Of a DNA stretch of 47,442 nt, positions 1 through 47,442 are shown one piece after another (the stretch's first letter is position 1; each line of letters begins with the position of its first letter). The translations under genes and the position numbers were made by a program. The DNA lies in the IMG/VR virus record IMGVR_UViG_2909298281_000005. The stretch is one strand, 5' to 3'. The notes below the pieces were generated by a model. The model was given only the letters and a program-made list of their open reading frames with translations, had not been told where the DNA came from and ran no database searches. The DNA comes from a virus (taxonomy: Duplodnaviria > Heunggongvirae > Uroviricota > Caudoviricetes).

Positions 1-1284
1 TTACAGACTTCTGGAAGGTTGCACAGCTCTTACAACACGCGGTTGATCTTCCGCAGCGTCTTCCAGCGCACTTAAATCACGGTCTTTCACTTCTGGCATT
101 TTCAGCGCAGAGATTAAACCAATCACTGAATATGCCATGATCATAATGGCGATCGGATACCAGGATTCCGTCATGGTGCAGAAAATACCCGCCAGGATAG
201 GACCAAAACCGGAAGCGATAAGACCACCAATTTCTTTAGAAATGGCCATCCGGGTAAAGCGGTTTTTACAGCCGAACATTTCTGCCATGGTAATGTTTTC
301 CAGAGCAAATAATCCCAGCACCGCACAGTTATGAATCACAATCAGTGCAACCATAATGGTGCTCGGGGCATAGCTTTTATCTACAATGATAGAAAGCATT
401 GGCCATGCCAGCACAATCGCGGAGGTATTCATAATAATATACGGGATCCGGCGACCAATTTTATCGGATAACCAACCAAGGAACGGAATGGTCATAAAGC
501 CGAGAATCGAACTAATCATCAATGCATCTGTTGGAATTGCTTTGTTAAACAATAACGTCTGCACTAAATAGCCTGCAAGGAAAGTCTGAATTAACCCGGA
601 GTTACCCGCCTGACCAAAACGCAGCCCTGTTGCCAGCCAGAAGGATTTGCTCTGGAACATGCTACCAGCAGGTGCAGGTTTTGCTGTGGGTTGGTTGCTG
701 TCATTAACCTTCTCAAAGACCGGGCTTTCTTTCAGATTCATACGTAACCAGATAGCAAAGACCATCACGACAACGCTCGCCAGGAACGGTATACGCCATC
801 CCCACGCCAGCAGTTCCTCTTTACTGAGAATGAAGAACATAAAGGCCCAGATTGCCGTTGCGCTCAAGGTTCCGCAGTTAGTTCCCATAGCTACAAATGA
901 GGAGATAATTCCGCGCTTACCTTTTGGTGCATATTCCGCCAGCATCGTACCGGCACCGGAAATTTCCGCACCTGCACCCAACCCCTGAATAATACGCAGC
1001 GTCACCAGCAAGATGGGGGCAAAAACACCAATCTGTGCATAGGTCGGTAACACACCAATTAAGGTGGTACAGATCCCCATCATGGTGATGGTAATAAAGA
1101 GCACTTTTTTACGCCCTATTCTGTCGCCCATTTTGCCGAAAATAAATGCTCCGACAATACGCGCCACATAACCTGCACCGTAGGTTCCCATTGCCAAAAT
1201 TAACGCCATTGCCGTTGATGATTCAGGAAAAAATATTTCATGAAACACTAACGCTGCGCCGAGCGAATATAACTGGAAATCCAT
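1..1284 (-). CDS. ydfJ: MFS family metabolite:H+ symporter, YdfJ-like; stop codon at 1-3; N-terminus looks shortened (begins inside the conserved YDF..Y...FFP region)
   Basis: 427-aa ORF with multiple hydrophobic segments and MFS-like motifs (GKMGDRIGRK, ...GWLSDKIGRR); ydfJ is recalled as the chromosomal gene flanking the Qin prophage in E. coli K-12. Confidence 0.75.
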   Translation of the reverse strand: MDFQLYSLGAALVFHEIFFPESSTAMALILAMGTYGAGYVARIVGAFIFGKMGDRIGRKKVLFITITMMGICTTLIGVLPTYAQIGVFAPILLVTLRIIQGLGAGAEISGAGTMLAEYAPKGKRGIISSFVAMGTNCGTLSATAIWAFMFFILSKEELLAWGWRIPFLASVVVMVFAIWLRMNLKESPVFEKVNDSNQPTAKPAPAGSMFQSKSFWLATGLRFGQAGNSGLIQTFLAGYLVQTLLFNKAIPTDALMISSILGFMTIPFLGWLSDKIGRRIPYIIMNTSAIVLAWPMLSIIVDKSYAPSTIMVALIVIHNCAVLGLFALENITMAEMFGCKNRFTRMAISKEIGGLIASGFGPILAGIFCTMTESWYPIAIMIMAYSVIGLISALKMPEVKDRDLSALEDAAEDQPRVVRAVQPSRSL

Positions 1285-1575
1285 AATTCACAGATGTTTT
1301 TTCTCATTCTGTGGTTTCCTTGGCGCTTTCTAGGTTTTTTCAGATAGTTACATTTTTTCAAAAGCATCCTGAGTTCGATCTTACTATCTATCTGTGGCCT
1401 ATTTCTGTCCCATATATGCCCCAAAAAACACCCCAACAGATAAGCAGTCTTTTCATGGTGTTACGCGTAAAAACAATAACGGCTTGAAATTATTCAATAC
1501 ACTCTCGAAAGTGCATCAGCCAACCGCAGAACGTTATTGCATACAACGTTTCTGCGGCATATCACGAAACGATTA

Positions 1576-1650
1576 CTTAATGACTGGGACTTCAGACCAC
1601 TCAATATCCGGTACAATTATGTATCAACGCAGTTTAACAACACCCTATAT
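1576..1650 (-). pseudogene. degenerate remnant of a tail fibre assembly (tfa) 3-prime end
   Basis: Minus-strand translation ...VPDIEWSEVPVIK-stop resembles the C-terminus of the intact Tfa at 3018 (...[12 protein letters not shown]-stop); in-frame stop upstream. Confidence 0.4.
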
Positions 1651-2000
1651 TTAATCCAGAGTGCGAGCAACGTTGTCCCTTTCTCTTTTGCACTCTTAAA
1701 ATATACGATTACTTAAGTGAAGATGCTTGACGAATCGCCAAATAAAACATCTTCATCAGCATAAAAATCCATATATGATTGAAAATTTAGCCATTAATAC
1801 CATTCATATCTGAATACTGACCTAATATGCTTACTAACCGTGAGAAATCTTTTTTTTCGACTTAATCACTCGAAATAAACTTTCACTCAATTGAAAACAA
1901 TTAGCTACAATTATCATTGCAATATCAAATCAAACATAACAACTTGCATAAATTCTCATGGGATACAGCATCAGTTGTGCCAAACACATAAGGAATTGAA

Positions 2001-2198
2001 ATGGACGGAGAAAGCTTTAACTTTGATGACAATGATATTGAATTTATTGCTTCAATGTATGCATCATGTAAATTATCAGGAAGTATCGCCCCCATAATGC
2101 ATATAATGGTTAGCATTCCAAGAAATAAGAAAAAACAATTCTACGAACGAGTTGAGCATTATTGTAGTTTATATTCCAATAAAAACCCACCTTCTTAA
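2001..2198 (+). CDS. hypothetical small protein (65 aa) in AT-rich segment
   Basis: ORF preceded by AAGGAA about 6 nt upstream of ATG; no recognisable domain. Confidence 0.25.
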   Translation: MDGESFNFDDNDIEFIASMYASCKLSGSIAPIMHIMVSIPRNKKKQFYERVEHYCSLYSNKNPPS

Positions 2199-2330
2199 AT
2201 TCGCTGCATTCTAGTGGATTCCATTAAGAAAACAATGACATACACTCAAACACATCTTTTTTATCAACAGTGAATTTCAGTTCGGCCAGTTTTTACCAGC
2301 TATTATAAAAATAGCATCCATATAAAGTTT

Positions 2331-2440
2331 TTACCCCACAGGTACAGCTGGCCATTCGATAACCGCACTAAGGAAGTGCCAACACGATATCAGCAAGACC
2401 CGATATTTCTTCCATGCCGCCAGCAACGATGTTAAGGTTA
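2331..2440 (-). pseudogene. remnant of a second tfa 3-prime end (about 35 codons)
   Basis: Minus-strand translation ...[32 protein letters not shown]-stop parallels the Tfa C-terminus ...[32 protein letters not shown]. Confidence 0.5.
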
Positions 2441-3017
2441 AATTAATTATAAAAAAATATATTATAATTCCATCTTCGCATTAAATTTTAACCTTTAATC
2501 TCCACACGGAACAAGTTGCATAGGTGACTATATTAGGAAAACTTATAACCACCAAAACATTTGCTTTGCAAACAAAAACAGTGACCATTGACTCTAAGAA
2601 AATTCCGATCTATTGTTAGGGTCATCAAAGTTACTTAACAGTATTCCGAAATGAAAATACAAAGCAAGCTAATTGTCTTATTAAACATTATCATTGCATT
2701 TATATTATTTGAGCTTTTAGCTCAAAAATTTGGTTTGAGTACATTATTTTAAAGCAAGATAAACAATATCGGGCACTCTAGTTTTTATAATTAACAATTA
2801 AACGTCCATAAAATGTTATTTACTTTTGTTCGCTATTGTCATATCTTAATATAGTGGCTTACGCCACTCTACTTTCATCACATTTTGTACGTTTATGTAC
2901 TCGCTATGAAGCTCTTTCATGGCGATTTTTTATTCTTAATCCAAGAACATACTCCCTACCTATAGCAAAATCACTTTTTGAACAAAAGAATAACGTATTT
3001 AGGTAATCATTACGAAT

Positions 3018-3599
3018 TTACCCTATAGGTGCTACTGGCCATTCAATATCCGGTGCAGTTGTTGTATTAACACGGTTCAGCAACACCCGATACTTTTTCC
3101 AGGCTTCCAGCAACGAGTTTTCTTCCTCCGTTGCGATTTCCAGATCTACAGCATCCTGAAGTGGCGCAATATGCTCATTCGCTGCCTGCATCAGGCTGTT
3201 TTTTGTTTCTTCCGCCTCCCGGATCCGGAATAGTTTTTCTGCTTCTGCATCTTTCACCCAGGCTGTGCCGTTCCACTTCTGATATTCCCCTCCCGGCGAC
3301 AACCAGGTAACATTTTCCGGTAACGAGCCAAGTTCAGAAATAAATAACGCGTCGCCGGAAGCCACGTCATAGACGGTTTTTCCCCGATGATCTTCAACGA
3401 GATGCCACGATGCCTCATCACTGTTGAAAACAGCCACAAAGCCAGCCGGAATATCTGGCGGTGCAATATCGGTACTGTTTGCTGGCAGACCTGTATGAGG
3501 CGGAATATATGCGTCACCTTCACCAATAAATTCATTAGTTCCGGCCAGCAGATTATAAATTTTTATGGTCCGTGGTTGTTCACTCATTCTGAATGCCAT
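3018..3599 (-). CDS. tfa: tail fibre assembly protein Tfa
   Basis: 193-aa ORF directly downstream of stf; translation closely resembles lambda Tfa as recalled. Confidence 0.85.
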
Positions 3600-6500
3600 T
3601 ATGCAAGCCTCACAATATAGTTAAATGCGATGTTTTTGACGGTGTTTTCCGCGTTACCAGCAGCGTTAACGGTGATGGTGTGTCCATGTGAACCAATCGC
3701 AACGGAGTGCGTGTGTGCACCAATACCGACAGTATGTGCGTGTGCACCTGCAGATGCTGCTGTGCCGGACAGTGAGTGGCTATGGTTACCATCTGTACTG
3801 GTATTAGCTAACGCCCCCGTAGACATACCTACTGAGCCTTGCACACCCCAGGTATTTTGACCTGAGCTTGTATAACCATATTGATAAGTATCTTTAAAAA
3901 CACTGGGGTTAAATCGACGGCCATCTCTATGGCTGTGATTACCAGCTGCATTCGTGCTGCCACTTAAACTATGGGTATGCGCACCAGTGTTATTCGTGGA
4001 TTTAGTGCCGTAATCAAACGACGATGTGGTTTTCGTCCCCAAATCAGTACTGGATGCGCTGGCGCTGTGGGTATGCGATTTTATGCCGTCCTGTTCCTGA
4101 GACAATACGGCACGACCACTGGCGGGCTTGCCCTTAATCGTCCAGCCACGCATATCAGGGATCACGCCTGACGGATAAGCGGCTGCAAGTTTCGGGTAGG
4201 CAGATTTGTCAAAAGTCTGCCCCTGCATCAGGGCATAACCAGACGGAACGGTATCTGATGGCCACGGGATTGGTGCGCCGACTGGGTAGCTTTCTGGTGG
4301 AAGATTTTTCGAGGTATAAACTTCTGCCCAGTCTTCCTCAAAACCATAACCGTCTCTTGAAGAACGGTAGAACAGACCACCATTTCTGTAATGCGCCTTC
4401 ATCTGCAAGGTCCGGCAACTTCCGACTCCGGTATAGAAGTTAACCAGAATATAGCTGTCGCCAGAGCGGGTGACATTATAAGCGCCTGATTCGGCATTCC
4501 AGGGAACGCCACCATCCGCATCGGCATATGTATCCGTTGCCCTTCTGGCAAAAGCAGCCACATGCGCGGCGGTTAAAGTAATATCTTTGGAACCATCAAA
4601 CTCAACACCAGAAACCCGTCTTGGCGTTTGCAGCTTTGTTGCTGTTAATGCATTACCGTTCAGACTTGCGGACAGTTTGGTTCCAATAACCAGTTCGCCG
4701 GTTGCGTTATCAATAGCAAACGGTCTTAATGTATTCCAGCCACCATAAACATCACCTTGATTGGTAAGCAGCAGGTAAGTTTTAGCGCCATCATTACGCC
4801 ATAATGCCCCATACTCCCCACCTATCATTCGAATCTGATTACCACCACGCGCTACAATTTCGTCTGTGGCAAAAAGTTTTTTGCACGACAAGTTATCGTT
4901 AACGATTAACGAATGAGACTCATAAAAACCACGCCCACTCTTAAAATCAAGGATAACGTCCGCCGCGATACATTCAGTCGCCGGATTTGTTGCCCCAAAC
5001 TTATAGGTCGTATCATTAACAACGAGATCAGTACCAGGTGCGGATATTGACAGGCCATCTTCGATAAACGCAAAAACAGGGAAAGCAGCGCCATCAACAT
5101 AGAACACAGAGCGCAAATCATCGCCCTTATTACTCATCATTATTGAGTGGATGGCTCGTTCATTGTTTTGATATTGCCAGAACATTCCATAAGCATAACG
5201 CCCCCTGTCAGTCCAGCCACCAGGCATAACAAATCCGTTAAACTCGCAGTTATTCATCGGATCGCCTGCGGTTCGCGTTGCCGTGGTGATAATGACCCTT
5301 GATGCCAGTTCGCTTACTGAGCCAGCAGAACGCATAACAACAACAGGGTAATATTTTCCAGATGTTGCACCTGCAGGAGCGTTAACCCGCACATAACGCA
5401 TACCACGCTTATCAGCAAAGTCTGTTTTACTGACCGCGTTAATGTTGTTCAGGAAGCGTCCCTTATCGGGTATATCAGCGCCGTTCTGGTCTTTCTGCAG
5501 ACGTTTCTCTGCATTGTCATAGGCTGATTTTACTGCCTTTGGCGTTGCCGCCAGCGTTTCAGACGTACTGTTGGTCGCACTGCTGAGCTGTACTATCCCC
5601 TTTTTCGTCGTACTTGCATCCTCAAGCGCCACGGCGGATGCAATATCCTCTGCCCGTTTTGCCGCTGTCTCGGCGCGCGTTGCCGCGGATTCCGCCGTAC
5701 TTTTGCTCTGTGCTGCCGCCGTCGCACTGCCAGCTGCCTCTGTCGCCTTCGTGGATGCTGTCGTGGCGCTGCCCTTCGCTGCGGACGCTTGTCTGGTCGC
5801 CTCATCTTTTGAAGCAGACGCCGATGATGCCGATGACGCCGCCGAACTGGCGGACGATGCGGCAGCCGTTTTTGAGGATTCTGCGCTGGTTTCCGACGCT
5901 TTCGCGTTCGTCTCGGATGTCTTCGCTGCGGAAGCAGACCTCGCTGCTGCGCTGGCCTGTTCAGTGGCTTCGCCAGCCTTCGTTGTGGCTGTTGAAGCAG
6001 ACGATGCGGCGCTTTCTGCCGATTTTCCGGCGGCGCTAGCACTGGCTGAGGCCTGCCCGGCACTTGTTGACGCTGCACTGGCAGACGACGCAGCCGCTGT
6101 TTTTGAGCCTGCCGCAGCCGAGGCGCTCTGTCCCGCTGCCGTTTCAGAAGACCTGGCGTTTGTCTCAGACGTCTTTGCCGCCTTCGCGGAATTGCCTGCC
6201 GCCGTTGCCGAGGAAGCGGCACTACTGGCGCTTGATGATGCGTTCGTTTCTGATGATTTCGCTGCCTCTTTTGAGGCCGCCGCATCCCGGGCTGAGGTGG
6301 CTGCTTCTGACGCCTTCGTGGTCGCGGCGGATGCAGAAGTGGCTGCTGATTGTTGTGACGCTGCCGCATTCGTTTCTGACGTTTTCGCCGCAGCGGCACT
6401 GGTAGCTGCCGCGCTTTTTGAGGACTCTGCAGCAGCAGCACTTTTCGATGCTTCACTGGCCTTTGTTGATGCCGTTCCTGCGCTGGAAGATGCTGACTGA

Positions 6501-6997
6501 GCCGACGACGCGGCCTGTCCGGCTGACGTGCTGGCTGCGCGTGCTGAGCCTGCAGCATCAGTCGCATGGGTTGCCGCCTCACGGGCTGATGTGCCGGCAT
6601 CGCTGGCTGACTTCTTCGCGGCTGCCGTGTTCTGTGCCACCGCGGACGCGTTACGCGCCACCTCTTCCACCATCAGTTCAAAACGGCGCAGTGCCTCAGG
6701 ACGGGCATCATCCTCCGTCATGGCACCGAGAAAATCATTCAGCGTACCGGGTCGGGAATCTTCATACACGGTGATGGTCCCGGCATGTGACGGCGGGAAT
6801 CCCTCCACCAACAGAATAACGCTGTACTGCCCGTACTCAACGTCCATGCTGTAACGCCCGGCTTCATCCGGATTTTCTGAGGCCAGCGTGTTCACCACCA
6901 CCGTGGTGCTGTTACGTTTTGCTTTCAGCTGGATTGTGCAGTTCTGTACCGGTTTTCCTGTGCCGTCTTTCAGTACACCTGAAATCTTTACTGCCAT
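3599..6997 (-). CDS. stf: side tail fibre protein Stf (mosaic; Ala/Ser-rich repeat region; C-terminal His-rich HxH repeats)
   Basis: Long ORF; N-terminus [17 protein letters not shown]... and C-terminus ...[31 protein letters not shown] match lambda Stf as recalled; start taken at ATG 6997 (track start 7003 is GTG two codons upstream); GGGGTG 5 nt upstream. Confidence 0.85.
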
Positions 6998-7008
6998 ATT
7001 CACCCCAC

Positions 7009-7034
7009 AAAAAAGCCCGCCTGAACCGGCGGGC
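7009..7034 (-). terminator. rho-independent terminator downstream of lom
   Basis: Minus strand reads GCCCGCC-loop-GGCGGGC followed by TTTTTT. Confidence 0.6.
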
Positions 7035-7061
7035 TGTCATAACACTGTGTTACCTGGCTAA

Positions 7062-7661
7062 TCAGAATTTATAACCGACACCCACGATGAAACCGTCAGT
7101 GCGCCAGTCGCCACTGCCGGAACCTTCATAAGCGACATCAATGGCCACGGACTCGGTCGGGTTAAACTGCACGCCAGCCCCCCACGCCAGAGACGTGTTG
7201 CTGTGGCGACCGTCATCACTTCCGGTCAGCACATCGTGCGTTTTCCCCGTATTGTCGGTCACCTGCAGATAATCCCCGGAGAAAGTCGACACACGGCTGT
7301 AAGCCACACCCGCCATCGCATACGCGCTGAACCATTCATTCACGCGCACAGACGGCCCCGCCATCACGCTGAACCAGCGGTTACGCACGGAATCTTCATG
7401 CCAGCGGGTATCGCTGTAATGCGTTTTTTGCTCATCTTCAGCGTTGGCATAACTGAATGACGTAATCAGCCCCAGCGTGTCCGTAAACTCATAACGGTAT
7501 TTCACGTTAATCCCGTTCAGATTATCGCTGCCGGGAGCGTTCGTACGGGCATGAAGATACCCTGCGCTCAGTGTGGCCTGCTGCTCAGACGCCCATGCAG
7601 GCGCACCGGATACGGCCAGACAGATGGCTGCGGACAAAATGGCTGCACAAACTTTACGCAT
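7062..7661 (-). CDS. lom: outer membrane protein Lom (Ail/Lom/OmpX family)
   Basis: 199-aa ORF with signal peptide and C-terminal ...VGYKF beta-barrel end; position between J and stf as in lambda. Confidence 0.8.
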
Positions 7662-7685
7662 AATTACCTCTCGCTTTTCTGCAAT

Positions 7686-7709
7686 AAAAAAGGCGCCATT
7701 TCTGGCGCC
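7686..7709 (-). terminator. rho-independent terminator between J and lom
   Basis: Minus strand GGCGCC-AGAAAT-GGCGCC followed by TTTTTT. Confidence 0.55.
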
Positions 7710-7728
7710 CGTATATGGGTTATAAAAT

Positions 7729-10700
7729 TCAGCTGATACTGATGCCTGCGGTGGCTTTCTTCATCACCACAACCAGCAAATCGCTGATACTTGCTGTGGG
7801 ATACCAGTCATTTACCAGCCATGCTGACACCGAAAACTCCAGCGTCATGTGGCCGTGACCAGCTGGCATATCAATAACACCACTGTAAATCAGCGTATTA
7901 TCCAGCGCGGTACGGTTATAAATTTCAGCACCATTTTTCTTCACTATCAGGCGGCATGACGAATAAATATCGTTATTCTCCCGCTCATGTTTAGCGCCGC
8001 AGAATGCCACCGCCGGAATAACAATTTGCCTGTCAAAAGGCTGATCGTCATAAATCCTGACGGTAATGGTCCCTGATGGCCACCGCTCCGGTGCCCGGGA
8101 GTCCCGCGGGAAAGCCTTACCCACTGTTTTGACAATATCGCCTTCAATCTGGTTGGCTGACAGTTTCCCTTTAATCTGACAGTTCTCATTTATCGTAACG
8201 TTGTTGAGCGTCCCGGAGTTCGCATTCACACTGCCACTGATATCTGCATTTTTAGCGGTCAGCTTTCCGTCCGGTGTCAGGGAAAATGCAGGAGGATTAC
8301 CGCCGCTGGTAATGGTGGGAGCCGTCAGATATTTCAGGAACACTTCATTCATGAATATCTGATCACCCTGACCAACAAACATCGGTTTTGTGTTGCCATT
8401 TGCAGGATTAATCATCGCAATCCTGTCTGCCGCCAGCAGCACCTGACTCTGCATTCCTGCTGGCGTATTCTCAATACCGGCACCGATACCCGCAATATAA
8501 AGGCGTCCGTCCTGCATCTGCTGCAGTTTCACGGCCCACATGCTGTTCAGGTTATTATTTGTATCAACCTGAACTTTCTGTATCTGCTGGATTGCCGCAC
8601 TCTGATTTTCCAGTTTTTTATTGACGGTCTGCGTGATTTCATTGCTGACATTCGTAATGGACGTCCTGATTTCAGCCAGGTCCGGCGCAAGCTGACCGTT
8701 ATCAATCTGCGTCCACAGCTCCTGGGCCAGATGTGTTTTCCCGATTTCTCCTTTGAAAAAATCCAGGTAACCTTCCGCATCATCGCTCGCCCGACCGACA
8801 GCCTCCACGAATGCCGATTTGCCAACGGTGTTCACACTGCGAACGTAAAAATAATAATCATGGCCCGGTTTGATATTGATACTGGCGGCTATCCAGTACA
8901 GCGCCGTGCCAAGATAGCGGGCTGTGGTTTCAACCTGCCTGATATCGGTAATCCGCTTTTCCGAGAACCAGAACTCAAACTGTACCGTCGGGTCATAAAC
9001 CGCAAGATGCGGCGTGGCGGTTATCTGAAAATAGCCCGGCGTCAGCTCAATCTGTGACGGCGCTGCCGGTGCGGCAATCCGGAACGATACCGACGCCGGA
9101 TCGCCCTGCTGCCCCCACGCATTTACCGCCCGGACTGTCAGCCTGTAGTTCCCCAGCGCCAGCTGTGTGAAGCGGTATGTGGTTTCCGTCGTCCGGGCCG
9201 TGCTGACCAGCCGCTCACTGCCGTCATCCGCTGTTACGGTCAGACGGAGCAGGAAGCTCACGCCCTTCACCACCTTCGGCGTGTCCCAGCGCGCCAGCAC
9301 CTGATATTCCCCGCTGTCTGCGGTGACTTCGGCGGTCAGGTGCTGCACCGCTGGCGGCGTGACACCATTCACCGTGCCGCTCTGGTCGCCGTCAAAGTGC
9401 GCCCCGTTATCCACGATGGCCTCTTTTTCAGGTACATGCTGCACGGCGGTGATGGCATACGTGCCGTCGTCGTTCTCACGGATACTCACGCAGCGGAACA
9501 GGCGCTGGCGCAGCGTCGGCAGCTTCAGTCCCCACACGCTGTATCCGGCAACGCCGTCAGGAACACGGCTCACTTTCACCTTCACGCCGTCAGTGACGGA
9601 CTGGACCTCCACGCTCACCGGATTCCCCTGCCCGTCAACCAGGCTTATCAGCGTGGTGCCGGAGGATGGCAGCGTGATTTCACGGTCGAGCGTCAGAGTC
9701 CGGGTCTGGCTGTTCACCGCCAGCACGCGACCGCCGGTGCTGATACCGGCATAGTCATCATCGCAGATTTCAATAACATCGCCCGGCACATGGCGAAGCC
9801 CTTCTGCGCCCACGCTGAAATCCACGGTCTGCGTTTCCAGCAGTTCCGTTTTAATCAGCCACAGCCCGGCGCGGTGCGCCTGCCCCTGGCTGGTACAGCC
9901 AAAGGCATCCATCTTCATAACATTACGACCGTAACGGGCAATGGACTGCGTATCTTCAACAAGCTCTGTCGCCGTCTCCCAGCCGTTATCCGGGTCAATC
10001 CAGTTCACCTCAACGGCATTATGACGGTCCTTCAGGGCACTGAAGCTGTAGCGGAACGGCGCGCCATCATCCGGCATCACCACATTACTGCGGTTATAGG
10101 TCCACACCTTATCCGACGGTCGGTCCTGCACGAACGTCAGCGTCTGCCCGTTCCATACCGGCATACAGCGCATCGCCGAGCAGAAATCACTGAGAACATC
10201 CCACGCCTTGCGCTGTGTGGTCAGCCAGGCATTACAGGTGATGCGCGGCTCCGTGCCACCAAAGCCATCCGGCACCGACTGGTCGCAATTCTGGCCGATG
10301 ACATACAGCGCCCATTTGTCCACATCCGCCGCACCGAGACGCTTCCCCATGCCGTAGCGCGGATGGGTCAGCATATCCCACAGACACCAGGCCATGTTGT
10401 TGCTGTATGCTGGCTTAAACGTTCCGTCCCAGATACCGCTGTATTGCCGCGTCTGCGGGTTATAGTTCGACGGCACCTGCAGAATGCGCCCGCGAAGATG
10501 ATAATTACGGCTCACCTGCTGGCTGCCGAACTGTTCCGAGTCCACCTGCACGCCGACCAGTGCCGTGTTCGGGTAGCACTGTTTCACATCGATGATTTCG
10601 GTGTATGACGACCAGAGCGTTTTGTTCTGCAGCTGGTCTGTGGTGCTGTCCGGCGTCATTCTGCGCATCCGGATATTAAACGGGCGCGGCGGCAGGTTAT

Positions 10701-11208
10701 CCACCACCACCGAGGCCAGATACTGCGAGGTGGTTTTGCCCTTAATGGTGATGTCTTTTTCCGTCACCCAGCCACCATTACGCTGTATCTGAACCAGCAG
10801 GCGAACTTCCGACGGATTCCGGTCCCCCTTTGAGGTGGTTTCCACCAGTGCCTGCACACCGAAGGTAAAGCGCAGTCGGTCGATGTTTGCCGACGTGATG
10901 GCGCGGGTGATCGGCGTGTCGTATTTCACTTCCGTACCCAACACCGTCTCGGAGCCGGAGGATTCAAATCCCTCCGGCGGAGTCTGCTCCTGCTCACCAG
11001 CCCGGAACACCACCGTGACACCGGCGATGTTGGTATTCCCATCACTGTCCAGCACCGGCGTACTGTTCAGCAGCACGCTTTTTAATCCATCCACCGGACC
11101 TTCAATCGGCCCTTCACTGATGGCATCAATCACACTCAGCAACTGCGTGGACTTCAGGTTGTCCTTCGCTTCGCGCGGGGTATGCCCCTTACTGCTTCCT
11201 TTACCCAT
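7729..11208 (-). CDS. J: tail tip / host specificity protein J
   Basis: 1159-aa ORF downstream of I; lambda J-like size and position. Confidence 0.9.
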
Positions 11209-11268
11209 TCCTCACGCTCCATAAACGACAAAACCGCCCGCAGGCGGTTTCACATAAAACATTTTGCA

Positions 11269-11910
11269 TCAGCGACCAATCACCACAACCTGACCACCAT
11301 CCCCTTCGTCTGCCGTGCTGATCTCCTGAGAAACCACGCGTGACCCCACGCGCATTTCACCGTACAGAACAGGCAGAACATTGCCCTGGGCAACCATGTT
11401 ATCCAGTGAAGAAAAATAGGTGTTCTGTTTGCCGTTATCCGTTGTCTGTGTGCGGGGGGTTTTGGGTTTAGGGGCCAGCATCTGTGCAACACCGCCAAGC
11501 GTCATACTGGCACCGAGAGAAAACAGCAGATTACTCGCCATAATTCCTACCCCCGGCATCCATATAGCAACCGCCATAACAGCCGCCCCCAGCACAGCCT
11601 GAAACACACCGCCACTTTTGGCTCCCGCCAGACGCGGCACGATATGGATCACAGCACCATTTGCCAGCGGTTCATTAAGACGGGCTGATAATTCCGTTTC
11701 ACCTGTATCACGCCCGGCAATGCGTACCTGATACCAGCCGTCGCTCAGCTTCTGACGAAACGCCGGGATCTGCATGGCCAGCGCCCGGATGGCTTCGGCC
11801 CCCGTTTTCACACGCAGATCGATGCGGCGGCCAAATCGTTGTAAATCCCCGTAAAGGCAGATGCGCGCCATGCCCGGTGACGCCAGAGGGAGTGTGTGCG
11901 TCGCTGCCAT
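11269..11910 (-). CDS. I: tail assembly protein I
   Basis: 213-aa ORF; translation closely resembles lambda I as recalled; GAGAGAGG upstream of ATG. Confidence 0.85.
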   Translation of the reverse strand: MAATHTLPLASPGMARICLYGDLQRFGRRIDLRVKTGAEAIRALAMQIPAFRQKLSDGWYQVRIAGRDTGETELSARLNEPLANGAVIHIVPRLAGAKSGGVFQAVLGAAVMAVAIWMPGVGIMASNLLFSLGASMTLGGVAQMLAPKPKTPRTQTTDNGKQNTYFSSLDNMVAQGNVLPVLYGEMRVGSRVVSQEISTADEGDGGQVVVIGR

Positions 11911-12560
11911 TTGTCGGTATACCTCTCTCGTTTGCTCAGTTGTTCAGGAATATGGTGCAGCAGCTCGCCGTCACCACAGTAAATGGCGGCATGATTCGGC
12001 ACCGATGAACCAAAGCAGCACAGCAGCACATCGCCCGGTTGTGCTGATGACAACGGCACCTGATACAGCCCTGTGGCCTCCAGATTATCCAGATAGAGAT
12101 TCTGACCGTGACGCCACCAGTCATCCCCGCGATGAAAATCCGGCATCTCAATTCCCGCCAGATGGTAAGCGTCCCGGAACAGCGTGTAACAGTCCGTCAC
12201 CCCGTGCTCAAAGCGCCGCCCGGTGAGATGCGGCACACAGCGGAATTTATGAATCGCCCCCCGGCAGACCAGCCACCACGGCAAATCACTCTGCACCTGC
12301 AGCCGCCGGTCGGCCTCACTCAGCCAGGGCAGACCACCGGGGTGGCTGTGGACCAGCGCCACAATCTCTCCCTGCATTTCTGCACTCAGCCAGTCCTCCG
12401 GCGACATCCGGAAATACTCCTCCGGCTCACCGGATATATTCACGCAGGGAAAATATCTTTCCCCCTCCGGTGTTCTCACCACGAAGCCGCACGACTCCGC
12501 TGGCGCACATCGCCGGGCGTGCACCAGAATCGCTGATTCTGTCTCTGTCATGGGATTCAC
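11808..12560 (-). CDS. K: tail tip assembly protein K (MPN/JAB motif HSHPGG plus NlpC/P60-like Cys/His)
   Basis: 250-aa ORF between L and I; motifs visible in translation; 3-prime end overlaps I by about 100 nt. Confidence 0.8.
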   Translation of the reverse strand: MNPMTETESAILVHARRCAPAESCGFVVRTPEGERYFPCVNISGEPEEYFRMSPEDWLSAEMQGEIVALVHSHPGGLPWLSEADRRLQVQSDLPWWLVCRGAIHKFRCVPHLTGRRFEHGVTDCYTLFRDAYHLAGIEMPDFHRGDDWWRHGQNLYLDNLEATGLYQVPLSSAQPGDVLLCCFGSSVPNHAAIYCGDGELLHHIPEQLSKRERYTDKWQRRTHSLWRHRAWRASAFTGIYNDLAAASICV

Positions 12561-13255
12561 TGCGAAAGTTTGTTAATGGAAAGGAAGCCGCCAAAGTTGC
12601 CGACGTTATTGCGAAACTTACAGCCGCTCAGGCATTTGCTGCATTTATCCTTCGTGATATCGGACGTCGGCTGATCATATTCATCCGCGACCGCCGGACC
12701 GTGATAACCGCACTCATCACCGCGATAGGTCCAGGTGCAGGTGTTGGCCAGCATGATACGTCCCGGAAAAACGGCACCGTCCGTTTCCGTCGGCGTGGAC
12801 AGTACAAAAGAGGCACTCACCGCGCTCAGTTCACTGCACTGCTCGATGCGCCAGCGGCTGATCACCTCCTGCTCCGGATCGGCGTCACTGTTTCCGTTGA
12901 CGAAGTTCACCGCATCCAGAAAACGGGCGTAAACCTTACGCCGGACCACCGTTCCTCCGACCAGACTCTGCAGGTCTTCCGCCATCCCGGTGACCATGCC
13001 GTGCAGGTTAGAAACCGTCAGTGTCGGACGGGCAGCACTGCCTTTGCCGTTCAGTTCAAATCCCGTCCCCTGAATGGGATACGCCTGATACTGTCGCCCC
13101 TGCCAGGTGACCGGCTCACCTTTATCGTTCTGCTCATTACAGAAAAAATAACGTTCACCACCGACCACTGTCAGATCGATTTCCCAGAGCACCACCTGGG
13201 CTGACTGAGTGAGGCGTGTCGTCTCATGATGTGTTTCCTGTGAAATATCCTGCAT
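12557..13255 (-). CDS. L: minor tail protein L
   Basis: 232-aa ORF, lambda order M-L-K. Confidence 0.8.
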   Translation of the reverse strand: MQDISQETHHETTRLTQSAQVVLWEIDLTVVGGERYFFCNEQNDKGEPVTWQGRQYQAYPIQGTGFELNGKGSAARPTLTVSNLHGMVTGMAEDLQSLVGGTVVRRKVYARFLDAVNFVNGNSDADPEQEVISRWRIEQCSELSAVSASFVLSTPTETDGAVFPGRIMLANTCTWTYRGDECGYHGPAVADEYDQPTSDITKDKCSKCLSGCKFRNNVGNFGGFLSINKLSQ

Positions 13256-13264
13256 CAGGGCCTC

Positions 13265-13594
13265 CTATGCCACGACCTGTTCAAAATTTGCCGTTATGGT
13301 TACCCACAGCGCCCCCACGCTTGCCGACCATTTACGACAAACCACCCTGATCGGCTTCCAGTCATAAGGTGGCGTCCACTGAAATGCGCGGACGCCACCG
13401 TGCCGTTCCAGAAAGGCTTTTAAAGATGGGTGTTCACATTTACGAACACGTATCGTCACGCTGTAAATCGACAACTGGTTATTCAGTCCCGCCGCACGAC
13501 GCTGTTCATAACCATCGCCCAGCTTCACTGTCACCACTTTCGGCTCTGATACCACATTCATATCCGGGCGCACTTTCCAGTGAAACGTCTCCAT
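13265..13594 (-). CDS. M: minor tail protein M
   Basis: 109-aa ORF immediately downstream of tape measure gene. Confidence 0.8.
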   Translation of the reverse strand: METFHWKVRPDMNVVSEPKVVTVKLGDGYEQRRAAGLNNQLSIYSVTIRVRKCEHPSLKAFLERHGGVRAFQWTPPYDWKPIRVVCRKWSASVGALWVTITANFEQVVA

Positions 13595-16500
13595 TACCGA
13601 TATGCTCCACTTAACCGACCACCATCACGGGCCTGCTGTTGCATAAAGTCCGCTGCCGCTTTTTTCCCGAGGTCATAAACCACCTTCAGGGCAGCCGGAC
13701 CTATCTGCCCGTTCGTGCCATCGTTATTGATCTCGATGTTGTACTGCGGGGCAAACATCGCCATACCTGAACCACCAATATCCGCCACAACCCCCAGCTT
13801 ACCGTCAGCACCACGACGCAGTGGCAGAATGGCTTCAGGTCCCGCTTCCCCCATCACACCCGCGCCTTTTGCAAAAGCAAAAAACGTCGGACGGTTAACC
13901 ACCGTGCCACTGTAACGACTCAAATCAGCAGACTGATAAATCCCCCCATTGGCATTCAGGGAAAGGCTGCTGAGATCAAATCCCAGTACACTGCCAATCC
14001 CTTTTATCGATTTCATCATGGTTGCCTGCGCCAGGATTTTCGCCATATCTGACAGCACAGAAGAGGTGAAGGATTTGAAATTGAGTTTGCCGGTAGTGAC
14101 AAAAGTTGCCAGGCCATTTCCCATGTTGCTGAAGGCTGACGAGAACACCTGTTCTGCTGTTCCTGCCGTATTATCTGCATCCACGGTAAAATTCTGAAAT
14201 GCACGCAGGACTCCGTTTTTCCAGTTACCCTGCACAACTTCAAGCTGTTGCCAGTAACGGCGATTCTCATTCAGTTGTCGGTTCAGGCTCTCCGTCAGCG
14301 CCTGCTCGGCCTTTCTGTAGTCATCCGTGTTATATGTTCCTTTCTGCTCACTATCCCGCCTCAACTGCTCCAGCTGTTGCTGGTATTTCTGGCGAAGACT
14401 CAGTTGTACCTGATATCGCTGCCGCTGCTGATCACCCATACCCACCGTGGCGATATCCAGGTCATGTTGCTGACGCTGAGCGCGCTCTTCTTCAGCCAGT
14501 TGACTGGTCAGCTGAATTGTTTTTTTCTTCAGCTCGTTGAGTGCCGTCTGTTTCTGAAGCTCCTGCTGTTTTACATCCAGCAGCGTCAGTGCCTGAATCA
14601 GTTCATCTTTACGGGCCAGCACACTCTTTTCATCTGCCGTCAGTTTTTTCCCGTCCAGGTCGCTGATGCGCTGCTGCAGAGCCAGAAGCTGTTTATGCGC
14701 TTCTGTCATCCTTTCCGTGGCAATGCCTGCTGACTGTCTGGCAGCAGCAATCTGTCCTTCCACCTGTGCCTGTTGCTGACTGTACTGCAGCAATAACCGG
14801 GTGGCCTCATCATTACGGGGTTCGCGTGTTTTTTTCTTACCGGATGCCAGGGCTTTCTCGTAACGTTCATTTTCACGTTGTATCGCCGCATCCCTGACAG
14901 CCTGATCGGCGTACTGCATGGAATTAATACGCGCAATTTCACGCTGATGTCGTGCTGCTTCCGTTTCATTCATCCGGTTCAGTGCAGCATTTTCAGCATT
15001 ACGGCGTTTCTGTTGCTCCTGATAATTCTGCTCTGCCTGCTCTTTTGCATCCTGCAAATCCTTCTGGCGTTTTTTCTCCTGAAGCTCGTTAAGACGCTGC
15101 TGATCGTACTCAACCTGAGAAGATGATGCCGTCCAGGGGAGTCTTTTCGCCCGCGACACTTTCTCCTGTAAAGCGGAAATCTGTTCATCCAGCGAGTCTT
15201 CACGACCAATATTCATGGCCGCATCCCAGAAACGACTCCATAAATCAGACAGATACTTCAGCGTACTGCCCAGCGCATTGAGGTTATTATCAATATCCGC
15301 AGTACGCCGACCGGTTTCCTCTGCCAGTGCAGACATGGCTATCCGTGCCGCATCACTGGACCGCCCCTGTTCCCCAAGGACGCGTATCTGCTCAAGCTGA
15401 GTGGCAGTAAGAAAATGCAGCTCATTGTCCAGAGCCTTCGCGGCATTTACAGGATCATCCTTCAGCCGCTTAAACTGATTTATGGTATCGCTGACCGACT
15501 GGCCAACCGATCGCTCCATCTGTGCGGCAGCTCTCGCCACCATACCGATATCGTTTCCACGAAATGCACCACTCCCCACCACCTGAGCCAGCGCACCGGC
15601 TGCAGCATGTTGCGTGATACCATTCCCGGAAATAGCACGACTGAGCGTCCACAGCTGCCCGGCAGTGACTCCGGCATAATGCCCTGTCAGCGACAACTGG
15701 CGGTTAAATTCTTCCCCCTCCTTCTGACCATCATACCAGGCTTTACCCAGACCATAGACGGCCGCGGCAATACCGCCAATAACCCCGCCCAGCATCATGC
15801 CTTTCGGTGACATCAGTGTGTCTATCCATCCGGCACGGTTAGCCAGCGTTATCCCGGATCCCCTCAGCGCACCTAAATTGCCGCGAGCCAGTTCACCTAT
15901 CAGAACGCCTATCTCCTGGCGGGCCGCTGCACTTTTCAGACCCAGCGAATGCGTGGCTTTTCCTGCCTGCTCCATTTTGCGGATATACACTTCTGCAGCA
16001 CTGCTTACCCCCAGCTGGGCAGCCTTAGCACGAAGCAACTCAGAAGAAGAAAGATTCTGGCGGGTTGCCTGCTCTTTAAGCTGACGGATAAACGCCACTT
16101 TCTGTCGGGTAGCCTCTTCCTCAGCCTGTGTAAGAACACGGGTTTTCGCAGTAACCTCAGAAATCAGCGCCAGATAATCCTGCTGACCAATCCCGCCACT
16201 GTTTCTGGCCTGTCGGATCTGCTGCTGAATACGCTGTAATTCCTGCAGCCCCGCACTGGCCTGTTTCACACTGTCAATCTGACGATAAAACGCAGCAGCC
16301 GCTTTATCCTGAGCCTCCGCCAGAGCCATGGCCTGCGCCTGTTCCTCGCGCATTTTCTGGCTCAGTGCCTCCATGCGCTGGCGGGTTTTCTCCACCTCGC
16401 GGGCCATGCGTTCATGAGCCTGTGCGTTTTTCTCCACCGTCTGCGCATGGACGGATGCGGCTGTTGCAGCCGAAGAAGCTGCCTGCGTTGTCTGCCGGGC

Positions 16501-16659
16501 GGCCTGAGTCTGACGCTCCATAAAACGCTGCATACGGGCAGAAGACCGTTCTGCATCGCTGGCTGCACCATTCAGAAGGTTTTTGATACGGGGAATTTCA
16601 TTTTTAAACTCTGCCGCATCAATCCCCAAATCAATGACCAGGTTGGCTATCTGGTCCAT
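13594..16659 (-). CDS. H: tail tape measure protein H
   Basis: Long ORF (about 1021 aa from ATG at 16659) rich in coiled-coil-like Q/A/E/R stretches; GGAGGT 7 nt upstream of this ATG; track ORF starts 10 codons further upstream. Confidence 0.85.
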   Translation of the reverse strand: MDQIANLVIDLGIDAAEFKNEIPRIKNLLNGAASDAERSSARMQRFMERQTQAARQTTQAASSAATAASVHAQTVEKNAQAHERMAREVEKTRQRMEALSQKMREEQAQAMALAEAQDKAAAAFYRQIDSVKQASAGLQELQRIQQQIRQARNSGGIGQQDYLALISEVTAKTRVLTQAEEEATRQKVAFIRQLKEQATRQNLSSSELLRAKAAQLGVSSAAEVYIRKMEQAGKATHSLGLKSAAARQEIGVLIGELARGNLGALRGSGITLANRAGWIDTLMSPKGMMLGGVIGGIAAAVYGLGKAWYDGQKEGEEFNRQLSLTGHYAGVTAGQLWTLSRAISGNGITQHAAAGALAQVVGSGAFRGNDIGMVARAAAQMERSVGQSVSDTINQFKRLKDDPVNAAKALDNELHFLTATQLEQIRVLGEQGRSSDAARIAMSALAEETGRRTADIDNNLNALGSTLKYLSDLWSRFWDAAMNIGREDSLDEQISALQEKVSRAKRLPWTASSSQVEYDQQRLNELQEKKRQKDLQDAKEQAEQNYQEQQKRRNAENAALNRMNETEAARHQREIARINSMQYADQAVRDAAIQRENERYEKALASGKKKTREPRNDEATRLLLQYSQQQAQVEGQIAAARQSAGIATERMTEAHKQLLALQQRISDLDGKKLTADEKSVLARKDELIQALTLLDVKQQELQKQTALNELKKKTIQLTSQLAEEERAQRQQHDLDIATVGMGDQQRQRYQVQLSLRQKYQQQLEQLRRDSEQKGTYNTDDYRKAEQALTESLNRQLNENRRYWQQLEVVQGNWKNGVLRAFQNFTVDADNTAGTAEQVFSSAFSNMGNGLATFVTTGKLNFKSFTSSVLSDMAKILAQATMMKSIKGIGSVLGFDLSSLSLNANGGIYQSADLSRYSGTVVNRPTFFAFAKGAGVMGEAGPEAILPLRRGADGKLGVVADIGGSGMAMFAPQYNIEINNDGTNGQIGPAALKVVYDLGKKAAADFMQQQARDGGRLSGAYR

Positions 16660-16981
16660 AACGCACACCTCCGGAAATACCTTCCCCAAGATGCATCAGT
16701 TCTTCGTCCGTTCGCTCCGGTATCCCGTTCTCTTCCGGTAAAAGGCTGAAATCAGCCACCGCAGCATCACTGCTACCGGACACCATTCTCACGATCAATG
16801 CCTTCAGCGAGGCAAACTGCGCATCCATCCACACATCACTGAAGCTCTGCATCCGGAAATAATCGCCCCACTCACCAAGCTCAGTGGCCGACATTTCCGA
16901 CAGCATCCGCCGCCAGTCTGCCCGCCGGAACTCCCGGGCAAGCCGCATGACAAACTGCATTTCCCGCGTCAGGACTTTTCC
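16631..16981 (-). CDS. T: T segment of tail assembly chaperone G-T, in -1 frame relative to G
   Basis: Open frame overlapping the 3-prime end of G in the -1 frame; heptamer GGAAAAG lies just before the G stop codon; arrangement conserved in lambda-like tails. Confidence 0.6.
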   Translation of the reverse strand, partial: GKVLTREMQFVMRLAREFRRADWRRMLSEMSATELGEWGDYFRMQSFSDVWMDAQFASLKALIVRMVSGSSDAAVADFSLLPEENGIPERTDEELMHLGEGISGGVRYGPDSQPGH

Positions 16982-17358
16982 GGCGTCAGCACCTCATGCT
17001 CCAAATCCCCGGCATTCTCAATGACTCCCATACCGCTCAGCGACAGAACCATCTCCGCCCCCGCTCCCAGGGCATCATACGACCATGTTGTAATAACGGA
17101 TGCGCAAAGCGTCTCAACATTCTGAGACTGTTCCGCATTCCACAGTGAGCGGGAAACCAGCCAGGCATTGATAACCATCCCCATCCGCAGAAAAGCAATC
17201 TGTCGTTCAGCCTCCGGCAGTTCTCCCTCTTCGGCATCAAACTTTGCCGTTCGCTGCTGAACAAACGCCAGATATTCAATTCTCTGCAGCCCGGACAGCT
17301 CACTGAGCACCACGGGCTGCTTTTCATAATTAAACGTGCCCTGTTTCAGAAACATCAT
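16969..17358 (-). CDS. G: tail assembly chaperone G
   Basis: ORF between V and H; start taken at ATGATG preceded by GGTGGAGA; lambda G-like beginning MFLK... Confidence 0.7.
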   Translation of the reverse strand: MMFLKQGTFNYEKQPVVLSELSGLQRIEYLAFVQQRTAKFDAEEGELPEAERQIAFLRMGMVINAWLVSRSLWNAEQSQNVETLCASVITTWSYDALGAGAEMVLSLSGMGVIENAGDLEHEVLTPEKS

Positions 17359-17371
17359 GTTCTCCACCTGC

Positions 17372-17395
17372 AAAAAAGCCCCGGATAACCGGGGC
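17372..17395 (-). terminator. rho-independent terminator between V and G
   Basis: Minus strand GCCCCGG-TTAT-CCGGGGC followed by TTTTTT. Confidence 0.65.
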
Positions 17396-17415
17396 AAATG
17401 ATGAGTATCGTCCTG

Positions 17416-18165
17416 TTAACCTGCGGCGCTGACAGCCACCGCAGCCACGGCCACAAAATCGCCGTCAGAAGTCATGCCCACAATGCTGACACTGCCCTGC
17501 TTCACGCCTTTCACCGTGGCCACAAGCCCGTTCAGGGTCACCGTGGCAGTCTGTGGATCTGTCGAATGCACACTGATCGCTTTGTCACTGGCTCCGTCAG
17601 GTTTTACTGTAAAGGTCAGCGTGGTGGTTGCTCCCACTTTTACACTGGCAGATGCCGGTGCCACCGTCAGCCCGGTAACGCTCACTGTTTCAGTGCCTTC
17701 CTCTGCCAGATGCGGACGCCCCACACCGCTGATTTTCACTGTGCGGGTCATCACGTCTTTTGAGGCAATGGTTTTACCCAGTGAGCTCAGCCAGCCACGG
17801 AAAACATCAACAGTGCCGTTGGGATATTTGATACGAAACGCGCAGACTTCACCGGAGTCGAACAACTGAACCAGTTTTTTCTGCCCGCTGTCACCCGGAC
17901 GCCAGGCCAGCGTCGCCGAAGTATCACCGACGGATTTCTGCCCCTGGGTTGTCGTTTTCCAGTCTGCATCTTCATCATCGAGATAAGTGTCATCTTCTGC
18001 ATCAGCGGTCATTTCGCCAGGTTGCAGATCCTTCACCATCGCAAGACGCAGCCAGTCAGTGTCCGATAAAGGGTTCGCAAACGCATCGCCCTTGCCGGTG
18101 TACATCCAGAACGTCGTTCCCGCACCTTTCGTTTTTGCCAGTGGATTTGGTGTGGTCATTGCCAC
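17416..18165 (-). CDS. V: major tail protein V
   Basis: 249-aa ORF; translation closely parallels lambda V as recalled (…KGAGTT.W.Y.G.GD..ANPLSD.DW.RLA.VKDL.PGE.TA…). Confidence 0.9.
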   Translation of the reverse strand: MAMTTPNPLAKTKGAGTTFWMYTGKGDAFANPLSDTDWLRLAMVKDLQPGEMTADAEDDTYLDDEDADWKTTTQGQKSVGDTSATLAWRPGDSGQKKLVQLFDSGEVCAFRIKYPNGTVDVFRGWLSSLGKTIASKDVMTRTVKISGVGRPHLAEEGTETVSVTGLTVAPASASVKVGATTTLTFTVKPDGASDKAISVHSTDPQTATVTLNGLVATVKGVKQGSVSIVGMTSDGDFVAVAAVAVSAAG

Positions 18166-18170
18166 CTCCT

Positions 18171-18584
18171 TTAATTCGTGTACGTGATCTGGTACGTGAT
18201 TTCCGCCATCGCCCAGGTGGCCATCTCATTATCACGTTGATAGTTAAAACCGAGAGGGATCAGGGTGTCGATGAGTCCGGAAAGTGCCGGTATATCATTC
18301 AGAGCCGGGAAAATGGTGCTCTCCATCCACATATCCAGCTCTGAATCCGGTGCCTGTGCCCGGATGAAGACAGCAATATGCAGAACAGCCTGCCAGTCAT
18401 CTTCATCCGTCATTTTTCCGGTGTACTGAGCATCACTCAGCCACACCGCCACGGCAGGCAGTTCCTGCGCATCAATAAATGCCGGAAGCCCGTCAAAAAA
18501 CGTGGCGCTGTCTCCACACTGTTCCCGAAGGCGTGCCAGTACGGCCTGGCGGATTTGTGTATGTCGGTTCATCGGGTCAGCCAT
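18171..18584 (-). CDS. U: tail terminator protein, U-like
   Basis: 137-aa ORF at the U position between Z and V. Confidence 0.6.
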   Translation of the reverse strand: MADPMNRHTQIRQAVLARLREQCGDSATFFDGLPAFIDAQELPAVAVWLSDAQYTGKMTDEDDWQAVLHIAVFIRAQAPDSELDMWMESTIFPALNDIPALSGLIDTLIPLGFNYQRDNEMATWAMAEITYQITYTN

Positions 18585-19147
18585 AACCTCAGTTGTTGTT
18601 TCAGTGCATACCCCAGCTGTTTCGGCATTTCCGCAGCAATAATGCGGTCGCGGGCATCTTCAAATGCCTGTGTCAGCGGTCCGGACAGCGGGACTTTCAC
18701 CACATCAATGGGGTAACGATTTTTGCCATCAATACGCCGCATCACATGCCAGCGACCATTCGCCAGTTGCTGAATAAACGCATCCCGGAAAAGATATTTA
18801 CCCACCTTCAGCACACTGCCACGGTACTGCAGTTTTCCACCACGCCGGGCCAGTCTGACCCGGGCTGTCCCCAGCTTAATAGCGGGCAGATTGCCCCGGT
18901 TAACGCGGATCCTGGCCGTCATTTTTCCTGACGGACTGGCTTTAAACACCCGGACACGCTGACGTACCAGTTTCAGGGGGATCCCTTTCACCTGGTTATC
19001 TCCCGCAACGGTATTCCCGGCAACCTGCCGGGTGGCGACCGAGACCGCTTTCTGTGCCACACGGTTTATCGCCCATGCGCTGGCCTGTGGCACCATACGG
19101 GTATCAAGGCTGTTCAGATTACGGATGGCATTCTCAAGCCCCTTCAT
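18569..19147 (-). CDS. Z: tail completion protein, Z-like
   Basis: 192-aa ORF at the Z position. Confidence 0.6.
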   Translation of the reverse strand: MKGLENAIRNLNSLDTRMVPQASAWAINRVAQKAVSVATRQVAGNTVAGDNQVKGIPLKLVRQRVRVFKASPSGKMTARIRVNRGNLPAIKLGTARVRLARRGGKLQYRGSVLKVGKYLFRDAFIQQLANGRWHVMRRIDGKNRYPIDVVKVPLSGPLTQAFEDARDRIIAAEMPKQLGYALKQQLRLWLTR

Positions 19148-19158
19148 CCCACACCTCT

Positions 19159-19434
19159 TTACTCAATAAAGATCATTGGCTTACCGTTAAAACGTTCATG
19201 CCGTGTGACCGTCCATTGTTGTCCGTCATAAACAACGCGATCCCCGCGCCGTGGGCGGTATCCCGAAGAAAACACCACCAGAGAGACCGCAGGTCCGGAC
19301 AGAGCATTCAGCTCTGCCAGTGTTTCTCCCGGGATCACAGTCATATCGACATCATTAATCGAGGCTGTCTTTCCCATCTTTCTGACCGTGATAGCATCCA
19401 TACGCGCTGCCAGCCGGGAAAAGGGATCAGACAT
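19159..19434 (-). CDS. head-tail joining protein, FII-like (putative)
   Basis: 91-aa ORF at the FII position; loose resemblance only. Confidence 0.4.
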   Translation of the reverse strand: MSDPFSRLAARMDAITVRKMGKTASINDVDMTVIPGETLAELNALSGPAVSLVVFSSGYRPRRGDRVVYDGQQWTVTRHERFNGKPMIFIE

Positions 19435-19750
19435 TGAGTTTTACCGGCACTTCTTCTGCACTGGTTCCGGCATCTGCCCAGACAACCCCGACCAGCGGAT
19501 CAGAGCCGCTGTTAGTCAGCTGAACTTTTCCGGACTTCAGATAAACCTTCTTACCCGTTTTCATGTCATCCGTTTTCAGCTTAGGCAGCATAAACACACC
19601 TTCGGTCATGCCGTCGCCTGTTTCACCCTGTGGAATATCGGTCAGCGCCACCGCAAAAACATCGCCCACCTGCACCAGATCTCCGCTGCTGATGGCTGCA
19701 CTGGCAACAATCGCCACCGTTTTTCCTTCTTCTACAAAATTCTTTGCCAT
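19427..19750 (-). CDS. hypothetical head-associated protein (FI position)
   Basis: 108-aa ORF from ATG at 19750 with GGAGA upstream; follows the capsid-gene terminator. Confidence 0.4.
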   Translation of the reverse strand: MAKNFVEEGKTVAIVASAAISSGDLVQVGDVFAVALTDIPQGETGDGMTEGVFMLPKLKTDDMKTGKKVYLKSGKVQLTNSGSDPLVGVVWADAGTSAEEVPVKLNV

Positions 19751-19793
19751 AACTGTCTCCGCACAGCCCCGTTCAGGGGCTGATTTCAGGTAC

Positions 19794-19813
19794 AAAAAAA
19801 GCCCTTACGGGCC
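19794..19813 (-). terminator. short hairpin plus T7 run downstream of the capsid gene
   Basis: Minus strand GGCCC-GTAA-GGGC followed by TTTTTTT; short stem. Confidence 0.4.
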
Positions 19814-19836
19814 ATCAGAGTTGTTGTCTGCGACGT

Positions 19837-21794
19837 TTACGCCGTACATTTCACCAGACCGCGGTGATCAACTGGCGCGACACCGGCGTCAATACGCACT
19901 TTCGTTGTCACGCCATCCACACTGAATCCCTCCATCTGATCAATATATGGCGTATCCACACCGTTGAGATAAGCCACTTCAATCGTATCGGAGCCTTTTG
20001 ACGCAGCCAGGTAGAAGGTGGTCTGGCTGTTATCATCAAGACGAGGCTCTGCAATAACGGTCGCAAAATCTTTCACCGGGTTAATAATACCGGCGTTAAT
20101 GTCAGCCCCCTTGACACTTGAGGAGCGAATGACCTGGTTAGCAACAGACTCCATCGCCGTCGGTACCAGTACGAACGCAGGACGAATATTCAGATGACGC
20201 TCCCCCTCTTTCTGAACGCGCATCAACTGGCGGGCTTTATCCAGCGATGCCACGTCCATTGCAGCGCTCTCCAGTACGTTTGCATGTTTCGCTTTATCGA
20301 ACAGACTTACATTATCTGTGGAGATTTTCGGGTTAGACGTCAGAATGGCATAAACCAGATCGGCAATAGTGGATTTCGCCGCACGGCCCAGTTTCATCGG
20401 GACATCGGTCAGCATATTCAGATCATCATTGATAATGGCCTGACGGGTGATACTGAACAGCTCGCCATAGGTCGCCAGTGCAATAGTGGCCTGTTTATCT
20501 CCGGTGGTGACGTATTTATATTCCGCCCCTTCACGCACCTGACGCAGAGCACTGAAGCCCCCATACCCACACGATGGGCAATTTTAAAATCAGACAACTG
20601 ACCTTTCCGCGTCCACTGTTCATAGGTTTCAGGGGCATCTTCCCAGCCCTGCAGAATGGCTTTGTTCGCAACATCCAGCAGAATATTACCGAAGTCAGAC
20701 GTACTGTGTGTGAACGCCGCACCGACCATCTGCATCGGGTTATAACTGGAAACACCAATACCCCGTTCAGTCAGTGACATACGGGCATATTCACGCAGGG
20801 TCATCCCGTTGTAGACATTATCACGTTCGGTTTTTTCAAATCCGGCACGCGCCATCAGCGCCTGGCGAATCCCGTCCCCCACAAAATTACCGTTACCGGC
20901 ATAAATATGAGCCGGGGTATTTTTATTGGATGGCGTGGACTCGCGCCCCATCTCGTTCAACAGCTTTTCACGGGCCTGCTCCAGCGAACATTCAGGATCG
21001 GCAAGACACTGGGCCTGCAGCGTCTGATAACGCCCGCCAAACATGGCAAACAGATCATTAATACCGTTTACACGCGCTTTTTGCTCTGCCAGTACCTGCG
21101 CACGGATACTGTTTTCATCCACCACGGGTGCTGCTGCCTGCACTGGCGTCCGGGAGGCTGCAGGTTCATCATCCTGTACGCGTGGAGCACTGTTGCGTGG
21201 CGGAGTAATCATGTTTCGAATGGATTCCGGCATCTTTTTAAATTCCTCTGTACGTTTTGACTGAATACATGCCATTGCCTTAACGGCTGGTGTCACCTGA
21301 TCAGCAAATCCCTGTGCCAGACATTCGGCACCGGACATCCAGGTCTCATCCGCCAGCATGGCAGCAATTTCATCGGTGGTTTTCCCGGTTTTCTGTGCAT
21401 AAGCGGGTAACAGAACCGCCTCAACTTTATCGAGCAGGTCGGCATAGGTGCGCATGTCCTCCGCATCACCGCCCGTAAAGCCAAATGGTTTATGAATCAT
21501 CATGAAGGAGTTTTCCGGCATAATGACCGGGTTTCCCACCATCGCAATGACCGACGCCATTGACGCCGCCACACCGTCGACATAAACGGTAATGGACGCA
21601 CCATGTGTTTTCAGTGCATTAAAAATGGCGATGCCTTCAAAGACATCGCCACCCGGTGAATTAATATGGAGATTAATGTGGGTGATATCGCCCAGTGCAT
21701 TCAGATCACTGATAAACTGCTTCGCTGTAACACCCCAGAAACCAATCTCGTCATAAATATAAATATCCGCGTCACTCTGGTGACCTGCCTGCAT
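19837..21794 (-). CDS. prohead protease (ClpP-like) and major capsid protein, apparently one fused reading frame interrupted by a 1-nt frame break at a C5 run near 20558-20562
   Basis: ClpP-like motifs (...HINSPGGDVFEGIAIFNA...VDGVAASMASVIAMVG) in the upstream part; capsid-like C-terminal part; two track ORFs (20418..22055 and 19837..20538) overlap in different frames and would join as ...KIAHRVGMGGFSALRQVREGAEYKY... if the homopolymer had one more base. Confidence 0.65.
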
Positions 21795-21807
21795 CCTGAA
21801 CCAGGAA

Positions 21808-23316
21808 TTATTCTTCGGACTGGTCGTCGGTGTGCTGCGGCTCCTGTCGTTTCGTTGCGGCACTGCTGCCTCCTTTATCACTGGCCGGATCGGTATCAAA
21901 TACCAGATCCAGCTTGCGGTTTTCATCAATTTCGGCCTTGCGCCGACGTTTGACATCATCCGGATTACGACCACCTGCACGTACCCAGTCTGATTCTGTC
22001 GCCGCTCCACCACGAATCTGGATTTTCCAGGCCTCAGCCTCCTTAACAGGGTCAATCCACGGCATCACCGGTCCGGAATACACCGCGGTATACAGTGAAG
22101 AAAGGTCAAGATCGCGGGGTAGCCTGATAACACCGGATGCCACAGCCTGTTTCAGCCAGGCACGATACATCGGACGGGTGACGGCACCAATAAACCAGTC
22201 CTGCAGGATCAGGTAGCCATCAGTGGATTCAACCAGCTCCTGACGCTGGGCGCTGTAAGTGCCGTTATAGTTGCGCGCTGTACTGGAAAAACTCAGACGA
22301 CTGCCCGCCGCCACGGCACGCAACTGACCATTACGAAAAGTTTCAAGGTTAGGATTTGGGCGATCCGACTTCACCATTCCGATTTCTTCGCCGGGTTTCA
22401 GATCATCGTAAATAATGCCTGGCTGAATGGTAAGCTCGCGTTCCTTATCCTTGCTGCCATTACCATCCGCTTCATAGCTCTGCCCGTCGCCTTTCCGGAT
22501 GTACATCCCCAGAGCAGCGGCGATCCTTGCTGCAGTCAGCTCAGAATCTTCATACTCTTTCAGGGCACTGAGGCGGATCAGCACACCGGACAATAAAGAC
22601 GTCCCGCGCATCTGGTGCAGACGGCGAACAAATTTAAGATGCAGCATTCGCTCTGCATCCACTTCTTTGGTTTCCATCTGCCGTCCGGATACGGGACGGC
22701 TTTTATACACCAGATATTTTTCGGGACGCCCCCAGTCATCAACAAACACGCCCTGATTCAGCCTGTTGCTCTCATCACTGGTCATGGGAATAAAGTCCGG
22801 CTCGAGCGCCTCCAGCCAGAAATGAACACCGGCAGAAGGCGTCAGGCTGTTTATGCGCCCGGAAACCATCTGGGCAAACACCTCACCATCGCGCAGCCAG
22901 GTACGAAGCATCAGACGTTCCAGCATCGGACGGGTAAACTGCCCGGTGACTTCCGGGCTGACAGACCATTCACTCCATCGGGTGCGAATCTCCGCAGCCA
23001 GGTCACGGGCAATGGCCCCATTGCGTAATACCGGATGTGGCTCGACAATAATCCCGTTTTTCCCCACCACCCGTTCTTCCAGCTTGTCAAATACACCAAT
23101 AACCAGATCGTGGTTGTTATCAAGGTAACGGGCCTGCTCACGTAACGACACGGCCCCGTACTGGCTTAACTGGTCGGCAGTTCGGTTCTCCCGTCGGGCT
23201 TTGTGTGTCCGCGTCGTTTTTACGGCCTCATAAGCCTGGATCACCGCACGGGAACGCAGCCTTGCCGCTTTCCATCCTGGTGAAAAAACGCCAATCACAT
23301 CATCAAGAATTGCCAT
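21808..23316 (-). CDS. portal protein
   Basis: About 502 aa from ATG at 23316; located between W-like gene and protease as in lambda B. Confidence 0.8.
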   Translation of the reverse strand: MAILDDVIGVFSPGWKAARLRSRAVIQAYEAVKTTRTHKARRENRTADQLSQYGAVSLREQARYLDNNHDLVIGVFDKLEERVVGKNGIIVEPHPVLRNGAIARDLAAEIRTRWSEWSVSPEVTGQFTRPMLERLMLRTWLRDGEVFAQMVSGRINSLTPSAGVHFWLEALEPDFIPMTSDESNRLNQGVFVDDWGRPEKYLVYKSRPVSGRQMETKEVDAERMLHLKFVRRLHQMRGTSLLSGVLIRLSALKEYEDSELTAARIAAALGMYIRKGDGQSYEADGNGSKDKERELTIQPGIIYDDLKPGEEIGMVKSDRPNPNLETFRNGQLRAVAAGSRLSFSSTARNYNGTYSAQRQELVESTDGYLILQDWFIGAVTRPMYRAWLKQAVASGVIRLPRDLDLSSLYTAVYSGPVMPWIDPVKEAEAWKIQIRGGAATESDWVRAGGRNPDDVKRRRKAEIDENRKLDLVFDTDPASDKGGSSAATKRQEPQHTDDQSEE

Positions 23317-23534
23317 CAGAACCTCGCCAGCCGATACCCGGGATGCCCCCGTCGTCGTGTAATCAGAGCCGCAAGGCGGCGCTCCCACTCCTGCCGTCCC
23401 TGCCGGATCTCAGATAAGTTTTCCATGGTCATCTGCTGACCATTAAAGGTGACGGATTTTCCGTCCAGCACCGCCATTTCAGCTTCCGTATAACGCTGAA
23501 TCATGGCTTCGATATCATTCTGGTTCATAACCAT
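23316..23534 (-). CDS. head-tail connector, W-like
   Basis: 72-aa ORF ending ...RRRGHPGYRLARF, similar pattern to lambda W as recalled. Confidence 0.55.
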   Translation of the reverse strand: MVMNQNDIEAMIQRYTEAEMAVLDGKSVTFNGQQMTMENLSEIRQGRQEWERRLAALITRRRGHPGYRLARF

Positions 23535-25624
23535 CCTCCGGAAGTCAGCCAGGGGTTAACATCGTCAGTTACTGTTTTCTTCCGTTTTTGTTTTTTAACA
23601 GGCGTGGATACCGGTTCCGGTGAGGATGACGGTTCGGTACTGTCCGGGACACACTCCAGCCAGGTTTCCCGGCTCGCCCACTCCGGTGCATCCGGCCAGC
23701 GGATCTTTTCGTATCCATGCAGAATGACCAGAGCCTCGGCATACACCATCAGGTCAAAAGCTTCGTTGGCACCGCGACCCGGCTTACTCCATTTCCCGTC
23801 ACTGCTCCGCTCTTCATACGTCAGTTCGTCGTAAAACCAGCTCCCCAGCCAGTCAGGGAAATGCACATAGCCTGGACCTGGCGAGTCACGCCATAACGCG
23901 TTATTCACCCGGTCTTTCAGGGCATCCGTCTGAAGAAGCCAGAGCGGCACATCACCTGCGGCCTGCGCCCGGCGGCCCGTTCGTCCGGTGTTATCAGGGA
24001 ATGTACGGCTGATCAGTTTTGCGCGCCGGATGCTGTCGCCCTTAAACAGGTAAATACGTTTACCAAGGCCATCACGACGGCAACGACGCCAGAATTTATA
24101 GGCATTATCAGTGACCCCGTCTTCACCGCCGGAGTCCACCGCCATTGCCATCAGTCGCATTTGTTGAGAAGGATCGGAGGCCAGCGGCCAGCTTTTATGA
24201 AAAATATCCGTCAGCAGGACATCCCAGTCTTCCGGATAGCTGGCCGGATCAATTCGCTGGCTCTCCCCGTCGCAGTCACTGCGCAATGACTGCGTGATGT
24301 TGTAACGATCAATAATCCAGCGTTCGCCACGGCTGCCATAGCCCGTTACCTGAACCACAAAACGGCGATGACGTCCCGCCTGCACATCCACTGTCGCCAC
24401 AAGGAAATTAACGCCATCTGGCACACTGCGGGAAGGAACTGGCTCTGCCCGCTGCTCAAGCAGTTCACTTTTTCGTTGCTCCATGCTGGCGCGGGGAAGA
24501 TAAGGTAATCCCCAGTCGGTGTTGATAACCGCCCTGAGTGTTTCTTCACTTCCTGTCGCTTCATACTCCTGTTCTGCAGTCAGTAATTTGTAAACCAGTT
24601 GCGCCCAGGTCTGATACGCAGCAGCTGGCCCTTCCATCCAGAAACTGGCGATACGGGAGCGGCGCGGTTCACCGGAAACGTTGCCGTTACGATCAATGAC
24701 CTGACCTTCACGCAACCAGACTCCTGCACTATTGAGCTCACGCTTTTTCTCCGCAGTGATAATGCCGCTGCAGTGCGGGCAAAGTAGATACGCCGCCTCA
24801 CTGGCTTTAAAGGGATCCGGTTCATTACGGTAGCCGGTCATGGCATCCATAGCTGGCTGAAAATATTCACCGCAGTGCGGACATGGCCAGTACCAACGGC
24901 GGCGGTCACCACGATTGTAAAGGGAAAGAATACCAGTCGTCGGTGGCGCTTCATGAGGCGACTTACGTCGCCATTTGCTGTCGCAGATGTCACGTCCCGG
25001 CGAGCTCTCCACCAGAGTCATCCCGGCGGACATAAATGTGGTGGTACGTTTTGAGGCCAGGGAGAAACCATCACCCTCGCTGTCGATATTCTCCGGAAAA
25101 CGGTCGTAATCGGTTAAGGCGACAAACCGGTAATCCGACGACGACATAATGTTGACCGAGGGCCAACCAATTTTAAGGAACGAGCCATCCCTGAACGTCT
25201 TATCATGGACATTATTGTCGTTACGACGTGGACTCATTCTTTTCTTTACCGCCGCACTGCTTCTGAACGTTCTGTCGAGGCGCTTTTTAGAATGCTCGCG
25301 GGCCTTATCTTCGGTCATCTGCACAACGAGCATGTCCGAAGGATCGCAAACGATGGTATAGACAATCCATCCATCGATCAGACCAATGGTCTTCCCTGTT
25401 CGCGCAGGACCAACAAAAATCACCGCATCGTATTCACGCGATGCCAGGCAGTTCATGGGCTCAATGATGTAGGGTGTCAGTTCAGGATCCCATGGCACCG
25501 AGTTACCAGCCCCCTTGGGAACACGCATGAATTTTTTAACAGCCTCCGAAATCGGCATGCGACGTGGTGGGGAAAATCCTGCCGATATGTCCCTTCCCAA
25601 ATTTCGGGCTGATGAAAAACCCAT
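23525..25624 (-). CDS. terminase large subunit (GpA family)
   Basis: 699-aa ORF with Walker-A-like GPARTGKT and zinc-finger-like CPHCG...CPHC, lambda A-like architecture. Confidence 0.85.
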   Translation of the reverse strand: MGFSSARNLGRDISAGFSPPRRMPISEAVKKFMRVPKGAGNSVPWDPELTPYIIEPMNCLASREYDAVIFVGPARTGKTIGLIDGWIVYTIVCDPSDMLVVQMTEDKAREHSKKRLDRTFRSSAAVKKRMSPRRNDNNVHDKTFRDGSFLKIGWPSVNIMSSSDYRFVALTDYDRFPENIDSEGDGFSLASKRTTTFMSAGMTLVESSPGRDICDSKWRRKSPHEAPPTTGILSLYNRGDRRRWYWPCPHCGEYFQPAMDAMTGYRNEPDPFKASEAAYLLCPHCSGIITAEKKRELNSAGVWLREGQVIDRNGNVSGEPRRSRIASFWMEGPAAAYQTWAQLVYKLLTAEQEYEATGSEETLRAVINTDWGLPYLPRASMEQRKSELLEQRAEPVPSRSVPDGVNFLVATVDVQAGRHRRFVVQVTGYGSRGERWIIDRYNITQSLRSDCDGESQRIDPASYPEDWDVLLTDIFHKSWPLASDPSQQMRLMAMAVDSGGEDGVTDNAYKFWRRCRRDGLGKRIYLFKGDSIRRAKLISRTFPDNTGRTGRRAQAAGDVPLWLLQTDALKDRVNNALWRDSPGPGYVHFPDWLGSWFYDELTYEERSSDGKWSKPGRGANEAFDLMVYAEALVILHGYEKIRWPDAPEWASRETWLECVPDSTEPSSSPEPVSTPVKKQKRKKTVTDDVNPWLTSGGWL

Positions 25625-25632
25625 TATTCCTC

Positions 25633-26172
25633 CTAGAGACTCTCTCCTTCCTCATCAGGAATTAATTCAGCAGCACAAGCCTCGTAGGATTTTTCCTGAA
25701 GAGTGTATCGCAGGTCATCAATGGCCTGCTGTACAACGCCGACGGCCTGAGGAGTCAGGGCGCAATCACGTTCAAGAACATCCGGAATTGTCTCCAGAAC
25801 CTGGACGACAGCCTTTCTCATGGACGAATAGACGATGACTACTTCATCAACTGGGATGAGTTTTCGCTGCTCCTTTTCCAGCTTGATCCTTTCATTTTCA
25901 GACTGGTACCAGTCCTTTCTCTCTTTCGGCTCCATACGGGATGGATCATGAACAGAGTCTGCTGCCTCATGCTTCACACTAAACAGGGCGGGCCCGACAT
26001 GCTGCAGGGCGTAAACGGAGTTCCCCCTGACAGTCGCAGCCACAGGAGTGTTGGCCGCGAGGAGCCGTTTTTTTACTGTGTCCCGGTGAAGCCCAAAGGC
26101 CTCGGCGATTTTAAAAACACTCCAGTAATAAGCATCACCGATCCCGCTCACATTTGACATAAGCAACTCCAT
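25633..26172 (-). CDS. terminase small subunit (Nu1-like)
   Basis: 179-aa ORF immediately upstream of the large subunit gene; N-terminal HTH-like region. Confidence 0.6.
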   Translation of the reverse strand: MELLMSNVSGIGDAYYWSVFKIAEAFGLHRDTVKKRLLAANTPVAATVRGNSVYALQHVGPALFSVKHEAADSVHDPSRMEPKERKDWYQSENERIKLEKEQRKLIPVDEVVIVYSSMRKAVVQVLETIPDVLERDCALTPQAVGVVQQAIDDLRYTLQEKSYEACAAELIPDEEGESL

Positions 26173-26469
26173 CTGGCAGGTGAAAATCAGGTTTATTTAT
26201 ATATTTCAATTAATTGCAAACTAGTCTAATGACAGGGAGAAAAAAATATTGTACAGCTGAAGAGAGAAATAACTTTTAATTATCAATAAATTACCAAACA
26301 TGCTGCCGCCGCCATGGAAATGCAAAAACTAGCCTTTTTCCGCGACGCTCCCGCCCCGTGGCAGGACACACTGCCGGGAGGACCCATTAAAAACTGCTAA
26401 GCTGGGCTCGTTATGGGTAACCGGCTCATTTAAACCGTCTGGTCTGTTTCCTCCGGCTCTACAAAAATA

Positions 26470-27147
26470 ATGTCCATCATTTTTAATGGACACTATCGTA
26501 TGAAACACCGGACCTGGATCACTGAAGCTTTACGTCTTCACTTTGAAGAACATTTACCCCGGGTTGTGGCCGGGCGTCGCCTGGGTGTACCAAAATCAAC
26601 AGTTTGTAGTATGTTCGTGCGCTTTCGGAGAGCTGGCCTTTCGTGGCCTTTGCCCGCAGGCATGTCGGAGCAGGAACTTGATGCCTGCCTTTACGGACAA
26701 TTTTCCACGGTACCAGTCGTACGTCCTGAAAGCACCGTTATATCCGAAGCCCCCGTGGTAAAAAAACGTCCCCGGCGGCCCAACTTCCCTTATGAGTTTA
26801 AAATCGCCTTAGTGGAGCAGTCACTGCAGCCCGGAGCCTGTGTGGCGCAGATCGCCCGGGAAAACGGAATCAACGATAACCTGCTCTTCAACTGGCGCCA
26901 TCAATACCGGAAAGGTGGCCTGCTGCCTTCCGGAAAAAATATGCCGGCACTGCTTCCCGTGACGTTAACGCCGGAGCCGGATAATAAAATCCCGGCCCCC
27001 GCACAGGAACCAGAGCAGATAAATACACCGTCCGACAGTCTGTGTTGTGAGCTGGTTCTGCCGGCCGGAACTCTCAGGCTTAAAGGTAAACTGACGCCGG
27101 CGTTATTACAGACACTTATCCGCGAAATAAAAGGGAGCAGCCACTGA
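26470..27147 (+). CDS. IS66 accessory protein (orf1/TnpA-like); true start may be internal
   Basis: First ORF of the IS; HTH-like segments. Confidence 0.65.
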   Translation: MSIIFNGHYRMKHRTWITEALRLHFEEHLPRVVAGRRLGVPKSTVCSMFVRFRRAGLSWPLPAGMSEQELDACLYGQFSTVPVVRPESTVISEAPVVKKRPRRPNFPYEFKIALVEQSLQPGACVAQIARENGINDNLLFNWRHQYRKGGLLPSGKNMPALLPVTLTPEPDNKIPAPAQEPEQINTPSDSLCCELVLPAGTLRLKGKLTPALLQTLIREIKGSSH

Positions 27148-27494
27148 TGATATCTCTCCCTGCAGGTTCGCGTATCTGGCTGGTTGCAGGTATCACCGAT
27201 ATGCGAAATGGCTTTAACGGCCTGGCATCAAAAGTTCAGAACGTCCTGAAGGATGACCCGTTCTCCGGACACCTGTTCATCTTCCGCGGACGCCGGGGTG
27301 ACCAGATAAAAGTGTTGTGGGCTGACAGTGACGGACTGTGCCTCTTCACCAAACGCCTGGAGCGGGGCCGCTTCGTCTGGCCAGTCACCCGTGACGGCAA
27401 GGTGCACCTTACTCCGGCTCAGTTATCCATGCTTCTTGAAGGTATCAACTGGAAGCACCCGAAACGAACGGAACGCGCTGGAATCCGCATATAA
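27147..27494 (+). CDS. IS66 orf2 (TnpB-like)
   Basis: 115-aa ORF MISLPAGSRIWLVAGITDMRNGFNGL... typical of IS66 orf2. Confidence 0.85.
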   Translation: MISLPAGSRIWLVAGITDMRNGFNGLASKVQNVLKDDPFSGHLFIFRGRRGDQIKVLWADSDGLCLFTKRLERGRFVWPVTRDGKVHLTPAQLSMLLEGINWKHPKRTERAGIRI

Positions 27495-27513
27495 CCCGTT
27501 GTAAAGTGAGGAT

Positions 27514-29085
27514 ATGGACACCTCACTTGCTCATGAGAACGCCCGCCTGCGGGCACTGTTGCAGACGCAACAGGACACCATCCGCCAGATGGCTGAATAC
27601 AACCGCCTGCTCTCACAGCGGGTGGCGGCTTATGCTTCCGAAATCAACCGGCTGAAGGCGCTGGTTGCGAAACTGCAACGTATGCAGTTCGGTAAAAGCT
27701 CAGAAAAACTTCGTGCAAAAACCGAACGACAGATACAGGAAGCACAGGAGCGAATCAGCGCACTTCAGGAAGAAATGGCGGAAACGCTGGGTGAGCAATA
27801 TGACCCGGTACTGCCATCCGCCCTGCGCCAGTCTTCAGCCCGTAAACCGTTACCGGCCTCACTTCCCCGTGAAACCCGGGTTATCCGGCCGGAAGAGGAA
27901 TGCTGTCCTGCCTGTGGTGGTGAACTCAGTTCTCTGGGATGTGATGTGTCAGAGCAACTGGAGCTTATCAGCAGCGCCTTTAAGGTTATCGAAACACAAC
28001 GTCCGAAACTGGCCTGTTGCCGGTGCGACCATATCGTGCAGGCACCAGTACCTTCAAAACCCATTGCACGCAGTTATGCCGGAGCGGGGCTTCTTGCCCA
28101 TGTTGTCAGCGGGAAATATGCAGACCATCTGCCGTTATACCGCCAGTCAGAAATATACCGTCGTCAGGGAGTGGAGCTGAGCCGTGCCACACTGGGGCGC
28201 TGGACAGGTGCTGTTGCTGAACTGCTGGAGCCGCTGTATGACGTCCTGCGCCAGTATGTGCTGATGCCCGGTAAAGTCCATGCTGATGATATCCCCGTCC
28301 CGGTCCAGGAGCCGGGCAGCGGTAAAACCCGGACAGCCCGGCTGTGGGTCTACGTCCGTGATGACCGTAACGCCGGTTCACAGATGCCCCCGGCGGTCTG
28401 GTTCGCGTACAGTCCGGACCGGAAAGGTATCCATCCACAAAATCACCTGGCCGGTTACAGCGGTGTGCTTCAGGCCGATGCTTACGGTGGTTACCGGGCG
28501 TTATACGAATCCGGCAGAATAACGGAAGCCGCGTGTATGGCTCATGCCCGGAGAAAAATCCACGATGTGCATGCAAGAGCGCCCACCTACATCACCACGG
28601 AAGCCCTGCAGCGTATCGGTGAACTGTATGCCATCGAGGCAGAGGTCCGGGGCTGTTCAGCAGAACAGCGTCTGGCGGCAAGAAAAGCCAGAGCCGCGCC
28701 ACTGATGCAGTCACTGTATGACTGGATACAGCAACAGATGAAAACACTGTCGCGTCACTCAGATACGGCAAAAGCGTTCGCATACCTGCTGAAACAGTGG
28801 GATGCACTGAACGTGTACTGCAGTAATGGCTGGGTGGAAATCGACAACAACATCGCAGAGAACGCCTTACGGGGAGTGGCCGTAGGCCGGAAAAACTGGA
28901 TGTTCGCGGGTTCCGACAGCGGTGGTGAACATGCGGCGGTGTTGTACTCGCTGATCGGCACATGCCGTCTGAACAATGTGGAGCCAGAAAAGTGGCTGCG
29001 TTACGTCATTGAACATATCCAGGACTGGCCGGCAAACCGGGTACGCGATCTGTTGCCCTGGAAAGTTGATCTGAGCTCTCAGTAA
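27514..29085 (+). CDS. IS66 family transposase (orf3)
   Basis: 523-aa ORF with N-terminal coiled-coil, CPACGG zinc-finger-like motif and DDE-type core. Confidence 0.9.
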
Positions 29086-29448
29086 ATATCAATACGGTTC
29101 TGACGAGTCGCTTACCGTTATGGCAACAATTCCATACGAAGTTTTATAAGTAAGAAGTTGCATGCCATCAGGCACCACCGCTGCTGATTACGACCATCAA
29201 TGTGAACCACAACCAGCGCATCGGGTTACAGATAATTCATATGCTCAACGAGCATAAAGTTCAGAACGTTTAACTTCAGGTGCTTTGTTTTAGCCATACC
29301 GTCCGTAACAACATGATGGAAGCGGGTACTTAGAGAACACTATGGATAGAAACTTGCATTACTAATCTCACAATTTATTCATACAGTTATATGATAAATA
29401 TATTATTAGTTATAACATGTTGAAAATTCATAAAGGAGAATTACCTGT

Positions 29449-30141
29449 ATGTCTAGAGAAGGCTCGTTGGACTTATTGCAAGAAGTTGAAGAAAGTCTTG
29501 GCATAATGAGACAGACACAGCATATCAAGCCTGTAAAAGTCAAAGCTATTTTGGAAAACTTACGAAGTTCCTTAGAGTATCTCGCTAATGATACCTATGA
29601 TAAATATATTTCTCCACGCAGTAATGATGAGCGCCCCAAAATATATTTCCCTTACGGAAAAAAAGAGTTTATTGATAAATTTTTCTCAAAGACGCTAAAA
29701 ATAAACCCACCATCATCTTCTCCATTATATAAAATTTTTACTTCTATACAGGATTATCACACTGGCGAATCTTGGTTGGAAATGATGTGTAATCTCACTA
29801 ATGAAGTAAAGCACAGACAACCAATCCCCTTAAGAGAAGAGAGTTCTGTTAAAGACCTAAGTGTGAGCGTAGATGGTTTTGGTTTAATCACAGCAGGAAG
29901 CTCAGCAAAAATTCTCTTTAAAAACAACCACATCAATGACAAAAAATTAGAAGACTTTACTTTCGAAAATGGGAAATTACAAAGAAGTGGTAATGGTGTA
30001 CCTTTAAACATAGTCATTACCGAAGAGAAAAAAATAAGATTCCATGGGAATGACCATGAAGTAATTCCTTTCATTGAATCATGCCTTATTAAAATCAGAA
30101 TTTTTATTATCGAAGCCTATAATGAGTTAGATAAGATTTGA
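29449..30141 (+). CDS. hypothetical protein, AT-rich orphan gene opposite to the late operon
   Basis: 230-aa ORF with AAGGAG 8 nt upstream of ATG and AT-rich promoter-like upstream region; no recognisable domain or TM segment. Confidence 0.6.
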   Translation: MSREGSLDLLQEVEESLGIMRQTQHIKPVKVKAILENLRSSLEYLANDTYDKYISPRSNDERPKIYFPYGKKEFIDKFFSKTLKINPPSSSPLYKIFTSIQDYHTGESWLEMMCNLTNEVKHRQPIPLREESSVKDLSVSVDGFGLITAGSSAKILFKNNHINDKKLEDFTFENGKLQRSGNGVPLNIVITEEKKIRFHGNDHEVIPFIESCLIKIRIFIIEAYNELDKI

Positions 30142-30309
30142 ATTACCCCCTAAACACCACAGCAAGTGGGAATTAACCACCCTATATTAAATATCCCTTT
30201 GTGAATGTGTTAAAGCTTATCGTCACAAAGGGATGCCCATTATTAATCTCACTAGGCAATGAATTTCTAATATTAAATTTCATCGCCAGATTTTAAATTT
30301 CCTGCAACC

Positions 30310-30846
30310 TTACTGGCCATGCTCAGATGGTCTGTAACGCAACTCATCAATTTCACGAATACTCGAAAAATTATTATTTCCTTTTTCTATCAACGCCAGT
30401 AGCGGCTTAATCCACAAGACAGCTTGGCAGTAGGTCATTGAGCTGGTGGTAGCGGTACGATCATAGGCTTCATTAGGTCTGCCGGTATCGGTGTGCATGG
30501 CGCTGGCACGTAAACGGTACGTGTATTCGAGCAACCCACCAGCGATATCAGCAGGAACAGGCAGATCACAGGTTTTTTCACGGCGGAGAATCTCCCGGTA
30601 TTCGATTACGGTTTTTTCGGTGCTGGTGTCGATCAGGGAGTTAAGACTGTTGGCATGTTCTGCAACCTGATTGAATCGATTGAAGTTGAATGCCTGGGTG
30701 GCGATTACCTGCCCCAGCATAGAGTTGTCACTTCGCAGAACGTCGTTATCGCTCTGAAGATTACTGGCGTGAGAGCAACTCTTGACGAGAGCGACCGAAA
30801 GGCCAGCAATAACGACAACGCCTATAAGATCCGGATTAATTTTCAT
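30310..30846 (-). CDS. Rz-like spanin (putative i-spanin)
   Basis: ORF starting at ATG overlapping the endolysin stop (ATGA), N-terminal TM segment; position after endolysin. Confidence 0.45.
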   Translation of the reverse strand: MKINPDLIGVVVIAGLSVALVKSCSHASNLQSDNDVLRSDNSMLGQVIATQAFNFNRFNQVAEHANSLNSLIDTSTEKTVIEYREILRREKTCDLPVPADIAGGLLEYTYRLRASAMHTDTGRPNEAYDRTATTSSMTYCQAVLWIKPLLALIEKGNNNFSSIREIDELRYRPSEHGQ

Positions 30847-31385
30847 TGCTCCAGCCCCCAGCACGCCAGTGCGCTTTCCTGATCGCGCCGCTCGACCTGC
30901 CCATAACAGCCATTCTTCTGCCCTTTTGTCAGGCGGCAATCACGCCCACCATCTTTTATCCACCAGCGAATCGCCTCGCATGCCCCCTTACGATCATCGG
31001 CATTCAGCCGCTTATAAAACGTCGACGGGAAACACTTACCGGGGCCAATGTTATAGGGACAAAATGACGCTATACCCGCTTTCTGTGGTTCGGTCAGTGG
31101 CACTTTAATATTGCGCTCCACCCATGCCAGCGCCTTATCCCGTTCAATGGCGTTAACCTGGTCGCATTTTTCCTTCGACAGTTTCATACCGGGAAAAACG
31201 GGTTTTCCATCCACCACCGTGGCACCCCGACAGATGGTCCAGATGCCGGAACCATCGCGGTATGCCGTTGTGTGGTTACCTTCTTTTTCATTCAGAAACT
31301 GGTCGAGAATATCAGGCGCAGGCGCACCGACGGCAATCAGTGCCAGAACGGCAGCCGACAGGCCGTATCTGATTTTTACGTTCAT
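30843..31385 (-). CDS. SAR endolysin (lysozyme with N-terminal signal-anchor-release segment)
   Basis: 180-aa ORF; N-terminal hydrophobic RYGLSAAVLALIAVGA followed by lysozyme-like E...D...T region. Confidence 0.8.
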   Translation of the reverse strand: MNVKIRYGLSAAVLALIAVGAPAPDILDQFLNEKEGNHTTAYRDGSGIWTICRGATVVDGKPVFPGMKLSKEKCDQVNAIERDKALAWVERNIKVPLTEPQKAGIASFCPYNIGPGKCFPSTFYKRLNADDRKGACEAIRWWIKDGGRDCRLTKGQKNGCYGQVERRDQESALACWGLEQ

Positions 31386-31490
31386 GGATATTTATCAGGA
31401 TTTATCGGTTTCTGAACCCTGGATATGTTTATCTGTCCCGGCCTGTTGAATCAGGCAAGGAATAGTTAAATACAATAGAGAGGATTGTTT

Positions 31491-31763
31491 ATGGACAATA
31501 GCACCATTTCTCTACAGGAGTTGCTCGACTGCATTTCCAAGCTTCGGGATGATGTAAATGCCCTTACTGTCGCATTTTCATATCTGGCATTCTCAATTCC
31601 CAAGGAACAAATGCAACCAACACTGGCATCGCTCCAGCTTGAATCACTCAACCCCAAATGGTCCCAGCAACAACAAAATTCTTTCAAGTGGCTGGCGGTA
31701 TTACTGGAAGAAAAATATGCTGGTGAAATTACCATTTCGGCGGAGTCTTCAGAGAACCAGTAA
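31491..31763 (+). CDS. hypothetical protein (about 90 aa), convergent with the lysis genes
   Basis: ATG preceded by AGAGAGGA; sits between endolysin and the gene downstream of the holin. Confidence 0.4.
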   Translation: MDNSTISLQELLDCISKLRDDVNALTVAFSYLAFSIPKEQMQPTLASLQLESLNPKWSQQQQNSFKWLAVLLEEKYAGEITISAESSENQ

Positions 31764-32073
31764 TTCTTCCCGGTAGCTTTCCTTTGTAGGTTATCCACAC
31801 ATTCTGCGCCTCTAAAATTATGGGGCGCTTTTCCGGCGACAGCTCATCCCCTTCACATAACCCGGCAGCAACATCCAGGAAGACCTGTCTGATGCTCCTT
31901 CTGGCTGCTGCCTCATAAAACTCCAGCGCGGCACCTTCAACACGGTCCAGCGAGATGTCCAGGTCAAAAATTTCACCGTCAAAGCGTTCTTTGTCCCGTA
32001 ACGCTAAAGTTACCGTAACTTTATTCTCAAAATTGCGGATCCCTTTCACAATCAGTTCATATTTTTGAGTCAT
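31729..32073 (-). CDS. hypothetical protein between holin and endolysin (possibly YdfR-like)
   Basis: 114-aa ORF with GGAGAG upstream, 5 nt after holin stop; Qin carries ydfR at the equivalent position (from memory). Confidence 0.45.
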   Translation of the reverse strand: MTQKYELIVKGIRNFENKVTVTLALRDKERFDGEIFDLDISLDRVEGAALEFYEAAARRSIRQVFLDVAAGLCEGDELSPEKRPIILEAQNVWITYKGKLPGRITGSLKTPPKW

Positions 32074-32077
32074 TGAA

Positions 32078-32293
32078 TTACTCTCCCCGTGCAGCCTTAC
32101 GCTTGTCTTCTTTAATCTTGAAATAAAGGTTTGTCAGGTACGTCAGCAGGCCAAATACCAGGCTACCCAGCACACCTATTGCTGCCCACTGTGAGGGCGT
32201 GACTTTATCGAGCAGCTGTAAAAACCAGTAGCCAGCACTGCCTGCGGAGGTGCCGTAGGCAATGCCTGTTGAAATTTTGTCCATGGATTTCAT
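32078..32293 (-). CDS. pinholin (phage 21 S-like), dual-start MKSM
   Basis: 71 aa from [31 protein letters not shown]...; closely resembles S21 as recalled. Confidence 0.75.
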
Positions 32294-32397
32294 AGCCTCA
32301 CCTCCGCACGGAACGGATGGCATAGTTATTATGTGTAGGCTTCCAGACACATCAATCAGAGCCTTAATTGATATATATGCTGGAGACGATGCAATAT

Positions 32398-32418
32398 AAA
32401 AAGCTCGCCGTAGCGAGC
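32398..32418 (-). terminator. rho-independent terminator downstream of lipoprotein genes
   Basis: Minus strand AGCTCGC-TACG-GCGAGCT followed by TTTTT. Confidence 0.55.
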
Positions 32419-32544
32419 TAATAAAATGTATTTCTCTGATATTATGTTTATTTGTATTAGCTCAGACTTGACATCACAGGTTTCGTATATAGAACATCAT
32501 CAAATCTGTCAGTTTGCTATGAATGAGATATAGTAATTGAAGAG

Positions 32545-32940
32545 CTAACCTCGCATGTCAAAGCCAGATTTCTGAAAATCTCTGTAGACTTCCGGATTGT
32601 TGAAGGCCGGAAATTTGGCTTTATGAGCTGCGGACTTTATCGCTTCGCAATAGGCTTTATCACCGTTACTGGTAGATATTTTTAACGCCGTGCCATCCTG
32701 AGAGAATTCCATATGCAACCTGCATATTTTCCCTTTCCAGTTATGCGGCTCATCAAGTTTGGCATTAATTGCAGCTCTGATTCCCCGCGCTTGCGCCCCC
32801 CATTCATCCTGATCATCCCAGCGTCCTGAACTGCAACTACCTGTAGCAGTAGTTTTGTGGCAATCTGAAGGGTGTAAAGGTGTGCATCCCGCAACAAAAC
32901 CGACCCAAAAAGTCAACATAACGATTTTCTTTAATCCCAC
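32545..32940 (-). CDS. lipoprotein with TolA C-terminal-like domain (paralog 1)
   Basis: Signal peptide MGLKKIVMLTFWVGFVAGC (lipobox); C-terminus ...KICRLHMEFSQDGTALKISTSNGDKAYCEAIKSAAHKAKFPAF..PEVYRDFQKSGFD; GTG start with GGAG upstream. Confidence 0.6.
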   Translation of the reverse strand: MGLKKIVMLTFWVGFVAGCTPLHPSDCHKTTATGSCSSGRWDDQDEWGAQARGIRAAINAKLDEPHNWKGKICRLHMEFSQDGTALKISTSNGDKAYCEAIKSAAHKAKFPAFNNPEVYRDFQKSGFDMRG

Positions 32941-33090
32941 TTCTTGCTCCTCAATCCATTAAAATCTCAGCAATAGTAGTTGTTACGTCCGCCACTGGCT
33001 CAGAGCTGACTATCCGCTAAATTTAGCTCAGTGCCGTAGTTGTGTCAGAACAAACCTAAGCCGAAACCGTTTATTACAAAACAATAAATA

Positions 33091-33519
33091 TCAGGGTTTA
33101 AAATCCAGCACCCCATTTTGAAATACTTTATATACTTCCGGCGAAGGGGGGGCAGGTATATCAGCATTCTTTATCGCATTCATCGCTTCACGACATAAAT
33201 CGAGGTCTCCACTTTCTCTTTTAACCTCCAGTAGAAGGCCATTCGGGGCCATATGCATTCTCAGTGTACACTCTTTTCCTGAATACTTACTCGCATCCCC
33301 GAACTGTTTTTCGATGGCGCTCTTGATTTGATGGGCATACAGACGGATATCCTCACTAACATCAGAAGTACGTTCAGATGAACTCACATACTGTGTCTCT
33401 ATTGCTTTATCGGAGTAATATGATGTACGGTCATGATAATTTGTCGATACAGCATCAGTGCACCCGATAATAATCCCACTAATAATCAACGTAAGAATTG
33501 ATGCGCTACGAAAACCCAT
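33091..33519 (-). CDS. lipoprotein with TolA C-terminal (domain III)-like domain (paralog 2)
   Basis: Signal peptide ...ILTLIISGIIIGC; C-terminus YAHQIKSAIEKQFGDASKYSGKECTLRMHMAPNGLLLEVKRESGDLDLCREAMNAIKNADIPAPPSPEVYKVFQNGVLDFKP parallels E. coli TolA C-terminus as recalled. Confidence 0.7.
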   Translation of the reverse strand: MGFRSASILTLIISGIIIGCTDAVSTNYHDRTSYYSDKAIETQYVSSSERTSDVSEDIRLYAHQIKSAIEKQFGDASKYSGKECTLRMHMAPNGLLLEVKRESGDLDLCREAMNAIKNADIPAPPSPEVYKVFQNGVLDFKP

Positions 33520-34052
33520 TTTTCCTCACATATGTCATATAGTAAAGGATTATATATACCGTTGTTTTGGACGCTCAAACAGCGAATCAGATCAAATAAA
33601 ACGCACATTTGTTAACATTTACACAAAGTCTGCGTGGGATATTCTGAAAGAATATCCATAATGTGGAGAGAATCTATTGAAGTGCATGGTGCCGGGTGCC
33701 TCCCGGTGAATTCAGTACCAGCACCTGAATCCGCGATTATCCCATATACCTACTCGCTGATTGCCCCTCCGCACAGGGGGATTCACCATGCCAGTTTCTT
33801 TTAACAAACTCCCCGCAAACCAGAGAACAGTCAACCGCCTGAATTGTGAAGTATTTAAAAATTTCTCCCGCTAACTGATACCCGGCTAACAGTCTGGCGT
33901 TTTCTTTTTCAGCAACGGGAAAGCAACAACCACCACACCCGCCACCAGCACACCGTCAGCCAGCACTGACATTATCCGGCTGCTGCAATGCCATTCACAA
34001 AAACAGTAAGCAATCACTTTTTACCGTAACAGGTGATAATCCAGATATGTAT

Positions 34053-34379
34053 CTACCCCAGATGAGTAATCCGAAGTTCATCCATACCACAGGTCCTGGC
34101 TATTCTGTTGTACTCCTGAACAAGAGCAAATAATTCTGAATTAGCAACCATGAACTCATCGCAAACCCTCTGTATAGCATCACTATTCAGAATAATAACG
34201 TCTCTTCCCGAAAGACGATCAGGAGCACAGAACAAAACTGTCAAACGGCTGAAGGCCTTTGCTCGTGCTGCATTGACTATATCAATACGCTGCCTAAGGA
34301 TGAAACACCCCGACGCCTCATCAATATTCACTCTACCCACACCATATGAATGATAAATATTTAATGCTGAAAAAACCAT
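34053..34379 (-). CDS. hypothetical protein (about 108 aa) between tRNAs and lipoprotein genes
   Basis: ORF only; weak RBS; no recognised domain. Confidence 0.35.
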   Translation of the reverse strand: MVFSALNIYHSYGVGRVNIDEASGCFILRQRIDIVNAARAKAFSRLTVLFCAPDRLSGRDVIILNSDAIQRVCDEFMVANSELFALVQEYNRIARTCGMDELRITHLG

Positions 34380-34516
34380 TAGACCGTATAACAAACACTC
34401 AATCAATACTTAACAGAACTTTTATTTTTGACAAACATATAATATTTTCAACAATATCCTGAGCCAGGTATATTCCAGTATAAGGCTCTGCCGGAAGGAA
34501 TCTGGAAGAATGAATA

Positions 34517-34593
34517 TGGCGCGCTGTACTGGATTCGAACCAGTGACCGATTGCTTAGAAGGCAATTGCTCTGTCCGGCTGAGCTAACAACGC
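34517..34593 (-). tRNA. tRNA-Arg (anticodon UCU)
   Basis: Cloverleaf readable: acceptor GCGTTGT/ACAGCGC, anticodon loop CTTCTAA, T-arm GGTTCGAATCC, 3-prime CCA encoded. Confidence 0.8.
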
Positions 34594-34627
34594 TGAATAC
34601 CGATAATGGACCGCCATCGGGGACCCG

Positions 34628-34640
34628 CCCCCCCCCCCCC
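34628..34640. repeat. homopolymer tract, about 13 C on plus strand (G on the phage coding strand) between the two tRNA genes
   Basis: Read directly from sequence and from the poly-Pro run in the overlapping antisense track ORF. Confidence 0.7.
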
Positions 34641-34701
34641 GCACCAACAACCCTGTTATCGTGTCGTCTGCTCTTCCTGATAAGCTCATGGCGGTTTGTG
34701 A

Positions 34702-34777
34702 TGGTGGCCCTTGCTGGATTTGAACCAGCGACCTGGCGATTATGAGTCGCTCGCTCTCACCACTGAGCTAAAGGACC
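34702..34777 (-). tRNA. tRNA with anticodon CAU (Ile2/lysidine type or Met), ileX/ileZ-like
   Basis: Acceptor GGTCCTT/AAGGGCC, anticodon loop CTCATAA, T-arm GGTTCAAATCC, 3-prime CCA encoded; resembles E. coli ileX as recalled. Confidence 0.75.
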
Positions 34778-34816
34778 GGGAGCAGAATAATAACGGTCCG
34801 TAATTAATTCCGCAAT

Positions 34817-34838
34817 AAAAAACCCGCTCGGTGGCGGG
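34817..34838 (-). terminator. tR'-like terminator downstream of the late promoter
   Basis: Minus strand CCCGC-CACCGA-GCGGG followed by TTTTTT, about 45-60 nt downstream of the promoter-like element. Confidence 0.5.
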
Positions 34839-34887
34839 TTGTAGAAACTCTTCTAACGTCAGGTATAAAAAGCCCATCGTTATGACG

Positions 34888-34915
34888 AATTTACCACAGA
34901 TTCCGGAAAAATCAA
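34888..34915 (-). promoter_or_regulatory. candidate late promoter pR' (-35 TTGATT, 16-nt spacer, -10 TAAATT)
   Basis: Hexamers read on minus strand immediately downstream of the Q-like gene. Confidence 0.4.
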
Positions 34916-34920
34916 CCTTG

Positions 34921-35742
34921 TTACCTAGTTACCTTTTTTAACTGCCGCTCAGCCCATGCTTCTTCAATATCAAACCGGGTCACCAGCGCATCATAGAATT
35001 TCTTAACTGTTTTTTCCCATGACGCGCGTGTTATCTGGTTTGTCACCTCGCATATAGCATTAAATGCCTCCGTTGATGGTAGTCTTTCATAGCCACGACC
35101 ACCACAACGCTGGCAGTCTCTGATAACAGGCATACCACGTTTTACCGACTCTTCACGGTGAATGGCGACACCACGCCCACGGCAATCCTTACAGACGGTG
35201 GAAACCTCACCCTTTCCGCCACACTCCGGACAGGCAACTTTTACCACCTCCCTGACTTTTTTCCATTCTTCCCAGTAAGACGGATACACACCTTTCGTAC
35301 ACTTTGCCCATACCGGCGGCTTACCATCCGGATACTGGACCTTGTTTGTAAAAACTACGCTTTCAATAAATTTTTCCCCATAGCAACAAGGGCACTGCTT
35401 TTTACTCGCTGCGCTGCGGGCATAATCCTCAAAAGCGTACGAAGCCATAATGCGCATCACTAACGGTTTTATTTCTGCCGGAAGTTTTCTCAACGCCGCC
35501 ACACGATCGCACCGACTGAGTGCATAATCTGCCAGTAATTCTGTTGCCCGCGCCCTGTCATTCATACTGATGCCCATTTTCCCCAGGAACGCAGAAAACC
35601 CCATCTCAGCCCGATTCTGTGTCATGCCCTGCGCGGCCATCACATCAGTGATACTCAGCGCATCTTTTGAAGTTGAGGCCGATGCATCGGTCAGGCAAGG
35701 GGATTTTGGGGAGTAGTATTTCGGTAAATCTTCCAGTTTCAT
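34921..35742 (-). CDS. late gene antiterminator Q-like protein (zinc-binding CxxC repeats)
   Basis: 273-aa ORF directly upstream of pR'/tR'-like unit, tRNAs and lysis genes; CPCC.G, CPECGGKG, CKDCRGRG, CQRCGGRG motifs; Qin QuuQ-family suspected. Confidence 0.55.
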   Translation of the reverse strand: MKLEDLPKYYSPKSPCLTDASASTSKDALSITDVMAAQGMTQNRAEMGFSAFLGKMGISMNDRARATELLADYALSRCDRVAALRKLPAEIKPLVMRIMASYAFEDYARSAASKKQCPCCYGEKFIESVVFTNKVQYPDGKPPVWAKCTKGVYPSYWEEWKKVREVVKVACPECGGKGEVSTVCKDCRGRGVAIHREESVKRGMPVIRDCQRCGGRGYERLPSTEAFNAICEVTNQITRASWEKTVKKFYDALVTRFDIEEAWAERQLKKVTR

Positions 35743-36113
35743 TTTTTGACCTGCTCTTCATGCATTATGGGGTAAATCTTCACCCCCAGACGTCCACCAG
35801 ATACTGGCTGACCACGAACGATATTGATTTCATCAAACTGCTCATCGTCCATTAACACTCCCGCATGCGTCAGCGCATCCAGCGGTGCTTTAAGGATATT
35901 GTCCAGGTCGCGACGACGCTTATCCGGTGGCTCTGCAATCACCTTTATCGCCAGCCTTCCGGACAGGCTTAATTTCAGCCGCTGCTGGCGAACAATAAGC
36001 GCCACAGCCCGGCGATAACGCTTTCCCTCCTCCGAGATAAAATATGTGCTGCCACGGCGTCGCCAGTAAGTGTTCACCGTCGGCGGGTAAGGTAAAACCA
36101 AATCTATGAGCAT
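35739..36113 (-). CDS. rusA: Holliday junction resolvase RusA
   Basis: 124-aa ORF with RusA-like motifs (...PDKRRRDLDNILKAPLDALTHAGVLMDD...). Confidence 0.8.
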   Translation of the reverse strand: MLIDLVLPYPPTVNTYWRRRGSTYFISEEGKRYRRAVALIVRQQRLKLSLSGRLAIKVIAEPPDKRRRDLDNILKAPLDALTHAGVLMDDEQFDEINIVRGQPVSGGRLGVKIYPIMHEEQVKK

Positions 36114-36125
36114 CAGTCACCTCTT

Positions 36126-37175
36126 TTACCCAAGCACGCCAGTTGCAAAGGCGTGATCAAGAAAACGAAAGATTAAATCAACCTGAGAACCATGCTTTTC
36201 TTCGAACGCCAGCGGATCCGCATGAAGCTCGTTGTGATGCTCCCGACACAGCGGTAGCGTGAAAATATCGTGAGATTTTGTCCCCATTCCGCCCTGACCA
36301 TGACCAATCAGGTGATGGGGATCGTCGGCTGGCTTACCACAACACGCACACGGCTGTGTCTTCACCCAGCGTGTGTATTTCTCGTTAACCCAGCGGCGAC
36401 GTTTAGGTCGTTTCATGAAAGATTCCGGAGACTCAGGATCAACGGCAATGCTTACCACCGTCTTTTCCTGTAGTGGGTGTTGTTCCTGGTGGGCGTGAGG
36501 CAACAGTGCAAGATTTTTTGTGCGCTGCTTCAGTATGCTGGTGGCGGTCTGCTCTCCCGGTACGATGTCGCTTTCACGGTACATTGAGCGGATTTTTTCC
36601 GCACGCAACCCCAGCGAACGACGTAATACCGCTTCCGGTAGCGCGTCCGCCACCTGATTGCGGACCGCCCACCAGGATAATTCAGCCAGCGATAATTCCC
36701 GTTCCTGCGAGCCATTCATTGCATGGAGTATGACGTCAATCATCCATGCAGACAGGTTTTGGTGAGCAAGTTGCCCGAGTGATTCGGAGGTCTGGTCGCG
36801 CAGCTGGTTGTCGCAGTGCCAGCACAACACCATTGCGCCGGTACCATAACGGTGAATGACGGTTTCACTGTGGTGATAATCGCCGTGTGGCCACTGGCAG
36901 GATTTAACATGGCGCAGTAACCAGTCAGACAATGCGCCAGCGCCACCAGCAGCACGAATCACTCGTTCGTCGCTGAAAAATGGCAGTAATGATTTATCCT
37001 CCGCCAGCGGCTGGCGAACGGCAGGAACGACCCCGGACGACAGATTACGCATGCTTTTCGGTTCCGGCTCCACCAGTACCCGGGTATTGTGGAATACCGG
37101 CATGGATTCACGGCCCGGCTTAACGATCACCAGCCCGAGTTCCGGTACCAGAACAGGTCGAAGTAATACCCGCAC
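36126..37175 (-). CDS. nin-region protein with C-terminal HNH-like motif (DUF968 / YdfU-like)
   Basis: 349-aa ORF; C-terminal ...CACCGKPADDPHHLIGHGQGGMGTKSHD...CREHHNELH; true start may be internal. Confidence 0.5.
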   Translation of the reverse strand: MRVLLRPVLVPELGLVIVKPGRESMPVFHNTRVLVEPEPKSMRNLSSGVVPAVRQPLAEDKSLLPFFSDERVIRAAGGAGALSDWLLRHVKSCQWPHGDYHHSETVIHRYGTGAMVLCWHCDNQLRDQTSESLGQLAHQNLSAWMIDVILHAMNGSQERELSLAELSWWAVRNQVADALPEAVLRRSLGLRAEKIRSMYRESDIVPGEQTATSILKQRTKNLALLPHAHQEQHPLQEKTVVSIAVDPESPESFMKRPKRRRWVNEKYTRWVKTQPCACCGKPADDPHHLIGHGQGGMGTKSHDIFTLPLCREHHNELHADPLAFEEKHGSQVDLIFRFLDHAFATGVLG

Positions 37176-37176
37176 G

Positions 37177-37455
37177 TTACCTCCAGATACGTTGCTGGAA
37201 TGTGCGGGACGGACGCGGTGGCCGTTCGGAGTAAGGGAGCCTGACGGAGATTATCCAGTGACGGTAGTCGAGGCTAAGGGCTTTTTTAACCTCGCATCCG
37301 CGCCTGCGGTAACACTGAATGAGCCATTCGGCCTGTTCTTCAGTGCATGGGGGATGCTGGTACCAGTCTGACTTAAATGCATGAGAATACCGCTCGTGCG
37401 TGTGGGCAAGAACGGTCGAATTATCATGATTGTAATATTTTGCGTTGCGTGCCAT
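37177..37455 (-). CDS. hypothetical nin-region protein (92 aa, Cys-containing)
   Basis: ORF only; position upstream of the DUF968-like gene. Confidence 0.35.
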   Translation of the reverse strand: MARNAKYYNHDNSTVLAHTHERYSHAFKSDWYQHPPCTEEQAEWLIQCYRRRGCEVKKALSLDYRHWIISVRLPYSERPPRPSRTFQQRIWR

Positions 37456-37521
37456 CGGTTTTCTCCGGTGGCACGGTGTTACTCAGCGGGAGTTCAGCCC
37501 CGCGCAAGATTGTAGATGAGT

Positions 37522-37773
37522 TTATTCTTCTGAAAAAGCAGAAAAGCCAGCTTTTATTCCGATCTCTTTCAATGCCTGTAATGAAGTGACAAACTCACCG
37601 TCGCGCAAGATAAATCCGTCCGTCACTCGGGCATCCACAAAATTAATTAACGCAGCCCCATTTTTTTGCAAACACACAATGCGGTAATGACTAACAATAT
37701 TTCCATTTTCAACGCACACAGCATAGAGGCCATCTTCACAAAAAATTTTACGCAGTTCTTCGATGTTCATCAT
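37522..37773 (-). CDS. hypothetical protein (83 aa), possibly Rem-like
   Basis: Size and position (between hokD and ydfU-like) match Qin rem as recalled. Confidence 0.4.
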   Translation of the reverse strand: MMNIEELRKIFCEDGLYAVCVENGNIVSHYRIVCLQKNGAALINFVDARVTDGFILRDGEFVTSLQALKEIGIKAGFSAFSEE

Positions 37774-37989
37774 CAGAATCCTTCCGGATAATTAGCTCTC
37801 CCCTTTAAGGGACCATCCCTCTTATCCCTGCGCGCTACTTAAGTATTTTTGATTCTATTCCGGCACCGTCCAGAACTTCAAACGCGTTGAAAATAAAAAC
37901 AAAAACCCGCCGAAGCGGGTTAAGTGCGGGTGCGTTGAGGATGCCTGCCACATCAGAGGTGGCGAGGGATTTCTCCCTCGCCGGGTCTC

Positions 37990-38145
37990 TTACTCCTCAG
38001 GTTCGTAAGCTGTGAAGACAGCGACCTCCGTCTGGCCGGTTCGGATTCGTACCTCGCAGAGGTCTTTCCTCGTTACCAGTGCCGTCACTATGACGGTTAA
38101 ACAGATGACGATCAGGGCGATTAGCATCGCCTTTTGCTGCTTCAT
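37990..38145 (-). CDS. hokD: Hok family toxin HokD-like (51 aa)
   Basis: MKQQKAMLIALIVICLTVIVTALVTRKDLCEVRIRTGQTEVAVFTAYEPEE; track ORF has an in-frame 19-codon upstream extension. Confidence 0.8.
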   Translation of the reverse strand: MKQQKAMLIALIVICLTVIVTALVTRKDLCEVRIRTGQTEVAVFTAYEPEE

Positions 38146-38887
38146 AGCCTGCTTCTCCTTGCCTTTCGGCACGTAAGAGGCTAACCTACGTGTGTAGAGC
38201 ATAGATATGGCCTCAGATTAATGTTAAGCGTCTTGCCGGACGCGTAATGTTAACTGGGGCTTTTCTCTATCTGCCTTTGGTGTTGATGCCCGAGGCAGAT
38301 AGCCTCAAGCACCCGCAGCAATTCTACTTAACTACCGTTACCTCGCCAATATGAAATCAATCAGAAAGGTGATCCATAAGAACAACAGCAAGACAATAAA
38401 TTGCCATTACAGCAGCAATAGCCAGCGCACATTTGAGAACCAGCACCACAACCTCCTGTATTGGACGTACACCAGTCCTGATAAATATGAGGCTGTCTCG
38501 TCAGTGATTCAATACAACTACTGGGTATAGTTTCTATGATTTTGTTCTGTGGAAATGGAAAACAGCAACCAGTCACCACCAGCACTTCTTTAAACATGCC
38601 AAGTCACACGCAAGCCAACATTATAGTTCCCTTTGAGCGAGCAGATGAAGCTAGCAAAAATATTGATCACTTAGGATGCATTACTAACGTTGCTATGTGT
38701 TAACGAACAGGGAGTGGGTCATCAGCATAAATATTTATGCAGTAGGTTTCTTTTAGGACTAAATTAATCAAAAACATTTAGATAAAATTATAAAATCAAG
38801 AAATTGGTGGCAATTAATCTTTAATTGTGCCAGCTGAATTTCGTTATTATAGAAGATTAGCTTTTTTTTGAATGTTTGGAGAGTAAA

Positions 38888-39582
38888 ATGTTAGAACCAC
38901 CAAAGAGTTATAATGAAATGTTGCCTATGCTCCATAAGGCGACTTTTATTACTACATTTATATTTTACCTATCATTAGTCATTTATGGCTACATGCCATT
39001 GGTTGGCATTAATGCCAAGTATATCCCCCCGTTAAAGACTACGAGGAATTTATTAAATGGATATTAACCTTTGGCATATTACCAATTGCATCTTCAGTTT
39101 TTTGGTCAGTAATTAGTGGAGCTTTAGATCTACATAATAATGTAGCAAAAATTATTGGAATAAGGAAGATGTGGGATAGTCATTTAATTATTAAACCATT
39201 AGCAAAAATTGCAGGCGTTACGAGAAAATTAACTACTGATGAATCTCACAAGGTAATGAGTAAACTGTATTACCCAGAAGTTAAAGAGTTAAAAGACAAA
39301 CATTACGTTGAACTTTTCTGGAACAAAGTTTATTACTTTTGGGTTTTCTTTGAACATACAGTAATCGCATTTGTTACTATTTTAATAATAAGTATCGCCA
39401 AATTAACAAATATATTCTCTGTTACTGGCTCTTTAATTAATCTTTGGTTGTGGATTATTTCTCTTGTCGCATTTGACTTCCTTATTTTCATAGCATCAGT
39501 TAAACCAAGAACAGAAAGCCAAGTAAGACAAATACCTGATAGCAAAATAAAAGAATTCTTTAACAATAACAATATTTTTTAA
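38888..39582 (+). CDS. predicted 4-TM membrane protein, reading frame broken at a C6 run (39025-39030); appears as two track ORFs
   Basis: Track ORFs 38876..39067 and 39169..39582 are in adjacent frames; the second frame is open and hydrophobic from 39013; adding one C restores about 231 aa; GGAGAG upstream of ATG 38888. Confidence 0.5.
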
Positions 39583-39594
39583 ACGAGGTTGATT

Positions 39595-40248
39595 TTGAAT
39601 TACAAAATAAATGGAATAAACATACGTTCAGAAAATGCAGCGAAACCGCACACTATGCCATCTAACTATCTCTGTAAACAGATTGAAAGCACTAATAAAA
39701 ATGGCAATGCCCTTGATTTTGGATGTGGAAAACTTAGATATTCAGAACAATTAGTAAATAAATTTGAAACTGTGACATTTTTAGATTCCAGAAGACAACT
39801 AGAAAGAGTGCAAATTATCAGAGGTGTACAAACCACGATTCCAGATTACGTGATAAATAACTATAAGAATGCTAATATTGTTTCTTATGAAAATATAGAT
39901 AAAATAACAAATCATTATGATTTCATACTTTGCGCAAACGTGCTTTCCGCAATTCCATGTGAATCCACAATTCACAAAGTCCTCAGTGCGATTAGAGAAT
40001 TATTAAAGAGTGATGGTGAAGCACTGATTGTCAATCAATACAAAAGTTCTTATTTCAAGAGGTACGAGAGCGGTATTAAACATTTGCATGGGTATATATA
40101 CCAAAACTCTCGTAATGCTTTCTACTATGGTTTATTAGATGTGGATACTGTAAGTAAAATATGCTCAGATAATAATTTAGAAATAATAAAATCATGGAGC
40201 AAAGCAGGTAGTTCATATGTGGTTGTTGGTAAACATATACATATTTAG
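39595..40248 (+). CDS. class I SAM-dependent methyltransferase (substrate unknown)
   Basis: Motif I-like LDFGCGKLRYS near N-terminus, downstream acidic/hydrophobic motifs; starts 7-13 nt after membrane protein stop with GAGG upstream; no DNA-MTase DPPY/NPPY motif seen. Confidence 0.6.
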   Translation: MNYKINGINIRSENAAKPHTMPSNYLCKQIESTNKNGNALDFGCGKLRYSEQLVNKFETVTFLDSRRQLERVQIIRGVQTTIPDYVINNYKNANIVSYENIDKITNHYDFILCANVLSAIPCESTIHKVLSAIRELLKSDGEALIVNQYKSSYFKRYESGIKHLHGYIYQNSRNAFYYGLLDVDTVSKICSDNNLEIIKSWSKAGSSYVVVGKHIHI

Positions 40249-40562
40249 TTTATTTCAACAAATTATTAGAAAGAGTGATTTGCTTGTTAATTATTAGCTC
40301 GGCAGTGCCGGATCAACATGACCCTGCCACTTAGGCCATTGCCGGTTTACCTACTTTTGTAAGGTTCAGCATGAAGTTTTTATATACTCTTCCTAATATC
40401 AATAGTGATGCTCGCTTATGTTAGCTGCTTCTTGTACATAGTAGCCTTCTCCGACAGTACTGCAATGAGCGGAGAGTAAAAGTCGATAAACAATAAGGAG
40501 GTTCACAATAAATATTTCTCGGTGAAACTTTCAAAGCATTCTCTGTTTTGCTAAATCGACAA

Positions 40563-41545
40563 TTATAAATCAACAACATTTAGTGTTATATCAATATTAT
40601 TTAGCCTTGCAATCTCTGATGAATCACTTGCTATTTTAGCTTTTAATTTATCAATATTAATCATATCTTCATGGCTTATATAAACCATATCACCTTGGTT
40701 AACTTTAGATTTGTTCACTATGGCTTGAATAACAGACAAATCATCCATTACACCTCTCATAAATTTCACCATGCTTTGATCTTTGAAGTCAGATATCGAT
40801 TTTGAACGTTGCTTACGTTGAATTGTTCCATTACACCTCTCATAAATTTCACCATGCTTTGATCTTTGAAGTCAGATATCGATTTTGAACGTTGCTTACG
40901 TTGAATTGTTCCTTTTGTAATTACTTCATTAATTTCTTTTAAACCAGTGAGCATATCAGACAGACTGCCTTCGCAACTCATCCGATGTTTTATTGCATTG
41001 CGATTAATAATATTGAGTATAATTTCGAGTGAATCTTTATCACTCCATGGATGTAATGATGTATAATCATGATGGCGTCGAATGGCGTCAATCATATCCT
41101 GGACCATATCTTCATCTGCTTTATCGCAAAGTTCATTCACGAAATAGCTGGGGTCGATTATTTTACAATAACTTGGAGTTAGGTATCTTGAGGCTTTACA
41201 AAAACCAAAAATATATAAAGTAGAGTATTTATCTTTCAGACTCTCTCCTATTTCATTTGCTTCCTCAAAAGATTCGATAGTTTTTTTAATTTTTGCTGGA
41301 CTTGCATTCGTAGTAACTTGAACTGCTATCATGTTTTTATTATCAGCTAAATCAATGGCGGGAAAATTAACTTTAATCTGATTCATGTTTACCAGTTCAC
41401 CCATTTTCAGCGCGCGAAACATAAAGATGGTCAATGACTCAATTATTCTTTCCATGTCATGAAAGCCTGCCTGTTTGCGTTGCGCGATATAAAGCTGGAG
41501 TAGTGCAATATCACTCTGTAAGTTTCTAATAAGTGGATCAATCAT
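40563..41545 (-). pseudogene. defence-island-like protein (about 300 aa) disrupted by an 83-bp tandem duplication
   Basis: Track ORFs 40766..41545 and 40563..40772 share the duplicated peptide MVKFMRGVM...; N-terminal motif ...NQIKVNFPAIDLADNKNMIAVQVTT... Confidence 0.55.
40745..40912. repeat. perfect tandem duplication, 2 x 83 bp
   Basis: Unit CCATTACACCTCTCATAAATTTCACCATGCTTTGATCTTTGAAGTCAGATATCGATTTTGAACGTTGCTTACGTTGAATTGTT appears twice head-to-tail. Confidence 0.85.
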
Positions 41546-41797
41546 AGCTAATAATCCTTTTCAATGAAGCTGGAGGTGTATTTAACTATTAGTTAAATTT
41601 CTATTTTTATAGAAACAAGCTTTACAACTTCATCAAAGTTTCTCAAATCCTAATCCACTTTGCAAATCCACTAACCATGCTGAATGCTTTCTGTTGTTAA
41701 ACATATCCGCTGCTGGCACCAAGCAGACAAACACACTAACTCTACCCTACTCCACAAAAGAGCCAATCAATATCTGAACTAATAAACTTTAATCTCA

Positions 41798-42220
41798 TCA
41801 CTTCAATAAATATCGAGCATTTCCCTGATAGAATGCTAGTATGCGCTGCATAACTTCACTCTTCCGGCACTCGCGACAGATTATGTTCTGACGCCTGTCG
41901 TAGCGACGTATTTCTCCGTCAGGTAATGACCAGATAAGGTCCGGATCAACCGCAGATGGTTCCTTCAGCTTTGCCCTTGAGAGCTTTTTACGGGCATTTT
42001 GCCAGTCCTTACGCGCCTGTTCAGACGGGAATAACCCGTAACCAGAGTTGTATACATCGCCGCTGGCAACCAGCTCTCTTGCGAGAACGCTCATCAGATA
42101 TCTTGTCGCACCTGTCTTGACTTCCAGTTGCCGTAACGTCTCACGACCGCTCTGGCGCACGAGTTCCACCACCTGCCCTTTAATTTTTTCCCGCTCTTCT
42201 TGTGTAAAAACTTTTGCCAC
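41798..42220 (-). CDS. hypothetical protein in replication module (P position)
   Basis: 140-aa ORF downstream of O-like gene; HTH-like segment; no confident family. Confidence 0.4.
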   Translation of the reverse strand: MAKVFTQEEREKIKGQVVELVRQSGRETLRQLEVKTGATRYLMSVLARELVASGDVYNSGYGLFPSEQARKDWQNARKKLSRAKLKEPSAVDPDLIWSLPDGEIRRYDRRQNIICRECRKSEVMQRILAFYQGNARYLLK

Positions 42221-42260
42221 AAGTCCCCCTTAAAATTACCTCATGACCTGAAATCAAAAC

Positions 42261-43226
42261 TTATCCTCTGAAACCAGGCGGAATTTCTGTATCCGGTTCA
42301 GAAATATGATTAACACAACGCTGTACAGGTGAACGCCCCAGGCGGATGACCAGTTCGTCCCATTTTTCGCGGAGCTTTGACGGGCTCATGATGTTTTTTA
42401 CCCAGAACGGATCCCGCTGTACCCGACCAAACATTTCACAAATTTGTCTGTGGCTTCTGCCATCCAGCATCCGCATTGTGCGCACATCATTGGCCCAGAC
42501 AGTCCAGTTAGGCTCTTTTGGTCGCATGATCTCGCCATCATCACTGGCGGCCTGTTCGTAGAGACCCACGATCCGCCCCCATATCCACTGCGCACACGCC
42601 AGATCCTCCTGGCTACCCCACTGGCGTTTTTTCGCACTAAACACAACTGCGCCAGGGTGCCAGATTAAAAAATCCTGTTCAGCCGTCTGCGGGTCCGGTT
42701 GCGAAGCTTCCGGACGAAAAGTGTTTTTATTCTCTGTAGTAATCTCTGTTGTATTCTCTGTAGGATCATCGGGCCATTTTGACCCGATGACATTGGGTCG
42801 TTTTGAACCAATGGAGCGTTTCATTTTGACCTCTTCCATCGTGTCATTTTGACCTGATGGAGCGGCGCATTTTGAACCGATGGATTCGCTCAATTTGCCA
42901 TCATCTAAAAGCTCGCTCCCATAGTTAATCGTGTAGAAATTGGTCATATCGCGCTTTGATTTATTGAGCTTTTCACAACGCAAGAGCCCCAGCGTTTTCA
43001 GACTTGCAAACGCGCGCTTTAACGTTGACTCTGACCAGAATGGGAACTGTTCCAGCCATTGTTCCGTTGTGTTGTAAATCCAGCGAACACCATCACATTC
43101 CATGCCGGAATTGGTATCTCTCAACCAGTAATGCAACTGCTGCAACACAATGGCTTCATTTAAGCCAATCTTCATCGCAAGCTGTGTGTTTATAACCAGT
43201 GGGCGTTCAGCAAAAAGAAGGCTCAT
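42261..43226 (-). CDS. replication initiation protein, O-like, with internal origin iterons
   Basis: About 321 aa from ATG 43226 (track start 43280); repeated SIGSK peptide motif encoded by DNA iterons. Confidence 0.6.
   Translation of the reverse strand: MSLLFAERPLVINTQLAMKIGLNEAIVLQQLHYWLRDTNSGMECDGVRWIYNTTEQWLEQFPFWSESTLKRAFASLKTLGLLRCEKLNKSKRDMTNFYTINYGSELLDDGKLSESIGSKCAAPSGQNDTMEEVKMKRSIGSKRPNVIGSKWPDDPTENTTEITTENKNTFRPEASQPDPQTAEQDFLIWHPGAVVFSAKKRQWGSQEDLACAQWIWGRIVGLYEQAASDDGEIMRPKEPNWTVWANDVRTMRMLDGRSHRQICEMFGRVQRDPFWVKNIMSPSKLREKWDELVIRLGRSPVQRCVNHISEPDTEIPPGFRG
42771..42888. repeat. iteron array (candidate ori): 5 copies of CATTTTGA(C/A)C..GATGG at about 23-24 bp spacing
   Basis: Direct repeats read from sequence inside the O-like gene; a short TCTCTGT(A/T)G repeat set lies just upstream. 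Confidence 0.6.
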
Positions 43227-43728
43227 AATTCCATCCAGCTTTTTGTTGGTATTGCTGTCGATACGCAAGTTTGAAAGCAATTGCTTTTTCTATAAGTTCG
43301 TCAGTTTCACGATCCACTACGGCAGGATCAGCAAAAAGCAGTCCGGACTCCACCACATCGCCATATTCTTTGTTTAACCCGGCGATCATGTACGTGATGC
43401 TTTTTCCGTCACTAATTTCACGATACAACCTGAAATCATTAATCCGGATAGCCTCCATAATTGCAGGCACTAGCGCCGTGAACTTTTCACGCTTATCCCT
43501 GGTGTCGATAGCCTTCCAGCGTTCGAATATCTTCACTCGATTAACGCCAAGCGCTCGCTGATCAACCGCGCCACCTTCATCTGTGACACGCTGAACATCG
43601 ATGTTCGGGCGCTCTTTCAAAGCCCAGAATGCTTCAGTGATTAATATCGTCGCCTGCTCCTGTGTCATTCCTGGTCGACATATCCAGGCATCCAGAGCCT
43701 CACGAGCCTGTTCAGGAGTGATTTTCAT
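43207..43728 (-). CDS. hypothetical early protein (173 aa)
   Basis: ORF immediately downstream of dicC-like gene; no confident family. Confidence 0.4.
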   Translation of the reverse strand: MKITPEQAREALDAWICRPGMTQEQATILITEAFWALKERPNIDVQRVTDEGGAVDQRALGVNRVKIFERWKAIDTRDKREKFTALVPAIMEAIRINDFRLYREISDGKSITYMIAGLNKEYGDVVESGLLFADPAVVDRETDELIEKAIAFKLAYRQQYQQKAGWNYEPSFC

Positions 43729-43939
43729 TGTTCAACCGCCCCGCCCGCTTCGTCTTACGATATTCGTCATAAACCTTGGGATCATACAGAAGCTCGCCGC
43801 CAGATGCCTCCTGTAGACGCATCGCGCGACCTTCAGGAACTAGCTCTTGCCATTGAGAAACAGCAGATGGGTCAACGCCAGCAGCTTTCGCTACTTTGGC
43901 TTTCGTACCGTAAAAATTAATTACGTCTGATTTAAACAT
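43712..43939 (-). CDS. dicC: Cro-like regulator, DicC-like
   Basis: 75 aa from MFKSD...; divergent from dicA; GGAGGTG 4 nt upstream; C-terminal ...LVPEGRAMRLQEASGGEL.YDPKVYDEYRKTKRAGRLNNENHS matches DicC as recalled. Confidence 0.7.
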   Translation of the reverse strand: MFKSDVINFYGTKAKVAKAAGVDPSAVSQWQELVPEGRAMRLQEASGGELLYDPKVYDEYRKTKRAGRLNNENHS

Positions 43940-44016
43940 CGCACCTCCAATATTGAGTTTTCTCAATGCTAATCACTCAAGGAATCTCAAGTCAAGGATT
44001 ATTAAGATATCTAAAT

Positions 44017-44424
44017 ATGAACGAGAAAACTTTAGGTCAACGCATTAGAGAAAGACGTAAGCAGGTAGGCTTAAGTCAAAACGGTTTAAGCAAAGCTGCT
44101 GGCGTATCTGGCTCATCAATTTCATTATGGGAAAGTGACCATACAGCCCCGCGCGGGCAAAATTTGCATCGCCTCGCCGAGGTATTGCAATGTTCACCAA
44201 CCTGGATACTGTTTGGCGACGAGGACAAAACACCAGCTCCCCCTGTTTCACTCGATAGTACCCTAGACTTATCGGAAGATGAGTTAGAGATGCTGCGTTT
44301 GTATCGCGCACTTCCTAAATCAGAGCAACAAGCACAACTCAGCGAACTCCGCGCCCGCGTTGAGAATTTTAATCGCCTGTTCACCGAGCTATTAGAGGCT
44401 CGCAAACGCAACAAGCATCAATAA
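44017..44424 (+). CDS. dicA: HTH XRE-family repressor DicA
   Basis: 135 aa from MNEKTLGQRIRERRKQ...; ...VLQCSPTWILFGDEDK... matches DicA as recalled. Confidence 0.8.
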   Translation: MNEKTLGQRIRERRKQVGLSQNGLSKAAGVSGSSISLWESDHTAPRGQNLHRLAEVLQCSPTWILFGDEDKTPAPPVSLDSTLDLSEDELEMLRLYRALPKSEQQAQLSELRARVENFNRLFTELLEARKRNKHQ

Positions 44425-44616
44425 TCATCCCTTCACAAAATTTTAAAGCCTTACATTTCAATGTATTGGCTTTATCTTGCGCCAACACTTGAGTTTTCTC
44501 ATCAAAAAACCTTGACGAAAAATAATGAGAAAACTAAATTACCTCCATCAACACACCGCACGGTGTTCTCCGCAAACAGTTCCGCTACCCCAGCGTTAAG
44601 GGGAAATGAGGTCAGC

Positions 44617-44772
44617 ATGGATACTATCGATCTTGGCAACAACGAATCTCTGGTGTACGGCGTGTTTCCAAACCAGGACGGCACGTTCACCGCAATGACG
44701 TATACCAAAAGCAAAACGTTTAAAACCGAAAATGGTGCCCGTCGCTGGCTGGAAAGAAACTCAGGTGAGTGA
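44617..44772 (+). CDS. ydfA: YdfA-like small protein (51 aa)
   Basis: MDTIDLGNNESLVYGVF...; GAGG 7 nt upstream; first gene of dicB operon. Confidence 0.6.
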   Translation: MDTIDLGNNESLVYGVFPNQDGTFTAMTYTKSKTFKTENGARRWLERNSGE

Positions 44773-44773
44773 T

Positions 44774-44902
44774 ATGGATTTCGACACAATCATGGAAAAG
44801 GCTTACGAAGAATACTTCGAAGGCCTTGCCGAAGGCGAAGAAGCTCTCAGCTTCAGTGAGTTTAAACAGGCGCTTTCCAGTTCGGCAAAATCTAACGGCT
44901 GA
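44774..44902 (+). CDS. ydfB: YdfB-like small protein (42 aa)
   Basis: MDFDTIMEKAYEEYFEGLAEGEEALSFSEFKQALSSSAKSNG; below ORF-track size cut-off, read by hand. Confidence 0.5.
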   Translation: MDFDTIMEKAYEEYFEGLAEGEEALSFSEFKQALSSSAKSNG

Positions 44903-44931
44903 TAAGCGAAACAGCACCGCGAGGAATCAGT

Positions 44932-45150
44932 ATGCAGAAACGAGAACCCGTCATCATCGCGCCAGACTATACCGATGATGAACTTTATGAGTGGATGCGC
45001 CAGAAAATTAATGCAGCGCAGGATCTGAAATGGGCTAATGAAGCCAGGGCTAAGCAGGCTGAAAATCTGTCCGCTCTGGAGCAGGATATCACCAATCTGG
45101 AAAAAGCAGCGGCATTAAGCATTGCCAGAATGATTACATACCCGCGTTAG
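44932..45150 (+). CDS. ydfC: YdfC-like protein (72 aa)
   Basis: Track ORF; position in dicB operon. Confidence 0.6.
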   Translation: MQKREPVIIAPDYTDDELYEWMRQKINAAQDLKWANEARAKQAENLSALEQDITNLEKAAALSIARMITYPR

Positions 45151-45490
45151 TAGCTAATCAACAAAGCTAAGGTTAGTAATTAAGGAGTTCTCCACGGGTG
45201 AGGTGGAGTGCGTGCGCCGGACACGGGTGCGCATCCGGAACTGACAGTTTACTGAAAGGATATTTCCCTGAAAAGTCAGACCATAACGCGAAAGCGCACG
45301 GCGAGGTAGCTGGTTCATAGATAGCCTGTCGTTAAATTTTCGTCGACCGTGCGCTTCCGGTTGTGGCAACCCGCGAAATGGCGCGGCGGTAAGTATGGCG
45401 GGGTTATTCCTTCCCCGTTGAGGACACCGGGTTGTCAGGTTGACCATACGCTTAAGTGACAACCCCGCTGCAACGCCCTCTGTTATCAAT

Positions 45491-45548
45491 TTTCTGGTGA
45501 CGTTTGGCGGTATCAGTTTTACTCCGTGACTGCTCTGCCGCCCTTTTT
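45491..45548 (+). ncRNA. dicF: DicF small RNA (cell-division-inhibitory sRNA)
   Basis: TTTCTGGTGACGTTTGGCGGTATCAGTTTTACTCCGTGACTGCTCTGCCGCCCTTTTT matches DicF as recalled; located between ydfC and dicB with terminal hairpin plus T-run. Confidence 0.65.
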
Positions 45549-45717
45549 AAAGTGAATTTTGTGATGTGGTGAATGCGGCTGAGCGCACGCGGAACAGTTA
45601 AAACCAAAAACAGTGTTATGGGTGGATTCTCTGTATCCGGCGTTAATTGTTAACTGGTTAACGTCACCTGGAGGCACCAGGCACTGCATCACAAAATTCA
45701 TTGTTGAGGACGCGATA

Positions 45718-45906
45718 ATGAAAACGTTATTACCAAACGTTAATACGTCTGAAGGTTGTTTTGAAATTGGTGTCACTATCAGTAACCCAGTATTTACTGA
45801 AGATGCCATTAACAAGAGAAAACAAGAACGGGAGCTATTAAATAAAATATGCATTGTTTCAATGCTGGCTCGTTTACGTCTGATGCCAAAAGGATGTGCA
45901 CAATGA
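45718..45906 (+). CDS. dicB: cell division inhibitor DicB (62 aa)
   Basis: MKTLLPNVNTSEGCFEIGVTISNPVFTEDAINKRKQERELLNKICIVSMLARLRLMPKGCAQ; GAGGA upstream. Confidence 0.8.
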   Translation: MKTLLPNVNTSEGCFEIGVTISNPVFTEDAINKRKQERELLNKICIVSMLARLRLMPKGCAQ

Positions 45907-45968
45907 ATTCAGCATTTGTGCTTGTTCTGACAGTTTTTCTTGTTTCCGGAGAGCCAGTTGATATTGCA
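45903..45968 (+). pseudogene. ydfD: ydfD truncated after 22 codons by IS1 insertion
   Basis: MNSAFVLVLTVFLVSGEPVDIA then IS1 left end at 45969; start overlaps dicB stop (ATGA). Confidence 0.6.
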
Positions 45969-46023
45969 GGTGATGCTGCCAACTTACTGATTTAGTGTAT
46001 GATGGTGTTTTTGAGGTGCTCCA

Positions 46024-46299
46024 GTGGCTTCTGTTTCTATCAGCTGTCCCTCCTGTTCAGCTACTGACGGGGTGGTGCGTAACGGCAAAAGCACCGCCGG
46101 ACATCAGCGCTATCTCTGCTCTCACTGCCGTAAAACATGGCAACTGCAGTTCACTTACACCGCTTCTCAACCCGGTACGCACCAGAAAATCATTGATATG
46201 GCCATGAATGGCGTTGGATGCCGGGCAACTGCCCGCATTATGGGCGTTGGCCTCAACACGATTTTACGTCACTTAAAAAACTCAGGCCGCAGTCGGTAA
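46024..46299 (+). CDS. insA: IS1 InsA
   Basis: [42 protein letters not shown]... Confidence 0.85.
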
Positions 46300-46721
46300 C
46301 CTCGCGCATACAGCCGGGCAGTGACGTCATCGTCTGCGCAGAAATGGACGAACAGTGGGGATACGTCGGGGCTAAATCGCGCCAGCGCTGGCTGTTTTAC
46401 GCGTATGACAGGCTCCGGAAGACGGTTGTTGCGCACGTATTCGGTGAACGCACTATGGCGACGCTGGTGCGTCTTATGAGCCTGCTGTCACCCTTTGACG
46501 TGGTGATATGGATGACGGATGGCTGGCCGCTGTATGAATCCCGCCTGAAGGGAAAGCTGCACGTAATCAGCAAGCGATATACGCAGCGAATTGAGCGGCA
46601 TAACCTGAATCTGAGGCAGCACCTGGCACGGCTGGGACGGAAGTCGCTGTCGTTCTCAAAATCGGTGGAGCTGCATGACAAAGTCATCGGGCATTATCTG
46701 AACATAAAACACTATCAATAA
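46218..46721 (+). CDS. insB: IS1 InsB frame (expressed as InsAB' by -1 frameshift at the A-run TTAAAAAACTC)
   Basis: Track ORF in -1 frame overlapping insA; A6C slippery run visible near 46273-46280. Confidence 0.8.
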
Positions 46722-46736
46722 GTTGGAGTCATTACC

Positions 46737-47049
46737 AAAGGCGTCTATAACGTTAAAAATGTGATTGTTGCCGATCGCATTGATGAACGACTGGAAAAAG
46801 CGAAAGAGAGCGGGGCAGACTGGGCGATTAATAACAGCCAGACACCGCTTGGCGAGATTTTCGCTGAAAAAGGCATCAAGCCGACATTAATTATCGATGC
46901 GGCTTGTCATCCTTCTATCCTGAAAGAGGCCGTAACGCTGGCTTCTCCAGCGGCACGTATTGTATTGATGGGCTTCTCCAGTGAACCGTCTGAAGTGATT
47001 CAGCAAGGAATTACCGGAAAAGAACTCTCTATTTTCTCTTCACGCTTAA
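46737..47049 (+). pseudogene. internal fragment of a Zn-dependent (MDR-type) dehydrogenase gene trapped between two IS1 copies (possibly rspB-like)
   Basis: In-frame from IS1 end to next IS1 end: ...VIVADRIDERLEKAKESGADWAINNSQ...IIDAACHPSILKEAVTLASPAARIVLMGFSSEPSEV...; no start or stop of its own. Confidence 0.55.
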
Positions 47050-47442
47050 GGTAATGACTCCAACTTATTGATAGTGTTTTATGTTCAGATAATGCCCGAT
47101 GACTTTGTCATGCAGCTCCACCGATTTTGAGAACGACAGCGACTTCCGTCCCAGCCGTGCCAGGTGCTGCCTCAGATTCAGGTTATGCCGCTCAATTCGC
47201 TGCGTATATCGCTTGCTGATTACGTGCAGCTTTCCCTTCAGGCGGGATTCATACAGCGGCCAGCCATCCGTCATCCATATCACCACGTCAAAGGGTGACA
47301 GCAGGCTCATAAGACGCACCAGCGTCGCCATAGTGCGTTCACCGAATACGTGCGCAACAACCGTCTTCCGGAGCCTGTCATACGCGTAAAACAGCCAGCG
47401 CTGGCGCGATTTAGCCCCGACGTATCCCCACTGTTCGTCCAT
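47050..47442 (-). mobile_element. second IS1 copy, inverted, truncated by the window edge
   Basis: Starts GGTAATGACTCCAACTTATTGATAGTG (reverse complement of IS1 right end); sequence identical to copy 1 where compared. Confidence 0.85.
47065..47442 (-). CDS. insB: IS1 InsB (partial, runs off window)
   Basis: Track ORF identical in translation to insB of the first copy. Confidence 0.8.

What the first reader, a model, noticed from the sequence alone, without database searches (positions are those of the whole stretch)
42771..42888. Origin-like iteron array embedded in the O-like replication gene
Five direct repeats with core CATTTTGA(C/A)C..GATGG at about 23-24 bp spacing lie in the first half of the O-like gene (encoding repeated SIGSK motifs), preceded by a short TCTCTGT(A/T)G repeat set. 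This mirrors lambda ori lying inside O, and marks the prophage replication origin and the specificity determinant of the initiator.
Basis: partly seen in the sequence, partly recalled or inferred. Interest (0 to 1): 0.45.

Follow-up and report, generated by a model that had tools for sequence, protein, structure and literature searches.

The report
Prophage replication origin inside its initiator gene
The repeats are real and are almost certainly the replication origin of a lambda-like prophage, built like phage lambda's origin but with its own repeat sequence and DNA-binding domain; this is an ordinary, well-understood kind of element.

Summary

- **Repeats.** Five 23-bp repeats lie at 42767-42882, plus a degenerate sixth at 42883-42905. 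Their core, read in the gene's direction, is GGTCAAAATG. They sit at 36-48% of a 321-aa O-like gene on the minus strand (42261-43226).
- **Anatomy.** In the gene's direction the repeats are followed by three AT-rich 12-mers (42728-42763) and a short inverted repeat (42693-42715). Phage lambda's origin has the same order of parts.
- **DNA-level element.** The cores fall in all three reading frames. Synonymous codons are frozen only in this stretch: 0.92 codon identity, against at most 0.56 in any other block of the gene.
- **Link to the initiator.** In 78 phage contigs with nearly identical C-terminal domains, repeat type tracks N-terminal domain type without exception (34 versus 44).
- **Relation to lambda O.** The C-terminal domain is a true lambda O homologue (E 3e-27). 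The N-terminal domain is not the Pfam Phage_rep_O domain.
- **Correction.** The downstream gene is DUF977/Ren-like, not a partner like lambda's P. No P gene is present.
- **Side observation.** The protein ends in a 21-residue tail that is 15/21 identical to the C-terminus of E. coli DnaT, which hints at how the host helicase is recruited.

Verdict: a new member of a known kind, of low to moderate interest. No binding or replication experiment was possible.

The parts
42767..42882 (-). Five 23-bp iterons, numbered I1 to I5 outward from the 12-mers. I1 is 42767-42789, I2 42791-42813, I3 42814-42836, I4 42837-42859 and I5 42860-42882. In the gene's direction the consensus is CATCrGGTCAAAATGacaCGATG, and I1, I2 and I4 are dyads.
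   Evidence: There are 5 cores against 1.3 expected in 47 kb. Logo positions A2, C9, A10, G15 and T22 are invariant in 30 distinct units from 8 relatives.
42883..42905 (-). Sixth unit, furthest from the 12-mers. It is degenerate here (GATGATGGCAAATTGAGCGAATC) but a good unit in more distant relatives (GAAGAGGTCAAAGTGAACGAATC).
   Evidence: (D1, fourth copy).
42728..42763 (-). Three tandem 12-mers (CTACAGAGAATA-type in the gene's direction) forming the most AT-rich stretch of the gene. Proposed DNA-unwinding element, aligned with lambda's high-AT region.
   Evidence: GC is 0.30 for 42720-42759. Synonymous-codon identity among relatives is 1.00.
42693..42715 (-). Inverted repeat GTCCGG-N11-CCGGAC just beyond the AT-rich region. 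Lambda has an inverted repeat at the same place (GTCAGAGAATTC-N4-GAATCCTCTGAC), and both begin TTCGTC.
   Evidence: The zone of frozen synonymous sites extends over it, through residues 170-189.
42261..43226 (-). O-like initiator gene, 321 aa from the ATG at 43226. The longest ORF starts at a TTG at 43280.
   Evidence: PHROG 391 'replication initiation O-like', E 6e-91. RefSeq start as.
42903..43226 (-). Codes for the N-terminal domain (residues 1-108), a predicted winged helix-turn-helix and the proposed iteron-binding module. It is not the Pfam Phage_rep_O domain.
   Evidence: Distant match to an HTH_36-type N-domain.
42339..42680 (-). Codes for the C-terminal domain (about residues 183-296), homologous to the C-terminal domain of lambda O.
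   Evidence: BLASTP 34% identity, E 3e-27. hhalign probability 99.5%.
42264..42326 (-). Codes for the C-terminal tail VQRCVNHISEPDTEIPPGFRG, which is 15/21 identical to E. coli DnaT residues 159-179. Both are the extreme C-terminus of their protein.
43966..43995 (-). pR-like sigma-70 promoter consensus match upstream of the cro-like gene. Transcription from it would run through the cro-like gene, the cII-like gene, the O-like gene and the origin.
   Evidence: consensus match only.
43207..43966 (-). Cro-like gene (43712-43966) and cII-like/YdaT-family gene (43207-43728) upstream in the same operon. The cII-like gene overlaps the start of the O-like gene by 20 nt.

Best explanation
This is the replication origin of a Qin-like lambdoid prophage. 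It lies inside the gene for its own initiator and has the same architecture as lambda's origin.

Shown here:
- The array consists of six 23-bp iterons (the sixth degenerate), then three AT-rich 12-mers, then a short inverted repeat.
- It occupies the stretch of the O-like gene that codes for a predicted disordered linker between an N-terminal winged-helix domain and a lambda-O-type C-terminal domain.
- This stretch is conserved as DNA rather than as protein.
- Iteron type is inherited together with N-domain type.

Inferred:
- Dimers of the N-terminal domain bind the dyad iterons and assemble a lambda-like 'O-some'.
- Together with supercoiling and rightward transcription from the pR-like promoter, this opens the adjacent 12-mer AT-rich region.
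- The C-terminal domain and its tail then bring in the host helicase DnaB. No P gene is encoded. Relatives with the same C-terminal domain carry either no loader gene or a DnaC-like one. Loading is therefore proposed to go through DnaC (host or phage) rather than through a P-type hijacker, possibly using the DnaT-like C-terminal tail as the docking motif.
For: 1. Non-random, oriented and regularly spaced repeats with dyad symmetry.

2. Same position and order of parts as lambda's annotated origin. Lambda's iterons lie at O offsets 349-433 of 900, followed by a region of GC 0.225. Here the iterons lie at offsets 345-460 of 966, or 322-460 counting the degenerate sixth unit, followed by GC 0.30. 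Both are followed by an inverted repeat beginning TTCGTC.

3. The protein is an initiator. It matches PHROG 391, 'replication initiation O-like' (6e-91). Its C-terminal domain is homologous to lambda O residues 135-270 (E 3e-27; hhalign 99.5%). The alignment begins in the peptide encoded by the AT-rich region.

4. Selection acts on the DNA:
- Cores fall in frames 1, 0, 2, 1, 1.
- Nucleotide identity (0.83) exceeds amino-acid identity (0.68) in the iteron stretch.
- Identical-codon use among identical residues is 0.89 in the iterons and 1.00 in the 12-mers, against 0.52 and 0.46 in the two folded domains.
- The 60-codon block scores 0.92, against a maximum of 0.56 in 157 other blocks.

5. The array is conserved in Klebsiella, Citrobacter, Salmonella and E. 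coli relatives at 67-80% protein identity.

6. Co-variation. In 78 IMG/VR loci whose C-terminal domains are 92-100% identical, the 34 with this N-domain carry 4-5 of these cores and none of the other type. The 44 with an HTH_36-type N-domain carry none of these cores and 3-5 of a different 15-bp repeat.

7. The iteron-encoded stretch (residues 109-173) is predicted disordered, with pLDDT about 26, between two folded domains.

8. Escherichia phage HannyBb, deposited as a complete phage genome, carries the same gene and array (97% identical) and has no other annotated replication gene.

9. Lambda reference facts come from PMC7466680, PMC3349717 and PMC6022878.
Against: - No binding, unwinding or replication experiment was done. 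Every functional step is inferred.
- The co-variation of N-domain and iterons could partly reflect physical linkage, since they are adjacent, and the 78 loci are not phylogenetically independent.
- High local nucleotide identity could in principle come from recent recombination of this segment. The excess of nucleotide over amino-acid identity argues against that.
- The structure model is of low overall confidence (mean pLDDT 56), and its PDB fold matches are weak (E about 0.03). The winged-helix assignment is therefore only moderately supported.
- The AT-rich region is less AT-rich than lambda's (GC 0.30 against 0.225).
- The prophage in this window is rearranged by IS1 and may never be induced productively.
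Confidence: 0.85

Rival explanations
1. The array binds the initiator, but its main role is regulatory: titration or incompatibility of the initiator, autoregulation, or exclusion of related phages. On this view replication starts elsewhere.
For: In lambda, cloned iterons together with oop cause an 'inhibition phenotype' against phages using lambda's replication system (PMC3349717). Iterons of plasmids commonly also act in copy control (general knowledge).
Against: The array comes with an adjacent AT-rich 12-mer block and an inverted repeat, in the same order as lambda's origin, and these are even more strongly conserved than the iterons. No other iteron cluster was found in the window; the two core matches outside the array are isolated, in line with the 1.3 expected by chance. 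DnaA-box matches are at chance level. HannyBb has no other annotated replication gene.
Confidence: 0.06
2. The sequence is of origin type but is an inactive relic in this genome. The prophage is defective, so the array has no current function here.
For: IS1 copies at 45970-46736 and from 47050 flank an inverted rspB fragment. The exonuclease, excisionase and integrase genes, which follow ydfD in the otherwise almost identical prophage of strain CFSAN064035, are missing from this position. An 83-bp tandem duplication splits the SMEK-domain gene.
Against: The O-like gene is intact and 100% identical to that of CFSAN064035. It is 97% identical to the gene of phage HannyBb, with only 3 substitutions across the iterons and 12-mers. 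The repressor, cro-like and cII-like genes and the promoter match are also intact. Loss of the integrase does not prevent firing of the origin in place.
Confidence: 0.07
3. The repeats are simply a tandem peptide repeat, or low-complexity linker, of the protein, and have no function as DNA.
For: Three units encode (S/V)IGSK, and the 12-mers encode TENT/TEIT/TENK.
Against: The 23-bp period is not a multiple of 3, and the cores lie in all three frames. Synonymous sites are frozen while amino acids vary. The encoded stretch is predicted disordered.
Confidence: 0.02

Closest known systems
Phage lambda's origin (ori-lambda) inside gene O, with O protein as initiator
   Same: - The origin lies in the middle of the initiator gene, in the pR operon after cro and a cII-like gene.
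- It has direct repeats with dyad symmetry and a central TCAAAAYG A-tract at 20-24 bp spacing.
- The repeats are followed by an AT-rich region and then an inverted repeat starting TTCGTC.
- The C-terminal protein domain is homologous (34% identity, E 3e-27).
(PMC7466680, PMC3349717)
   Different: - Units are 23 bp with CATCRG/CYGATG arms, against 18-19 bp with TCCCTC/GAGGGA arms.
- There are 5-6 units rather than 4.
- The AT-rich region is organised as three 12-mers and is less AT-rich.
- The N-terminal domain does not match Pfam Phage_rep_O.
- There is no P gene. The C-terminus is a DnaT-like (I/V)PxGFRG tail instead of lambda's ...NTDWIYGVDL.
Shiga-toxin phage origins (933W, P27)
   Same: Six iterons inside the O gene, with the outermost ones weakly bound yet required (PMC7466680). 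That is comparable to the 5+1 arrangement here, where the outermost unit is degenerate.
   Different: Those phages have lambda-type iterons, a lambda-type O N-domain and a P gene. This one has none of the three.
Iteron-type plasmid replicons with winged-helix Rep initiators (for example RepA_N-family initiators, PDB 4pql, 5kbj, 4pt7)
   Same: A winged-helix initiator domain binds tandem direct repeats next to an unwinding element. These are the best, although weak, structural neighbours of the N-domain.
   Different: The fold match is weak (E about 0.03) and comes from a low-confidence model. There is no DnaA-box cluster here. Here the origin is inside the initiator's coding sequence and the C-terminal domain is lambda-O-like.
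E. coli DnaT (primosomal protein i)
   Same: The last 21 residues are 15/21 identical, and both are the extreme C-terminus: VNHISEPDTEIPPGFRG against [17 protein letters not shown].
   Different: Only the tail matches. The NCBIfam DnaT score is 16 bits against a cut-off of 201, and neither the DnaT N-terminal domain nor its three-helix C-terminal domain is detected. The papers read here do not define what the tail does in DnaT (PMC13377028).

Membership tests
Lambda-type origin (origin embedded in the initiator gene) | Array located inside the initiator gene, between the parts coding for the N- and C-terminal domains | tested here: met
   Offsets 322-460 of 966 nt. The encoded residues 109-173 are predicted disordered, between the folded domains at 14-100 and 183-295. 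Lambda's iterons lie at offsets 349-433 of 900.
Lambda-type origin (origin embedded in the initiator gene) | Four or more direct repeats of about 18-23 bp with internal dyad symmetry at about 20-24 bp spacing | tested here: met
   Five units plus one degenerate unit, at spacings of 23 or 24 bp. Dyads are clear in I1, I2 and I4.
Lambda-type origin (origin embedded in the initiator gene) | AT-rich region immediately after the iterons in the gene's direction | tested here: met
   GC is 0.30 at 42720-42759, the minimum within the gene. It aligns with lambda's high-AT region, where GC is 0.225.
Lambda-type origin (origin embedded in the initiator gene) | Lies in the rightward early operon, so that transcription passes through or near it | tested here: met
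   The order is repressor, divergent pR-like promoter, cro-like gene, cII-like gene, O-like gene. The promoter is a consensus match only.
Lambda-type origin (origin embedded in the initiator gene) | The initiator binds the iterons, and the fragment supports initiator-dependent replication | not testable with these tools
   This needs gel-shift or footprinting assays and a plasmid replication assay. The indirect support is the DNA-level conservation and the co-variation.
Lambda O protein family | N-terminal Phage_rep_O domain (Pfam PF04492, lambda O residues 22-115) | tested here: not met
   There is no Pfam hit even at E 10. hhalign aligns only the C-terminal domain. As a control, lambda O hits PF04492 at 5.7e-36.
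Lambda O protein family | C-terminal domain homologous to lambda O residues 135-270 | tested here: met
   BLASTP E 3e-27, 34% identity. hhalign probability 99.5%.
Lambda O protein family | Partner P gene immediately downstream | tested here: not met
   The downstream gene is DUF977/Ren-like. None of the 74 related viral loci with enough downstream sequence has a P gene; 38 have a DnaC-like gene. A variant with a different C-terminal end (L010) does have a P gene.
E. coli DnaT | Full-length match to the DnaT model (N-terminal domain, linker, three-helix C-terminal domain) | tested here: not met
   NCBIfam NF002770 scores 16.3 bits against a cut-off of 201, matching only profile positions 160-179.
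Iteron plasmid replicons | DnaA boxes flanking the iterons and unwinding element | tested here: not met
   TTWTNCACA occurs 4 times in 47 kb against 4.5 expected, and none lies within the origin.

The most novel reading that the evidence does not exclude
The initiator dispenses with a lambda-P-type helicase hijacker because its extreme C-terminus copies the C-terminal tail of the host replication-restart protein DnaT ((I/V)PxGFRG).

On this reading the tail is a portable docking peptide. It would plug the origin-bound initiator into the host's DnaT-dependent helicase-loading route, through DnaB-DnaC or possibly PriA. The alternative tails seen on the same C-terminal domain (lambda-like NTDWIYG, and WNxxEAWExxL) would then specify which loader is used.

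If true, it would also point to a function for the DnaT tail, which the DnaT papers read here do not define.
Probability: 0.35. Interest if true: 0.6.

Novelty: new member of a known kind. Interest (0 to 1): 0.3.

Why it matters
- **Annotation.** The origin and initiator specificity of a very common E. coli prophage replication module are now pinned down. The gene is found at 80% coverage or more in 1777 of 5426 complete genomes. RefSeq mostly labels it 'hypothetical protein', and it has no Pfam family for its DNA-binding domain.
- **Practical uses.** The result allows prophage origins to be annotated. It can predict replication incompatibility or exclusion between co-resident lambdoid prophages. 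It can help interpret local amplification after induction of non-excisable prophages such as this IS1-rearranged one.
- **Evolution.** It is a clean natural example of modular exchange. The N-domain and its iterons move as one unit. The C-domain, its tail and the loader gene vary independently.
- **Possible follow-up.** The DnaT-like tail, if functional, would be a simple handle on how initiators without a P partner recruit DnaB.

Tried and rejected
- **DnaA boxes.** TTWTNCACA is at chance level and absent from the origin.
- **RNA families.** Rfam at gathering thresholds finds nothing in the O-like gene or the origin; the hits are DicF, sok, STnc100, IS009 and two tRNAs elsewhere.
- **Protein families for the initiator.** Pfam gives no significant hit. 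NCBIfam gives only the tail match to DnaT.
- **Solved structures by sequence.** Only the DnaT tail and a spurious YteR match were found.
- **Structure.** The AlphaFold model from a shallow alignment (20 sequences, at least 70% identical) has mean pLDDT 56. Its Foldseek PDB matches are weak (best E 0.03) and are used only as a hint of a winged-helix fold.
- **Literature.**
  - Full-text searches for the iteron and 12-mer strings and for the PPGFRG motif returned only unrelated papers.
  - A search for the 'initiator-solo' class of replication modules found no matching text. Weigel and Seitz 2006 is recalled from memory only and was not verified.
  - The DnaT papers read do not say what the last 20 residues of DnaT do.
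- **Peptide-repeat explanation.** Rejected on reading frames and synonymous-site conservation.
- **Downstream gene as a P analogue.** Rejected, because it is DUF977/Ren-like.
- **Technical false starts.** A file-path error, a disallowed search term, a strand argument error, and a first regular expression for the second iteron type that was too strict (corrected).
Full report
**1. What is in the sequence**

The finding lies inside a 321-aa ORF on the minus strand (42261-43226; an in-frame TTG at 43280 would give 339 aa). On the + strand the core YRTTTTGAMC occurs five times between 42775 and 42877, always in the same orientation. Only 1.32 matches are expected in the whole 47 kb on both strands, and no shuffle out of 100 reached the 7 matches observed.

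The units are 23 bp long and start 24, 23, 23 and 23 bp apart. Read in the gene's direction, outward from the 12-mers:

| Unit | Sequence | + strand coordinates |
|---|---|---|
| I1 | CATCGGGTCAAAATGGCCCGATG | 42767-42789 |
| I2 | CATTGGTTCAAAACGACCCAATG | 42791-42813 |
| I3 | GAAGAGGTCAAAATGAAACGCTC | 42814-42836 |
| I4 | CATCAGGTCAAAATGACACGATG | 42837-42859 |
| I5 | CATCGGTTCAAAATGCGCCGCTC | 42860-42882 |
| I6 (degenerate) | GATGATGGCAAATTGAGCGAATC | 42883-42905 |

I6 is a good unit in more distant relatives. I1, I2 and I4 are clear dyads. In 30 distinct units from eight relatives, positions A2, C9, A10, G15 and T22 never vary, and the conserved core is GGTCAAAATG.

Immediately after I1 in the gene's direction lie three tandem 12-mers (42728-42763). 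This is the most AT-rich stretch of the gene (GC 0.30). They are followed by the inverted repeat GTCCGG-N11-CCGGAC (42693-42715).

**2. Context**

The window is a lambdoid prophage of the Qin type.

- The gene order is tail, head, terminase, lysis, Q-like antiterminator, DUF968, hok/sok, methyltransferase, SMEK-domain gene, DUF977, O-like gene, cII-like/YdaT gene, cro-like gene, then the divergent repressor, ydfA/B/C, DicF and dicB.
- The prophage of E. coli CFSAN064035, next to rspB, is an almost identical copy. The O-like gene is 100% identical and the surrounding region about 99.9%.
- The O-like gene is third in the rightward operon, behind a pR-like promoter match at 43995-43966.
- It overlaps the end of the cII-like gene by 20 nt.

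**3. The protein**

- PHROG 391, 'replication initiation O-like', matches at 6e-91.
- Pfam gives nothing, even at E 10.
- BLASTP against lambda O, taken from the annotated lambda record, aligns residues 147-294 with lambda O residues 135-270 at 34% identity, E 3e-27. hhalign gives a probability of 99.5% for the same region only.
- Pfam's Phage_rep_O model covers lambda O residues 22-115, which is the DNA-binding N-domain.

The protein therefore shares lambda O's C-terminal domain but has a different N-terminal domain. That N-domain aligns weakly with the HTH_36/DnaD_N-type N-domain of a sister initiator from E. coli O157:H7.

An AlphaFold model was made (mean pLDDT only 56, so it is used cautiously).

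- It shows a helix-helix-strand-strand-helix-helix-strand-strand domain at residues 14-100, a helical domain at 183-295 and a disordered tail.
- Residues 109-173 have pLDDT near 26. This is exactly the stretch encoded by the iterons and 12-mers.
- The best PDB neighbours are weak (E about 0.03). They are N-terminal winged-helix domains of plasmid iteron-binding initiators (4pql, 5kbj, 4pt7).
- Neighbours among viral models are phage replication, DnaD-like and replisome-organizer proteins.

**4. Comparison with lambda's origin, read from the sequence**

| Feature | Lambda (PMC3349717) | This window |
|---|---|---|
| Iteron position in the initiator gene | offsets 349-433 of 900 | offsets 345-460 of 966 (322-460 with I6) |
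| Next element | 38-bp high-AT region, GC 0.225 | three 12-mers, GC 0.30 |
| Next element | inverted repeat GTCAGAGAATTC-N4-GAATCCTCTGAC | inverted repeat GTCCGG-N11-CCGGAC |

- The order of elements is the same in both.
- A direct DNA alignment puts the 12-mer block on lambda's high-AT region.
- In both, the inverted repeat begins TTCGTC.
- The peptide TENTTEITTENK aligns with lambda's TKDTITKEKRK.
- The iterons of both share a central TCAAAAYG and differ in the outer arms.

**5. Is it a DNA element or a peptide repeat?**

The 23-bp period shifts the reading frame. The five cores lie in frames 1, 0, 2, 1, 1, so only three units encode (S/V)IGSK.

I made a codon alignment of five relatives: this window, an E. 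coli variant at 74% identity, another at 68%, Citrobacter freundii, and a Klebsiella phage.

| Region | Identical codon where the residue is identical |
|---|---|
| N-domain | 0.52 |
| Iterons | 0.89 |
| 12-mers | 1.00 |
| C-domain | 0.46 |

In the iteron stretch, nucleotide identity (0.83) exceeds amino-acid identity (0.68). A sliding window shows a single plateau of 0.86-1.00 over residues 106-180. The 60-codon block scores 0.92, against a maximum of 0.56 in 157 other blocks. The plateau also covers the inverted repeat. This is the signature of a cis-acting DNA element laid over a tolerant coding region.

**6. Specificity**

- Relatives with the same N-domain keep the same cores, spacing and 12-mers at 67-80% protein identity. 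They include mEp460-like phages, a Klebsiella phage, and Citrobacter and Salmonella prophages.
- E. coli prophages whose initiator shares the C-terminal half (86% DNA identity) but has an HTH_36-type N-domain carry a different array at the same place. It has a 15-bp period with units like GACCCGTCAAATNTT.
- In 80 IMG/VR contigs chosen only for a C-domain 92-100% identical to this one, 34 have this N-domain. All 34 carry 4-5 of these cores and none of the other type.
- Another 44 have the HTH_36-type N-domain. All 44 carry none of these cores and 3-5 of the other type. The remaining two genes are truncated.

The recombination joint therefore lies just beyond the origin, and the N-domain and its iterons travel as a unit. 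That is what is expected of an initiator and its binding sites. The caveat is that the two are physically adjacent and the loci are not independent, so linkage contributes to the association.

**7. Helicase loading**

- The downstream gene (41798-42220) is DUF977/Ren-like.
- Phage HannyBb, deposited as a complete phage genome, has a 97% identical initiator and array and no other annotated replication gene.
- Among the viral loci with enough downstream sequence, a DnaC-like gene follows the initiator in 6 of 30 loci of this N-domain type and in 31 of 44 of the other type. A P gene never follows.
- A variant whose last residues differ (…GDWNSADGWEDVL) is followed by a Pfam Phage_lambda_P gene.

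The window protein ends in VQRCVNHISEPDTEIPPGFRG. This is 15/21 identical to E. coli DnaT residues 159-179 ([21 protein letters not shown]), and both are extreme C-termini. The rest of DnaT is not matched (16 bits against a cut-off of 201).

The lambda-O-type C-domain occurs in 2766 clusters at 50% identity. Their ends fall into classes: about 12 of 99 full-length representatives end in (I/V)PxGFRG, some end in lambda-like …NTDW(I/A)xG…, and some end in …WNxxEAWExxL. The Klebsiella phage initiator has a different C-domain (Phg_2220_C) yet keeps …VPAGFRS.

For lambda O, the last five residues are reported to be essential (PMC6022878).

My inference, which is not shown, is that the extreme C-terminus is the adaptor that selects the loading route. 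On this view the DnaT-like tail connects to DnaB-DnaC, or possibly to PriA. The recent preprimosome structure paper states that how DnaT recruits DnaB/DnaC is unknown, and it does not discuss the tail (PMC13377028).

**8. Proposed mechanism, with status**

Shown:
- the anatomy;
- homology of the C-domain to lambda O;
- DNA-level constraint on the array;
- co-inheritance of iteron type with N-domain type;
- absence of a P gene.

Inferred:
- N-domain dimers bind the dyad iterons and build an O-some.
- The A-tract centres bend the DNA.
- Supercoiling and transcription from the pR-like promoter help open the 12-mer region.
- The C-domain and tail recruit DnaB through DnaC.

Overall confidence that this is the prophage origin working in the lambda manner is 0.85.

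**9. Novelty**

- The architecture is textbook.
- This particular iteron family and its N-domain have no Pfam model.
- RefSeq mostly annotates the gene as 'hypothetical protein'.
- I found no description of them in the searchable literature, but that library lacks most older subscription papers.
- The gene is very common: it is found at 80% coverage or more in 1777 of 5426 complete E. coli genomes.

It is a new member of a known kind. The DnaT-like tail is the only part that might surprise a specialist, and it rests on sequence similarity and a small, non-independent association.

Noticed in passing
window 42264-42326 (-): The last 21 residues of the O-like initiator (VQRCVNHISEPDTEIPPGFRG) are 15/21 identical to the extreme C-terminus of E. 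coli DnaT. The same (I/V)PxGFR(G/S) ending occurs on relatives with a different C-terminal domain. It is absent from the variant that is followed by a lambda P gene.
   Followed up: partly
window 45970-47442: An IS1 copy (45970-46736) interrupts ydfD. It is followed by a 313-bp rspB fragment in inverted orientation (46737-47049) and a second, inverted IS1 from 47050 to the end of the window. The exonuclease, excisionase and integrase genes, which follow ydfD in the near-identical prophage of strain CFSAN064035, are missing here. The prophage is therefore probably unable to excise.
   Followed up: partly
window 40744-40909: A perfect 83-bp tandem duplication (40744-40826 and 40827-40909) frameshifts the SMEK-domain gene. 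That gene is a single 299-aa ORF in strain CFSAN064035. Here it is split into ORFs of 259 and 69 aa.
   Followed up: yes
L003, L004 and 44 IMG/VR loci (for example L004 3532-3621): A sister initiator has the same C-terminal domain and tail but an HTH_36-type N-domain. It carries its own array of five or six 15-bp units (GACCCGTCAAATNTT-like) at the equivalent place, which suggests a second origin-specificity type in E. coli O157:H7-type prophages.
   Followed up: partly
window 41798-42220 (-), with L003 2162-2956 and L004 2247-2987: The cassette downstream of the initiator is variable. It is DUF977/Ren-like alone, DUF1627 plus DUF977, or a DnaC-like ATPase plus DUF1627/DUF977. The variation is independent of iteron type.
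   Followed up: partly
window 45492-45543 (+), 38140-38314 (-), 33630-33820 (-), 3058-3256 (-): Rfam matches at gathering thresholds to DicF, sok antitoxin RNA, STnc100 and IS009, plus two tRNA genes at 34520-34593 and 34705-34777 upstream of the lysis region.
   Followed up: no
window 43207-43226: The cII-like/YdaT-family gene overlaps the ATG of the O-like gene by 20 nt, which suggests translational coupling of the two.
   Followed up: no

Follow-up and report, generated by a model that had tools for sequence, protein, structure and literature searches.

What removed the integrase end of a lambdoid prophage that has its head, tail and terminase genes, as well as cargo that includes SMEK-domain and methyltransferase genes? 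The question is raised by the last part of the stretch of DNA analysed here (47,442 nt, referred to below as the window), in which the prophage gene ydfD runs into an IS1 element, a short piece of a dehydrogenase gene and a second IS1. In comparison with intact and rearranged relatives, this arrangement is very probably the scar of a multi-step IS1-driven rearrangement at the right (int-proximal) end of a Qin-site lambdoid prophage in the ETEC strain D181. Below, we describe the anatomy of the scar, the DNA that is missing from the locus, the recurrence of its junctions in other strains, and the series of events that might have produced it.

Source of the window and scope of the comparison

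The window is an exact match to the record CP024252.1 (GCA_002741275.1), with 0 mismatches over an overlap of 10,682 nt, and its position 1 corresponds to position 3,133,072 of that record, in which the break discussed here falls at about 3,178,900-3,181,000. CP024252 belongs to ETEC strain D181 (O182:H21, ST4493, phylogroup B1, diarrhoea origin; strain table in PMC8281228), and the chromosome is a closed contig of 4.89 Mb. For D181, the sequence examined comprised the window and the 9.6 kb beyond it (57 kb), and "deleted" is used here in the sense of absent from this locus; formally, the missing DNA may have been relocated rather than lost. Comparisons were made with 5,426 complete E. coli genomes other than that of D181. 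For the four junctions, each query against this set was made of 100 nt of flank and 40 nt of IS1.

A complete Qin-site prophage would lie between ydfJ and ynfP/rspB and have the 11-bp attachment core at both ends. The core, GAAATCCATAA, is found at both annotated Qin boundaries in K-12 and also between int and rspB in CRE10, an intact relative. In D181, it occurs once in the window (Table 1) and not in the 9.6 kb beyond. At this locus, attL is present beside ydfJ, and attR is absent from the window and the 9.6 kb that follow.

Table 1. Features of the D181 prophage and of the break at its right end, in window coordinates.
Feature	Position	Strand	Description
attL core	1276..1286	.	11 bp, Qin-site prophage; overlaps the ydfJ start codon
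dicB	45718..45906	+	intact; Pfam DicB; 100% identical to CRE10 up to the breakpoint
ydfD codons 1-22	45903..45968	+	match to CRE10 ydfD; ends at the IS1 left terminus
IS1 copy 1	45969..46736	+	complete, 768 bp; IRL joins ydfD, IRR joins rspB nt 541
insA, IS1 copy 1	46024..46299	+	Pfam Zn_ribbon_InsA and HTH_Tnp_IS1
insB reading frame, IS1 copy 1	46218..46721	+	Pfam DDE_Tnp_IS1, E = 1e-77
rspB relic	46737..47049	+	313 bp; rspB nt 541-853, residues 181-284 of 339
IS1 copy 2	47050..47442 (window end)	-	inverted; IRR joins rspB nt 853

Anatomy of the break

Read from left to right, the order is ydfD up to codon 22, an IS1 from IRL to IRR, rspB from nt 541 to 853, an IS1 from IRR to IRL, and tqsA from nt 80 onward, the whole IS1-rspB'-IS1 unit measuring 1.85 kb. 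On the prophage side, dicB is the last complete gene ahead of the break, and its stop codon overlaps the ATG of ydfD. The ydfD remnant gives a weak match to Pfam DUF1482, in agreement with a tblastn search using the CRE10 YdfD protein. Its frame continues into the IS1 as far as a stop codon at 45993-45995, which results in a 30-aa fusion ORF. The G at 45969 can be assigned to either ydfD or IS1, so that the end of ydfD is nt 66 or 67. In K-12, ydfD is annotated as a lysis protein; the D181 version is cut to 22 codons. Over the 8 kb to the left of the break, the D181 prophage shows 99.9-100% identity to prophages in 144 complete genomes.

The original prediction, made from the letters of the window, had ydfD cut after codon 22 by a complete IS1, and this was confirmed. 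The first copy is 768 bp long, carries terminal inverted repeats (GGTGATGCTGCC... and ...GGAGTCATTACC; the element begins GGTGATGCTGCCAACTTACTGAT and its right end is ...GTTGGAGTCATTACC), and encodes insA/insB' with a DDE transposase and an A6C frameshift motif, AAAAAAC, read from the sequence at approximately 46275-46281. The D181 element is 98.6-99.7% identical to annotated IS1A/IS1B elements. The second IS1 was correctly called as inverted. In CP024252.1 it is complete (768 bp) and reaches the equivalent of window position 47817. The search for its far end beyond the window, which the original prediction had proposed, found its IRL abutting tqsA nt 80. The two copies are reverse complements of each other, identical at 768 of 768 positions, as would also be expected if every IS1 copy in D181 were alike.

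The 313 bp between the two elements had been read as an in-frame internal piece of an MDR-type dehydrogenase, possibly rspB, and the BLAST-type comparison bears this out. The fragment is 99-100% identical to annotated rspB, and at least 80% of it is covered in 4,899 of the 5,426 complete E. coli genomes; in thousands of them, 312 or 313 of its 313 positions agree (99.7-100% identity). It is open in one frame and matches Pfam ADH_zinc_N (PF00107); its 97-aa ORF is recorded in exactly one contig, CP024252.1. The relic reads in the sense direction on the + strand, which is also the strand of ydfD, whereas native rspB is antisense to ydfD in both K-12 and CRE10. The relic is therefore inverted. 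As it retains only residues 181-284 of 339, the relic is non-functional.

Ancestral layout and DNA missing from the locus

In CRE10, dicB and ydfD are followed by a 2.47-kb exonuclease gene, xis, int and attR, then by rspB and rspA on the opposite strand. Beyond rspA lie ynfA-ynfM, speG, mlc, clcB, asr, ydgD, mdtIJ, ydgV and tqsA. In K-12, the genes around the decayed Qin prophage are laid out in the same way. The statement in the original prediction that rspB lies just past the int end of Qin thus holds for K-12 as well as for the near-identical intact prophage of CRE10.

When compared by BLAST with the CRE10 locus (L004), D181 resolves into three colinear blocks. The left flank extends up to L004 position 589 and thereby ends at ydfD nt 66 or 67; the relic corresponds to positions 5584 down to 5272, in reverse; and the right flank picks up at position 26201, which is tqsA nt 80. 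Two segments are missing between these blocks. The first (positions 590-5271, 4,682 bp) holds the rest of ydfD, the exonuclease gene, xis, int, attR and the last 167 nt of rspB. The second (positions 5585-26200, 20,616 bp) runs from the first 540 nt of rspB and from rspA through the first 79 nt of tqsA, and takes with it ynfA-M, speG, mlc, clcB, asr, ydgD and mdtIJ. In the CRE10 record NZ_CP034404.1, the two segments occupy positions 977089-981770 and 982084-1002699, respectively. In CRE10, the whole interval from ydfD codon 22 to tqsA nt 79 measures 25.6 kb. Relative to CRE10, every breakpoint, at all four novel joints, lies exactly at an IS1 terminus.

DNA of either missing segment gave no match in the 57 kb of D181 available, and neither homologues of int, xis, the exonuclease gene and rspA nor the attR core were found in the window or in the 9.6 kb beyond. 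An integrase gene and an attachment site directly past the second IS1 would have spoken against the original prediction; what lies there is tqsA from nt 80 and then pntBA. Further on, pntB, pntA, ydgH, ydgI, folM, ydgC and rstAB have their normal order and orientation. Given that attL is kept and that int, xis and attR are absent at the locus, it is reasonable to infer that the prophage is locked in place, as originally proposed, and would not excise by its own site-specific system.

Target duplications around the IS1 copies

The 9-mers flanking copy 1 are GATATTGCA and AAAGGCGTC, and those flanking copy 2 are CACGCTTAA and TCCGTTTTG. Comparison of these 9-mers revealed no target-site duplication, direct or inverted, around either IS1 copy or around the pair. 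For copy 1 this is what the original prediction had reported. Since the flanking 9-mers differ for both copies, neither IS1 is a simple insertion, and their identity as IS1 is unaffected. A pair of reverse-complementary 9-mers, the mark of one duplicative inversion, was likewise absent among the four flanks; such absence is expected if later deletions took the partner copies, and it is therefore uninformative on the mechanism. A 777-nt inverted repeat was also considered as a target duplication and was rejected, as it consists of the 768-nt IS1 and a chance extension of 8 nt on the inner sides of the elements (AAAGGCGT versus TTAAGCGT, matching at 5 of 8 positions).

These flanks also bear on whether the unit could have arrived as a composite transposon, that is, whether IS1-rspB'-IS1 formed in rspB and then moved as a unit to its present position. 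Such a transposon would have a passenger between inverted IS1 copies whose outer IRL ends are intact, as is seen here. However, no 8-9 bp duplication surrounds the unit, whose flanks are GATATTGCA and TCCGTTTTG, and since these flanks lie 25.6 kb apart in CRE10 they do not represent a single target site. Moreover, native rspB is absent from its own locus instead of being retained there. The missing duplication and the non-contiguous flanks refute such a move as the sole event, and we consider this explanation barely credible.

Recurrence of the junctions in other strains

Among the 5,426 complete E. coli genomes, no record covered at least 80% of a query with the whole ydfD-IS1-rspB'-IS1 structure, which rules out the arrangement as a shared lineage marker within this set. 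The structure is known from a single public assembly, with no second sample of the same structure. An assembly artefact, in which real IS1 junctions were misjoined and the DNA between IS1 copies collapsed, would fit with its presence in one assembly only and with the highly repeated nature of IS1 in E. coli (a median of 21 places per genome match an IS1-containing query). Yet the 1.85-kb unit is short enough to be spanned by single long reads, the chromosome is closed, and the four junctions are all clean IS1 termini, two of which match real junctions elsewhere. An artefact is thus highly improbable.

Both junctions of copy 1 are private to D181. Neither the joint between ydfD and IRL nor the joint between IRR and rspB nt 541 has a single-piece match in the 5,426 complete genomes, and both are absent from the assembly index except for the source record. 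Matches in two pieces were obtained for each of these queries, but they reflect an IS1 located nearby at another base and were not counted as junction matches. The 30-aa ydfD'-IS1 fusion ORF is also recorded in D181 only.

Copy 2 has canonical joints between IS1 and target on both sides, and these sites recur in other strains. The joint between rspB nt 853 and IRR is base-identical in FAM21845 and in Z226-5/-6. In Z226-5, IS1 sits at this very base of rspB, oriented as in D181, as a simple insertion flanked by a 9-bp target-site duplication (CACGCTTAA). This element and the D181 copy are 5 nt apart, and beyond it come the remainder of rspB, an intact int and xis, and the exonuclease gene. FAM21845 has the same joint between rspB and IRR, with IRL joined to ydfV' inside a K-12-type Qin, so that an adjacent deletion has reached into the prophage in this strain; 7 nt separate its IS1 from the D181 copy. 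In other genomes, rspB carries IS1 at several further positions.

The joint between IRL and tqsA nt 80 is base-identical in SCZE5, ECJXMCRH7 and XH993. In SCZE5, tqsA is interrupted at this base by a simple IS1 insertion, which has a 9-bp target-site duplication (TCCGTTTTG). The SCZE5 element and the D181 copy disagree at 42 of 768 positions, and the tqsA flank has diverged by 1.2%. Shared ancestry of this junction is therefore unlikely, and the data point to independent use of the tqsA target in D181 and SCZE5. It is conceivable, though rather doubtful, that rspB nt 845-853 and tqsA nt 80-88 are true IS1 hot spots, determined by sequence or structure, on which different variants of the element have landed independently and in one orientation in lineages that are unrelated. 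In that case, the chromosome bordering the Qin attachment site on the right would be prone to repeated breakage, with IS1 disabling prophages there time and again and removing host genes, speG and mlc among them.

States resembling intermediates exist in other strains, namely in Z226-5, FAM21845 and SCZE5.

Proposed series of events

IS1 is 768 bp long, generates duplications of 8-9 bp and has been observed to transpose replicatively within the chromosome (PMC12428005). In intramolecular target-primed transposition, attack in cis leads to an adjacent deletion of the DNA between the IS end and the target, and after attack in trans the DNA is inverted and two IS copies of opposite orientation remain; for adjacent deletion as well as inversion, IS1/Tn9 is given as a typical case (PMC9330008). 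Working out the geometry of a duplicative inversion gives the order X-(L IS R)-inverted segment-(R IS L)-Y, with the right ends facing inward. D181 has the same order, with IRL-IS1-IRR, the inverted rspB nt 541-853, and IRR-IS1-IRL. As for adjacent deletions, the endpoints of the missing segments lie on IS termini, and the distal endpoints are otherwise unrelated sites.

The original prediction attributed the loss of the prophage arm to an IS1-mediated deletion or inversion. The loss itself stands, as int, xis and attR are gone from the locus. No single deletion or inversion suffices, however: in the ancestor the relic is contiguous with neither outer flank, which rejects any model of one deletion or one duplicative inversion. 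The best reading is that at least four events were needed, including an insertion, a duplicative inversion or IS1-IS1 recombination, and adjacent deletions. From what is directly observed, namely the anatomy, the breakpoints, the DNA missing at the locus and the recurrence of two junctions, we infer both the mechanism and an order of events. The likeliest mechanism would be adjacent deletions driven by the IS1 transposase together with one inversion step, a class of event to which the structure can be assigned with high confidence.

The series would most likely have started with a simple IS1 insertion in rspB nt 845-853, a site also struck in other strains. One DNA-inverting event would then have left two inverted IS1 copies, either by replicative intramolecular transposition or by recombination with an inverted IS1 in tqsA, and two IS1 adjacent deletions starting exactly at IS1 termini would have come last. 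Several four-event routes give exactly the observed product. In one of them (route A), IS1 would have inserted into rspB nt 845-853, as in Z226-5; an adjacent deletion would have extended from its IRL as far as codon 22 of ydfD, much as in the FAM21845 allele; the element would next have undergone a local duplicative inversion with rspB nt 541 as the target; and finally an adjacent deletion from the IRL of the new copy would have reached the tqsA site. In another (route B), 20.9 kb would have been flipped after the same initial insertion, either by a duplicative inversion with tqsA as the target or by recombination between the element and an inverted IS1 that had inserted there independently, and the third and fourth steps would have been two adjacent deletions from the two ends of the left copy.

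As all target duplications lack their partner, the sequence does not separate replicative transposition from homologous recombination between independent IS1 copies. In a pathway relying on homologous recombination only, IS1 would first have had to insert independently at four places, namely ydfD, rspB nt 541, rspB nt 853 and tqsA. RecA would then have mediated two deletions, each between directly oriented copies, and the remaining inverted copies would have recombined once to flip the DNA between them. The end product of this pathway is identical to the observed structure, simple insertions at rspB nt 853 and tqsA nt 80 exist in other strains, and IS1 strikes rspB at several further positions. 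On the other hand, it takes seven events (four insertions and three recombinations) versus four by transposition, and an IS1 at the ydfD or the rspB nt 541 position is present in 0 of the 5,426 genomes. We therefore regard recombination as the only process at work as unlikely, and favour transposase-driven adjacent deletions with one inversion step. Once formed, the 313-bp segment between the identical inverted IS1 copies might still be flipping by recombination in living populations.

The inversion of the relic, the further 20.6 kb missing, the requirement for at least four events and the two recurrent junctions were all missed by the original prediction.

Implications for D181

The scar explains why the fairly complete lambdoid prophage of D181 has no integrase, excisionase or attR. 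Approximately 20 kb of core chromosome are missing from their normal place, including rspAB, the ynfEFGH selenate reductase genes, speG, mlc, asr and mdtIJ. This could matter for the phenotype, and the 20.6 kb missing at this locus may be more important in that respect than the truncation of the prophage. The class of event is known and ordinary: IS1 behaves here in its classical way, and the Qin attachment site is itself a classical locus. This one scar, seen in D181 only, has apparently not been described before. Beyond strain-level annotation its significance is small, although it provides a clean worked example of nested IS1 rearrangements. A by-product of mild interest is the reuse, base for base, of two IS1 target sites in unrelated strains.

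Comparison with known systems

Tn1681 of ETEC is a composite IS1 transposon with inverted IS1 arms. D181 resembles such transposons in having two inverted IS1 copies that flank a short passenger. In contrast to them, the D181 unit has no flanking target duplication and its flanks are non-contiguous in empty-site genomes, and for these reasons the structure is not an inserted transposon.

With the K-12 Qin prophage, D181 shares the site between ydfJ and ynfP/rspB, the 11-bp att core, the flanking genes, and the dicC/dicA-ydfABC-dicB-ydfD module. Both prophages are defective and IS-damaged at the int end; in K-12, ydfE, insD7 and intQ are pseudogenes beside IS2E. The D181 prophage is, however, a far more complete lambdoid element with different cargo on its replication and immunity side. 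Whereas Qin of K-12 decayed in place, the int end of the D181 prophage was wholly removed by IS1, together with attR and host DNA.

The closest alleles at the rspB junction are those of FAM21845 and Z226-5, in which IRR is joined to rspB nt 853 at the identical base. In FAM21845, as in D181, a deletion from the other IS1 end reaches into a Qin-site prophage, but that allele has one IS1, a single deletion and no inversion. Z226-5 differs from D181 in being a simple insertion with its target-site duplication intact and int/xis kept.

Although it is a compound of several events, with an inverted segment whittled down to 313 bp, and is known from sequence, the D181 scar follows the classical pattern of adjacent deletion and duplicative inversion by IS1/Tn9. 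The breakpoints lie at IS1 termini, and no target duplication has been kept. As in IS1 adjacent deletions, each deletion starts at an IS end and stops at a distal site that varies. As in IS1/Tn9 duplicative inversion, an inverted segment is enclosed by identical IS1 copies of opposite orientation, whose like ends point towards it.

Recurrent IS1 junctions and the adjoining chromosome

Two junctions of the IS1 scar in the ETEC D181 prophage, at nt 845-853 of rspB and nt 80-88 of tqsA, recur in unrelated strains, base-exact and with IS1 in the same orientation (FAM21845 and Z226-5/-6 for rspB; SCZE5, ECJXMCRH7, and XH993 for tqsA). Since the IS1 variants at these recurrent sites differ from the D181 IS1 by 5, 7 and 42 nt, these shared junctions suggest that the two sequences are IS1 target hot spots. 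Several further strains carry IS1 at other places within rspB or just past it.

When the D181 chromosome past the window was compared with CRE10, a relative with an intact prophage arm, 20.6 kb of core chromosome was found to be missing at this locus. The missing genes include rspA, ynfEFGH, dmsD, speG, mlc, clcB, asr, ydgD, and mdtIJ; the first 79 nt of tqsA at the locus are also gone.

Coordinates of the features (L003, D181 source record; L002 and L004, CRE10; L007, Z226-5)
Feature	Window	L003	Other stretches
IS66-family element	26470-29085 (three ORFs)
Hypothetical gene	38888-39582	2128-2822	L002 12889-13584
Tandem duplication	40744-40912
rspB nt 845-853	47041-47049
tqsA nt 80-88		11058-11066
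Missing core chromosome		11058 onward	L004 5585-26200
Z226-5 deletion			L007 12271-12275; L004 256-873

Other lesions of the prophage

An IS66-family element, whose three consecutive ORFs match the Pfam families HTH_Tnp_1, TnpB_IS66, and DDE_Tnp_IS66, lies between the DUF1441 gene, which adjoins the large terminase gene, and the following prophage gene. CRE10 has no IS at this position, and the element is a second IS strike on the D181 prophage.

A hypothetical gene, intact at 696 bp in CRE10, is called in D181 as two ORFs of 59 and 137 aa; the alignment of the two over this gene shows one gap, suggestive of a frameshift. Within the SMEK-domain gene of the D181 prophage, an 83-bp unit is repeated perfectly in tandem (2.0 copies, 100% match). 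In CRE10 the unit is single and the gene is intact at 900 bp; in D181, where gene calling splits it into one piece of 61 aa and another of 259 aa, it appears to be disrupted.

In the related prophage of strain Z226-5, a 618-bp deletion without any IS, defined against CRE10, takes out dicB and ydfD and cuts off the exonuclease gene's 5' end. The toxic-gene module truncated by IS1 in D181 was lost independently in Z226-5.
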